Below, in pieces: positions 1 through 64,000 of a stretch of 64,000 bases of DNA (position 1 is the stretch's first letter; each line of letters starts with the position of its first letter). The translations under genes and the position numbers were made by a program. Source of the stretch: Zygnema circumcarinatum SAG 698-1b (lineage: Eukaryota > Plantae > Zygnematophyceae); the NCBI GenBank assembly GCA_037447605.1, contig CM074809.1, positions 982,689-1,046,688 of the forward strand, written 5' to 3'. The notes beneath the pieces were generated by a model. It saw only the letters and a program-made list of their open reading frames with translations. It did not search any database and was not told the origin of the DNA.

Positions 1-304
1 AGTGCAAGGCAGAGAGGCAGGGCAGCGCGCGGTAACGAGTTCGTGGTGTGGTGTGCGAGTGTGCTCTTTTCCGCGTAATCCCAAACGTCATTGTCCTTCG
101 ACCGTGCTGTGCTCTCGTCCATGTTGCCCAACCTCGCTAGCGGTTGATGTGCGCACTTGTGGATGCATCAATTGCATGTTGCAAACAGACGTATCCATCT
201 CCCCGGACGATAGCTTTTCTGTAATCAATAGTTTTTGCTCATTATTGCCCCTTCCATGCGCTCAAGCCCCTCCAGCATATACACATGCATGCATGCGTGC
301 CCAC

Positions 305-730
<426 letters not shown>

Positions 731-1896
731 CCAGCCGCCGTTCCATGCATGCGCCAGTCCCCAGCGCCGGCCCGCCCCTCCCCGGATCCCTTGCCAGGAC
801 GGGCCCGCCCCCCGCCTCGGCTCCTGGCCCCTCGCGCGAGCCGCCAGGCCGTACACTCCCACCGACATTTTGTCGGTTTATCCGTACGGCCGCCCGGGCG
901 CAGCCGCCCGCAGGCAATCGGATTCTGCGGCGGGGCTGGGCGGGCGGAGATTCGCCCCCACCACGTGGCGACCCGGGCCCAGCGAGCGGCTGGAAAGGGC
1001 CGAAAAAGGCGCCCATATCCATTGGGGGGGACCGTGCCTCACCTCCCATTGGCCCAGACCGGATCACTGACGTGGACCTTTGTGGCTTCCGAGGTTGCCT
1101 ACTTGGCAGTCCGTACATCCACGTGGTTATACGTGCGAAAGATCTTTCCGTCCCCCCCGCCCGGTTTCCCTGCCTCGGTTCAGACCACACCTCGGATTCT
1201 TCCACGTCAGGGCACCAGCTGGCGCCATCCTATTGGCCGGCCTTTCCCTAGGAAATATCTCTCCCGCCCGCCCGCTCCCGCGCAGCCGCTTGCGCCGAAT
1301 CTTGGGATCGCGGGCACATCCGTTTCCGAACCTGAACCTGGCCGCCACGCGACGCTCGGACCTACTCGAACCTGAGCCTAGCCGCCTCACGAGGCTCGGA
1401 CACCTTCGAACCGCCGCCTCTGAACCTGACCTCGTGATTGAGGAGATAGTGACGTGACGTGTCCTTGAAGCGCCACGCGGGGCTTATCCTGCCGTACGGC
1501 ATGGCCATCATGCTCCCTCACGCCATGGGCCCATCCATGCCCATGCCGGGCATCCATGCGTCCATGCATGCGGACGCATGGATGGGTCCAGGCCCCAGGG
1601 CCCCGGGACGTGCAGACGCGGCCTGCCCTTGGATTAGAAAGCGAGCGCTGGGCGGGCGGGCGGAGGGAGAGAGTGAAAGGGGCGCCGACAGCCGCCGGGC
1701 GGCTGAGGATTAGAGTGAGCGGATAACAGCAAGGGGAGGGGGGAGGAAGAGGATACATAGGGGGCGCAGCTGCAGGGGAAGCGTACGGCAAAAGAGGTTG
1801 AAGGACACTTGTGCGTTGTAGAGGGAGTGATAAGAGGAACAAGGAGAGGGAAGGAGGAGGTGAAGAGGCTGTGGGTGTGAGAAGATGTGTAAGACA

Positions 1897-4800
1897 ATGG
1901 TTTTCGATCGGGATGGGCTTGACTGTAGGGCTTCGAGCCTGTATGGCTGCGGGGTAGCTTGCGCGCAGGAGAGAGCAGGACTGGCGGGGCTTCGGGCGGG
2001 AGCTTTCTGCTACTGCTCAGCAGTGCTGGCGCAAGAGAGTCGCTGTGGGGAATTGTGAGTAGTCCGCCTCTTTCCTGCGTGGGTTGTCTTAGTTTTCAAA
2101 TAATTAATCGAAAGTAGGTTCTTTCATTTCATCCTTTTCCTTTTTTTATTCCTTCACATATGTCACGAGTGTGTTAAATGTTATCTTTATCGTTTATAAA
2201 AAGGAGGCGTGTCTATCGACCTTAATAGTGGGTGTATCCGTCTGAGTATGATATCCTCGTTCGTCATTTATCCGGAAGCTGTAAATTATAAAGTGAAGTG
2301 AATTTGGTGTTTTAGTTAGGTCTCAGCCTGTTTCAGTAATTTTCCTTGGTCGCTGTTACTGAGTAAATGCAAGTGCTACTCGGACGGGATCTGAATGAAT
2401 GAATGACTGAATGACTCTGTTTCTAACTGAAATGAATCCTCGAGTTGCATATTTTGAATGGACGATGTTGTTACTCTGCCCAGTCTTTTTCGTTGCTTTT
2501 AATTGCAAATGGTGAAAATATTTAGGGCTTGTCTGAAGGACCTCTCGATTTTGCGAGGATGACTGCAGGCGCCAAGGAGAAAAGGTTTCTTCAGTTGCAA
2601 CTCCTCCACAGGTGGAGAAGTCGTCGTCTGAACTCGTGAATCGGCATTGGACAGCTGTTCTGCTGCTCAGCCTCGGCACAGGGCTCACTGCTCTGGGAGT
2701 CAACATCGCCGTTGAGACTGCAATTGGTCTCCGGCTGGTCGCCGTGTTTGGGCTCTCAGTCGACGCACAGTAAGTCTAACCAACCCTCCTTTAAAAAACT
2801 GACTCACTCGCAGCATGCTCTTTATTTCGCATCGCTATCCCTATGTTTTCCGATTCTCACTCAGCAAGGGCTCTCTGTATCGCAAGATACAGACACTTTC
2901 TCCGTCTCTCTCGTTTCACTTTCTTCGTCTTCCTTTCTCCGTCTCGTGCTGATCTCTTCTGATTCGATGCGATATGTGCAGATTTCTTATAGACCCTGTG
3001 AGCGTGGCGGTGGTGCTGATCGCCGCCTGCTTGTGTGCGGCTGCCACCGTCGCCTGCGCGGGGGCGGCAGCGCTGGGAGGGAGGTGGTGGCTCGGCGCGT
3101 ACTGGCTGGCAGGGGCCTCCGCCAGAGCGGCTCTCCTCAACGTGAGTGCACTCTCTGCCAAAGGCAAAATCTTACTGTTGTTTCTCGCCCCCCTTGTGGA
3201 GATCCGGTCAGCTTGTTGGGGCTATTTTAAAGGGTTTGACGGCGTCTGATAATGAACAGTGGTCTTTCTTTGATTTGAATTGCAGGCACTTGGGAGGTCC
3301 TGCCAGTTGGTATGCCAGGCGATGATCGTTCGATATCTGGCAATGTCCACCACAACAAGCGAGCAGTCCAAAAGGTGAGATATCGAAATTCTTTGCCTTC
3401 GAGCCTCGCTCTCTTCTCCTCTTCGAGTCGATTCATCTCTTCCAGCCGCGGAGCAGTGTATTGAGTGTGTTTTCCTCCCTCTCACGCAGACCTGCTGCGG
3501 TTGAACCCCTGAAAGTTGAAATCCTTGCCCCGGAAGCGAGCAGCTCCCAAGAGGCGGATGCTGAACTGGAAGCTGAGGAGGGGGCTTTGCGGATCCCTAA
3601 CCCCATAAGGGGCGGAGAGGAAGAGGTCGCTGGTCCGAGTGGGAGGGTGGAAGACTGCGATGCGATTGGATCGCTTGTGACTGACCGAGACCTTGCAGCT
3701 TTACTATGGCGCCTTGAGGCTTCAGGAGGGGACCATGAGGACCTCCGGTGGGAGTCCGTGGTGGCGAAGGAGAGCCCCACTGTCAAGTATTCCGTGCGAA
3801 GAAGAGATCCGGAGGTGAGGGAGGGAGGGGGAGACTGGGTCGTTATTTCTGTTTTGGGGATGGTTGAAGCATATATGGGAAAGTTTGCGGCTCGTTGCAG
3901 CAGAAGGCTGAATGGGAAATGTTCTGTCGATCGTGTGTGTGTGCAGGATGGGAGTGCAACGGAGTACTTGAGCACAACGCAGTTCTCGGACTGCAGTCCT
4001 GAAGTGCTGCGTGACTTTTACATGGACTCGGAGTACCTCTGCAGTTGGGACAGCATCATCCGGTCGCACCGCCAGGTGGCGCTCTGCCATTCGTCGGGAG
4101 TGGAGGTCGGGCAGTTTGTGAAGAAGTATCCTCTCTGCAGCGCGAGGGAGTACGTGCTCGCGTCCAAGCTGTGGGCGGGCCCGCCGGGAGTGTACTACTG
4201 CTTCACACGGGTGAGCAGGGAGCATGGAAATATGGCTATGCTAGACTATCAGAGCGTCCGGGGATCGTTACGTGGAGCAGGAGTTCGCGATAAGTGGGGC
4301 TTTTGCATGATCTTTAAAGAGGATAATAAGTTGCTGAAGCTGGGGCTCTGTGGTTGAAGGAAAGGCATACTTTGCATGTTTTGATCGGTTGGGGTATTCT
4401 TTTGTCTGTATTTGCAGGCTGTGGAGCACTCCTTAGTACCCCACCAGCAGAAGTTGCGGCGAGTTGATGTCTATGAATCAATGTGGCGGATCAGAGCAGG
4501 TAAGCGGCACGCTTCGCATGGGTTTCTCTGTATATTTGAAGCCGAAAGTGGGGACAGATGCTGATGCTATTAGATGCTGACAGCAGGCTTTTGTTGCTTG
4601 TGTGAACAGTGCCCGGGACGTCTGGTGCGGAAATCAAGCTGTACATGCAAGAGGATTCTGGTATGCCGAAGGAAATAGCTAAAATGGGATTCAAAAGGGG
4701 GATATGGGGTTATGTCAAGAAGACGGAACAACAGATTCAGCGGTATGCTCTCACGAAGAGGAAAATGTCTTCCATTCCGTCGGCCGTGATGTTTGCATCC

Positions 4801-5327
4801 GAGGTGAGAAACGCGGTGCAAAACTAAGATTTGTGTTCATCTATGCCTGTCTGAAAAAAGTAACTTGACACCTTGTGGGTTTCTAGATGTACTTCAGTAG
4901 CCTACTTGAGAAGCCTGCATCCTATTTGAGAAGCTTCTGCTGAGATTGACAAGGTTCACACGTGGTTTCCCTGCAGATCCCGAGTGACACGTGTGCGCAG
5001 AGACCGACTATGGGCAGACGGAAGCCATCGGCAACTTGCCTCTCTGCGCTTCTCGGAAGCAGCACCCTCAATGGGCTATGTACGGCAGGAGGGGGGGCGG
5101 AATATGACCTTGACAGAAGTTACGGGAGGCGAGAAGGGGAAGATGTGGGGCAAAGTCAAGAGAGGAGAGAGAAGGTGCAGCCGAAACCTCGGAGGTTGAT
5201 ATCCTCCGCTCTGCTGCTGGGAGGGGCCATGGTGCTGACCAATGGGGCGGCCCCTCTTGGGGCGAAGGTGGTGGTGGCGTGTGTTCTCAAGTGCATCATT
5301 AGGCCGCAGAAGAGTTTGACTTCGTAG
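1897..5327 (+). CDS. START-domain (PCTP/STARD7-like, plant type) lipid-binding protein with N-terminal hydrophobic segments; about 9 exons
   Basis: Spliced frame contains WESVVAKESPTVKY, LRDFYMDSEYLCSWD, VGQFVKKYPLCSAREYVLASKLW and EDSGMPKEIAKMGFKRGIWGYV. The C-terminal LISSALLLGGAMVLTNGAAPLGAKVV is typical of plant START proteins. Phases are consistent (1897-2054, 2569-2769, 2982-3141, 3286-3374, 3491-...). The first exon is tentative. Confidence 0.85.
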
Positions 5328-6259
5328 GTATAGCGAGAAGTTGGAGAGAGAGAGAGAGAGAGGAGAGAGAGAGGGAGAGAGGAGAGGCCAGCGGTAGCCC
5401 GGTAGCTCGATCTGAAAGTGAACTCCCCCAAATTGGGGAGTGCAGGTTTAGGGTGTCTCTTGCTATTGGCCGCAGGGCGGCATCGCCCGAAAAAGGCGGA
5501 TGTGTGGTGTAAATTTTTTTGTGAAGCTTTTGTGCTTGTTGATTTTGTCCATTTTAGGGTAGATTTAGGCTCGGAAACCGAGGCTCAGAAGTAGATTTTT
5601 TGTTGCGAGAGCAGCAACTGCCAGCTGTGGCACAGCTTTGTACATTATTTTTCTCGAAAAAAACAAACACCGACCGGCTCATACCAATGAGCGCTTTTCC
5701 AAACACCTGTGACTCGTTGCTTGGCAGTGTTTTGAACCGGTTTGGAGTCCGGTTTTAGGGTTCATTTCGGGGATTTTTCTGATCTTTTAAGCGTTGTCTT
5801 GCTGTGTGGTTATAGATGTGTGATCTCAGTCCTTCACTTGAACTCATGTCTAAAAAGATAATGATCCATGTCATGGCCTCAATCATATTTAACTTTATTC
5901 TGACGGCTGTGTACCTACTAGCTAGCGCCCACCCATCCTTCCCAGTGACTGCTTCTTCGTGCGCATGCCGGTAAGCCTGCATGCATTGTATTCGGCCTCT
6001 GTGGGACTCGGTATGACATGGGGTGCCAGCCGCCATGCTTGCCTTTCGAAATTCATTGGTAAACACAGAACATCCTTCGCTTTCTCCCCGCAAAATTCCG
6101 GTAAAACAAAGCCTGAGTTCTGTGTCTTTTAGTTCACGCCTAAAACCCAGTTGCGAAAATGTTCATGAACAACGGGTGGGCCCTCGAGTCCTTTGAGGGT
6201 CATGGGCTCCTCGCAGCTTCATGCCGTCCACACATGCCATTCATTCGTACCCAGTAGAC

Positions 6260-6510
6260 TTCTCCAACCAACCATTGGTGCTGTTGGCGGGTTCGCAAAG
6301 CAATGGTTGCTAACATTCGAATTGGTTGACTTGGTTGCCAGCCAACGGTTGAGACCATTGGCAATGGTTGACTGGGTCCACCAACCGATGGTCGCCGGCG
6401 CCCCAAGCAATTATTGGTTCGGTCTCTAGAAAAACCAACTGGCAACGGTTGCCTCGGCCGCCACCCCAACGGTTGGCAGTCACTTCCAATGTGTGGTCCA
6501 ACAAAATCTT
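6260..6510. repeat. Degenerate CAA(T/C)GGTTG-rich repeat, similar to the 65-bp tandem unit at 63.1-63.3 kb
   Basis: Multiple caatggttg/caacggttg/ccattgg motifs. 6441-6490 aligns by eye with the 63095-63150 unit. Confidence 0.5.
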
Positions 6511-7399
6511 GAACCAGCCAGGCCGAGGGCGGGCCTAATCGTTTGCGGTCGCAAACGCGCCACGTTGGATGCTTTCAATATTGCAGAATCCATAAAAATC
6601 TGCGTTGACCATTCAGCGCTCGTCACATGGCAATGAGAATCGGTCGGCGCGAATCGGCTGCGAGCTCTCGCCCTCGCGGCGGGTCAACGCCTGCCAGCAT
6701 GGCATCCAGGAGGATCCACTGTGTCACATGGCGACGTGCGATTAGCCATTCAATCGCGTTTTGTGGATCCTTCCTCGGAGTAGATTCCTGCGAAACGCCA
6801 TCGTGGCACCCACGTCGGCGACGCGCCCTCATGGAACCCCGCTTCGCGTCGCACTTGACCCTCAACAGCCACATGGAACCCCTCATGCCTGTCCAGTGCA
6901 TTGTCGCACCCTGCTCGATGACGTCAGGACCCAAACTTGTCCGTTCGTAGCATGAACACAGACAGCCTGGGCTCGTACGGCGCGCGGCAATGCAGCCTCC
7001 CCCGGCTGCCACCTGGCCGATGCGCCCGCCCCCGCCCCCACTTGCGCCACCCGGGACAGTCCGCTGTACGGACAGGCCGGTGATCGCGCCGCCGCATTCA
7101 TGCAAGCCTCCCGTCCGGGCACGTGCGACAAACCATCACCACCCCACGCGCGCCACGTGGCCGTGCTGCCGTTTGTCGTTTTGTGTTCGCCCCAAGGCAG
7201 TAACGGGCCGGTCTCGTTCCGGACACAAGAAAATTCGCCGAACGGTCCACGACAAAAAATTCTAACTGCCACGTGTCCCTTGTGCAACACGTGGCTAGCG
7301 GATGGCCGTTCGAAGCTTGTCGGTGCCGCCCAGGACGGCGCGATCCGGCTTGCCCAGTGTGAACGCGGCGCCCGGATCTGGTTCCGGCCACCCTTGCCC

Positions 7400-7480
7400 G
7401 GCCCGTATTGTACGGACCATTTTTTGGACCGTACAGTACCGTTGCCCTGCCGTACAGTAACCGTGCAGTTCGTACAGTCC
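7400..7480. promoter_or_regulatory. GTAC-core cluster upstream of the kinase gene
   Basis: Five GTAC cores (tgtacgg, ccgtac, agtacc, ccgtac, tcgtac) in about 70 bp, ahead of a CT-rich leader and ATG 7781. Confidence 0.5.
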
Positions 7481-7780
7481 ATCGTTGACCGCACGAGGGA
7501 GCGCCGGCTAATGGCGCGGCGCCGCGTGGCTTTCCCGCTTTCGCCCCCCCTTCCCTTGCGCGCCTCCCTCGCTCTCCCTCTCCCTGCTTCCCTCTCCCTT
7601 CCTCTCTCCCTCTCCCTGCCCCCTCCATCTCTCGCTCTCCCTCGCTCTCTCTCTCTCTCTCTGCGTGTTTGTGCTGCGCTCGAGCACACGTGCAAGGCGC
7701 GGAGAGGTCCTCCCTCCCTCCCTCCCTCCCTCCCTCCATGGCGGGCGGAGGCGCTCGGCGGTGAACGCGTGCGTGCCGCG

Positions 7781-10700
7781 ATGGAGAAGGCCTCCGTGCG
7801 GACGCGGTCCCGCGTGAAGCCCACGCGGCGATTCCAACTGCGGCCGCGCAGCAAGGAGAGCCGCAGCGTGCAGCGCCAGAAGAAGCTCGCGCAGACCGCA
7901 GCGCACCCCCCGCCCAAGACCGCACCCGCAGGTGCTGCTCGCTCGAGCACTGCCCGAGAGAGAGAGAGAGAGATAAGGGGGAGGAAGGAGGGCGTATTTG
8001 TAGTTATTATCTACTAGCGGTGATATATATATTGCAAAATATTTCTTTTTCTTAAAGATCGAGCGACTTTTCAAGTGTTTGCTTGTCTTCTCCAAGCTTG
8101 CACGGTCGGAGGTGCGGACTTTAGGGGGAGGGATGGGTAGATGTTGAAGTCTCTCTTAGACTCAGAGATCCTAAGAGTAGTACTAAGAAGTTTACTAGTC
8201 ATAATACGAGAAGGTTAACTTGTGAGTCTTTCTAAGACTCAGAGTGCGTTTGCAAGGGTAGGTTTGTTCGCAATACTACCCTCCGTTAGGGTTTGTTGCT
8301 GCTCAGCTTCATCCGCTCACATGCGAGCGGCTGAAGTGCGTCATGGCTGACGCGCATGGCGGAAAGATGCCCGCGCTGGCGCTTGTTTAGAGGAAGGAGT
8401 CGAGCATTTGCCATAGCTTAACCCTAAGAACCACGAGCTGGTGCAGCAAGACGTTAGCTTTTGGCGAGTTTTGAGTCCTCCGCTTGCTTATGAAGTAAAG
8501 GAAAGCACATGCTAGGTCTGTCGTACGTTGCTTTACTCACACGTTTGCCCTAAACAATACACTCATACACTGTTTGACATGCTTTTGTTTCTAATCTTGT
8601 CGTGCAATTTTCAGGAGATAGCAACATAGTGGCCCTAAGCAGCGCAGCTATGTCGACCTCGGCTCCCACGGAAGTGCAGCTTCTGGACAGTGAAGCCATG
8701 GCAGAGAGCTTGGATGCATCAGCAGGATGGTGCGGCCCTTTCCTGCTTCCACAGACAGCCGGGACTTTCTCAGACGCTTTCAGCTCACTCGAGGGGGAGT
8801 TAGGGCGAGGAAGGCGAGGTGATGTGCGGCAGTGCAAGCAGAGGGGGACCGGCCGACTCTGCGCCTGCAAGTCGATAAGCAAGTCGCTCTTATTGGTAAG
8901 AACTTCGGCCCCTTCGTTCTTTGATGCAGCGTTCGTACGCCGGCTTGCTGAGGTTGCTGCCTGCAGTTGACATGGCTATGCATAATTCTGTCCCTTCAAC
9001 ATGAACAGCTTCTTTCTGCTGAAAACGCTTAGAAACTCGAGCAATCACGCAGAAATATGATGTGTCTTCTTCTTCTCCTCGCCCTTCTCCCTTATTGATG
9101 AAAAGTACATGGTATAGACAGTGTCTAACATTCCCTTTGTGTGGTGCGGCAGCCGAGTCCGCCTGCCATTGCGGCCCTCCACATGGAGCTGAGCATTCAG
9201 ACGAGCCTCGCCGGCCACCCCAACATCGTGGAGCTCATCGGTGTGTACGAAGACCCCTCCGCGGTGCGCGTAGTCGCGGAGCTTTGCGCGGGAGGCTCCC
9301 TCGCAGACCTCCTAAGGAAAGCAAACGCATTTCGAGAACTCGAAGCCGCATGGCTGCTCGGGTGAATGCAGCATCCCAGCCTATAGAATTCTGCTCTCTC
9401 TCGCTTTCTACCAACTCTTCTTCCCTTTTTCCTGCCCATGTTTCTTACGTTCGATTGATTCGTGCGAGCAGGCGGGTGGTCGAGGGAGTGCACGCGTGTC
9501 ACAAAAGCGGAGTTGTACTCCGCAGCATTCATCCGAGGGCTGTTCTCGTTGGGAGGGGAGCTTCAGTGGAGCCCAAAATTGCGGATTTTTCGAATGCGGT
9601 GCAGCTGCCGATGGGACACGCGGCAACAGGAGCGGTCGGAGAGCTGTCGTACATGGCGCCGGAGGTTCTATGTGGAGCAATGTACGGCCCTGCCGTTGAC
9701 ATATGGAGCCTTGGAGTCACTCTCTATCAGCTGCTTTCCGGTGAGCGCTTGCATGTCAGGGTTTTTGAACTTGTCGAACTTATGTTTGGCACCTGCATGG
9801 GGTTTAGGGCTGTTGGAATGATGCGTGAGGAGTTTTACTGAACAAATAATAAGCTGGTGTTAAGGAGGACTGTTGAATAAAACTAAAGGTTGACAACCAG
9901 CGGGAGTATGCATTCCTTAACCAGGGCAGGGTAGTCTTACCGATAATCCTATACAGAAATGAGCTCATTCAAACCCGTTTCGTCAGCAAACCACGCGTTT
10001 TCAGTCCTCATTGAGCATTGCACGTTGTTAACATGTACTTTAGATTCAATTTTCATTGCAAAGTTTGCATTCCCCCCTCGCCCCTTCCTGCAGGCGTCCT
10101 TCCCTTCCACGGCGCAACCGCCCCCGAGGCCATGGCCTCCATCTGCCGCGCTCACCTCGACTTCCAGAGCCCTCCCTGGCCGTCGATCTCCTCCTCCGTG
10201 AAGGCTCTCATCCGTCAGATGCTGGCCCGGGATGCCCGCAACCGGCCCACCACAGAGCACCTCCTGCGCCATCCATGGCTTCGCCCCATGGGCTCAGCGG
10301 ACCAAGCCGTCGCATCCATCCAGTGTCTCCACTCCCAGCCCCTCCCCTCTCCCATGGCTGCCTCTCTCCTACCCTTCCCTCCACCCTCCCTCCCTCCCCC
10401 TCCTCCTTCCTCCTCCTTCCCTCCCTCCCATCTCCTTCACCACCACTCCTCCTCCTCCCACTTGTCCTTCCCTCAAACCCTTCTCCCATCTGCCCACTCT
10501 CCCCCCCTTCATGAACCTCTAATCCCCTCCCACCCACTCGCCCTCCAAACCCTAAATTCGCACTCTTCCACTCCCTCCTCCTTCCTCGCTCCCACTGCTC
10601 CCCCTTTCTGGACCACCGTTCCCCCCACAATCCCATCCGGCCCTCTCACGCTGCCACCTGGCCCGCCTCCCTCCATCTCCTCCTCCAGCGGCGGCTCCCC

Positions 10701-11298
10701 CCCCGACTCTCCCTCCCCCCTGCCGCCATGGCCAGGGTTCGTAAGAGACCTCTCCCCAGAGCCCCTCTTCGGCCACTTCCAGTTCCCGGCTGACCTAGCC
10801 GCCGACCACACGTGCGGCCGCCAACCGACATCCCCCTCGGGGCCGGGCCCCGAGTCCACTCTCGCGGCGCTCCTGGATCAACGGCTCGCGGTTCTGCGCC
10901 TGCCGGCCCCGCAGGGGGGGGCGTCCGTACAGGGATCAGCGGCGAATCTACCCTTGATCCAGGCGCAAATCGGCGGTGCGGGGGTGGATCCGCAGTTCGA
11001 GGCGTTGATCTCGTCGCGGGTGGACCCGTCGCGCTCGCCGTCGGGGACGTCGGATGTGACCTCCGCCGCTTCCCCGAAGGGGCTGCCTGGCGGCCTTGGG
11101 TTTGCGTGGGCGGAGGGAGGGAGGGGGAAGAGGGAGAGAGAGAGGGAGAAAGAGCGGGAGAGAGAGAGAGAGAGGGATGTGGAGAGGGCGGAAGGGAGTG
11201 AGGCGGAGAGGGAGTCCACGTACGACTTCCTGTGCGGCCTGCATGACCTGGCGGACCCGTGGCCGAAGGAGGCTGTGATGGAGCAGTTGGCGAGTTAA
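7781..11298 (+). CDS. CDPK/PEPKR-related protein kinase-like gene without EF-hands, probably a pseudokinase; about 5 exons; Pro/Ser-rich tail
   Basis: Exons give ELGRGRRG, CACKSI, GHPNIVELIGVYED, ELCAGGSL, VLRSIHPRA, KIADFS, YMAPEVL, DIWSLGVTLYQLLSG and LPF...LDFQSPPWPSISSSVKALIRQML...HPWL. Exon 1 (MEKASVR, donor after 7931) joins the 8615 acceptor in frame. Confidence 0.85.
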
Positions 11299-11982
11299 AA
11301 GCTGCTCCGCGCGTGTTGGGGGGGGAAAGGAAGAGAGAGGGAAAGGGGAGGGAGTGGACGCGCGCTGAATCGGTTACAAGCGGTCGCTTTCTGGTTGTCG
11401 TTATCATTGAACGGATGCGAAAGGCTCGAGGACGGTAGAGGATGACATTTTTTAGCAGCTTTAGTCACCACGTTGTCAAGTTTGTAGAGTTTTTTTTATG
11501 TGTTGTGACAAGGCTTCTTTAGTTGGACTTTGGTTAGCGGATGTGACACGTGTAGATGGTCGGCTCGGGAGTGGAGTGTGCTCACAGACCAGCTCAGAGG
11601 GTGTGCCGAGAGGCGTGGGAGCGAGTGTGGTAGTTTTCTCTTTTGCCTCTATGCGGGTTTCCTACAATAGACATAGTATCTTATTTTCCATGTAGCAGCA
11701 GCGACACACCCCTTGGAGCAGCTGATTTGAATCTGACAAGCACAAAAAAATGTGAACTTGAATTTTCTTTTCTGAAAAAATGTAAAAGCAAGAAAGGGAG
11801 CCTCTCATAGGCAATTCCCCCTCACCAACAATTGTTTATCGCTGGCAAACACTGCCAAAACCTGCCAGCGATCATTCCTACTGAAACCAAAAAAGGCGTA
11901 ATTTCCTTAAGAGCTCCACATTAACAAGCTAACTCCACATTAACTACTTGCCCTGCTTGCCCTTCCCCCCCTCCCCCTCTCC

Positions 11983-14334
11983 TTAGTCGGCACCATCCAC
12001 AGCTACCTCCGCGAGAGTGGCATCTTCGCCATGGCCTCCTCCCCTTCCACCATTATCGTCCATCATGTGCCCCTCCTCCTCCTCCGCCCCCATGGCTCGC
12101 GCAGCTCGCTCAAAGTCTTCCGCCGCCCCGAGGGTGGCCTCGTTCGCGAACATGTCGGCGACGACCGAGGGAGGCAGAGCGAAGGTGGTGATGCCCTCCA
12201 CGGCGAGGGAGGTCACTTGCTGACTGCTCTTGATGGAGGCAACCAGCACTCGCAGCTCACTGTCGAGGCCCTCTACTATTTCCTGATTTCACAACGGATT
12301 GCACACGAGCAGCATACACAAAAGTAAAGGAAAGGGGGGGGGGGGAGGGGAGAGGGTGGATGGAGGGGAGGAGGAGAGAATGTACAAAACAAGAGCAATT
12401 TAGTACCACAGCATCACTTTAGTCTGTGTAGAGGCGGAAACATAGGAGCATAGGCTTGGAAGAAGGAGCAGAAACCTGCCTATGGACAAGGTAATATAGT
12501 GCTTCAATCACAGACAGATTCACCTTCTATATTGCGGGGTTTGGGACTTCAGGTACATACCATCATGTCTATTACTTCTGCCTCACCATCTCTCCCCTGA
12601 GAGATGATTCGGCCTAAATATGGAGCAGCGTATTCGGCCCCTATTGAAGCTGCAAGAAGGACCTGCATGGCGAACTATAAAGCATGAGAATGGAGACCAG
12701 CAACTTCTATTCGAGTGAGAATCGCGAGCATGGAACCATACTGAAACTCAACATTATGCTTATCCAAGACTTGCGTTCCGAAAAAGTGTCATCCACGTGC
12801 AACGCATTGGATACTGAATGCATCCTCATATACCAAGACATGTATAGGCCCAGAGCATTGCCTGGTGAGCATTATATATTCCCGTCATTGTCACCCGAAT
12901 GCCTCGCTTCACCAACAAGTTGGCGGCTTCAAGGCCGTCTTGAGTGAGGGGTATCTTCACCTATAGCATCGCCAGCGCCAATATTTCAAGATTAGGTGAT
13001 GGGCAGGGAAAATATTGAACATTTGAAACAACCCAACAACAGATTTTAAATGTTCAACAGCAGAAAACTCTAATTCCAAAAGACATTAATTTCGCATGCC
13101 TGTGGGCTTTCTGCAAATAGACGATTCATGAAAGCCGCCATAACGACTACTCACCACCACTCTTGGATCAATGTAGGCAAGCTCGAGTCCTGTACGAATG
13201 TACTCGTCAGTGGTTCCCCCCCAAGCTTGCAGCTGCACCTCCTCCGCTCCCTGTACAGCATGGCCACAGTGAGGGGTTAATGTGACGAAAGGTCTTCCCT
13301 TGCGTCCTTCAGCAATTCAAGGATTCCCCATCCGTTTTCTCCTCTCTGGTTATTGCTTTCAGGTTTGAGTGTCGACTTACGAGAGAAAATGCCTCATTAG
13401 TGAGGTCAGTGAGCCGTTCAATAGAGCATTCTACACCTGCTCTTTCAAGAAGAATGGGGTTGGTGGTCACACCTGCACAAATGTTTAGAAGTGTCAAGGA
13501 AAACTGATTTTAATAACACCATAAAGTCCATCGACTGAATTTATAAAGGAATTCTTTTATTATTCACTTAGAGAGCACCATTTATCAAACAGCTCCAAGG
13601 TGCGTATCACTTCAATGGGCGTTCTCATGAGCAGAATGAAAAATATACTTGAAAACTGCTCTTTGTATTTCTATAATCACCCCTCTGCAATATAATCCGC
13701 TTCACCAAATAACACACTGTCTTAAATACCCTAGGGAACCAAGCTGCATACCATAAAAAGCTCCAGTGGGCAGCCATTGTTCCCACAATCGCTCATCCGC
13801 CGTGTCGAGAAACAGCCGTAGATTCGCTCGATTTCGCTCCACAAGCCCCTCGCCAGCAGTCCGAGAATAGCACTGCACCTTCACATCTCCTTTACTGTTC
13901 GACCACCACCCAAACCTCCCACTCCCATGTAAATTCTCTCCCTCACTTCATTTCTCCATCCAAAAAAAACCCAAAACCAGGACTCTCCTCCTTCCAACCC
14001 GCCTCCCGCCTCTTCGCCCCCCCACCCAATCTCTTCCCTCCAACTCCATTCCCGCCGCCTCGGCCACCATCCAGCCCTTCCTCATCCTCCCACCTCCCAG
14101 AGCTCTTCGTCGCTCATTTCTTCTCCTTATCTCTCTCTCTATCTCTCTCCCTCTCACCATCGCTCTCTCTCTCTCTCTTCCCCACCCCACCCCTTCCGTA
14201 TAAAAGATACTTTCTAAGCTAAAAACCCACCTGGCGAACGTAATGCGAGTGGGGCGACGGTGCTGCAGAGGGAGCGCCGTCCGCAGAGCGACGGACTGTA
14301 GAGGGGACCGCAGCGTGAGGGCGGGCGCGTGCAT
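11983..14334 (-). CDS. Short (TalC/FSA-family, cyanobacterial-type) transaldolase-like protein, probably plastid-targeted; about 7 exons
   Basis: LRLFLDTAD...WLPTGAFYG|VTTNPILL, QLQAWGG, RVV|VKIPLT (Schiff-base Lys), VTMTGIYNAHQ, AEYAAPYLGRI, LRVLVASIK. The putative first exon MHAPALTLRSPLQSVALRT looks like a transit peptide; the 5' end is tentative. Confidence 0.85.
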
Positions 14335-14721
14335 GGCGGACGAGAGCAGAGCCCCTCCCTCCTCCTCCTTCTGCAGGCGCGCGCTAAAGGGGAGGGGGCA
14401 GGAGGTTCGCGCGCCATGGCCTTGAAGCCGAAGAAACCACGCGTGCGGCCACTTCCATGTACACAGTTCCATATTCCAGTTCCAGATTTTTGCAGCCTGT
14501 TGCGGATATAAAAGGCGTTTCGCTGTTACTGACTGCTCAGAAATTAGCGTTCAACGCTACCCGAACTGGGGACATGGAGACAGAACCGGAAGCCCCGAGG
14601 AAGGCGCAGATGATGGATGACCTTGAAGAACGCTTTTTAGGGTTCGCAGTTTTTAGGGTTGGCGTTTGCTTCTCTCGCTCCTCCTGCTTTTCTCCTCTTG
14701 CTGGGGGTGTGCCTGGCTCTC

Positions 14722-17700
14722 ATGGCGGAGAAGAGGAAGGCGGAGAGCATTGCTGCTCTCTTTATTTACAACGATGACGATGAGACGGACGAGGAGGACG
14801 AGAAGGCCGAGCAGAGAGACGCGGAAGCTGCGCAGAGAGACGCCAGTTCTGCGGCAGCACATACGGAGGGGGGGGCTGGGGAGCAGGAGGATAGGAATGG
14901 CGAGGGAGGGGTGCTGGGCATGCTGGACTACGGCCAGGAGGAGCCCGCAGCTTCGCCGGAACGGGAGGTGCATTTCTTGTGCTTATGGGTAGTTGTGCGA
15001 GGAAAGAAGTGTAGGGAGTATATTGCAGCGTTTCTGGCTTTTAGGATTCTCGCCGGAGATGGAAATCACTTTTTTGCTGATTAAACGCATACGGGTACAG
15101 TTGATGCAGTAGTGCAGTTTTTGAGGGGAAGCGCGGTGTCCAGTTGGCGTTTGGCGATGTTATAAGCTTCATGGTCCTCATTCTGCGCTTGAATGGTGCA
15201 GGAAGGAGACGCAGGATATGCGTCGATTCGAGTAGAAGGAGCTGAGCAAGATCAAGGTAATTTCTCTGGACAAGATTTCACCAGATTGTTTGGAGTACGG
15301 TGCAAGTGGTCCCTCACTATATTACGGGTAGTGCTTGATGCTACTGACGTAGCTATCAGCTTTAAAGAGATTCTCTTTCCCCTCCTTTGGGGAGACCGCC
15401 TTGCATATGTGCATACGGGAGATGCATCAGAGGAAACGGAATGAATTTCACGATGTGGGGTGCAACCCATCGTCACATGAAACTTGGTGAAACTTTACGC
15501 CACACAGACGACGTCCCTCATTTTCACTTCGTTGCGCACCAAGGGTCCTTTTCTTGTTGAATGCGAGAGTGGGCGCTTCATGTGAAGCGTCACAAGTTAC
15601 TTTGACTGACTCCAAAAATGCTCCTTTTCATTGGAGCGAGATAGCCTGCAAGATTTATTTAGGCTGCCTGTTTAATTCATGTATCTGCTCACCTTAGGCC
15701 TTACTGCATTTCTGCCTCGTTGCACGCAGGTCCAAGGTGAGGGCAGAGGCAGTGCTGCTCAGCTCTGGCTTGGTCCTGTACCTCCCCATCCCTCTCTTCA
15801 GCCTCCACAACTTTTTCTTTCGAAGTAGCACACCTCTGCTTGCTACTTCTTTTTCCCGGCTCAGATAGCCCACTCAGATTGAATTTTGCATGGTTTATAC
15901 GTTTGTGTGTAATCCTCTACACAATGTCGAGTGCCCCTCTAATCTTGTTGGCACTAGATAGTTGCGTCTTCTCTAACACTGTTGTTTCATCTCCCCTGCT
16001 CCTTGTCCTGCAATGCGGAGGCAATGGTGAGCCTTACCTCAGATGGTCAAGTAGCGTTCGTGGAGCCACAAATTCATTGAACCTCATTTTCCGCTAACTG
16101 ATTCGCTTTTTTTGTCAAAATTTCCTCCGTGTTGTCATCTCACTAACCACATCCAAACTTTGTACGACCGTATAGATGATGTAGAACTGCAGTTCAAAAG
16201 GGTTAACTTGAGTGAGGAGGGAGAAATCTATTGCTTGTATTCTGCAGCATGGAAATGAAGTCACACCACTTCCCTGAAGCGGAAGCAGTTTGATATTCGA
16301 AAATCCGGGTCGAAAGGGATAAGGTTTCACCCCTAAAGAAGGAGTGCTAGTTGCTCTGCAACAGCGGATGTGAATTTTCCGGAATCCTAATTTCTGAATT
16401 TCCTGGTTTGAGTCTTTGGAATTTTTTGCGCATTGCATGAGAAATGCGAGAGCCGCATAGACTCGGTACATGATGGGGATTATCTGAAATTATAGGGAGC
16501 ACGGATTAGTGAAATGTTTTCACATTTGAATTTTAAACTGTGACTCTAGTCGTATTTGAAGCCGTCTTAATATTAGAAGAGAACGACCTTCCTGGCCTGA
16601 TCTTATTTCTGATAAGATTGGACAATGAATTGTCCAAATCTGAAGCTTGTTTAAATAGCTCAGGCCACGTGATAGATTGACTGTGCCTGGAAGTATGTAG
16701 ATGGTGTCTTTGCTTAGGCTACTCATGACTGGCAGGGAGTCCCTGTTTGATGTGTGAATATACTGCCAATATTTGCCCATATTAGCATTGAAATAGGTTC
16801 GTCGTCCGGCTCCTTTGAACCTTGCAAACCATTTAACGATCGCCTCCTGCACGTTCTGAATTATCCTTACAGATATCCAACTTTGTAGTTTCAGCTTAGC
16901 TGTTTGTAGCAACATCTCTTACTGCCGGTTTGCTTTCCGATACGGCGCAGGCCCTGCAAGGGAGAAGTCTCGAACTCCTCCAGGATCTATCGTTAATCTG
17001 ACGCCAAACAAGGCGGGTGGAACTCCTAGTAAACTGTCGCCATTGGTCAATGATCGGTCAGGAGAACCAACAGCCTCTGAGGAAGTGCCACGTGGCACTG
17101 AGAGGCCGAGTGGGGATGCTGCAGAGCGCAGTTCAGGGGAAGCTCATCCTCTCGAGAAGGGAGGGGACGAGCCATCAGCCATGGAAGTAGAGGATGGCGA
17201 CCGCTCCCGTAAAGTACTTGACACTTTTCTGCCACCTCCTCCTACAGAGAACTGCAGTGACGAACTACAGGTGTGTAATGGAGCTTGGTAACATTTTTAT
17301 GCAGTTAAGTCGATTCCAAATGCTCAGAAAAGCTGAACCGGGTTTGCAGGAAGACCACTTTGCAATACTCACAGTTGTGATTCACTTTGTGTGGGAGTTT
17401 TTTCAGGAGAAGTTTGCGAGATTTTGTTACTGGAGGCAAGAACAAGGGCGGAACATCAATGACGAAATGAGGATGTCAAAGGGCTACAAGAATCCTGACT
17501 TCATGCAACAAGCAGTGGAGCACGCGGGCATAGATGATATAGGCAGCTGCTTTCCAAAGGAAATATTCGATCCGCATGGCTTCAACGCCGGTGATTACTA
17601 TGACCAATTAGGTGAGCCTCCCACTTCTATGCAGAACTTGAACTCTCCCCTTAACAAGTTGTTTCAGCAGGCCCATTGTTTGTGCATTCAAAACTAAACG

Positions 17701-18818
17701 AGCATGCGCATGCACGTGGAATTTTTTGTGTCAAAACTATGCGTGTCATAGTTCCTACCTCTGTTGACCTCTCCTCCTCTGTCTCATAGGCACATCACAT
17801 TTAGTCCCTGTCTGAACACCTTGTTGTTTGACTCTGTGTGGTCTGAATCAATAGTTTATTTTTTTTCTTTTTCCAGCATTGGACCAGAGGCGGCTGAATG
17901 AGAGGCGAGAGCAGGAACGTAAGCAGAAGGGTCAAATTGACTTCCAACGGGGGGGCCTGCAGCTGCCTCCCGGCCCGCCCAAGCCTGTAGTGCAGCTCAT
18001 ATCCGGGCAGCGAGGTGAGTGCCATATTGAAACTCTTGTTTGGAAAGATGTAGGTTTCGCGAGTTTCAACTGCCAATAGACCCTATATGTTAGAAAATCG
18101 AGTCTTTTGGTATGGCCTGCCTTTCAACATTCAAGACTGGAAAATACTTCTTGGAGTCTGACTTACTTTAGGGACTTTCTTACTTTCCGCGAACACAATC
18201 GCAGGGATATTCCCAGCTATGCCTCTCGGAATGGGAGTGGGCATTCCCGGCCTTCCCCAAATGATGGCATCTGCAGCAGTAGTTGCTGCTGCTGCCGCTC
18301 CTGCGCTTTCCGCCGTTGATTCCGCAGCGAAAGCAGAGCCGCGAGATCGGAAGCGGAGCAAGTGGGACAAAGTGGAGGGAGAGAGTGCGCGTAGCGCGCA
18401 GGAGGTGCTTGCAGCCGCCAAAGCGCACGCAGCGACCATTGGAGCACCCACGGGGTCTCGCCCGCCTGCCTCGTGAGTGTTCCCTTATTGCAAGCTGCAT
18501 GATGCCTCCATGGCAAGGTTCGATGAAGAAAGGGGCCGCACTTTGGAGTGCTTGGAGGGAATTGGGGCTGCTTCGCATGGATAAAAGGGAAAGGAAAAGT
18601 GGTAGAAGGCTGGGCAGGTGGTGATCCGCATGCCTGAGATAGGCATTTTCACGCACATTTTAAAATGCCATTCATCACGACAACGCTAATTTTATCAGCT
18701 CGTCGACTGTTTGCATGCATGTGGTTCTGTGTGCAGGCAGAGCAAAGCAAAAGAGAATGATGGGGACTCGAAAGGAAGGTCGAGAGAGAAGGGCGGAAGA
18801 CCGCCTCTAAAAGTGTAG
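14722..18818 (+). CDS. SAP30-binding protein / HCNGP-family transcriptional regulator
   Basis: N-terminus MAEKRKAESIAALFIYNDDD; LDTFLPPPP; HCNGP core SKGYKNPDFMQQAVEHAGIDDIGSCFPKEIFDPHG; KRSKWDK motif. The last exon is tentative (the alternative stop is at 18476). Confidence 0.85.
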
Positions 18819-19749
18819 CGTGTATCCGCTGCTGCGCTGTCCAGTCAGTGCGGAATGTGGTGTGACTACCGTCCACAGGGCTTGCAGCTGCTGCAGCTGC
18901 CGCGGCTCACAGACTGTAACGCAGGAACGCTTGGACTTCACTTGCTAACAGGGAACCTGCTCCATGTGAGTGACTCCCAAGCAGGCAGCTGTAATGGGGT
19001 AAAGATAGCCGTTTGTGTCCCTCGAGCTTTGGGGTGCTGCCGCTGTTGTGGAATTATCCTCGAGAAATGTGAAAGGTTATGGTGCAGATTGTATGGGGTG
19101 CCCGGTCTCTCTCACTAAGCAGCGGCATCGGGTTCACCATGCAATGCCGTGAGCGGTGGCCAAGGAGTCACCTCGGATATTTGAGAAGCCAAGGACTAAC
19201 GGTTCCATTTTTGTTAATCAGTTTCCAAGTTGTTTGCGACAATGGAAGCGCAGCCTGAGTCAAGTTCCAAACAGAAATTGTGGAGCTGTTCGCATGCGCC
19301 TCTCCAACTTGAAGCCGGAGGGGGGCGGAGGACAGGCGGCCTTCTCCAATTATAATGCGCCATGTGGCTGCCACGTGGCATGGCGTGTGCTCTAGGATGG
19401 TGCAGTGAATGGTTTGTCAAAAGCTGTTGCCATCTATTCGCGACATTGTTCCTCCATGGAACACGCGCTCAGTTTGAGCAAGATGAAACATTTTGATGGA
19501 GAATTCTGACCAGAGATTGTCTGCGTGTCAATTTGTCCCACTGGCTAAAAATTTCGTACCTCCTTTTTGGCGCGGGGTGTGGTCGCCGATGCCAAGGCGG
19601 AAGAAGCCTTCCAATGCAAAAACATCTGGGCGCCATGTCCCCGCTTCGCAGGCTTTTGCACATGGAAGGAAACGTCAAAGTTTAAGCTTAATACATGAGA
19701 AAAACTTGTATCTTCTGCCATGCCCAAAGTGAACGGCCGATTCCTCGTG

Positions 19750-19806
19750 AACTGTAACTGTAACTGTAACTGTAACTGTAACTTTAACTGCGATTTTAAC
19801 TGCAAC
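19750..19806. repeat. (AACTGT)n microsatellite
   Basis: Five perfect AACTGT copies followed by degenerate copies. Confidence 0.9.
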
Positions 19807-20763
19807 TATAATTGATGACTCAGGCCAATATGATCCTCGGAAGTCGGCCGGGATTGGCCGAGCCCGCGCGCGATATGCGACAAAAATTACCTCCTGCCGG
19901 CAACCGGCAACGCCGGCTAAAATCTGGACGTTGACTTCCCGGAAACCGTCGGCCGTACAGTGCTTTGTCCGTTATGCACAGGAGGGGGCGTCGAGTCGCA
20001 CTGCACGGAACTGAAACTGTGTGCAAAGACGCAAAGATCGGCAGTTAGGGTTCGCGGCTCCAGTGCGCGGCTCGTCGGGCAGTGGGACTGGCCAGTCTCA
20101 CTGGCACTCGCCCTCCGGGGCGGCCCTCAGGGGAGGTTGCAGCTGGTGGTGCTCTTGCGCCGCGCCCATTTTTGCATCATTCCGCGCATATTATTGCGTC
20201 ATCTCGTCGCCCTTTCTTCTCGCCATACACAGTTTCATTTCAGCTGAAGAGGTGAGCAAGAGGGGTCGAGAGTGAAGGAGCATGTGAGAGGGAGAGAGGG
20301 AGGAGCAGGGAGTGCGAAAGGGAGTGAGGGGGGAGGAGTGGAGAAAGAAAAGGGAAGAGTAGGGTATTGGAAAGAAAGAAAGGAATGAAGAGAATGATGA
20401 GAGAAAATGCATTCCCCTTTCTAGTCATATCTATTAGTTTGCCCCGTCTCTCTTCAAGCCGTGTGCATTCTTCTCCTCCTGTGCGTTTGTTTGTTTCATC
20501 CTTTTTATTTCCTCCTGAGATTATCTTGTTCAGCGGTAGCAAAAGTTTCCTATTTCTGCGCACGTTGCATCTTTGACGTCTTCCACCTTCTTCGTCTCTC
20601 TCTCTCTCTCTCACTCTCGTTTGTCATCAACGGCGTCCCTCCGTTCCAAATGCTTTATCGCTTTGTCAGTTAAGTAGTGTATTCAATGACAGTGAATCGA
20701 TGATGCATCTTTGGAAAATTTTGGAGCCTTACGGAAGAAAATCTCTCCGTAATTGCAGGGCTC

Positions 20764-23463
20764 ATGGGGGACCATCCGATGACACCGGTTCCAAGCAGCC
20801 CTATGGATGCACCACGGACCCCCACGGAAGGGGGCGGACTTGGAGGACACGGGGAGATGGACGAAGTTCCGTTGGCTAACAATGGCGCTGATTGGAGCGA
20901 CCCCTACGCAGAGAGTAGAGGCTCTCTTGAAGACTATAGAGGTGGACACGGAGGTGCAAGTTCTGGACAAGCTGGACAGTATGTGAAAAGAGGCGATTTT
21001 GAGGTATATTTAGGAGCAGACGACCATCTCCGTTCTCGACAAGGCGCACGGCAGCCGCTGCTCTTGGAGCCTCTGGTGAGTCCCGATGGATTTAAAAACT
21101 GAAGCGTTCAGGGTCGGTGCCCCGCTGTGATTCTTAAGGCTAGGTTTTTGAGGTGGTTGCGGTTCTCTGTGATAAATATTGGATGGAATGTGCTTGAATA
21201 AGTCTTCATGTATTCTACAGGGGAATGAGACGATGGAGGGCCCTGGCAAGCCGGAGGAGGATCGAAATTTGGAAAACCCGGGATATGTGAAGTACAACAT
21301 TTATGGGGTCATTTTTGAATTACCACATAAGTATTCTCCGCCAATTGAAGCGCTTGGACGAGGTGGCTATGGTTTTGTCACGTGAGATTTCGTCACGCAT
21401 CACCTTCTTGGCGTGGTTTGCCTTGTTTAGAGTGTGAATGAAAAAGCATGATTAAGGGACTTATGGTTCTCCTCCCCCCTACATCACCTTCCTTTTTTTT
21501 GGGACAGGTCTGCCCGAGATAGTGCTACAGGAGAGCCCGTTGCAGTCAAGAAAATTTCTACTGCCTTTCGCGACGTGATGGATGCGAAAAGAGTTTTGAG
21601 GGAAGTAGTAATCCAGCGGCACATGGAGCACCCAAATGTAAGCGACTGAGTCTGTACATCATTTCCTTGTTAACATCTCGGTGATTAACATCGAGTCTTT
21701 GTGCTCTCTTCCCAGTGGGGTCTGGATACAGTACTGCCAGGTATTCTAAATCCAACTATGCATTTCGTGTTTTTGGGGTGTAGATTGCCAGCATTCGCGA
21801 TGTGATTCGGCCTCCTCGACCGCGTAACTTTAAAGATGTTTATATTGTGTATGACCTGATGCCCTCCGACCTCCAGCAGGTCATTGCGTCTGACCAGCCA
21901 CTCTCCGAAAAACATTTCAAGGTACACAGCTCAGAGCGGGCAGTACTGCTTGATTCGTTTCTAGTACTGAGAAGCAGCGTGGACTGTCTTTTGCAGTTTC
22001 TTAACCTTTCCTCTTCAACACCTCTCTCCTCCTCGTTTATGCTATCTCCCCCTCCCCCTCCCCCTCAACCTCTTTTAGTATCCTCCTGTGTTTTGCTGTA
22101 TGGATGTTGAGGTTGATAGAGTTTCGTGTCCAAGATTCCCCTGCCCAGTAAATGATGTGTCGTTGCCCTTGTTATTCGTTTGAAGAAGCACTGCTTTTCT
22201 TCTCCGAGTTTCCCTTCGCCTTCAATCTGAACTGCTCAATGCTTGCTTTTTTTGACAGTACATCCTCTTCCAACTTCTCCGCGGCCTCAAATTCATCCAC
22301 TCAGCCAACGTTCTTCACCGAGACTTGAAGCCGAGTAACATCCTCATCGACGAACGCTGCAATGTTCGCATTACGGATTTTGGCTTGGCGCGCACAGTGT
22401 TGGGGCTTGAAGACCACATGACGGAATATGTGGTTACTAGATGGTACAGGGCGCCGGAACTCTTGCTTAACTGTCAAAGGCACACGGGAGCCATTGACAT
22501 GTGGGCTTTAGGGTGTATTTATATGGAGCTTGTGACGAGACAAGTGTGGATAAAGGGTCATGCCCCTCTTGACCAGTTGCGAAAGACTGTGGAGGTGGGT
22601 AGTCTAGGGGGGTGCAGACTTGTGTTTTCTTCCTTGTTTTCTATGTAAGGTATATACAGGTAGGATGTATGAAATGGATAGGTTGGGCATCGGGAATGGG
22701 TGGGTGGATGAATGCAAACTCGTGTATCTGGGAAGAGCTGATCGCGAAAGTGGGTTGAGATGTATGGCTGAACTCGAGGCTAGACATGAGATCCAAATTT
22801 TTAGTTAAAATGAGCCAACGCTTGATGGAGATGTAGCATTTGCTTTTCAACTCTCCTTGTTGACAAAAGCATTTTTGCCTTCACATGTTTTTGCAGAGAA
22901 TTGGAAGCCCTACTCCGGATGATTTAGGCTTTTTAGACAGCAACGATGCGCGGAAGTACCTTATGCTTCAAGTGGCACATCCTCGGCGGCCATTCGTAGA
23001 GCAGTGTCCCCAACTTACTCCTAAAGGAGCCGACCTTGCGGAGAGGATGCTGCAATTTGATCCCAACAAACGCATCACAGGTGAGGATGTTTCCCTGCAA
23101 TAGTGACTGTTGTGGTGCTCGATGTGCTCCCTTCATTCGCAAAATTGCATTTGTTATGCTTGGTCATCTTCGGTTCACCCCTCTTAACGTGACCCTCGGT
23201 TCACTCTGCTCAAAATTCATCGTCCGTTCACCCTGCTGAAATTTATCTTCCGTTCATCCTGGTTCTCCTTTTGGGTTGCAGTTGATGAAGCGTTGGCACA
23301 CCCTTATTTGGCCCATTACTATGATCCAATGGATTCCATGGTATGCGAAGCGCCCTTTGAGTACGACTTAAGCTTCGAGCAGAGCCATTTTACGATTCCA
23401 TTGATCCGCCAATTAATATACGAGGTCGCCTGTGACTTCAACCCGCTACCTCCGAGTGAATGA
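20764..23463 (+). CDS. Mitogen-activated protein kinase, TEY type (plant group A/B-like); 7 exons
   Basis: [56 protein letters not shown]|VDEALAHPY. Intron positions resemble plant MPK3/4/6. Confidence 0.95.
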
Positions 23464-24363
23464 TAAATAATCCGCGGGTGCATGTGGCGACATAGGTGTA
23501 AAGGCTAGAACTGACTTTGATTGGAACAGGATAAGAAATGTAGGATTTTTGCTTTCTAGGGCTTCAGCTTGTATTCCGTTTTGTCTCTATTAAGATGGGT
23601 GAAGCCACGGACGCTCATCTGATTAATAATTTGTATTCCAAGGTTGCTTAGATGGGCTCTATGGTCCCACTCGTAATATTGGTATAGTACTACGTCAAGG
23701 TTCGGCCACAGAAATAAAGTTCAGCAGCTCTTAAATCTCTCTTGGAACGATCGCGATGCATGTAAGGCTGCTATGATGGTCAGATGCTGCTGCATGCGTG
23801 GCCGCTGGTAGTGACGCCCCTAAAGCTGTCAGTGACTTTGTGTGTCATTCTCGCATCGAGGTTGATCACTCCGTTGGGACATGCGGCTTGAGCATTACAC
23901 CCATTAGTGCCAATTCTGAAGGAAAGAAAATTGCATTGACATTTCGTTCTTTCTTTTTAAGTGGACCTCCTTCGATAAGGAAAGGCTTAAGTCAAAAGCC
24001 ACATTGGTTCTTGAACACACACACACACTGCTTGAATGTACGGAATGTATGTCGACGCGTACCTGAACAAGGTGGGATAAAAAATTGAACGGGAAGTTAA
24101 AGGGTAGCGGGAACGGTTCCATGTGCCGTTCTTTGCTGTTCACCGTTCTTTGCTGTTCGCCGTTCAGGCGCGGTTGACGGCCTTGGAACTGGCGTGTCGC
24201 TGTCGGCAAAAGTGCGGCAGTACTGGTTCTGTGCGGAATTAGGGTTTGCGCGAGCACGCAGCAGCACTACAGTGGGAAGATTTTAAAAAAAAGGACGAAG
24301 AATGCGTCTGGGGATGAGGAGGAATGCAGTTATTGCTTGCCTGCTTTGATCTCTACGAGCGAA

Positions 24364-27254
24364 ATGGAGCGCTTTGATTCTGCGAAGAATGTGAAGTTCA
24401 AGTGTGTGCAATTACCCCTGAAAGGAACCGAGACTGCAAGCAAAGGTGCAGGGACTGTGTTTGTTGCTGCGTCGCCTTCGCAAGGCAATGTGGGCGGTTT
24501 CGCGACGAGGGTTAGTGATAAGGTCAACAGGAGGCAAGAAAGCCTGCAGGCTAAAATTAAGGTTTGGGAGGAGGTCTCTCACCGGCTTCAGTCGCAGTTT
24601 CAGGGCATTCTTTCACCTCTATTGAAGGCTGTTGAAGAAGTTAGGGTTTCTGCAAGCAGAAAAGCAAGTACTGCCGCAAGAGAAGCCTATCTTGCACTCC
24701 AAAATCCTCTGCCGCTTCCAGAACGCAGGCGATTGAGGCCTCAAGCTGGGCTAAATCGTCTTCTCCTTGCTTCCCTTTCCGCATCTTCTTTAGCTGATAG
24801 TGATGGACAGGCCGGCCCAGAAGGACAAGGGGACGAGGGAGAGAGCGGCCAGGGCCATGGAGGAGAAGAGGAAGGAGACGCAGAGGGAGGAGCAGAAAAG
24901 GGGGATGAACCCTCTTCTTCAGCCGCCATAGTTCCATCCAAACCGAGTGTCCGGAAGCCGCGAGGTCGAAAAAAAGGCCACGGGATTAAGCTGGCAGAGG
25001 ACCCAGAAAGCCAAGAGAGAGTTTTGATAAGTGAGATCTTAGTGAAGGATATGGATGGTCAGGATATTGAGGACAGGAGCCTGTTGGGGATAGCGATGAA
25101 AGCTGTGAAGGCATCAAAGCCGACGCTTGCATTGACGACGAAGGAAGTGCAGGAAGACGTCTTTCGGATCATTGACACGGGGTACTTTGCATCCTGTCTT
25201 CCGCTCGCAGAGGATACAAGAGACGGCGTCCGGCTGATATTTAGGGTAACTTCCTAACCATTTCAGTACTGTGTAAGCTGCATTACGTCAATTGTTGGAA
25301 AACAAGTAAGTTCAGTTATGGAACTATACTGTAGTTTAAAATGTATTTTTGAGGTTGAGCAATTGGGGATTAACTTGCCATCGCCCCTAAGCATTGGAAT
25401 CAAACCAGAACATAAGCCTCCTGGCGATAAGGTTGAGTACAAAAGAGTTGGCATCAAGTAGGTCCTTTGAAAGGGAATTTCGGATCGTCTCGATATTGAC
25501 GCTTGACTCTTCGAGTCAAAGTGAAGTTTAAGAGTTCAAATGTGTGAGTTCGCATGCTGACAGTTGTCATAACATGAAAGAGCCTTGGAGCATTTTCAGG
25601 TGGAACCAAATGTGGAGATGATGGGCCTCAAGGTGTATGGTGCCAACGTGCTGCCGACTCGTATCGTGGAGGATGCATTTCGGGACGATTTTGGCAAGTC
25701 ATTCCTTTTAGTCAGCTGCTGCTAGAGAAAGGGTTTCAGTAGACGGCACGCGCGGAGGTCAGAGATTTTTACGATAAGGAGTCCGTTTGATAGCAATGCC
25801 TGAAAAGGACATCCTTGTAGATCTATATGTTTGGATATATGTTTGGAGTGACTAATGTGTATAGTGGTTTATAGCTGAAAAGTATAACATAGAAGAGTTT
25901 ACAAGGAGGCTCTTTTCCATTGTCCGTCAGATTCCCAAGAGGATTAAAAAATGCCAAAAAATAGTTTCGCTCGTTTAGCTCTTGGTATACACTTCGAATA
26001 ATAAGGTGTTTTTTCATACGTGGCCTTTTACTCTACTAGTGAATATAGAACTTGGAATTGAACTATTGAGGATTCGGTCAGTTTAAGTAGGAAATGAACG
26101 TGTGAGAACTGTTTGTTTATCACTTACCCTGATCCTTCCATCGTTATTGGGTATAACAGGCAAGATTATTAACATCCATAGTTTGAACAAAGCAATGGAT
26201 ACTCTCAATGGATGGTACAATACCCGGGGTTTGTTTGGTCAGGTATGAATTCCATCCTGAGTTGTGATCAAGATTTCCAATTGCACGTGATCAAGGTGGT
26301 CAGAATCGGCACTAGATTGCAAGAAACTCTGAGTTCTTTGTCCAATCAGGTCCGCCCCTAGGACACGGATGAGAAAGATTGGATGCAGGACAGGCCATAT
26401 GGTTGAAGGCAATAAACAGATCAACGCGTGGGTTTGAAAACAGTGAGAACTGTGTTCTTTTACTGAACGGTGGTCTTGTAACGGGCCAGGTGACGGACAT
26501 GGCCATGCTGCCAGGCGGCATAATCTGCATTCAGGTTGCTGAGTCAGAAGTTAACACCATCACGATTCGCTTCCGAGATCGAAAAACGTGAGTTGTAGAC
26601 TCGATGAGGAATGATGATGCTCATTGAATGTTCTCACAGTTGACAGAATCGCTGAAATCCGATCCTTCTTGACCTGAGACTCTTTGTGTCTCCACCTGAA
26701 GTCGTGTTCATGAATTTGACTTACGAGATCAGGCCTCACTCTCTCATCTGAACGTATGGTGTGGGCGCAGCGGAGAACCGACAACAGGGAAAACTCGGCC
26801 GGAAACTTTACTCCGCCAGCTCATGACTAAACCAGGCCAGGTACGTTGCACCGGTCTAGGCCGGAAGTCTCAGAAGAGCTTCTTTACTTCTTCAAAAGCA
26901 TACATCATGTACCGTGTGCTTTTCTTCAATGTTGAAGCTAAACTTGTGCACTCATCGCAGGTGGAAAGTTTGTTTGAAGAGGGTTGACTTGCGATGCACG
27001 CGCAAATGCATAGCTGGATGTTGAGGATGTACGGGTGGGATGTCGCCAGGTGTACAGCCTGCAGCAGGGCAAGCGTGATGTGGAAACCGTGTTCACTATG
27101 GGCATCATGGAGGATGTGAATGTGGTGCCTCAGCCTGCAGGTATGACAGTCTCGCTGCGGCTCATTCAGATGTTTCATGGATAACTGTTCCGATCGCTCC
27201 GTATTGGTATCGCAAGATTGCCGCATGTCCTTATTGAGATATAGTAAGCATCAG

Positions 27255-27349
<95 letters not shown>

Positions 27350-30300
27350 GCATCTCTTTCGGTTTTGGATTTCAGATACGGGAATGGTGGACCTCACAAT
27401 GAACGTGGTAGAGCGCGTTGCGGGAGGATTTTCTGCGGGAGGCGGTCTGTCAGGGAACAGGTGCTCCCTCTCTTTCATTATTTCTCCCTGTTGAGCTATT
27501 TGGGGCAAGTAGATGATGACAGTGGAAGTCATAGCCAGAGCTTTAACTGAAGGTGAGAGCCTTGAGGCTGTACCTCCTTTTGCTGGCGTGAACAATTTGA
27601 AGAGAGAATTGATGAAACGAATACTGTGTTAAACTAATTGTTGTGTTTGGGAGAGCGTTTTGCAGCATATCCAACGGCGCTTTGTCCGGTCTGATTGGAA
27701 GGTGAGAAGCACAGCAATCTCTTTTTGTGCATGCCAACCTTCCTTCTTCCTTTGTGTGCATTTAGGGCCTCAAAAAGATGGTGAAGGGGACTACTAAAGC
27801 CTCAATTGGCATGTGGCTTACGGATTGAAGCCGTGTTTGAAGGCTCCTGCATTTTTTACTACTGCGATTGTGCACTATAATGAATATGCACGAGGCTGCG
27901 GCCGCTATCATGAAGTGTATATATTGGTTTCGTTACGAACCTTGTTAGTAGTCTAAATTATGGAGCAAGTAAATTCAGCAGTGTTTGGGTTCAGCTCAAG
28001 ACTGTTTCCAAAATCCTGAAGCTGATGTAATCAGCATGGGTCAGCTTATATAATCAATGCAGTAAGCTCATCATTCTGTAATGAGGGCTGAACTGAGCAT
28101 GTGAGGGTAGTGAGTACAGGCAGGGTTTTTGCAGAAGATCCCCTATTAGAAAATATCATAAATTTTTAATACAGACCCTTTGCATTCACTCCAAAACGGA
28201 ATCTGGAGTAGCACCCTCACTTACATTCAACCATTATGAACAGAAAGATGAATCCCACCTCCTCTTGCATCTCCGGCCAGCCCCTGCTGAGCAGGAGGTT
28301 CCTTAGTTGAGTAAATGAGCAATCCCCAAATAGCCTCAAACCCTAAAAGCTAAAAGCTGCTGCAACGGAGGAGGAGGGGGCGGGCGGGGCCCAGGCCCTT
28401 GAGCACTGCCCTCCTGCACTCGGGTCTGGGGGCCCTCTTCAAGGCCCTCGAACACATTGTATATCCCACATTGTACTATTATGACTTGTAAGTGTCTACT
28501 GCAGACAGAGGCTATGCGTGTGCTTGGGATGTTACCCCATCATTAGATAGTCTAAACGGGCTTTTTTCTGTCTTGTGATGGTTATTGAGAGGAAGGGTGT
28601 AGGTGCATTGTATGGATCAATGCTGCTGATTCTGCCTCTAGAGATACAGGAGCAAAATTATATTTGTTCAATTCCTATAGAGCAAGGTGCTCGTACATTA
28701 TGAGGTTCACGCTAAAGAGTCCGTCCACTATGTTAGGGGGAAGATAAGAATTACTAGTATGTGTTATGGATACGGTACTTGTCATGGGCAACTGTTGGCA
28801 GCCACGCTGTCGGGTATCCTCTCTCTGACTTTCTCTGCTTAAATAAATTCCAAAAGGAAAGGCATAATGTGGCTCCCCTAAGGATGTTGGAATTTCTGGG
28901 CCTGCATTTCCTTCTATAAGTTCATATACTTGCAGGTTTAGTGGATGTATGTTCTTGATCTATTCACGTTTCTGGTTTAATAACATTAAGCACATCTATG
29001 AAGCAGTTTAGAAATACATAGAATCGCCAAAGCAGATATAAGACTTACAGCGAACAAAAGACTGTATTATGCATTCATTGCTCATTGCCTGGCAACCTTT
29101 ATCAAATCAACATTCAATAGATCCATCCATCCATCCATCCATCTGCGTAAAATTTCACATTGTTCGGCATGTGCTAATGAATTGCGATTCATTTGCTGGA
29201 TAATTTTATTCTGAACTATCTAGAGGAGGACATGCGTCGATAGATCATATCTCAGATGCTCTTCTGTAAATAAAAAAGTGACTGGATATTTTTTTGCTCC
29301 TATGCGCAGTTTTGCATATTCACACCGAAATGCTTTTGGACGAAACCAGAAGTTGAACATATCTCTGGAGAGAGGACAGTTCGATTCCATGTTCAAGATC
29401 AATTACACCGATCCGTGGATCGAAGGAGATGACAAGCGAACGTCCCGAGCAATCAACATCCAGGTACGCGAACCCCAAAAGCCCCCACCTTCTGCAATGT
29501 ATGTTGTGACCTTTGTGTAAGCTATCGTCCCTTTTCGATCTGTTCGACCATTGTACACATCCTCCTAAGCTGTAATTCCGATTCACCCCACTACCCCTTC
29601 TCCCCCTTCTCCCTCCTTTGGCCGACCCCTGCAGAATTCGCGCAGTCCCGGAACAACTATCCACGGAGTGCGGCGGGAGGGGTCGGGTCCTTGGCACGGA
29701 GGGGTCACCATTGGCCGCCTCGTGGCAGGCGTGGATTGGAGCAGACCTCTCCGGCCCAAATGGAGCGCAACAGCTGGCTTGAGCTTCCAGGTGGCGGTTA
29801 TCCTCCCTCCCTCCCTCCCTCCCTCCCTCCCTCCCTCCCTCCCTCCCTCCCTCCCTCCCAGCCACTCAGGCTGCTGCACTGTTGCAGTGATTGGCTGGGT
29901 TTGATGCAATCTCTACTTCTCTGGATGGGTGGCAGTCTGGGAGGGGTTTTGTTCAAGAATGGTAGTGCTAGTTTCAACAAGATTGCGTTTCCTTGAACGA
30001 GAGAAGGAGGGGGCTGTGGGGTTTGACAGAGAGCGGGAGCGAGAGACGACCATGGACAGCCCAAGCTCGTTGACTCCTATGGCAGTCCTCTAACATTCAG
30101 GTCTGTCGCAAGAGACTCCTCCATGGGCATCACCAGCTTGAAACTGTAATATCTTGTTTAAAACTCAAGAAGCCCTCGCTTGTTCTTCAGTGGGACCAAC
30201 TTGTGCGGGCTCGCAGTGGGCGGACATGCGACAACATGCTGGTGGCGAAGCTGGAAACGGTCTACACGGATTCTGGGGATAACGGCTCCTCTCAGGTGCC

Positions 30301-31621
30301 TAACTACTCTTCCAATCAGGTCTACTTGCAGGCATCACATACAGATGCTGATGATCTGACATGCATTATGCCAGTTTCTGCACAGACAAGCATACCTTCT
30401 CTGTCGTCGTATTCGGGAATGTATGGATAAGTATTGAAGTGGAGACTTGAGCCCAGTTTCAGTACGTCTTTTGTCCATTATTAACTGTGTTTTCATCATT
30501 TGTTGGTTGAGAAAGGCCGTTTACTTTGACTTCAGATACGCAAAACCTTACACAGAACCTTGGTTGTCAATCTTGCAGTTGGTTCTGAATACAGAGCAAG
30601 GGCTACCTATTCAGCCAGATTGGCTTTTTTTCAACAGAATCAACGTGAGAGCTCGGCAGGGCGTGCGTTTGGGCCCACTCCGCTGCATTGGGAGGTTTGC
30701 GCCTCCTCCTAAAGGGGGTTAATGGCTTGGAGGGGTCAGTAGTATGACGGGGGATCTGAGTCCTTGTGAACAATCCCATAAAGATGGGATTCTGTTCTAT
30801 CAGCTCATTTTTATCCCTTTGCATTCAGTCCCAACAGTGGCTTATGTGTTTGTTTACATTTGTATAGTCTGCATTCCGATCGAATGAGGTCATTCTGACT
30901 CCTCTTTGTATGCCAAGCAAATGAAACACCCTGAACCCATTCCGGATGCTTGTGGCAGCTTCTCGGGAGGGACGGTGATGGGGGACCTCGCACCGCACGA
31001 GGCCTTCCCCATTGGAGGAGCGAATAGTGTGAGGGGATATGATGAAGGAGCTGTGGGGTCCGGGAGGTCCTACATCGTGACAAGTGGCGAAATCTCCGTA
31101 CCCTTGGTGAGCGGCCGTTTGGACGTACATAGCTAGCCGTTTGCTACTCACAGCTAAGCCTTAAAGTGAGAAGAACCTGATGCTTCATTGCGTCCAATTT
31201 GTTGGTGGGCTATCTTCGCATGTCAGCATGCATTCCTCATGCTTTGTTGGGCATGGGGATGGGTCAGTTTGGTCCTATCGAAGGCGCAGTGTTCTCCGAC
31301 TTTGGCAGTGATCTTGGCTCAGGAGCGACAGTGCTGGGTACGCAGTTAACTCTCTTCCATGCTCCATACTTTTCCTTTCCAATGTTCAAGTCGCTTCTAC
31401 AACCTTAAAGCACCTCTCTGTTTTCTCTCGGTTCTGAAACGCCCCATGTGCATTGGGCTATTGCAGGGGACCCGGCCGGGGCGAGAGGGAAGCCCGGGAA
31501 CGGGTACGGGTACGGAGCCGGCATTCGGTTTGACTCTCCTTTAGGGCCCCTTCGATTGGAATACGCCTTCAATGATAAGGGCAGCCGGCGGTTTCACTTT
31601 GGCATCGGGTACCGAAATTAG
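24364..31621 (+). CDS. OEP80: Chloroplast outer envelope Omp85/BamA-family protein OEP80 (Toc75-V); about 14 exons
   Basis: [97 protein letters not shown] and C-terminal [29 protein letters not shown]. Confidence 0.96.
27249..27353. repeat. (CAT)n microsatellite of about 30 copies in an OEP80 intron
   Basis: Directly visible; lies between the donor at 27141 and the acceptor at 27376. Confidence 0.97.
29802..29858. repeat. (CCCT)n microsatellite in an OEP80 intron
   Basis: Directly visible just after the donor at 29791. Confidence 0.95.
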
Positions 31622-32109
31622 GCTTCCACGATTAGTAAGGGTTTCTATGTTCCGTTTTTTCTGTGGTTCAGTTTACGTCCCCTCTCCAAGTTGAGAAGGG
31701 TTCAATTTTGATAGGTGAATATTCTATTCTGCGATAGGTAGGAGGGGGCTGCGAGGTGGGCAATTCAAATGATGTGCCTTTAGCTCTTCTGTTGGCTCAA
31801 ATGTGTGCTTAACAAGTGTGGGGTCGAACCTGTTAGGGAAATTAACGAATGGAACTGAATTAATCGTTGTGCCGTGAGGCCTTGCTTGTCGCATGGAGTT
31901 TGAATCCAATGCAACTTTACCTTGTGCCTTACTCTATTGCTGAATGCCCCATCGTCGAGGAAGCGGCCAAGTTCAACGCAGAGTCAGCGCCATGCGGAGG
32001 CGCCCCCTCGCCCCTTCGAGCAAACAGCCTTAAAGAGTGCCCGAGGAGGCGATACATGCAGAAATGCGCGTAGCTGTACCGTGACGCGCGAATTTAGTGA
32101 AACAGCGCC

Positions 32110-32455
32110 GCATGTGAGGCGTGACGTGATGTGACGTGACGTGACTCATCAAGTCTGTTCTGAGACTACCATTCGGCTGGCGGCATGTGGCACCTAACTC
32201 CACATCGCGACGAATTCCTGGAACGACGCGTGGCGGGGCATGCAAGTCTGGCAAAAAGGAGGCCGCCACCCGCTTGTCTGCTTGCGCCACGTCGACTCCG
32301 CTGATTTTGCCGTTTTGTCGCTTGCGGCCTCTTGAGCATACACGTGTTTTGGAAATCGTGGGAGACTGCCACGTGGAAAGCAGGGTCCCTTATTGGCGCC
32401 ACGTCGCACGTCGTCGTGGCCTCGCGCGAGCCACTCACTGTTCGTCACGTGTCCA
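32110..32455 (+). promoter_or_regulatory. ACGT-core (G-box/ABRE/TGACGT) cluster upstream of the LEA-like gene
   Basis: GTGACGTGACGTGAC, GCCACGTC (x2), ACACGTGT, GCCACGTGG and TCACGTGT within about 350 bp before ATG 32623. Confidence 0.55.
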
Positions 32456-32622
32456 TGTTTGCTGACATGGCAAGCCGTGATTGGTTGGTCTCAACACAGT
32501 CCCGCAGTCCCCCCATATGTAAGCGCGCGATAGGGGAGGGCTGGGGAGAGGGAGGGAGAGAGTGAGAAGAGGGCGGTGGGAGTGGGAGAGGGAGAGAGAG
32601 GGACACAAGGAACAGGGAAGCC

Positions 32623-34080
32623 ATGGCGGCGGAAAGCCCTGACAGACAAGGCCCGGTGCCGGACCAGGTGGAAGGGCAGCCGCAAGAGGGGGAGCGCCAG
32701 CAGGGCCTTCTGGGGAAGGCTGCAGGGTCGCTCTACGACACAATATGGGGAGGAAATCGTGGGGACAATGGGGGGGAGACGGGGAAGCAGGTGAAAGAGG
32801 AGGGGGGGGAGGTTCGAGGGAAGATGGAGGAGGGAGGAGAGAGCGCCGTCAATGAAGGGAGGGAAACTTTAGAGCAAGGGAAGGAAGTCGGAAAGGAAGC
32901 GGTAGGAGAGGGGCAGCGTCAGATGGGGGAGATTCAAGGAGAGGGAGAGGAGGTGGCAGGGGAGATGAAGGAACAGGGGAAGCAAGTAGGGGAGCAGGCA
33001 AAGCAAGGAGGTCAAGAAGCCATGGATCAAGGGAAGCAGACGTTGGAGCAAGGAAGCGAGACGGGGAGGCAGGCACTTGGGCAAGGGCAGGAGAAGGGAA
33101 AACAATTCACTGCCCAAGCTGGGAAGAAGTTGGACGACGCAGGAAGAGTTGCAGGCAATGTTGCAGGAAAGACGGCTCGAAAAGGGGAAGATGCAATGGG
33201 AAAAGCTCAAGAACAGGGTGGTCGCGTGACCGGCCAGGTAAAGGAGATTGTTGGGCAGTTGGAGGGCCAGGCGAAAGGAAAGGCCGAGCAGATGTATGTG
33301 CAGCTGGTAGATGGGGGCCCGGATAAAGAAGGGGAGGGGCCTCTAGCTCCAAGCAACATAGTTCAGAGTGCGGGGCAGTTTTTTGGAGCAATGAGAGCGC
33401 AGGGGGGCGGGGTGGGACAGGAAGCGGAGTCGTTTGCTCGGGGGGTAAAGTCGACAGCGGAAACAGCAGAGGGAGTATGGGACAAGGTTCCGGAAGGCGC
33501 GAAAAGGACGATTGCAAGAGGGGCAGAAGAGGTCACAGGAACTATGGAACGCCTATGGACGAAGGTGTTCAGCTTAATCGAGAAAGCTCTCGATTGGCTC
33601 GACCGGAATCTCTTCCCAGCCAACAGACCGGAAGACTCCGATGACGAGGGTATGAGTTCAAAGTTGTATCAGGCGGGGGAGTATGTGAAAGGCGAGGGAG
33701 CAAAGGCAATGCAGTACACTAAGGAGAAGGGTGAGACAGCCGCTGAGTACATGAAGGAGGGAGCCGAACAAGCTGGCGATACTGTTGTGAAGGGGGGCGC
33801 AAAGACCGCCAGTTGGTTCGGGCTTCGCAGCAGAAGTGAGGCGGAGAAACGAAGGGCAGAGAAGGAGAAGGCGAAAAAGAAGGCGCAGAGAGAGGCGGTC
33901 AGGCAGAAGCGTTGGAACACTGTAGCACTGGTGACCAAGCTGGTGGGAGGAATTGTGAGCCTGCTTGTTGGAACAATGCTCGTTTTCCTCCTCGGATTTC
34001 TCCTTCTGCCGATTCTGTTCGTCGCGCTCATTTTTAGTGTTTTGGGAATCCAAGTTTACGCCTGCATTGGGCTGGTTTAG
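32623..34080 (+). CDS. Intronless 485-aa group 3 LEA-like hydrophilic protein with a C-terminal hydrophobic anchor
   Basis: G/E/K/Q/A-rich with 11-mer periodicity (ETLEQGKEVGK / EAVGEGQRQMG / EIQGEGEEVAG / EMKEQGKQVGE). A basic stretch is followed by about 45 hydrophobic residues at the C-terminus. Confidence 0.7.
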   Translation: MAAESPDRQGPVPDQVEGQPQEGERQQGLLGKAAGSLYDTIWGGNRGDNGGETGKQVKEEGGEVRGKMEEGGESAVNEGRETLEQGKEVGKEAVGEGQRQMGEIQGEGEEVAGEMKEQGKQVGEQAKQGGQEAMDQGKQTLEQGSETGRQALGQGQEKGKQFTAQAGKKLDDAGRVAGNVAGKTARKGEDAMGKAQEQGGRVTGQVKEIVGQLEGQAKGKAEQMYVQLVDGGPDKEGEGPLAPSNIVQSAGQFFGAMRAQGGGVGQEAESFARGVKSTAETAEGVWDKVPEGAKRTIARGAEEVTGTMERLWTKVFSLIEKALDWLDRNLFPANRPEDSDDEGMSSKLYQAGEYVKGEGAKAMQYTKEKGETAAEYMKEGAEQAGDTVVKGGAKTASWFGLRSRSEAEKRRAEKEKAKKKAQREAVRQKRWNTVALVTKLVGGIVSLLVGTMLVFLLGFLLLPILFVALIFSVLGIQVYACIGLV

Positions 34081-35296
34081 TCGTTTAAAAAATGATCAGG
34101 GCAGTTTTGGACACATGCAAAGAGAAGCGTTTAAAAGGCAGGAGAGAACCGCAAACAAGGGGTCGTGTGATGGAGGTGGGTCAGAAAAATCGACTGACAT
34201 AGAAGTCGGAAAAATCTTGTACAGTATCATCGAAGTAGATCTAAAGCGGGCAAGATGGAAGTGACAGCTGGAGCAGCGCACTCCTCACCTGTAAATTAAT
34301 GGTTTTTAATAGAAACAAATTGCTCTGAAGTGTTTCAATAATGTGATAGTGGCTGCTTGGCGATCGAAGCTGTTCTGTTTTTCATATAATGGGAAGGGAA
34401 GAAACAAGTAAATGAAACTTGTTGCTGAGTGAATGCTGCGTTGATGACGGATGCTTTTGTTGCATGTCAAATTGGAGCAATTCTATCATAAACTGAATAT
34501 CTATGGCTGGTTTGCAGTCAGAATTCAGCGCATTTCTTAAAAAAAATGCTAAAACATCGCGTTATTAATCGCCTTTCTGTTTACAAGTGTGAATGTTAGT
34601 GCTCTGCTTCGTGGACGGTGAATGAAAAGTATCGGCTGGACGGAGAGAGAGTGAGTCGGGGGTTTAAGAAAGGGGAGGAGTGCACCTGCGAGAGGAGGGA
34701 GGACAGGAGAGAAGAAGGACGTAGACGAGGGAAAGGATGGGGGGAGGGAAGGGGCGGTAGGGCGCTTGAGACCAGCGATCAGGGCAGGTTAGGTGCAGAG
34801 GAATCGGGTAGGGAAGAGAAGGGGAGGGAGGGGGAATGGAAGCTGGAGGGGTACAATAGGGACAGCGAGGGAAGGGAAGGGAGATGGAGAAAAGAGGGAA
34901 TGACTTGCAGAGGAAGGGAAGTAATGGGGAGGATGGGTAGTACTTAGAAAATGCAAGTAGAGCTGGAGAGCACAGCATCCACGGAAGGAGCCATATGAGC
35001 ACGTGCACACATTCGCGCTTCAGCAGCAGATGGAATACAGTGCCAACTTCACAAGTTGGTGGGGTAGGTTTCATAGGCTTGCGCAGAGTAACAAACATAA
35101 CTTCTTCGGAACAGGATCCTGGAAGGGGGAAAAAAGGAAATGTCGATCTTGTATATGAGGATGAGGATGAGGCAGTGCCTAAAGCCCATGCTTTGACAGT
35201 GGCATTACTCATGGGGCTTACCAAAAGGCTGGCCAAGCATAGATTTAAGAAGTTGGCGCGAAAAAAACATAGCTAATGCATGTAAGTCGTGCGGTA

Positions 35297-38200
35297 TCAA
35301 GGCATATCAAGAGACTCCCTTGGATAAGCATAAAAGAACCCCAACCCTAAAATGTACTCGAGCCCCCCGAAACCTAGCGCGATTTGAAGGAAAATTTGCG
35401 CTAATCGCGGTGCAGGAGGGAGATGCCGAACTTCTGAATTTGGTCCGGAGCCCTCAATACTAATAGCTGCCCAAAGGAGAAAGGGAGCTACCGCTGTTGT
35501 TAAACCTCCTAAGAGCCCTCGTAATCCAATCGTTAGTATGAAATGCTCTCTAGCAAGAGACTGCAGCAAGATGTAGTTCGTTGCAAAGAGTCGCACTACT
35601 CCCGGCATTGAAGCAAGGACCATGATGGTCACTATGCATGGCTTGGAAAAGCCACCAAAGAGGTACCAAGATAACGTTACAAGGGCGGTCGATGGAGGGA
35701 GGATGTATGAGAGAAGGGGGGCAGAGATAGGATAGTGAAGTCTAACTTTTTCCAAAAGATGACCAACTCCGAGTGATGCAAGCGCTGTTGCTGTGAAGAT
35801 CGTTGTGAGCACGCTCGCCACCTGTAAGTGTATATGAAAGAGGGATACAAAAAAAAAAAACTGATCAGGTTAGAGAACAGCTGCTGGAGCACTGCTAAAG
35901 CTGCCAAGAATTGGATAAAAATTGGTCCTCTCGCACCTCTTTGTTGGTCCATCCGTCCGCATATGCCCACACGATGAAGAAGGTCACAGTGCCAAGTGTC
36001 GCTCCTTGAGACAAGGAAATGAGGAGAGCTATCCACACAGTTTGGCGGTATGCGAGGAGCCCCAACTGGCCCTTGGAGGGGAGGAGGCGGAGGGAGTATA
36101 TTGGAGGGAGGGGCCGCACTGCGATAGTGACAGCCATCAGCGTAAATATTCCCGAAAATACAAAAACGATGATGTTTTTTGCCGCGAGTCGAAGACCTGC
36201 AAAGAAACGCCATGCCGACGAGTAGTAAAAAAAAAGGGTGTCCATGGCGGTCGAGGGATCCTAGGAGAGAAAATGTGAGCCTGTTTGAGTATGGACGCGT
36301 GGCAGCTTACCAGCCTTGCCGGCCGTAAGGATCAGGACTGCGCCAGCCCCTGCTTGAAGCAAGTTCCGCAGAAATTCACCCACGCCGATACGATGCCCCA
36401 CTTCAACCTTTCCAGGAATGTCCTCCATAAAATTAAGTCCTGCCATGTACCATATTTCCCAAAGTTTGTTCTATGCTACTTACAAATATAAGTTTCAAAC
36501 GTTCCATGTTTTGCACGGTTGTGAATTTTTTCCAAACTCCAATCACATTTATTTACTCACCAATCATGACGGGTGGGGCGAGAGCTGCAGATATCGCCGA
36601 GAATACTGCCGCTCCCACGATGTGAGCAGTCCAGCGATTGGTCAGTCCCAGCCAGACCACACTCACAGCTTGCCCGGCGAGGCCGAGTCGGAGGAGGGTG
36701 ATAGGGCGAAGGCGCAGAGCGAGCATGGACCACGCTAAGGAGGAGATGGCGTAGGTAAGAGAATAGAGCGCTATGAGGGAGGAAGCAATACCGAAGGAGA
36801 ATCCTCGTCCTTCTCTCCACCACCTGCGTTGAAAGGTTCTATAAGCCGTCTGAACTCAGCTTTCGTAGTTCCGATCTTGGGGTGTGAAGTGACATTGGTT
36901 GGTCTTGTGATAGCCCATAATGAAACAAGTCAGTGCCAGGATTAGGGTTTATGGAAGACAAGGCTTACCAAGATGAAGATAGCAATACAACAAGAACGCC
37001 GGGGACGAAATTCAGCACATATGCCAGAAAAAAAATCGCCTCGTGAAGCTGAACGCACGACCTTTTCGGTTTGCAGTCCAGGTCGGAACCTAAAGCCGAC
37101 GAAAATTCATCTGCAAGCTCGTCAATTTTTGACTCCGAGAGCGGTGGAGGTTGGGCTTCAATCAGTTTCCTTCTCCGAACGCAAGGAACTTGCGACAGCC
37201 ATTCGGCATATTGCGGAGGGAATGCAGCAGGAATTTCCTGTTCCAATCTTGGTATTTCTTGATGGAGAGTCATGTACAAACGAGTATATTTTGCAAACAT
37301 GTCCTGCACATCACAAGGATTCTAAGGGAGGAAATTAGGTTAAAGCATACAATCGGGCTTCTGCAAAATGCAATGTAACCCAGTTTCTGGAAATCATACC
37401 TTTCCAGAGAACGTGGTTTGTACAGCCTCCCTCCGAAGTCGATCTTTGGTCTCCTCGTCAGCCGTAAGGGCCTCATGAATCGCGCAGAGGAGCTGCAACC
37501 TTTGGTGCTCTTGCGAAGAGGATAACAGGGGACGATAAAATCCGGGCATTTTTCCAAGACCCCCCTGTATTCCATATAAGCCTTCCATAAATTAGAATCT
37601 AGAAACACAATCCTTGTAGAAACACAATCCTTGGTTGAAACAACAATTGCAATTCAGAACCCAACCGTGAAAGAAGAAACTTCCCAATAGCAAGCCATCC
37701 ATACTCCAATCTATCTGAAAGGAATCCCTAGAGAAAACAAATCAGAATCCAATGAAGTCCTTCATTATGTTCCTGCGTTATGCGAGAACTAGAGACCAAA
37801 CTTTTGAATCGTTTAGACTTGTCTTGTGGCGATCCATGCATCGCGCCTAACTGCGCCTTGCACGGGCAGCCATGCAGATCCAAGGGCTGTGCGTGCGCCA
37901 CCTGTCGGAATCCGACGGCCAGCGCGCCCCGCCATCCGAACTCGATGTCGACGAGCCCGCACGGCTCGAAGCGGCTCGGCATCAGCGCGAAGTCCGCGGC
38001 GCGCAGCAGCCGCTCCCTCTCCGCCGCGCCCACCAGCCGGTCCTCGCCGTGCACTCGCCCCGGGAACCGCCGGGCCGCCGCCGCTACCATCTGCGGGAGG
38101 GGGGGGGGGGAAGGAGAGAGGGGAAGGAGGATGGAGGAGAGGGTTGGAGGAGAGGATGGGAGGAGAGGATAGGCATGGGGCCACTGGAAGCTGGATCGGC

Positions 38201-41200
38201 TTTTGGCTGATGGGATCAGCAGGGTTGGCGATTCAGGTTGAGTGAAAGGAGGGTTTCGAGGGAGGGCGGTTTTGAGGTTATAGAGCAGGGGAGTTGGAAT
38301 TGGGATGAGATGTGTTGTTGAATATACGAGTTGACGATTTGATCGCGTGGTTTTTCTAGAGTATTTGGCGAAGGCTCACCTCAAGGCCCTTTCGGCCGTG
38401 CTCATCCGTGCATGGTCCGAGGAGGATGATCTGCGCGCTTGGATATGTCGAGAGAACCTCTTCCACAACATCGGCAATGATGTCGGTTCCCTTTTGGTAA
38501 CTCTGACGGCCCAGAAATACGAGCAACTGGGATTCACTTTTCCGTTGATTTTCCAATAAGTGTAGCGAGCATTCTTTGTCTGTACCGCAGCCTTGTTCGT
38601 CAAAAGCCGCCAATCGTACATCTGTAGTTTTAGGTGTCGACATCTGATTCTCTTCGTCAGATGGTTCTGCAAAACAGGAAGATAAAATCAGTTTCGATAA
38701 AGTTGTTCTATTAGGTCAACGGGGCTTCTGCTTCTCCCTCCTTATAGTAATTTTCCAGCCTCTTTAAGCGTCCTTTACTTCCTACTTTTAGTTCTTTACT
38801 TTCTTTACTTTTCTTTTACTTTTTTTTTTTTCTTCTTTCTACCCTTCACCCCTATCTTCTCTGTCCTCTCTCCTCTACTACCTTCCCGCTCTCCATTGTC
38901 AGCCTATCCTTCTCGTTCTCTCCCAGTCGACTCTGCCTTTGACGCACTTGTAGATATAGAAGTCCAATCTCAAGTGAAACTTCTGCTGCATAGGAAATCG
39001 TGGAGAGAACCCACCTTGTGTAGAAGCTCCGATTTCGTCACACGTATTCAGAAGGCCATAGCTAGTTTGCACCCATCCCTTAGCATCCCTCTTCCACGAA
39101 TTAAGATTATCACTGTCAATGTCAGGCTTTTCCGCGTCGTCAACAGCATTAAGAATCCCTTCAATGTTTTCCAGGGACCAAAACATGCTGTGCTTTGAAG
39201 CCAGCCGCTTCCCATAGAGAGGAGACACTGCCACAATTCCTTGGCCAGATTGGAACTTTCTTATGTAGTTTAATCCGGCATTAAGGCAGTTGAAGGTTCC
39301 CGCATGCTCGCAGTACTGCTCAAAAGTTTCTTCTGAAAGATTGAACGTCGACAGGACGAAGGAAAGGTGATCAGAACTTCGTATGCGCCAAGCACCCTGC
39401 AATGCCAGACTTCGGTTCAGAGTACTCAGCGATTCCCAAATAGTGCTGCGTTCTTTGCTCCATCCATTATTTTTTACGCCATCAGAATAATATACAGAAA
39501 ATCTGCAGCTTTATCAAAAAAATATGAGTCATGGCGGAAAAAGGAGAAGTGGCGAGGGGTACCTGAAAGTCACCGTTGTGAAGGGTCAGACAGAACTTTG
39601 TGGAGATATTTCGTTGGAGATACACCACTGCCATGCATGCTGCACGCATTTTAAAATTCCAAGCTATGTGTAAGTCGAACAAACGGGGAGAGGGGAAAAG
39701 GAGGAGGATCAGGAGGGAGAAGGGAAAAAGGCTGGGGAAAGACAACGGAGCAGAAAAGTACTCCTACCATGGTAATCATGAATGTGACAAATGTCAGCAG
39801 GGTAGAGACTCAAGACGCGCGCAACCGATTGACTCCACAAGGAGTAAAGGGCCATTTCTTCAGCTTCGTTCTTACACCTGATCGATAGACACTCATCCAA
39901 GACAAGCAACGACTAATATTACTACTGGTATTAGTTATGAAATATAGAAATACTCAAATCGAACTTGTTTGGGATCATTCAAAGATTCAAACGAAGATCA
40001 TTAAATGGTCCCTGTTGTCATGCAAGCATCATGAAAACGGCAACTTTGAACGGTAAACACAAGGAGAAATGGGGAAAAAACTCGTTCACTCTCTCCCTTC
40101 CTTTTTTCTATATAGAAAACATCGTACTGGTAAATTGTTCTCGATGTCCTCTGTTCGAAAGTGTCCGATGAAATCAAGTAAAAAGTTCGCCACTTCTCTT
40201 CGACCAGCTCGTGTAATATGTGCACCTTCACGGGAATAAACTTTCCACGAACTGTGACATAGAACTCGTTTCGAGGTGGAGGAAGTTTGTGTGTGGGGAG
40301 ATCCCCAAGTTTTGGTACAATAAGGCAAAGTGCCAACGGAAATTTTCGGATGAAGAGATCCAACACCTGGCCGACAAAGCCAAGGGAGAGATTCCAGCAA
40401 ATGAAGTTACAGGACCGAGTTCCGCAGTTCGGATCTAGTAAAAACGCCACCCCGCGACTACATGTGAAACCTTTCTTTCCTGAGCTCCAAATCCCTTAAA
40501 ATCCTTTCATAGATTATGATTCAGATGAATATTAGATTGAGTGGTCGTGGACATACCTTATGAAGCCCCCCTATAGAGACAGAATAGTCAAGGCAAGGAA
40601 TAGAGTACTCGAGTGCTACGTGTACTATAGACGGCAGCATGCCGTCATCGTGAGTCGTGTCCCTCCATCGTATGTAACTTTCTGATTGCTGCTTCGCAGA
40701 CAGCTCATCACAAGTCAACGTCTCTGTTTGAGAGGCGCGGCGGACCCAATCGTGGCCATTCACTCTAAAAGTCATGCCTTTTTCCGGCTCGATGATGCTT
40801 TCTGTTCGAATGTCTTCAAAACATCCCGGAGAGTCCCTTTGGACGGCACCATTCAGCCGCCGAGGTGGTGAAAGTTTCGCCTCAATATCAGAATCCGACG
40901 GCTCCCATATGAGGCTGCCATTGGGACTTAAAATCGAGTCCGGCGACCACTCTTTCGACGCCCTCTCAAACTTTTCAGAAGGAACCGCCGTCATTAACTG
41001 CTTCAGTTTTCCGGAATCGAGCAGATTGTTGAGGATAGCTGGGTAACTGTTCAAGGAGAGGCCCTGCCCCACCGACTTCTGCAACTCTGAAAAGGGCGAA
41101 ATAGGATCCATGGAATAAGACCGGTTTCCGCAGAGCTCGATCTCTTCTGCACTCCTCCCTAGGTCGAAGACCTTCCTTTCTAAGTTGTAACATTTGTTAG

Positions 41201-41258
41201 TTCCCCACTTGCCATGAAAGTTCTCACGCGTACTAGCCTCAACTGAATGCATGTCCAT
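35297..41258 (-). CDS. Ags1/Mok-like alpha-glucan synthase: GT5 (glycogen/starch-synthase fold) domain plus multi-pass membrane domain; about 13 exons, roughly 1200-1300 aa
   Basis: LEYSIP..VSIGGL, ALYSLWSQSVARVLSLYPADICHIHDYHG, LTLHNGDFQG, FNCLNAGLNYIRKFQSGQGIVAVSPLYGKR, LVFLGRQSYQKGTDIIAD, MPSRFEPCGLVDIEFGWRGALAVGF, GGLGKMPGF. Several hydrophobic exons follow, ending LLQSLAREHFILTI...FFYAYPRESLDMP*. The start codon is tentative. Confidence 0.88.
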
Positions 41259-41689
41259 GCCGCGCCACTTCCCCACTACTTCTCTCTCTCCCTCTCCTCC
41301 CTTGCTCTCCCTCTCTCTCTCCCTCCCCCTCTCCTCAGGGCCTTCCTTTCACCGCCCTTTCACCCTGCGTTCACCAGCTTCCCTCGTCCCTCGCCATCGC
41401 CATTGCTCTCGGAATCTCCAAAAACCCTAAACCCGACCCATCCCTCGCCTTCTCCCTCCCTCCCTCCCTCCCTCCAACCCTCCCTCCCCTCTCTCCCTCC
41501 CTCTCTCCCTCCCTCAGTCTCCCTTCCTCCCTCCCTCCCTCCCTCGAGGTCCCCCGTCGCGCGTTCCCTTTCGAGGCCGCAGAGGTGGCGCTGGCGCGGC
41601 GCGCAGTGCCTGTCCGCGTCCCTGAACCCTCCGAACGGCCCCGCCGGTCCCATACCACGCTGCCCCTTGAACCCTGCAAGTGGAGGTAC

Positions 41690-42190
41690 GTGGCCCTTGC
41701 AAACTCCGCCGCGTGGCGAGGTAAAAAGTTCTTGAGGCCACGTGGCCCAACATGACACGTGACACACTGCCATTGGCGGGTCGTTGTCCACGAGCAAAAC
41801 GGTGGGCCCCACTTTCGTGGGCCGCACGAAGTCAATGGCAGCCACGTGGCATGCAGTCAAGCCGGTCAACGCCCGCCTAGAGGGTCACTGTCGTTTGCGG
41901 ACGGTTGCCACGCTGGCACGGGTTTGGACCATGACGTGGTGGTCACGTCTTTATCGTACGGCCTCTGACCAGGAAACACCGTATCCGGCGTACGGATTGA
42001 CTTCCGTACGGCGCTGCTAACACTGTTTCGTACCGTACGGACAGACAGGGGGCGGGGGCAGCCCCGCCCATCTCCGCTCTGCGGAGGGGACGAGGGGAGG
42101 TGCCACGTGGCAGGGGGCGCCACGTGGCGCGCTGAGGGCCTGCCATGTGTGGGCACGTCCTGCTGGCGCTGCCGCGCACGTGGGCACGCC
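41690..42190. promoter_or_regulatory. Bidirectional promoter between the Ags-like and DHHC genes, rich in G-boxes and GTAC cores
   Basis: At least six CACGTG hexamers (several GCCACGTGGC) and five CGTAC cores at 41955-42040. Confidence 0.55.
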
Positions 42191-42342
42191 GCTTGGACCT
42201 CATGTGGGCCCTCCTCCCTCTCTCTCCCTCTCCCCCTCTCCCTCTCCTTCTCCCTCTCCCTCTCCCTCTCTCTCCCTCTCCCCCCCCCTCTCTCTTCTCT
42301 CTTTCCCCCTCTCTCTCTCTCTCTCTCATCTGAAGACCTATC

Positions 42343-43451
42343 ATGTTCGTGTTTTTGCGTTCGTAGCCGTGAATTACAGCGCTAAGCTTAACCCTAACCC
42401 TAAATTTAAGGCTGATTCCAACCCCCGGCTCTAATCCTGCCCCCCCCGGAGAGGGAGCCTCCCCTGCAGGCTGAGCGCGTGCCTGTCACGGTGCGAGACG
42501 TGGTTTGACGCCGCCATCCGCGTGTCGGGGCCGATCTACATTGCGCTCGCCGTCACTCTCATATCGTGAGCGCCTCATCGATTGCCTGCACCCCAACCGC
42601 CCCGCGAAGCCTATAGATGCCCTTGTAATTCTTTTATATTTCTTAATTCAGCGCTGAAAATAATTACATTCAATGCATTTCAAAAGCAAAGAAAGTAGAG
42701 GACGGCCTTACGAAAGAACCCGAATAGCTTAGATGGCCTTAGGTTCAGAAGGCCTCAAAAGAATCCTGTAAAGGAGCATTGAGTACGAGTATGCATATGT
42801 CCCTTCAAGCTTAGACCGACGTTCCATTTCACATAAAGCTATGTTGCTCCTATTTTCCCTCTCTTCCGTTCCAGCGCGGTGATCTATGTCTACTTCACGG
42901 CTGTTCTACCTCTCACCTGCGCGATCCTTTCCATCAACGGGTTCCTCCACTGTCTGCTCGCCACCTGGCTCGCAGGAAATGTTTTTTTCAATTACTATCA
43001 CTGCGTCACTACGAATCCGGGATCTCCTCCGGACCAGCTGGTAGGTGCAAACCCTAAATGTTCTTCTACAAAACTATGAAAGACAATTTTTAACCTCTAA
43101 CTTTCACTTGGTGAGTTGTTTGATCTGGGAAAAGCAGAAGCTGTCTACCTTCCTGCTTGTTCTGGACCCTGATCTCCATTTGTTGGACAATGCAGGAGAT
43201 GGAACACAATGGCGGCCCTTATGGTGAACGGCTAACCCAGAAAGCTGTTCGATGGTGTAAAAAATGTGAGTGGAATACAAACATGTAGTTGAGGTTCCTT
43301 CGTTTTTGGTCACCATAACCCAAAAACAATGAAAACTTCAGATACTCTGAGTGACTTATCCACTCTTGCATGGGTAGAAGACTTTCAAGTGTTTCTGTTT
43401 GTCTGAGAGAGACACAGAGAGAGCGACAGAGGGAGGGAGGGAGGGAGGGAG

Positions 43452-43497
<46 letters not shown>

Positions 43498-45539
43498 AGA
43501 GAGAGAGAGAATCGGAGAAGTTACATGCGCTCCGAGTGTTCTTCATGTAGCACAAGGCTCAGAGGGAGGGTTTCATTCGGGACAGGTGGAAAACCAAAAC
43601 CGCCACTTGCTCATCATTGCCATATATGCAATCGGTAAATGAAAAGGCCCATTTTCTCATGTAACTTCTATTTCTAGCCTTTGCTTAACAGGTACTTTTT
43701 GCAGTCAATTTGATCACATGTGCAGTGTCTTCTAGGGTTTTTATCCAGATCTGAAGATTTACTTTTCTTTATCTGCCCTTTACAATTTGAAGCTGTTATG
43801 GTTCTCCATTATCGTCTCTTCATGATGTTTTATTAATTATTATTTGGAGGCGGGGGGGGGAGATGCAGCTGTATATTAAAGATGGACCATCACTGCCGTA
43901 TCCTTTCTTGCCAGTTTCACAGTTTGAAGCTCATCAAATATGAGCCTCCTCCCACGTTTCTTTTTTGTCTTCATTGCTGGAATGGCAGCTAGAGAGAGGG
44001 CTAGAAGTGAAAGGTTTTTTCGGGGTTAGCAACTCAACGGCCAATCCAACGATGCCACCTGGCAGGAGCGGAGCCTTGACTTCTGTCAGCTTGGATGCAC
44101 AACTGTATCGGTTTCCACAATTATCGTTATTTTTTCCTTTTCTGTGAGTCTGTAAACATTTTTTTTTTTTTCAATACTGGGAACTTGAATATTGACGAAT
44201 GAACTTGCAAAGGCCGAAATCGTCCTTTGAAGCTCCGAATGAACCCTCTTGAAGAATCTGCCTCCGGACCTGACCGAGTGCACACGTGGCATGTTGTGAT
44301 TGGCTGGGACCTTGGCAGTGGCATACATGTGGATGGGGTGCGCTTACGCGCTGCTGATGTCATCGTATCTCTTGTTCCGCCCAATGCCGGTGGGTGGCCT
44401 CAAACTTCACTTCTGCCCCAAAGAAAGCACAAACCCTAAAACGAGAATGAAGCCCCCAAACCCTAAACCCTAAACCCCCACAATGAAGCAGACCCGTCCC
44501 TATCGAGCTTCCAACCATGGCTTCTAACGGCATCCCTCCCCTCATACTACAAAACTCTTCTTTGGAAACCTGCCAAGCCCCTGAAGCTCCGAAATGCTCG
44601 AGAAACCTCGAATTTCCAAGACTTATAAGGTTCTGAAATTTGAGTTTGTGATGCTGCAGACTATGGACATGGACCCCATCTTTGGAGTGATCTTCACTTT
44701 CGTTCTCTCTCTAGCAGTGGAGATGGCGCTCACTGTTCTCTTCGGTTGGCACATCTACCTCGTCTGCACTGCGCAGGTGGAAAGCAGTTCATCTCAAATG
44801 TTGTGAAGGACTTAAGATTGAATGGATTGAATCCTATATGTTCTGAATCCTATTTTTTGAAAGCTGTCAAAGTCGAGAACAATCCGTATTGCCTGTTGCA
44901 TGAGACTGAGTTTAGGGTTAATTTAGTTAAGGTCCAGGTAGAAGACTGAGGAACCTTCGAGACTTACATTATGTTCAAAGGGCTGTGGGATCGGAACGGA
45001 GCAGACTACTATTGATTTTTATGGAAATCGACAGAAAATGCGAGAGGCGCGCAGGGTGGGGGAGGTGAGTTTCCTATGAAGCAGACCCCCAGCCTGTGCT
45101 GAACCAATGGTGTGCTTATGTTTCACCAAAAGATAAGACTTCTCCAAGCAATTGAAGATATGTTTTCTTTCTCGTGGGGGTACAGGTGTGGGAAAACCAA
45201 TACGATTTAGGATGTAAGCGGAACTGTTTGAATACCTTCGAAGTGAGTGGCCCGTGGTGGTGGCTCGTCTTATTGCTTCCCCGGAGCAGACCTTTGAGAG
45301 GGGACGGAATTCACTTTCCACAGAGAGACGAGTGCAGCAACACGGGGGCTGCAAGCTACTCCAATGCGTTAGCAGGGAACGGAGGCCACAACAGACAAAA
45401 CAGCAGCTTGCATGGTGCCACTAAGACCGTCGAAGTCGTCATCACGGCGACCTCCACAACGACGACCCACAAAGGGCGGCAGTCGCGAGAGCGAAGTGTG
45501 AACGAGGCGATGGGTCGAATGGGGCCCGACTTGGTGTGA
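42343..45539 (+). CDS. DHHC-type protein S-acyltransferase (ZDHHC16-like)
   Basis: [86 protein letters not shown]. The start is uncertain; the first clear exon is at 42470. Confidence 0.92.
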
Positions 45540-46159
45540 ACGCGTGGCGTTGGGGATGAGCGATGTGGGCTTTTCTTAATGTTGCGTGTGTGTGTCCATC
45601 AAATGTACATGGACCAACCAACTCGTCATGGGGAACCACAACGAAAAATGTTCGCAAAGGACCTCAGAAGAAGAAGAAGAAGTGATTGGCGTTGTGCCTT
45701 TTTTGATGTCGATTTGTGGAGGTGTGTGTCGCACACGCGTGCAATTCAATTCTTTTTGAATTTTTTGAACATTTCGACGTGGCAATGCATGCATGCCATG
45801 ACCATGCGACGATGAGCCATCGCCACGTGACATGTCATAAAGCGCGCCAAACACAAAGAACGACGTGAAAGACACGAAAGCTGTGCCAGTGTGAACACCA
45901 AAATCAGGTTCGCGTGTGAACGGGCACTCGCAATCGTCGTTACATCCAAGCGCTGTCCAATCAGCTTCAGCCGCCACGTCGGATCCCAGGTGCAAATTTT
46001 CCTCCTCGGCCAATCAGAGCTCCCCGCGGCCGCCCCGAACCTAAACCGACGTCCGTTGCGGGTCCACGTGGTGGCGAATAAGACAAATGGATTTTAATGA
46101 AAAGCCAATGTCTGAGTGTCACGTGGCACGCGGCGGTGCCCAGGGGCGGGCTCATCCGA

Positions 46160-46290
46160 GTCGTCCGTACGGCAATCGCAACGTCCTTTTAACGCACAGG
46201 CCCGCGGGGGACATACGAATATGTACGAATCAGGCATACGAATGTACGGTCTCGTACGAATCGTTGCGTACCGTACCGTGTTATGTACGG
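46160..46290. promoter_or_regulatory. GTAC-core cluster upstream of the MORN gene
   Basis: Seven GTAC cores in about 125 bp, followed by a GA-rich leader. Confidence 0.5.
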
Positions 46291-46487
46291 CGGAAGGCGG
46301 GGCGAGGGAGGGAGAAGGGGGCGAAGGGGAGAGGGAGAGAGAGGGGATAGAGCGGGTTAGAGAGTGCGAGAGGGGGAGAGAGTGAGTGAGAGAGAGAGAG
46401 GGAGAGAGGGAGAGAGAGAGTGTGAGAGTGAGAGAGTGAGGGGGAGAGGGAGAGAGACGAAGCGCATGGGGGATAGGTGAAAGCGCG

Positions 46488-48907
46488 ATGCGGGCTGCTA
46501 CGGCCCTGCAGGTGGAGGACGAGGGCGTAACCTCGGGCTTCTCTTCTCGCCCGCTATCTCTCTCCGTCCCGCCCTCCCTCCAGCCATGGCCGGCGGAGCA
46601 GCTCCCTCCCACCCCCCACAAGCGCGTCGCGCAGACCCAGGCCGCCGCCATGACGTCCCTCGCTGCCGGCCCCGGTGGAAGCTCCGGAGCGCCGTCCATG
46701 GCGCCGCCCCCTTTTCTCTGGTCCCCTGAAGAGGCTCCGAAATGGAGCTCGCTTCCAGCGGGCGGGCCTCTGGCACCTGGAGGAGCTTTGGGTCAGACTC
46801 CAGAGCAGCCTCCGACTCCGCATAAGAGAGCGGGGAGGGGGGGAGGAGGGTTGGAGAGGGAGAGGGAGAGGGAGAGGGAGTGGTTGGTGGGAGGTTACGG
46901 GGGGGGAGGGAGGGAGACGGTAGTGAAAATGAAGAGGAGTCCGAGCATGCCGAGGTCGCCGACAATCACAAAGGAAATCAGCAGTTTAGCGGATTTATCG
47001 CAGCTCAGTGGACATGGAAATGGGGCGTGCTGTAATGAGCAGAGATGGTTGGACCTTCAGGTGTGTACAGGGGCAATGGGGCCTCCTTTTCCCCCGTTGG
47101 GCGGTGGAGTTTTCTTGCTTTGCTCTGGAACGAGAGATTTCAGTTGCCTCTGGCAATGTATGTTCTGACAGCTGCCATGCTGCAATGTTTGGATGAGCAT
47201 AAATGTTTAGGTGGTGTTTGTCCACATACAAATTAATTTCTAAGGGGTTTTTCTTTGTTCTGTTTGTGTGTATATCTATTGAACTCGGGATTCACAGCCT
47301 CTCCTCCCAGCCATTCTTGTGACGATAGCGTTGCTTTTATGGTGTCTTCGAAGCCTCTCCTCGCCGACCTTCACCTTTTGGATTTTTCCGGATGACTTCG
47401 TAACGAGATCGTGGCTGAAACTTTTTGTATTTTTTCTCCTTATCGCCTTCGCTGCTCTCCTCCTGCGGCTTTTATATCCCTCTTTTATCGTGCTTCTTCG
47501 AACGCCTGACATCTGGCAGCTCAATTTTAATCTACAATTTAATCTCAGTGGTCTGCGTAAAGGCCTATGGCCGGTGCTCAGGAGAGGAGTGAGATACTTC
47601 CATTTTACTGCAAAGAAAGATGAGCTTTTAGGCTATTATCAGAGCAAAAAGGGTTATTATAAGAGCGGGAAACCCTCGTCGGGACACGGACTTAGCTGGC
47701 AGGCCGGAAGCGTGTTCAGTTCTCCTCCTGCTAGACAGAATTCGCTCATAATGAGTGGAGGAAGTAGGAAAGTAGAGAGTCCGAAAGTTACAGGATGTGG
47801 GGTGCATACTTACTCGAATGGGGACCGTTATGAAGGTGAATTTTATCAGGGGAAATGCTCGGGAAGTGGGGTTTATTATTTTGCATTGAGCGGTCGATAT
47901 GAAGGGGATTGGGTGGATGGGAAATATGATGGATACGGCGTGGAGACTTGGTCGAGAGGAAGTCGATATCGAGGACAGTACAGACAGGGCTTAAGGGATG
48001 GTTATGGAGTGTATCGATTCTATACCGGAGACGTGTACTCGGGACTTTGGTCAAAAGGGCAAAGCCATGGAGTTGGAAGTCAGACGTGTGCAGATGGGAG
48101 CCGGTATGTGGGCGAGTTTGCATGGGGGTCCAAGCACGGATACGGAAAGTACATATTCAGGTGAGACAAGGTCGAGAAGCATTGGAAGATTCAGCCTGTT
48201 TAGCTTACACTTTAGGGATGCAGGGAAACGGGTTCTGCGGGAGGGAAAAGTTGGTCATTAAGCGGTTTTGTGTATGCATGGGGTGCTCGGCGCAGGAACG
48301 GAGATGTGTATTCGGGCGAGTATTTTGCAGATAAGATGCATGGGTTCGGGGTGTATGTGTTTGCGAATGGCCATCGGTATGAGGGGGCATGGCATGAAGC
48401 TCGGAAGCAAGGATTGGGGTGCTATACTTTTCGGAATGGAGAGACCCGTGCGGGGCATTGGAACAAAGGGGCGCTGGAGACTCGCAGCACGCATTCAGCA
48501 ACAAGTGCTTCCGCCACAGCTGTAAACCACAGCAGAGTCCTCCACGCAGTGCAGGTCTGTAGCTCGCCAGAGAATGGCCACTCCCCGCTTCTTCACTTTT
48601 AGGTCACTTTTGGGGTCTGCCCATGTTGAAGGCCCCCTATCATCGTTTTCCCTGCAGTCATTTCCCTCTCTCTCCCTCTCCATTTGCCCCCCTCTCGTTG
48701 GTTTTTTCCTGCGTTGTTTATTTCTCTTTTTGATGTGAATGAATGCAGGAAGCTCGTCGTGCAGCATCTAAAGCTGAGAATGTAATGCTGGTGGAGGACC
48801 GCGTGAGTAAGGCTGTAGCGGGAGCAAATCGGTCTGCTGTAGCGGCGAGAGTGGCGGCAGTGAAGGCAACGCAGCAGAGCTCCGGCGGAAAACTTGCGGA
48901 GCCATGA
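46488..48907 (+). CDS. Membrane-anchored MORN-repeat protein (plant MRF1/junctophilin-like family); 4 exons
   Basis: Hydrophobic segments, then YSNGDRYEGEFYQGKCSGSGVY and further MORN repeats; C-terminus VSKAVAGANRSAVAARVAAVKA. The start could be 46488 or 46650. Confidence 0.92.
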
Positions 48908-49543
48908 ACCCTTTATTTTTTATCACGACCAATATCATTCTTTCTTTCTCTCTTTCTTCTTGATGAGGAAGGCTTGCACAGCTCATCTACTCACATTTCA
49001 AGTGTGCTCAACGGAAGGCATTGAATCTGCAACATGCATATCGAGCCAAGAGACCTCGTGCAGCGAGTCGGTAATGCAGATTTCAAAATTGAAGGAGCAT
49101 CGACGATTGCCTTGGATGTCGACCTTGTTCACCTCGTCGTGGAGGAAGTGGAACTTTTGACATGAACTTGCAAGGCCGGCGGGTCTGTTAAGGGGAAGAA
49201 ATTCGCAGGCGGAGCTACTCTCTCCTTCCTCTCACAGGTGGCGCCCTTTCTCCGAATGCCCATTCCTTCACTCTTCTCTTCTCTTCTCTCAAAGGAGATG
49301 TGATGCTCCGATGGTCCAAGTTCAGTGCAGCCAAAGCTGCTGCTCGCAATGCTCATGGAGATCGGCAACAGGTCGACTTTGCTAAGTGGTTCTGGTGATG
49401 TTTCCATGACTGGCAAGTGATGTCATCGCAGCCGCATACGGCTGCATGTGATGATGTCGCCAGATACATTGTCCGCACTCTGAAGGAGCCGTACGGTACC
49501 CGCAGCAGCCTCTCTCTGTGGCGAAGAGAGTGATGTGGTGATG

Positions 49544-49640
49544 GCAGCAGTGATGATGTTTCCGTTCACCAAAGTGATGTATGTCGCAGCAGTGATGATG
49601 TTTCCGTTCACCAAAGTGATGTATGTCGCAGCAGTGATGT
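49544..49640. repeat. 42-bp direct tandem duplication
   Basis: GCAGCAGTGATGATGTTTCCGTTCACCAAAGTGATGTATGTC starts at 49544 and at 49586, with a partial third copy. Confidence 0.9.
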
Positions 49641-50639
49641 CGTGATGCAATTTGAAGACCCTCCGACGCATCCGTTGAGCGTCCTTGCTGACGTCAGCGA
49701 TGCAGCTGCCGGCGTTTCCCACGAGCTTCAACGATGATGTTCCTCTTTGGGGGGAGTCTGCCTTCCAGCAGAGGACGGTGAAGGGATGACGTGACTCTGT
49801 CACATGCACGCACTCACTCCTGTATGCAATTTCACGCACTGTTTCCTTGGCACGCATACAGCAGCATTGCTGTCCTTTTCTATACTTCAAAATGTCCCAG
49901 TATTAGTCCCAGTTCCCAGTTCGTTTCAGGAAAGTGTCAAACCAGCAGGGGCCCTGGCAACATTGCATGAGGTTGCTCACGTGTTCGAGAAACTGGCCAG
50001 CTGCCGCTGTTGTAGAGAGTGGGAACTTAGGGTCCAAGTGGCCAATGATGGAGGGCCAACGCTGGGAGTACAGTCACATGTACAGCATGCAACTGAATAA
50101 ATTGCTTTTTCGTAACTTTTCGCATCACGTTCTGCGGTTCCATGTGACTGCCGCCTTTTATGAATGTGCCTGTTTACTGTTGGCAGGACTGTTGACCTTG
50201 AGAGGACAACCTTGCTGGTTTTTTTGCTAAGGACATGGTTCAGAAACTTCAAGGCTTGGTTTCACAATACCTAGTGGGGATGTCCATTTTTTGTTTCAAA
50301 TGTGAAACGATGGAGTATGTGAGCAGTGAACAGTGAGTGCGAGCGAGATACCGAGACGGGGGAGAAAGGCCAGTAGGGAGGGAAAGGAGGACATATCCGA
50401 AATCACTATCCCGAAATTTAAATCAATTCACAATTCCACAGAAATGGAAAATAATTTGTCTGTGACTGCTCTATCTCCTACAAAAAAAAAAACCGGATTT
50501 CAAGTCCTAGCAGTCTGCCTGTCTGCCTGTCTGTACTGTACACGGGCGACACTCTGTTCAGGCAGTCTGAACACAGTCCTAAGGGGGTTCAGAGGATGGG
50601 GGGAGTTGGCCAGATGGGTGAATGGCAGAACTTCATAAG

Positions 50640-53600
50640 TCATTGCATAGTAAAAGCCGAGATGAGAGCCTTCATGCTTTGCTTTACGCTTTCGGCTTTT
50701 CTCAGCTCCTCTTCAAGCACACGGATTTTCTTCCTTGCGCTTGCCCCACCGTCCGGCAGCTTCACAGACTGCAGCCCGCCCCCCCTGACTGATATATGAC
50801 TATGCCATATATGGACATTGCTTTTCCTTCTCCGACGAGATGATATGATAGCATGTAAGATAAGTTGGCAGAGTGAAAGTGATTAAAAGAAAGAGGGACA
50901 GGCAGCAGCTCACCGGATTATGGAGGATTGCTTGCAATCGCTCGATTTGAGTTTGGAGATTGGCCACATTCTGCCGCGAGAGTAGAAGTTGTTCCCGAGC
51001 TCTTTGAAACTCGATTGGTACTGCTTCGCTCGCTGACGATGATGCCCTTCCGGCCTCCCCACTAACGCGGGTTTCCCCTTGTCTGCAAGTTATAGGGCGA
51101 GCATGATTGGAACATTATGTATCGTTTGTAAACAAACAAAGCTTGGGTGCACATGCAGTAGCGCCTAGGATGAAGGGACGAAGAAGAATGAGGAGGAAGG
51201 AAGGAGAGGTCAAGAGGCTGAGCCCGCAAACCTGTAGTGAGAAGAGGCTGAGAGGTTCCCTCCTCCTCCAGGTCGGGTGACGTATCTACCGCTACCTTGA
51301 CTCCTGCAACGACAGAGAAGGGAGGGTAAAGAGAGAGAAAGCCATAAAAAGCGATAGAGAGAGAGGGGAGGATAAGGAGAAGGAAGACCAGAAGAAAAAA
51401 GAAAAGGGGGTGCGAGCAAAGGGGAAGAGAGGGCACGAGAGAGGGGAAAGAGACATGGAAGCGAGGTCGAGGAGAGGTTGAGGACGAAAGGGAGGGAGAG
51501 CGAGGGAGGGCGCACTCTTACCTTGGGCTGTGGGGCTTCAGCAGCTCCGGCTGTTCCGGCAAGTCAGGAAGGGGAGGGGCTTCTTTGCTGAACAGAAGGT
51601 TGTGGACACTCATTCCCACAATCTTCTGCCGCTGCAAGAATGCCACGTGGGACTCCAAGTCTGAAGGCCTGCAATGATTAAACACGGAGGCGAGAAAGCG
51701 AAAGGAAAAAGAAAAGAAAAATGGATAAGGAAAAGGGAAAAGTAGGCAGCAAACGAATATGAGAGGGCACTAAGTTAATTGTTCAGCTACGGTTGTCTTC
51801 TTCCTTGACTGCGCACAACTAAAGAACTCTACTGAACTCTGAACCTAATCTTGCAGGCTGCCTATGGCACTCACAGCTGCTGCTGGTCTGCGTGCAACGC
51901 GTGCAGATGCTTCTGCGTTTCGCAGACATCAAAGCCGTGTTCCGGCACTTTAAAGAGGTCGGCCAAATCCTGCAGATTCTCCGCCATGGCCCAAAACGTG
52001 GAGAAGATGTGAGGCGACATTTCACTCAACTTCCATCTTGCCCTTTTTTTTTTTTAGAAATGGGAAGGGAGATGTTCGTACACCTCTTCACATCCAAGTA
52101 AAAGACTTCACATATCTTGCCTTGCAGAGTGAGGGCATACCTGAGAGCTGAAGTAGCGGAGCTGCTCCTTCTCCTCAGTCGCAGTCTTCATCAGGCCTCC
52201 CTTAAAGATCTGCACTTCAAAACGTAGAAAGGAGAGTTAAAGGATTATAAATGGATAGACAGATTGTACACGCCAATCCAACATATCTTTGTATACCTCT
52301 TTAGTAACAGTTGTGAAGAGGACGCAAAGTTAATGGCAAGATAAGAGTCAAGGTTGTGACCTGCTTCCTATAAATTTTTTCCTCGACCGTGCCAGCGGTG
52401 ATGAGACGATAAACTACCACGTCTCGCTTTTGTCCTATTCGGTAGGCACGATCAACACTCTGATCGTCAACCCTGCCAAAAAAAAAACCACAACATCGAA
52501 TGAAGACGAACATTACTCATCACATAAATCTTATTCACGTTCGAACCTTTTGGAAGTACTAGAAACGAGTGTTTGGAACAGACTTCAACCCTATCCTCAC
52601 TTAAATACATACGTTGGATTCCAAGAAGGGTCCATGATGACCACTCTGTCCGCTCCTGTAAGAGTGAGCCCCACTCCTCCCACTTGAGAAGTGAGCAGAA
52701 AAAAGGGAATCCTTGGGTTGTTTTGGAACTCCTGCAGGCCCAAATGTAACAAAAATCGAGGATAGTAAGCAATGGAGTCACAGACAGACAGAAGTTTAGG
52801 AAAATTTAAGGAAGCTTTTAAGGGTCGATGCATTGCCATGTTCACATAAAGATTTGGGTTAAGTGAAGGCATGCAAATTTGGACTTACGTCGACTTGTTG
52901 CGACCTCTGTTGGGGGGGTACTGTTCCATCAATCCTGCAAAACTTGACTTTCCGCTTTTCTATTTCTTTCTGTTGGCCCCATCACAAGAAGAAGTTGTGA
53001 AGCTGCAAGATTAGTCAAAGATTTTTGACTAGTAGAGAATTTAATTTAAAATAAGAGATGGAATTTGCGCATTCAACACACGGCTGTTGGTGAATCACCT
53101 GAACGATGTCTAGCATAGTCCTTTTTTCCGAAAAGATGAGCACCCGATGGCCATTCCTCACGAGCTCCTCCTTCACATTCCCAAAGAAGGAAAGAATTTC
53201 CAGAGAAACAACGTCTTTTGTCAGAAAAACAGGACCCAAAATCAATGCATAATGCGGCCCCCATATTTTGTTCTCGTGGCTGCAAGCGTGAGTGAGAAAA
53301 AGACATAGGGGAGAGCGGTGGGAGGCGAAGGCAAGAGGGAGAAGGTGCATACAAGCAAGATTATCAGAAAGTCGATCTTGCAAGAGTCGCTTGTTTCAGG
53401 GGGGGGGGCGGCCTCTCCTTCAGCCCTCCTCCTCATCATCTCCAGGGCTTCTTTCATCCCTCCAGCATCTCTCCGCCCAATGTTCATGTTGTCGACTCCC
53501 TCCACAATGTCTTCCACCGCATTCTCGTTCAGAAGAGAGGGATGGACGCATATCTTCTTCAGGACCTGCCAAAGTTTTTTGACATAAAAGGGAAATCAGC

Positions 53601-56600
53601 AATGAACTTCTGGAAGGATAGGAAAGCGGAGCTATAAAGAGGGGGAAATCAGTTTTGGGTTTGCGTTGGGCTTGTGGGGGCTTACCGTGATTGCAGCAAG
53701 GGCTGATTGAGTTTGGTTCAAGGCAGCCTTCACATGCTCTGAGTTCAGAAAGGCGTGATAAAGATTCCTCTAAAACGAATGCCACGACAATTGAACGAAG
53801 GTAAGGGGAAAAGAAACCCTCAAACTTCCCACTTTAATTGACATCTCCCTCTCACCCTCTCCCATCTCTGATTACACTTTATCCAAGCTCCCTGCATGGG
53901 GGCCATGCCGTTAAAAAGAACAGTGCAGAAATCGAGGCAAAAGAATCCGAACATGCTTTTGCAAAGGTTTAAGCTTGACTTGTACCTGTCGCTGAGTGAG
54001 CGGCAACCACACAATGAGATCTGTCTTTTTGGAAAAGTTTGGAGTGGCTGCAGATGATGATGCAGCGGAGGGGGCAGACTGCGCAGAGCAGATGTCTGCT
54101 TTCAGGCGCCGCAGCAAGAAAGGGGCAATTTTTTTCCTTAAATTCTGCAACAGAAAACGGGTGTTGAAACATGGAAGTGTTCAGTGAAAAGTGCAAAGGG
54201 ACAAAGCAATGCGCATCTCCCCATGAAACTCGAGAAGCTCGTTTTCGAATGATTATAGGATGACGATGAAAAGTTCAAGAGTTCGCCTTTTCAAAAGTTT
54301 TTGCAAAGGATTATGATTTATGTTCATCTTTTGTTGGAAATCATTCACGACAAGTCCATACCTCTGCAGCGGCATTGCCCTTGAGTTTTTCCCGCGCAGA
54401 AGCATTCTTGTCGCTACCGAATGTGATACTCTTTTCATAAATCTCCCGGAACCTAATCAGAAAAAAAAAAGCAGCTACATCATTGGCCACAATCGTCCAG
54501 AGGAGTTCCAACAGAACACATGAGTTTTTACTCTCACGTTTGCATCAGTGTTGAAATTCCATGAGACTATTAAGCCAAGACAGTCATGTTGATTGTAGTT
54601 TCAAAAGAACTTACTCGGTCTTTTCACCGAGCAAACCTTCGCAGCACAAGTTGAAAAGAGCCCACAACTCCTGTCATCATCCATTCACAAGACGCATGTC
54701 AGCACAACCTCTGCAACCAAAACCCTTTCTCCTAACCAGCCACTCTCTCCCATGATGTTTAGCAGCCGTACACGCCCATAATAAGCTGCAGAATAAACGA
54801 CGAGGTTGACTTCCCTCCCGATATAAAAAGTGTGACCTTCTAGTACACTATGCGCACCAGATTTGATTCCAATCTACGTAAAATAAAAAAAACAGACTCA
54901 CCTTCATGTGATTCTGAAGGGGAGTTCCCGTCATCAAAATGCAGTGCGAGTAGCTCAGTTTTTTCAGCCCCTGATAGGACTTTGTACTGGGATTCTTCAC
55001 TCTGTGCCCCTGAACCCATAAAACCCTTCTTGCGCTTCAGTTAAGTCACGGCTGCTGATGCACGCATCCTGTTAACATACACACAAAATCGACAAAGGAA
55101 ACTGTGAATTAAACCAGCAGCATTGCTTGGGGTTAAGGGCACAGCCGTACTTCATCCAGGATGAGATAGTCCCACAGGTTTGTGAGGTGGCTGACGTCAG
55201 GGACGGTGAGCCCACAGAGGGCCTCGGCGTGGCCGGGCACCATCTCGTAGGTGGTGAGGAGGACCCCACCAGACTGCGCAGCAAGGAGGGAAATAGTTTC
55301 AGTAATATATATATATATATATATATATATTTTTATTTTTATTTTTTTTTTTTTTTTTATTTCTCTTCAGAAATAAGCTTTTGTAACACAATTCATGAGT
55401 GATGAAAGAAGTGGGGCAGACATGCAACAGCCAAGGAAAAAACATGAACAATTGAAAATAGGTAAAGATGGAAACTAGCTTTTGTTTGAGGACATAGAAG
55501 GCTCTAGAGAACACGAATATAATAAAAATTGCAAAACCGGTAGCAAGCCATCTACAAAATGCTAGTTAATCGCAGAATAAAGGACGCAGTGAGGTGATTA
55601 TGAAACAATAGTGAATACTGTGAAAATATGACTTTGGAGGCTTTACAAAAGTAGTGAAAAAAGGAGTAAATTCAGTCACCTGTAAGGTCCGTGCGAGAGC
55701 TGCATCCCTCTGTCCTTTGCCCACGGTAGAGACATAGCTGCACAGTGCAACAAAGAAGATGGAGAGAGGGTCGAGTCAACTGAAGGTGTTGCATGTGCTG
55801 CAATTAACAGATGAAGCTAAAGCAATAGCAACACTGCAAGATTGAGTAGCAGCTGCTTACGTGTGCACCCTGTGCTTGAGTCCAACGAAGTCAAGTTCTG
55901 TTTCCCACGTCCTTATAAGAGTAGATGGGAGGACCAAAAGCACTCTCTTGGTGAGTTTAGACCGAAACAACCCAGCGATAAACGAGGCAACCTGTGAGAC
56001 TCCGCATGGAAGAACGTCAGGTCATCATAAGAGTTGCCTTAGAATATGTTTGAAGGTCGTGAATAAGCAACAGTGTATATCCTACTCCATACAAACCGTA
56101 TGAGCAATTTCATCATCTTTGATTATTAGCACAAATATAAACACATTCAAGTCCTACCATGTCTCCTGTTCAGAGTTCCGATGTACAAACAGACATTACC
56201 ACGTTCCAATCATGAGACCATGATCATCACATTTTTTTTTTTTTTTTTATCAATTTTGATGTTACATTTGATTCCATAGAACAAGTCTATAGGCTGTATG
56301 ACTCGCCTGCCGAGTCTTGCCAAGGCCCTGCAGGACAAAGCAACACATGACAACTTGTCAATGCGAAATTATTCATTAAAAAAAGCTGCAACGAGGAACA
56401 CTCTTAATTTGCCTCACTTTCTCGCCGTGCGAATCCAAAAAAGTGAGAGTGAAATTTTCAAAACTGACTTTGAGGGACAGTTGCAGAAAGGAGGAAAGTA
56501 AAAGTACGGGGAGCTGAAGCTCTCCTCACTTTCGGGCCCATCATATGAGACAACCAATATCAGCGAAGCATCCTCAACATCAGCAGCAGGAAAAAAGTTG

Positions 56601-57115
56601 ACAAAGTTCACCATATCATCGCCGAGAATCCCTCCGCGCCCCATCTTGTGCAGGCCCCACATCCACTGTATGCCCTCCCGCTGGTGAGGGTATAGGCCCG
56701 CAGCTAAAGTCCCAGGGAGCAAAAATTCTCCGTCACCAAGAACAAAATCTGTTGGGACAGTTTTCTTGGAAGTTGGGGGCAAAACCTCTTCCTCGTCGTC
56801 ACTTCCAAGATCTATCGATGCAATTTTCTGCGCAACATTTTGGAATGGCTCCACTTCGCATACTCCACTGGCCCCTGGACGACGAGGTTGGATTCCGCCA
56901 TTTTCCTTTTCTATACTCAAGCCGCGCATCATCTCCGTCAGGGAAGGGCTTTGCAAGCTGCCGCCATTGCCGCATGCAGCTCCTTCACTCGCCAGAGCAT
57001 TCTTCCTCCTCTCTGCCTCTCTCCTCTTCATGACAAGCTCCTCCAGAGCCTTCCTGCTGCTCTCGTTCGGAGGAACCACTCGAGCTTCCCGAATCTTTGG
57101 CTGCGCAGGATCCAT
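50640..57115 (-). CDS. CHR24: SNF2-family helicase CHR24 / ERCC6L (PICH)-like; multi-exon
   Basis: [118 protein letters not shown] and C-terminal KLPDGG coiled coil. Confidence 0.9.
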
Positions 57116-57309
57116 GGCAGCCGGATTCCGCCACTCCTTCCCTTAGTCAATTCCTTCCCTTTTCTTCCCTCTCTCTCTCCTCCCTCTCTCCCTCTCCTCC
57201 CTCTCTCCCTCCTCTCTCCCTCGCTCCCTCCTTTCCTTCCTCTCTCCCTCCCTCTCTCTTTCCCTCTCTCCCTCCCTCCCGCTCCCGCTCCTCCCGCAGC
57301 TTTCAAATC

Positions 57310-57320
57310 CCCAACGGTCA
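57310..57320. promoter_or_regulatory. MSA-like (MYB3R) element near the CHR24 5' end
   Basis: CCCAACGGTCA fits the YCYAACGGYYA consensus, about 200 bp upstream of ATG 57115. Confidence 0.4.
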
Positions 57321-58165
57321 ACCAGCGCCGTACTTGACCGTACACATTGTTGCTGGCCAATCACAGATGTCCTCGCCGGTTGAACCCAATCTGCTCTGAA
57401 GTTGAACGCTTGAATTCACTTATAAGTGGATTGCCGTACGAATCCAACAGTTGATTCAAGTGATGAGTGTACGGAATGGATCAGCAGATGGACCTACTTC
57501 CATTAATGTGAACTATTAAATTTTTGGCTGTTCAGAAAAAAAAACTACTCGTAATCCGTTTTCAAAATAAAAACTGTTTCCGCTTTAGGTTTCTGTTTTT
57601 ATTTTGGAACAAAGGTCCTTGTTCAAATGAGAATCCAATATGAAACTAATTGAACATTGAACAATTAACTCTCGGTCGTGTTCAATTTTAATTTACTTTG
57701 CATCCACCAATCAACAATGAGATCCTGGTAATCTCAAAGCGCCCGTTCAAATTCTGCCCGTTTCCGTTTCCGTACAATACGGAAATCGTTGATCTGGTGC
57801 AAAAAGTCGTACGGCGAAAATTGATCCGGAGCTAAGCAAATCTCGCAGATTGCCTGAATCCTACGTGGAAAAAAGTGGAATTCACAATTGTAACCGAACA
57901 GATTGAGACTTTGCACAATTGAACTATGATTCTACATTGTTAAATATAGAAAACTGTTCATTTCGAGTATTTAAAGTTCAAATGAAACCTTTTCATTTGA
58001 ACTTTGAACAATTCCAAAAAAAAGGCTCAACAGTTCAAATGAATGGTAGCAGGGGTAAATCGCCGTAGGAAGGGTCTGGATCCATTTCAGCCGGAGCCAT
58101 GTGAGCCATGCCTGGCCATCTGGCGACCCTTCCAACCCTCCATGGCATGGCTTGGCACCCACTCG

Positions 58166-58198
<33 letters not shown>

Positions 58199-58257
58199 AC
58201 TCTCTCTCTCTCTCGTAATGTTGGCTGTTGCCCGGCAGGCAACAATATGGTAATGAG

Positions 58258-60745
58258 ATGATGGGCCTGCGGCACCTGTGGAGGCAGCGTGGCATGGGAT
58301 GCATGAGCATGAGGGCAGGGATGGAGCCATGGGGAAAGTCAATGCTGCGGTCATGGCGAGTCATGGCATGCCCATGCAGAGCTTCACAGGCCCTTCATTC
58401 GTATGCCAGTCATGCGGTGGGATTTTTCCAGATGAGGAATGTCTGGTATGCAGCTGGAGTTGCGAGTCAAGTAATGTCGAAAAAAAGGGAGTACATTTAC
58501 TTGGAGAAACTCAACTCTCTAGGGAGCCGAAGCTTCACCTCTGCGGAGGTGAGTCGAGGGGATGGGACAGAAGGAAAGGCACGCCGAATTCCAGGTGAAA
58601 GTTCGATCACTTCAGCAATAAGAGCTTCGTCTATTCATCCTAGTGCCGAGGAAGTCGATTCTCTTGTGTTGAAGCTCTTGGAGCAGGAGGAAAATTCAGA
58701 CGTAACACTCAGAGAGCTTCTATTGAAAACCAGATTTATGGACTGGACGGAATTGACGAACAAATACGAGGATATGTTGGTATCTGGTGCTCGAGAGAAG
58801 GTTGGAGTGAGCATGAACGAGCATAAAGAGCGAGTAATGCATGATAGTGGAAGTCGCAGCCGCGATCAAGGGGGTGCGGATTCAAATGGAATCGACGAGA
58901 TGCAATTGAATGGAAATCGCTATGAAGCATCCAAGAAAACCAGGGTGGCTCATGCTGCTGAGGAAGGGGAAAGAGAGAAGGTACGTGCAGGGACGCAGAG
59001 AGATACGGACAGAGGGCTGCAAATGGAGGAAGTGAAAGAAACGGTGTTGCCAATATTGCGAACAGAAGATGTAAGGATAAGGGACGAGGAACAAGGGGTG
59101 AGTTTGATCGCGAAAGGTCGAATACGGTCAAGGCGAAGACTGGAAACGGTGCCCGCAAGTCCTCATCTGGAAGTAGAGGAGAACGTTGAGAGAGAGGAGG
59201 AACCGGAGAAAGCGAGGGAGGCGCATCTTATGGCAGATAAGAAAGGAAGTGGTCGATCTAGACGGCCAACAGTTCGTGGGAGGAGTGAAAGAGAGAGGAT
59301 AGGCAGGGACAGAGACAAGGATGGACAGGGTGTGATAGAAACGGAAGAGGGAGGATGTGGGAATGGAAAGGAGGAGGCCGTCTCTCTTGTAGGAAGTCTA
59401 GAAAGTGGGACCCGGAAGCGACGGACTGTTCAGGACATGGCTCCGTCAAATGGATGCGTGCAAGAGTGAGTTATTCTGGTCATTATCAGATAGTGAGGCG
59501 GACTGATGAAGGCTGGACAATTTGTGCGTCGACTATTTACGTAGATTTCTCTCTGTATGATATCGCAGGTTATGACGTATCTTTATATAGAACTGAATGG
59601 CGTAGTGGCATTGTGAACAGCTTTTCTCTTCCGTTGGAGCCCAGTGATCAAGCAGATGGGAATCATATCGCTTCTGGAAGCCATAAACTTGTGAAGGAGA
59701 AGAAACCATTGAGAAAGCGGAAGTCGCCAGAGGAAAAGGTGCAGTCGGCAAAGGAGCTGAGTGAAACTGACAGACTGTCGGATCCGATCGGAGGGAAGAG
59801 AATAGTTGTGACGGGGCAAGACTTTGGCCCATTCTCTCGAGACGAGATGGAGGAGTTTGTGAAACAACGTGGAGGGATTCTGCAACAATCAGTAAGTTTT
59901 ACTTGTTGCAGAAGGCCCTCAAGCTCTTCGGAATGGTTATCGCGTCCTCTCTCGCGTCGTCTGCTTTTTTTGTTCTTTCGTTCTGGCGAGCAATTTAATT
60001 AGGAAAAATTACAATTAGAAACTTGTACGATAACTGGTTCAAGTTTCTAGGCCTTCCTGCCGAGAGTACATGGTAAACATTTGTCAGTGTTGCAAGGAGT
60101 TTGTTTGTTCCTTTTAGGACATCCATGCCTGCTCTCAGGGCTATAAAGGAAATGTGTTTGAAAGTGCTTTGCCATAGATTCGTCATGAACGCAGCAAGTA
60201 ATAGCAGAGCATGTGATGATCATGGTGAAACACTTGAGCACCAATTTGTGAGATATGCAATGAATGATGAGATGATGGCGCGCTTGAGAGCGGGAGAGGG
60301 AGATGGAGATGGGGAGGGTGTAGAGAATGGGGAAATGGCAAATGCGGGGGAAAGGCGATGTATAGGAGGTGAGAGGTGCAAAGGGACACTGCAGCTTGGG
60401 AGTCGAGAGGGATGGAGCAGTAAGAGTGAGTCCTAGCTAGAGAATATTCTGGGGCAGGACATATGTTATTCAGTTTGAGGTGAAGCATCTGACTTGTATT
60501 CTTGTCTTCTTTGACTTCAGGTCAATGGGCGAACTTCCATGATCGTGAGAGGGCAACGAAGTTATGGACAGAAGAAGCTGGAGAAAAGTACAGAACTGAA
60601 AATCCAGGTTTTCGACCATTCAGAATTCTTGAAGCTATTTGAAGACGACGTCATGGGAAGGAAAAATGCTTCAGATGCAGACGTAACTTTCACTATATCA
60701 GGAAGGGACATACCGGAAAGCGGTGCAACACATCAAGGAATTTGA
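58258..60745 (+). CDS. Charged, disordered protein with a single C-terminal LigA/RFC1-type BRCT domain; 3 exons; possible organellar presequence
   Basis: IVVTGQDFGPFSRDEMEEFVKQRGGILQQS|VNGRTSMIVRG..KKLEKSTELKIQVFDHSEFLKL. Exons 58258-59465, 59590-59892 and 60521-60745 join in frame. Confidence 0.72.
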
Positions 60746-61608
60746 TGTTACGTCTGTTGTAGGAGACTAGATGCTGAGGCCAATCTGTGTATATGATGTT
60801 GAATGTGCTTTCAAGCATTTTAGAGGGACGGACATCCCTCATAGCTACCGTAACTGCGAAATGGTTTCATTACGTAACCGCTCAACCGTAAAGGTCGACG
60901 TGTATGGAATCGTGCAAGAGAAAGTCTTTTTACACATTCGAAGGTTCTAAACTCGGTTCTAAGCCGCAACTATGTAGTTGCGAAGCAACACCAAGGAAAA
61001 GCTCATATGCGCTTTCAAGGCCATTGTGTCATCTTGTGTGGTAATGCCATGAAAATTTCTAAAGTTGCTCCTGCTTCTTGGGAGGGGAGAAGGCTGGAGA
61101 AAGGAGATAGAATAGGGAAGAGAGCGGGGTGGTGCGAGAGAGGGAGAGGGAGAAGTGGTAGAGGCAGAGGCAAAGGGAGAGTGAGAGCGAGAGCAAGAGC
61201 GGGGGAGAGGGAGAGGAGGGCAGGGAAAGCGTAAGGGTGGGAGGAGGCGAGAGAGAAGGGAGAAAGGGGCAGGAGGGGGAGAAAGGGGCAGGGGGGAGAG
61301 AAGAGGGTGGGTGGGGGACCCAGGCGAGATTGACGGCAACGAGGGGAGGGTGAGGGGGACGGTGAAAAGAAGGAATTTGAATGACCGAAAATGCAACAGA
61401 CTGGGAGTTCTTTCTATGCAATCTGCCATGTATGGGAGTAATCCTGATTTAAACAGCGTGACACCACTGCTAATTTCCTTTTCCAGCTGCATGCAGCAGT
61501 TTTCCAAAGTGATACAAGTAGAGGAAAAAGCGTTCGAAACAAACAGAGGGACACCCAGCCGTGGAGACAGTTTCCTAATTCCTAACATCTATACAATGAC
61601 AAAACCTT

Positions 61609-62796
61609 TCACGTCTCGCCGAGGCCCAACTTTTTATCACTGCTGTTCTTGATGATTTCTCCAAGCTCCTTGATCTGGTGGACAAGGTTATTGATCCCCT
61701 CGAGGACGGGGCGGTTCCCTTCCATCACCGCTTCACGGAGAAACGTCTTCAGCTCCTCCTTCGACACGCCCATCTCACCGTTGCTTTGAGCGGGGCTGCC
61801 TGCTTCATCATTACCCTTCGCCCTCTTTCGGGGAGACTTCATCTCACTGTTCGGGTTGACTCTCTTGTGTTTCGCACTCTCTGGTGGGCAAATCAAATTG
61901 GCAGTAGATGCTTTGCTGTGCTCTTGATTCTCCTCGTTTCCTACTGTGTGTTGATCGTAGTTGAATCGCTTCCTCACAAAATCAAATGGAGCTGGGATCT
62001 GGAGTCTGTCAAGTATGAAGAAAAACTCATTGAATCCACGAGGCGATGCATTCACGTGGGAGATATTTCGTTCCGCCCTCCATACTTTTAGCTCTTGAAG
62101 GGCCGATGGGTATGACTTCCGGAGATGTTTGCACATCCGCTCAGGCTACATCCAACATAGAAATGCGAAAGATGGAGAAAACAAGTAAGAACAACGACAC
62201 ACCAAAAAGTAGTAGACATCCTTACGACTAAAGGTGAGGTGAAGCATCTAATACACACCTTGCTCTTAAGTCACTTATTCTCTTGCTTGATTAATGGGGA
62301 TGGAGAAAAAAATAATCAAACAGAATAAGCCAACTAAAGCATATACAAGAAAACCGTTTCAGCATCGTCCACTCCCCTAAAACACTTAAAGCGTTACACA
62401 ATTATATCGCGGCAAAACACCAAATAACACCTTTCCCATGATGATAGCCGACTTCCCCTTCCCACTGCCAATACAGACAGGCCCAATCGCCGCCTCCATA
62501 ATATTCTTCCATTCTGTTCCGCCTTGCCTCTTATCCTTCAAGATCGCCTCCCGCACGTCGGGGTGCTGCCAGCCCAGCCCTGCTCTGCTCTCTTCCTGCT
62601 TTTCTTTCCTTAACTCCACCAGTTCCCGCGGCACATCATTTTCCTGAACCACGGCCGCTACTTGCGACATGCCACCACCACCACCACCACCTTCATGCAT
62701 CACCACCGCCAACCCCAATGCCGACGAGTCCTCCTTCACAATAACGTCTTTCAGGGGCATCGGTAAAGCCGGCTCTCCATTGAGATTTTCCCCCAT
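61609..62796 (-). CDS. Hypothetical spliced protein with a C-terminal coiled-coil-like segment; may extend to 60959
   Basis: ORFs 62386-62796 and 61609-62136 have plausible donors and acceptors and protein-like composition. No recognised domain. Confidence 0.5.
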
Positions 62797-63039
62797 TCAC
62801 GCCCTTGCAGCCAGTAGGTGACGGGTAGCAGCAGCAGCGGGGCCTGCACGACCAGCTGTCCCAAACCTAAAGCTCAAGATAAGCGCCACCGGGAAGGACC
62901 CTCAAGTCCCCCTCTTCCTCAGGCAGCCATAGCGAGAAGCTCCGCGAGGTGACGGGCGTGGAACTGGGAAGAGCCATGCCTCCTTCTCTGGGCCAGAGGG
63001 GCCGCCATGGCCTCTGCTGCGAAGCGCGAGGGGGCCGGT

Positions 63040-63335
63040 CAATGGTTGGCCATCCAATGGTTGGCCGCCATTGAATCCAATGGTGGGAACCACCGGCAAC
63101 GGCTGCTCGGGTGGCGAATCAATGGTTGGCAGCCATTCAATCCAATGGTGGGAACCACTGGCAATCGGCTGCTCGGGTGGCGAATCAATGGTTGGCAGCC
63201 ATTGGATCCAATGGTGGGAATTACTGGCAACGGCTGCTCGGGTGGCGAATCAATGGTTGGCAGCCATTCAATCCAATGGTACCCACCATTGGCTCCGACT
63301 GCTCGGGGGGCGAATTAATGGCTGGCAACAATGCC
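63040..63335. repeat. 65-66 bp tandem repeat, about 3.5 copies, rich in CCAAT/ATTGG and AACGG
   Basis: Units start at 63095, 63160 and 63226 (ggcaacggctgctcgggtggcgaatcaatggttggcagccattcaatccaatggtgggaaccact). Confidence 0.9.
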
Positions 63336-63429
63336 AATGGTTGATCCAACGGTTGCTCTACCGGCCCAACCTGCACAGCGGTGCGCGTGCACCTGCTCAA
63401 GCGCGGCCATGGCTGCCGCTGCCTGGCAA

Positions 63430-63470
63430 TCCGTACGGTACGGTTTACAGTACGGCCTCGTGTACGGTCC
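63430..63470. promoter_or_regulatory. GTAC-core cluster upstream of the minus-strand orphan gene
   Basis: ccgtacggtacggtttacagtacggcctcgtgtacgg: four cores in about 40 bp. Confidence 0.45.
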
Positions 63471-64000
63471 CTACTTGGCAGCAATGGCAGACGGACGGTG
63501 CCTCCATGTCCGACCTGTGAAGGTGAAGGTTTGCTTTGATGTGTTTCTGGTCCTTTCACCATTTCTGTTTAAAAATAAAAAATAAATAAGCTGCATAATC
63601 ACTTTACCCTTAAACAATAAGCTCTAGCCAGAAAAAGATGAGCCCTAAGCTTCTTCGTTCCACAGAGGCTGGCCGACGGGGATGCACAAGCTTTAGGTTG
63701 GCATGCGCAGCAAGTTCGCAATGTGTCTCTTTCAACAGACACGAGCGTGCCGCCTTGAATAGTGTGCGTAGGCATCGAAGTTAAAGTGGATCATAGGAAA
63801 GAACAGGCATTTCAACACAAGCAGATAACGGAAATGGCTGCACGGCAGCCTTGCACAGATTTATTTACAATCGATGAATGAATCTGAGCAAGGAGCTGAC
63901 ATGACGCTGCCGTATAACCCCTTCCATTACGTTTTCAATCCATGGCTGGTCTAGTAATGGACTAAGGCAATTCTCTTACTACAACGAGGGCTGAAGACCA

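Follow-up and report, generated by a model that had tools for sequence, protein, structure and literature searches.

An Ags/Mok-like GT5 domain fused to an MFS-fold membrane domain in Zygnema circumcarinatum: a putative shortened alpha-glucan synthase

Does the genome of Zygnema circumcarinatum SAG 698-1b encode a fungal-type alpha-1,3-glucan synthase, as was originally predicted from a stretch of 64,000 nucleotides (hereafter the window), and what might such a protein do in a green alga? The gene in question lies on the minus strand, with its ATG at 41258-41256 and its stop codon ending at 35297 (Table 1), and its reading frame is uninterrupted over 3663 nt in 13 exons, without stop or frameshift. 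All 12 introns are GT-AG and measure 96-348 nt, and each of the 12 junctions was seen as a CT..AC joint in transcript contigs (Logan; runs X1, X2 and X5), so that the expectation of an intact, intron-rich gene encoding a GT5 domain and then membrane helices is borne out by RNA-seq contigs from three runs. An X1 contig of 2746 nt extends from exon 5 through exons 6-13, placing the GT5 and membrane exons on one transcript rather than on separate ones, and it overlaps with another X1 contig that spans exons 1-5. The gene agrees without differences with contigs of three studies annotated as the same organism. The predicted start codon, the first ATG in frame below an upstream stop, and the 5' end lie beyond the reach of the transcript contigs. 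The encoded protein has an N-terminal region of ~205 aa, a GT5 domain (aa ~205-735) and 12 membrane helices (aa ~800-1220). As to base composition, exon 7 has a GC content of 0.76 and a GC3 of 0.92.

Table 1. Position and content of the Zygnema Ags-like GT5-MFS gene and its exons in the window.
Feature	Residues	Coordinates	Strand	Content	Basis
Whole CDS	1220 aa	35297..41258	(-)	13 exons, 12 GT-AG introns	
Exon 1	1-234	40557..41258	(-)	~205 aa without recognised domain, then GT5 start (LEYSIP...SIGGLHK)	
Exon 2	235-313	40128..40366	(-)	GT5 N-terminal Rossmann half	Transcripts, spliced model, alignment
Exon 3	314-350	39768..39877	(-)	YSLWSQSVA and HIHDYH	Transcripts, spliced model, alignment
Exon 4	351-376	39563..39639	(-)	LHNGDFQ at its end	Transcripts, spliced model, alignment
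Exon 5	377-503	39015..39396	(-)	Ags-type 6-residue insertion (YIRKFQSGQGIVAVSP) and start of ~50-aa lineage-specific insertion	
Exon 6	504-599	38380..38666	(-)	Rest of ~50-aa insertion, then FLGRQSYQKGTD block (Arg/Lys of GRxxxQKG)	
Exon 7	600-662	37902..38090	(-)	Catalytic-Glu block PSRFEPCGLVDIEFGWRGALAVG	
Exon 8	663-717	37400..37564	(-)	Ags-type motif GGLGKMPGFY	
Exon 9	718-828	36969..37303	(-)	GT5 end, linker, membrane helix 1	
Exon 10	829-916	36561..36823	(-)	Membrane helices 2-4	tblastn match of P0014 membrane domain
Exon 11	917-959	36311..36439	(-)	Conserved loop NFMEDIPG...R.G and helix 5	
Exon 12	960-1046	35937..36196	(-)	Helices 6-7 and conserved P..Y..RLP loop	
Exon 13	1047-1220 and stop	35297..35821	(-)	Helices 8-12, ILLQSLAREH, terminal YPRESLDMP	

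The GT5 region resembles Ags/Mok proteins far above chance (BLASTP E 1e-59 to 1e-70, ~30-33% identity over ~500 aa), compared with E 1e-10 to 5e-5 for classical GT5 enzymes. When exon 5 was searched with phmmer against 1.84 billion representatives, only 142 matches were returned, and the ~15 that could be named, which are spread over the clades of the tree (S. pombe Mok11, Colletotrichum Ags1 and algal and protist relatives), were all Ags/Mok-like, with no starch or glycogen synthase among them. A maximum-likelihood tree sets the Ags-like family, including the Zygnema protein, apart from four classical GT5 outgroups with a support of 100/99, and the Zygnema protein has in common with this family a 6-residue insertion and the signatures HDYH, LHNxxFQG, IEFGWRGA and GGLGKMPG. 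The motifs of exon 3 have the Ags/Mok counterparts YSAWNQC and HINDYHG, in a region where classical GT5 has HDWQ. As judged from its sequence, the Zygnema GT5 is a member of the Ags/Mok-like branch, clearly apart from the starch and glycogen synthases, outside which it also falls in the tree; the original prediction that its signatures lie nearer to fungal Ags1/Mok than to plant starch synthases agrees with the BLASTP searches, the tree and the 6-residue insertion. The fungal strings given in support of that prediction are found in real Ags/Mok proteins among the search results, and the algal motifs quoted with them are all present, with the correction that HIHDYHG runs one codon into intron 3 and that the spliced mRNA encodes HIHDYHA. 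A classical GT5 starch or glycogen synthase is ruled out by the tree, the family motifs and the 12 membrane helices.

This domain retains the catalytic residues, Arg and Lys in GRxxxQKG and Glu in EPCGL; exon 7 aligns with E. coli glycogen synthase over residues 340-384, a stretch that includes the PSRFEPCGL block. Also present are the glycine loops and the HDxH block with its His, with one deviation, in the first loop, which reads SIGGLHK where the family has GGLGK (His replaces Gly). The ~50-aa insertion in exons 5-6 is lineage-specific. The domain keeps the conserved residues of a competent GT-B retaining glucosyltransferase, and activity is predicted. The FEPCGL block is of the classical type, fungi and dinoflagellates having DEPFG at this place.

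The C-terminal domain, with 12 predicted membrane helices, was compared with its counterparts by profile. A profile made without the Zygnema protein, from 26 further members of the family outside the fungi, scores it at 63.6 bits (best of 200 shuffles, 7.4 bits), and profile-profile alignment (hhalign) with the Dikarya Ags membrane domain gives a probability of 98% and an E of 1e-13 over 356 columns, both C-termini ending together. An HMM from Dikarya alone does not detect the Zygnema domain, and the similarity to the fungal Ags1 domain is remote. The original prediction had likened the end of this domain (LLQSLAREH...YPRESLDMP) to that of Ags; the string ILLQSLAREH and the terminal YPRESLDMP are indeed there, and a C-terminal motif [YF]x[RK]E.L..P is common to the Zygnema protein and Ags/Mok. 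On these profile comparisons the domain is homologous to the C-terminal domain of Ags1. No Zygnema exon has a significant sequence match to Pfam MFS_1, which is matched by one of the 26 family membrane domains. The modelled structures assign the C-terminal domain the MFS fold: the best 50 PDB matches of an AF2 model of exon 13 of the Zygnema gene itself (pLDDT 87) are all MFS transporters (Z 8.3-12), and the Atlas feature score of this exon for MFS likeness is 0.97. For the full length a proxy stands in: the model of the nearest full-length relative (P0014, from Chromosphaera) combines a GT-B domain with a Z of 33 to E. coli glycogen synthase and a 12-helix MFS domain with a Z of up to 36.5 over 375 residues (VAChT, VMAT2).

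One part of Ags1 is missing. Pfam alpha-amylase (GH13) matches none of the Zygnema exons, and tblastn of full-length Mok11, Ags1 and the GH13-bearing P0088 against the 64 kb found only the GT5 and membrane exons, a result that covers the gene model and the window and leaves room for an exon further upstream. The signal peptide and the connecting helix of Ags1 are also absent, and the N-terminal ~205 aa have no Pfam hit and no match to any family member. As a full Ags1 homologue, then, the protein does not qualify by Pfam and tblastn. S. pombe Ags1 is reported to need its GH13 domain as well as its GT5 domain for function, each being essential (PMC12305055).

What would a protein of this design do? 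We consider it reasonably probable that an alpha-glucan synthase facing the cytosol is here coupled to an exporter of the MFS type, in a shortened form of the Ags/Mok-like enzymes. According to this model, the N-terminal region and the GT-B (GT5) domain would lie on the cytosolic side and convert a nucleotide-glucose donor into an alpha-linked glucan, while the fused 12-helix MFS-fold domain would anchor the enzyme and pass the product across the membrane, as hypothesised for Ags1. With the extracellular GH13 transglycosylase missing, chains would be joined or remodelled on the outside by a separate enzyme, if at all. We infer the topology, the glucose donor, that the product is a polymer, its linkage, its export and the membrane involved. 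An alpha-1,3 linkage is possible by analogy with fungi; neither it nor the donor can be read from the sequence, and we know of no residue that sets glucan linkage. The extruded alpha-glucan of wall, mucilage or spore coat that was originally envisaged, taken as alpha-1,3-linked, is purely conjectural.

Several points weigh against this model. The usual cargo of MFS proteins is small solutes, moved by alternating access, rather than polymers, so a role as a 'channel' is hypothetical even for Ags1; the GH13 domain is missing; the first glycine loop departs from the family's GGLGK; and the likeness of the membrane domain to that of fungal Ags1 is remote. The product might instead be a small molecule, either a glucoside or a short oligosaccharide, such as a compatible solute, a primer, or a disaccharide of the nigerose or kojibiose type, which the MFS domain would export or import by alternating access. 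This would fit the canonical MFS fold with its 12 helices, which in structure comes closest to carriers of small solutes, the Pfam MFS_1 match of the Chromosphaera relative (E 3e-14) and the lack of a GH13 chain-joining domain, but we regard it as unlikely, as the GT5 domain is nearest to processive glucan synthases (Ags and the starch and glycogen synthases) and the single MFS_1 match among the 26 membrane domains points to divergence from ordinary transporters.

The fusion of GT5 to a membrane domain is conserved across the whole Ags-like family, which argues for a membrane-coupled role and weighs against a second alternative, that of a synthase of glycogen- or starch-like alpha-1,4-glucan, tethered to the membrane, whose product stays on the cytosolic side and whose MFS domain serves as anchor or regulator. 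We rate this as distinctly unlikely, even though every solved GT5 structure that matches is an alpha-1,4 synthase, the FEPCGL block is classical where fungi and dinoflagellates have DEPFG, and fungal Ags1 itself is thought to require an alpha-1,4 primer (PMC12305055): the tree places the protein in the Ags-like family, off classical GT5 (100/99), and green algae already possess a full set of plastid starch synthases (PMC3797821).

Loss of the GH13 domain that chlorophyte relatives keep, together with a long branch in the tree, the lineage-specific 50-aa insertion and the G-to-H change in the first glycine loop, could also mean that a tripartite GH13-GT5-TM ancestor has left a gene in decay, still transcribed yet non-functional. 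Such decay is very improbable in view of the open frame of 3663 nt over 13 exons, splice sites that are all canonical and used, and the retained catalytic Arg, Lys and Glu and family motifs; moreover, GH13-less GT5-TM proteins occur in Chromosphaera and dinoflagellates as well, so that the architecture recurs.

The synthase and exporter reading that we favour leaves the question of ancestry. Members of the family were found in Micractinium, Chlorella, Scenedesmus, Picochlorum, dinoflagellates and the ichthyosporean Chromosphaera, and a literature search found no paper describing any non-fungal member. The Dikarya Ags proteins form a clade with 100/100 support that leaves the Zygnema protein outside, and forcing it into this clade is rejected (AU p = 0.004), whereas a common clade with chlorophyte GH13-GT5-TM proteins is not (AU p = 0.38). 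From its phylogeny and distribution, the family is old and broadly eukaryotic, not fungal-type as had been proposed, and its spread over chlorophytes, dinoflagellates and an ichthyosporean, with the Zygnema protein outside Dikarya, indicates that this is not a fungal gene that entered the plant lineage. That the gene is no contamination, as was originally argued from its introns, is supported by its place in a multi-gene window and by the reads of several studies of the organism, which match it without differences. Acquisition of the gene from a fungus in recent times, or contamination of the assembly by a fungus or lichen, was tested and rejected and is extremely improbable, notwithstanding that the best-annotated relatives are fungal Ags/Mok proteins and that one exon deviates in GC content, since to the rejected Dikarya placement are added 12 spliceosomal introns, plant-type neighbours on both sides (MORN/PIP5K-like and CDPK-like), the exact match of transcript contigs from three same-organism studies and the lack of GH13, which is carried by those named fungal Ags proteins that were examined.

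These findings raise a broader possibility, which we hold to be doubtful at present, that green algae including Zygnema make an extracellular alpha-1,3 or mixed alpha-glucan through Ags-like synthases, with the MFS-derived domain acting as a polymer translocon. If this were so, a built-in transglycosylase would be dispensable for synthesis and export, as the GH13-less form would demonstrate; fungi would not have invented their wall enzyme but inherited it from an ancient GT5-MFS module of eukaryotes; and the extracellular alpha-glucan of green algae would be one so far unrecognised.

Among known systems, fungal Ags1/Mok share with the Zygnema protein the family-specific GT5 motifs and insertion, at ~30-33% identity over ~500 aa, followed by a homologous 12-helix C-terminal membrane domain with [YF]x[RK]E.L..P at its end. 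The Zygnema protein is shorter (1220 aa against ~2400 aa for fungal Ags1), lacks the signal peptide, extracellular GH13 domain and connecting helix that fungal Ags1 possesses, has FEPCGL in place of DEPFG and lies outside the Dikarya clade. In the GT5 domain it is chlorophyte GH13-GT5-TM proteins that come nearest to the Zygnema protein, with 35-36% identity, for example Micractinium tetrahymenae KAL4459197.1, with further relatives in Chlorella ohadii, Elliptochloris, Symbiochloris, [Myrmecia] bisecta, Picochlorum, Scenedesmus ('mok12') and Tetradesmus. These share FEPCGL, GGLGKMPG and a multi-helix C-terminal domain, but most keep the N-terminal alpha-amylase (GH13) that the Zygnema protein is without, and their membrane domains are weakly similar to it in sequence. 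The best overall match is P0014 (EP01135_P003011) of Chromosphaera perkinsii (Ichthyosporea), likewise a GT5-MFS protein without GH13, with 32% identity in GT5 (E 6e-70), 25% in the membrane domain (E 3e-26) and YPRE.LD.P at the C-terminus of both; it comes from an opisthokont protist, and its membrane domain passes Pfam MFS_1 (E 3e-14) where that of Zygnema fails. Classical GT5 enzymes (E. coli GlgA, 2qzs; GBSS, 6gng; Arabidopsis SSIV, 6gne) agree with it in the GT-B fold and in the catalytic blocks with Glu, Arg and Lys, but are soluble or granule-bound, without a membrane domain or the 6-residue insertion, and carry KTGGL and HDWQ-type motifs. Finally, the MFS transporters VMAT2, VAChT and Spns1/2 share the predicted C-terminal fold, with Z 34-36 for the proxy and up to 12 for exon 13; unlike theirs, the MFS-fold domain of the Zygnema protein is fused to a glycosyltransferase.

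The Ags-like gene on the minus strand of the window is expressed and encodes a GT5 catalytic domain and a membrane domain in one transcript. Six-frame reading of 34-44 kb gave a row of open minus-strand segments with GT5-like and hydrophobic translations, which join at GT-AG sites into 13 exons separated by 12 introns of 96-348 nt, giving a coding sequence of 3663 nt and a protein of 1220 amino acids with no internal stops. When assembled Logan contigs (not raw reads) from four runs labelled with the same organism were aligned to 35285-41280, 12 of 12 junctions were recovered as CT..AC joints with no mismatches. The extent of 35297-41258 and the roughly 12 introns of the original prediction are both correct. 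Its motif strings were also right, save that 'HDYHG' overruns exon 3 by a codon; the spliced message reads HDYHA. A 2746-nt contig of run X1 starts in exon 5 and continues to the 3' end, which places the catalytic exons on the same mRNA as the membrane exons; a second contig of this run (1223 nt) spans the inside of exon 1 to exon 5. The start codon was taken as the first in-frame ATG following a stop and is reached by none of the transcript contigs, which makes the 5' end the least certain part of the model.

Coordinates of the exons of the Ags-like gene and of neighbouring features in the window
Feature	Coordinates	Strand	Basis or nearest match
Exon 1	41258-40557	-	spliced model
Exon 2	40366-40128	-	spliced model
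Exon 3	39877-39768	-	spliced model
Exon 4	39639-39563	-	spliced model
Exon 5	39396-39015	-	spliced model
Exon 6	38666-38380	-	spliced model
Exon 7	38090-37902	-	spliced model
Exon 8	37564-37400	-	spliced model
Exon 9	37303-36969	-	spliced model
Exon 10	36823-36561	-	spliced model
Exon 11	36439-36311	-	spliced model
Exon 12	36196-35937	-	spliced model
Exon 13	35821-35297	-	spliced model
Kinase exons	9062-11298	+	sole database match a plant CDPK
MORN-repeat ORF	47319-48164	+	nearest clusters Streptophyta PIP5K-type proteins
SNF2-domain fragment	56414-57115	-	

Several further features of the locus were observed. Exon 7, which encodes the catalytic-Glu block, has a GC content of 0.76 and a GC3 of 0.92, the other 12 exons having a GC3 of 0.43-0.63 and the introns a GC of 0.34-0.55; the feature takes in about 100 nt on each side of the exon, and could stem from GC-biased gene conversion acting locally or from conversion by a paralogue rich in GC. 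Within intron 6 there is a plus-strand GT..AG transcript joint (38234-38358), of low depth, seen in run X2 only and with a short side of 28 letters, which may represent an antisense spliced RNA. Immediately upstream of the start codon, long GA/CT and GGGAGG low-complexity tracts (41300-42400) yield spurious long ORFs on both strands. Downstream lies a convergent single-exon ORF of 485 amino acids (32623-34080, plus strand), rich in Gly/Glu/Lys/Gln repeats, with one C-terminal hydrophobic helix and no match in Pfam; a transcript contig with the 3' exons of the Ags-like gene extends about 2.3 kb into this region, so that the two genes may overlap at their 3' ends.

Pfam searches with single exons returned GT1-type matches that were all sub-threshold, the exons being too short, and exhaustive phmmer searches and homologues were therefore used to place the catalytic domain. 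Exon 5 matched 142 proteins among 1.84 billion cluster representatives. About 15 of these can be named and all are Ags/Mok-like, coming from fungi (Schizosaccharomyces pombe Mok11, Colletotrichum Ags1 and Coccidioides Ags1), green algae ([Myrmecia] bisecta and Micractinium tetrahymenae), the ichthyosporean Chromosphaera perkinsii and the dinoflagellates Symbiodinium, Amphidinium and Polykrikos; neither starch or glycogen synthases nor embryophyte proteins were seen among these named matches. Since starch and glycogen synthases occur throughout bacteria and plants, 142 is far below the number expected had exon 5 matched such enzymes. Among the 1.84 billion representatives, the sole relative found with more than 45% identity was a 960-nt Logan contig of SRR24581284, in which an exon sharing about 50-54% identity with exon 5 lies between non-coding-looking flanks.

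The spliced protein behaves in the same way. BLASTP aligned it to Ags-like proteins with E values of 1e-59 to 1e-70 (30-33% identity over about 500 amino acids), against 1e-10 to 5e-5 for four classical GT5 proteins, and in a maximum-likelihood tree (LG+C20, 36 rows, sampled from whatever the searches returned) the Ags-like family including this protein stood apart from the classical GT5 outgroups with support of 100/99, as the original prediction had supposed from motifs. Derived characters common to the family are an opening LEYxIP...GGLxKV, YS(L/A)W(S/N)Q, HxHDYH in place of the HDWQ of classical GT5, LHNxxFQG, IEFGWRGA, GGLGKMPG(F/W)(Y/W) and a 6-residue insertion (YIRKFQSGQG). Conservation extends to the Arg/Lys of GRxxxQKG and to the Glu of PSRFEPCGL, whose block aligns with the equivalent one of E. 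coli glycogen synthase (within residues 340-384), and because these residues are kept the enzyme would be expected to be active. Between the two Rossmann halves lies a lineage-specific insertion of about 50 amino acids (residues ~493-543; 38380-38666 / 39015-39060), which crosses the RNA-confirmed exon 5/6 junction and carries GxGTD...L..L; its weak phmmer match to annexin repeats (whole-sequence E 2e-6, no single repeat significant) is probably due to chance.

The membrane domain shares this ancestry. By phmmer, residues 796-1220 matched the C-terminal domain of P0014, a GT5-MFS fusion protein of Chromosphaera perkinsii, with an E value of 4e-26, and more weakly the GH13-GT5-TM proteins P0182 and P0132. 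A profile of 26 other non-fungal family members, from which both the Zygnema protein and P0014 were left out, scored the domain at 63.6 bits, against 7.4 for the highest-scoring of 200 shuffles. An HMM built from Dikarya alone did not detect the Zygnema protein, and an iterative search from the non-fungal side reached fungi weakly; comparison of the non-fungal and Dikarya profiles gave 98% probability and an E value of 1e-13 over 356 columns. The C-terminal ends of the two alignments coincide, and ILLQ(S/T)L(A/T)REH and a terminal [YF]x[RK]E.L..P are common to both groups there. P0014 passes Pfam MFS_1, which matches 1 of 26 family membrane domains, and the MFS assignment therefore rests on fold, not sequence. 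Full-length fold evidence comes from P0014 as a proxy, whose AF2 model has an overall pLDDT of 75 (about 90 for GT5, 70-90 for the membrane part). Over about 375 residues this model aligned with VAChT, VMAT2 and Spns1 (Z 34-36), and its GT5 part aligned with glycogen synthase of E. coli (Z 33). The Zygnema protein is represented by a model of exon 13 (built with family rows, pLDDT 87), for which 50 of the 50 best PDB matches were MFS transporters, mostly the C-terminal bundle (Z 8.3-12), and for which language-model features gave MFS at 0.97. These models indicate that the membrane domain has an MFS fold, and that the Ags membrane domain is MFS-derived.

In the assembled layout, residues 1-205 match no Pfam family or relative, residues ~205-735 form the GT5 domain, followed by a linker, and residues ~800-1220 form 12 hydrophobic helices arranged as 6+6. 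No coding sequence for an alpha-amylase (GH13) domain was found in the gene or in the 64-kb window, in which tblastn with full-length Mok11, Ags1 and the GH13-bearing family protein P0088 matched the GT5 and membrane exons only.

In MFS proteins both termini are cytoplasmic. From this topology, and from the retaining GT-B nature of the glucosyltransferase, the N-terminal region and GT5 domain should lie on the cytosolic side, with nucleotide-glucose as the expected donor. According to the hypothesis for fungal Ags1, GT5 builds an alpha-1,3 chain upon an alpha-1,4 primer, the chain crosses by way of the membrane domain, and GH13 links chains together on the outer side (PMC12305055). By analogy, the Zygnema protein would synthesise an alpha-glucan and export it, with no built-in joining step; here we infer the donor, the nature of the polymer, its linkage, its export and the membrane involved. 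Less probably, a small glucoside or oligosaccharide might be moved by ordinary MFS transport, a reading favoured by the transporter fold and opposed by the kinship of the GT5 domain with glucan synthases. The protein might also, again with lower probability, be a membrane-tethered alpha-1,4 synthase; the classical type of its FEPCGL motif speaks for this, and the grouping of its GT5 domain with Ags-like proteins against it. Finally, and improbably, it might be a decaying remnant of a tripartite ancestor, for which the missing GH13 domain speaks and against which stand the open reading frame, the spliced transcripts and the retained catalytic residues. Synthesis and export of an alpha-glucan is the most probable reading.

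With the Micractinium protein as query, GH13-GT5-(TM) proteins were found in Micractinium, Chlorella ohadii, Elliptochloris, Symbiochloris, [Myrmecia], Picochlorum, Scenedesmus (named 'mok12') and Tetradesmus, as well as dinoflagellate and other protist transcripts, all annotated as hypothetical or automatically named. When alignment A2 served as a profile query against the word-indexed protein database, with candidates capped at 8000, it matched at least 14 proteins, and among the matches listed there was no close relative or own-genome protein. In the tree the Zygnema protein is one of four unresolved basal lines, the others being Chromosphaera, a chlorophyte clade (100/100) and a clade of dinoflagellate-type and Dikarya proteins (98/96). 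Transfer from a fungus is rejected, since the AU test rejected a forced grouping with Dikarya (p = 0.004) and did not reject one with chlorophytes (p = 0.38); a recent fungal origin or contamination is thereby excluded, and the gene may have descended vertically within the green lineage. Protein P0175 had no prokaryotic relative among GTDB representatives, and there is thus no evidence of bacterial origin. To judge by their sequences, the neighbouring genes are, tentatively, consistent with a green-lineage nuclear region.

Alpha-1,3-glucan synthases have been reviewed as confined to Dikarya fungi (PMC7389562), and surveys of algal glycosyltransferases list GT5 as starch synthases only (PMC3797821, PMC7027972); the literature searched held no description of non-fungal Ags-like enzymes, database entries for relatives notwithstanding. 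Contrary to the Dikarya-only view, a green-lineage alga expresses a GT5-membrane module of the Ags type, and genes for such modules occur in many chlorophytes, in dinoflagellates and in an ichthyosporean, which traces the fungal enzyme to a eukaryotic family older than the fungal one. It offers wall and mucilage chemists a concrete gene with which to look for an overlooked algal alpha-glucan, and the MFS derivation of the membrane domain bears on how the glucan, or its precursor, crosses the membrane. The homology is solid, the function putative and the family not unique to the Zygnema genome; in the broad sense the gene belongs to the Ags-like GT5-membrane family. The label 'fungal-type' does not hold in its strict sense, for in contrast to fungal Ags1 the Zygnema protein falls outside the fungal clade and has no GH13 domain; this form is nature's own test of how far such an enzyme depends on the transglycosylase part.
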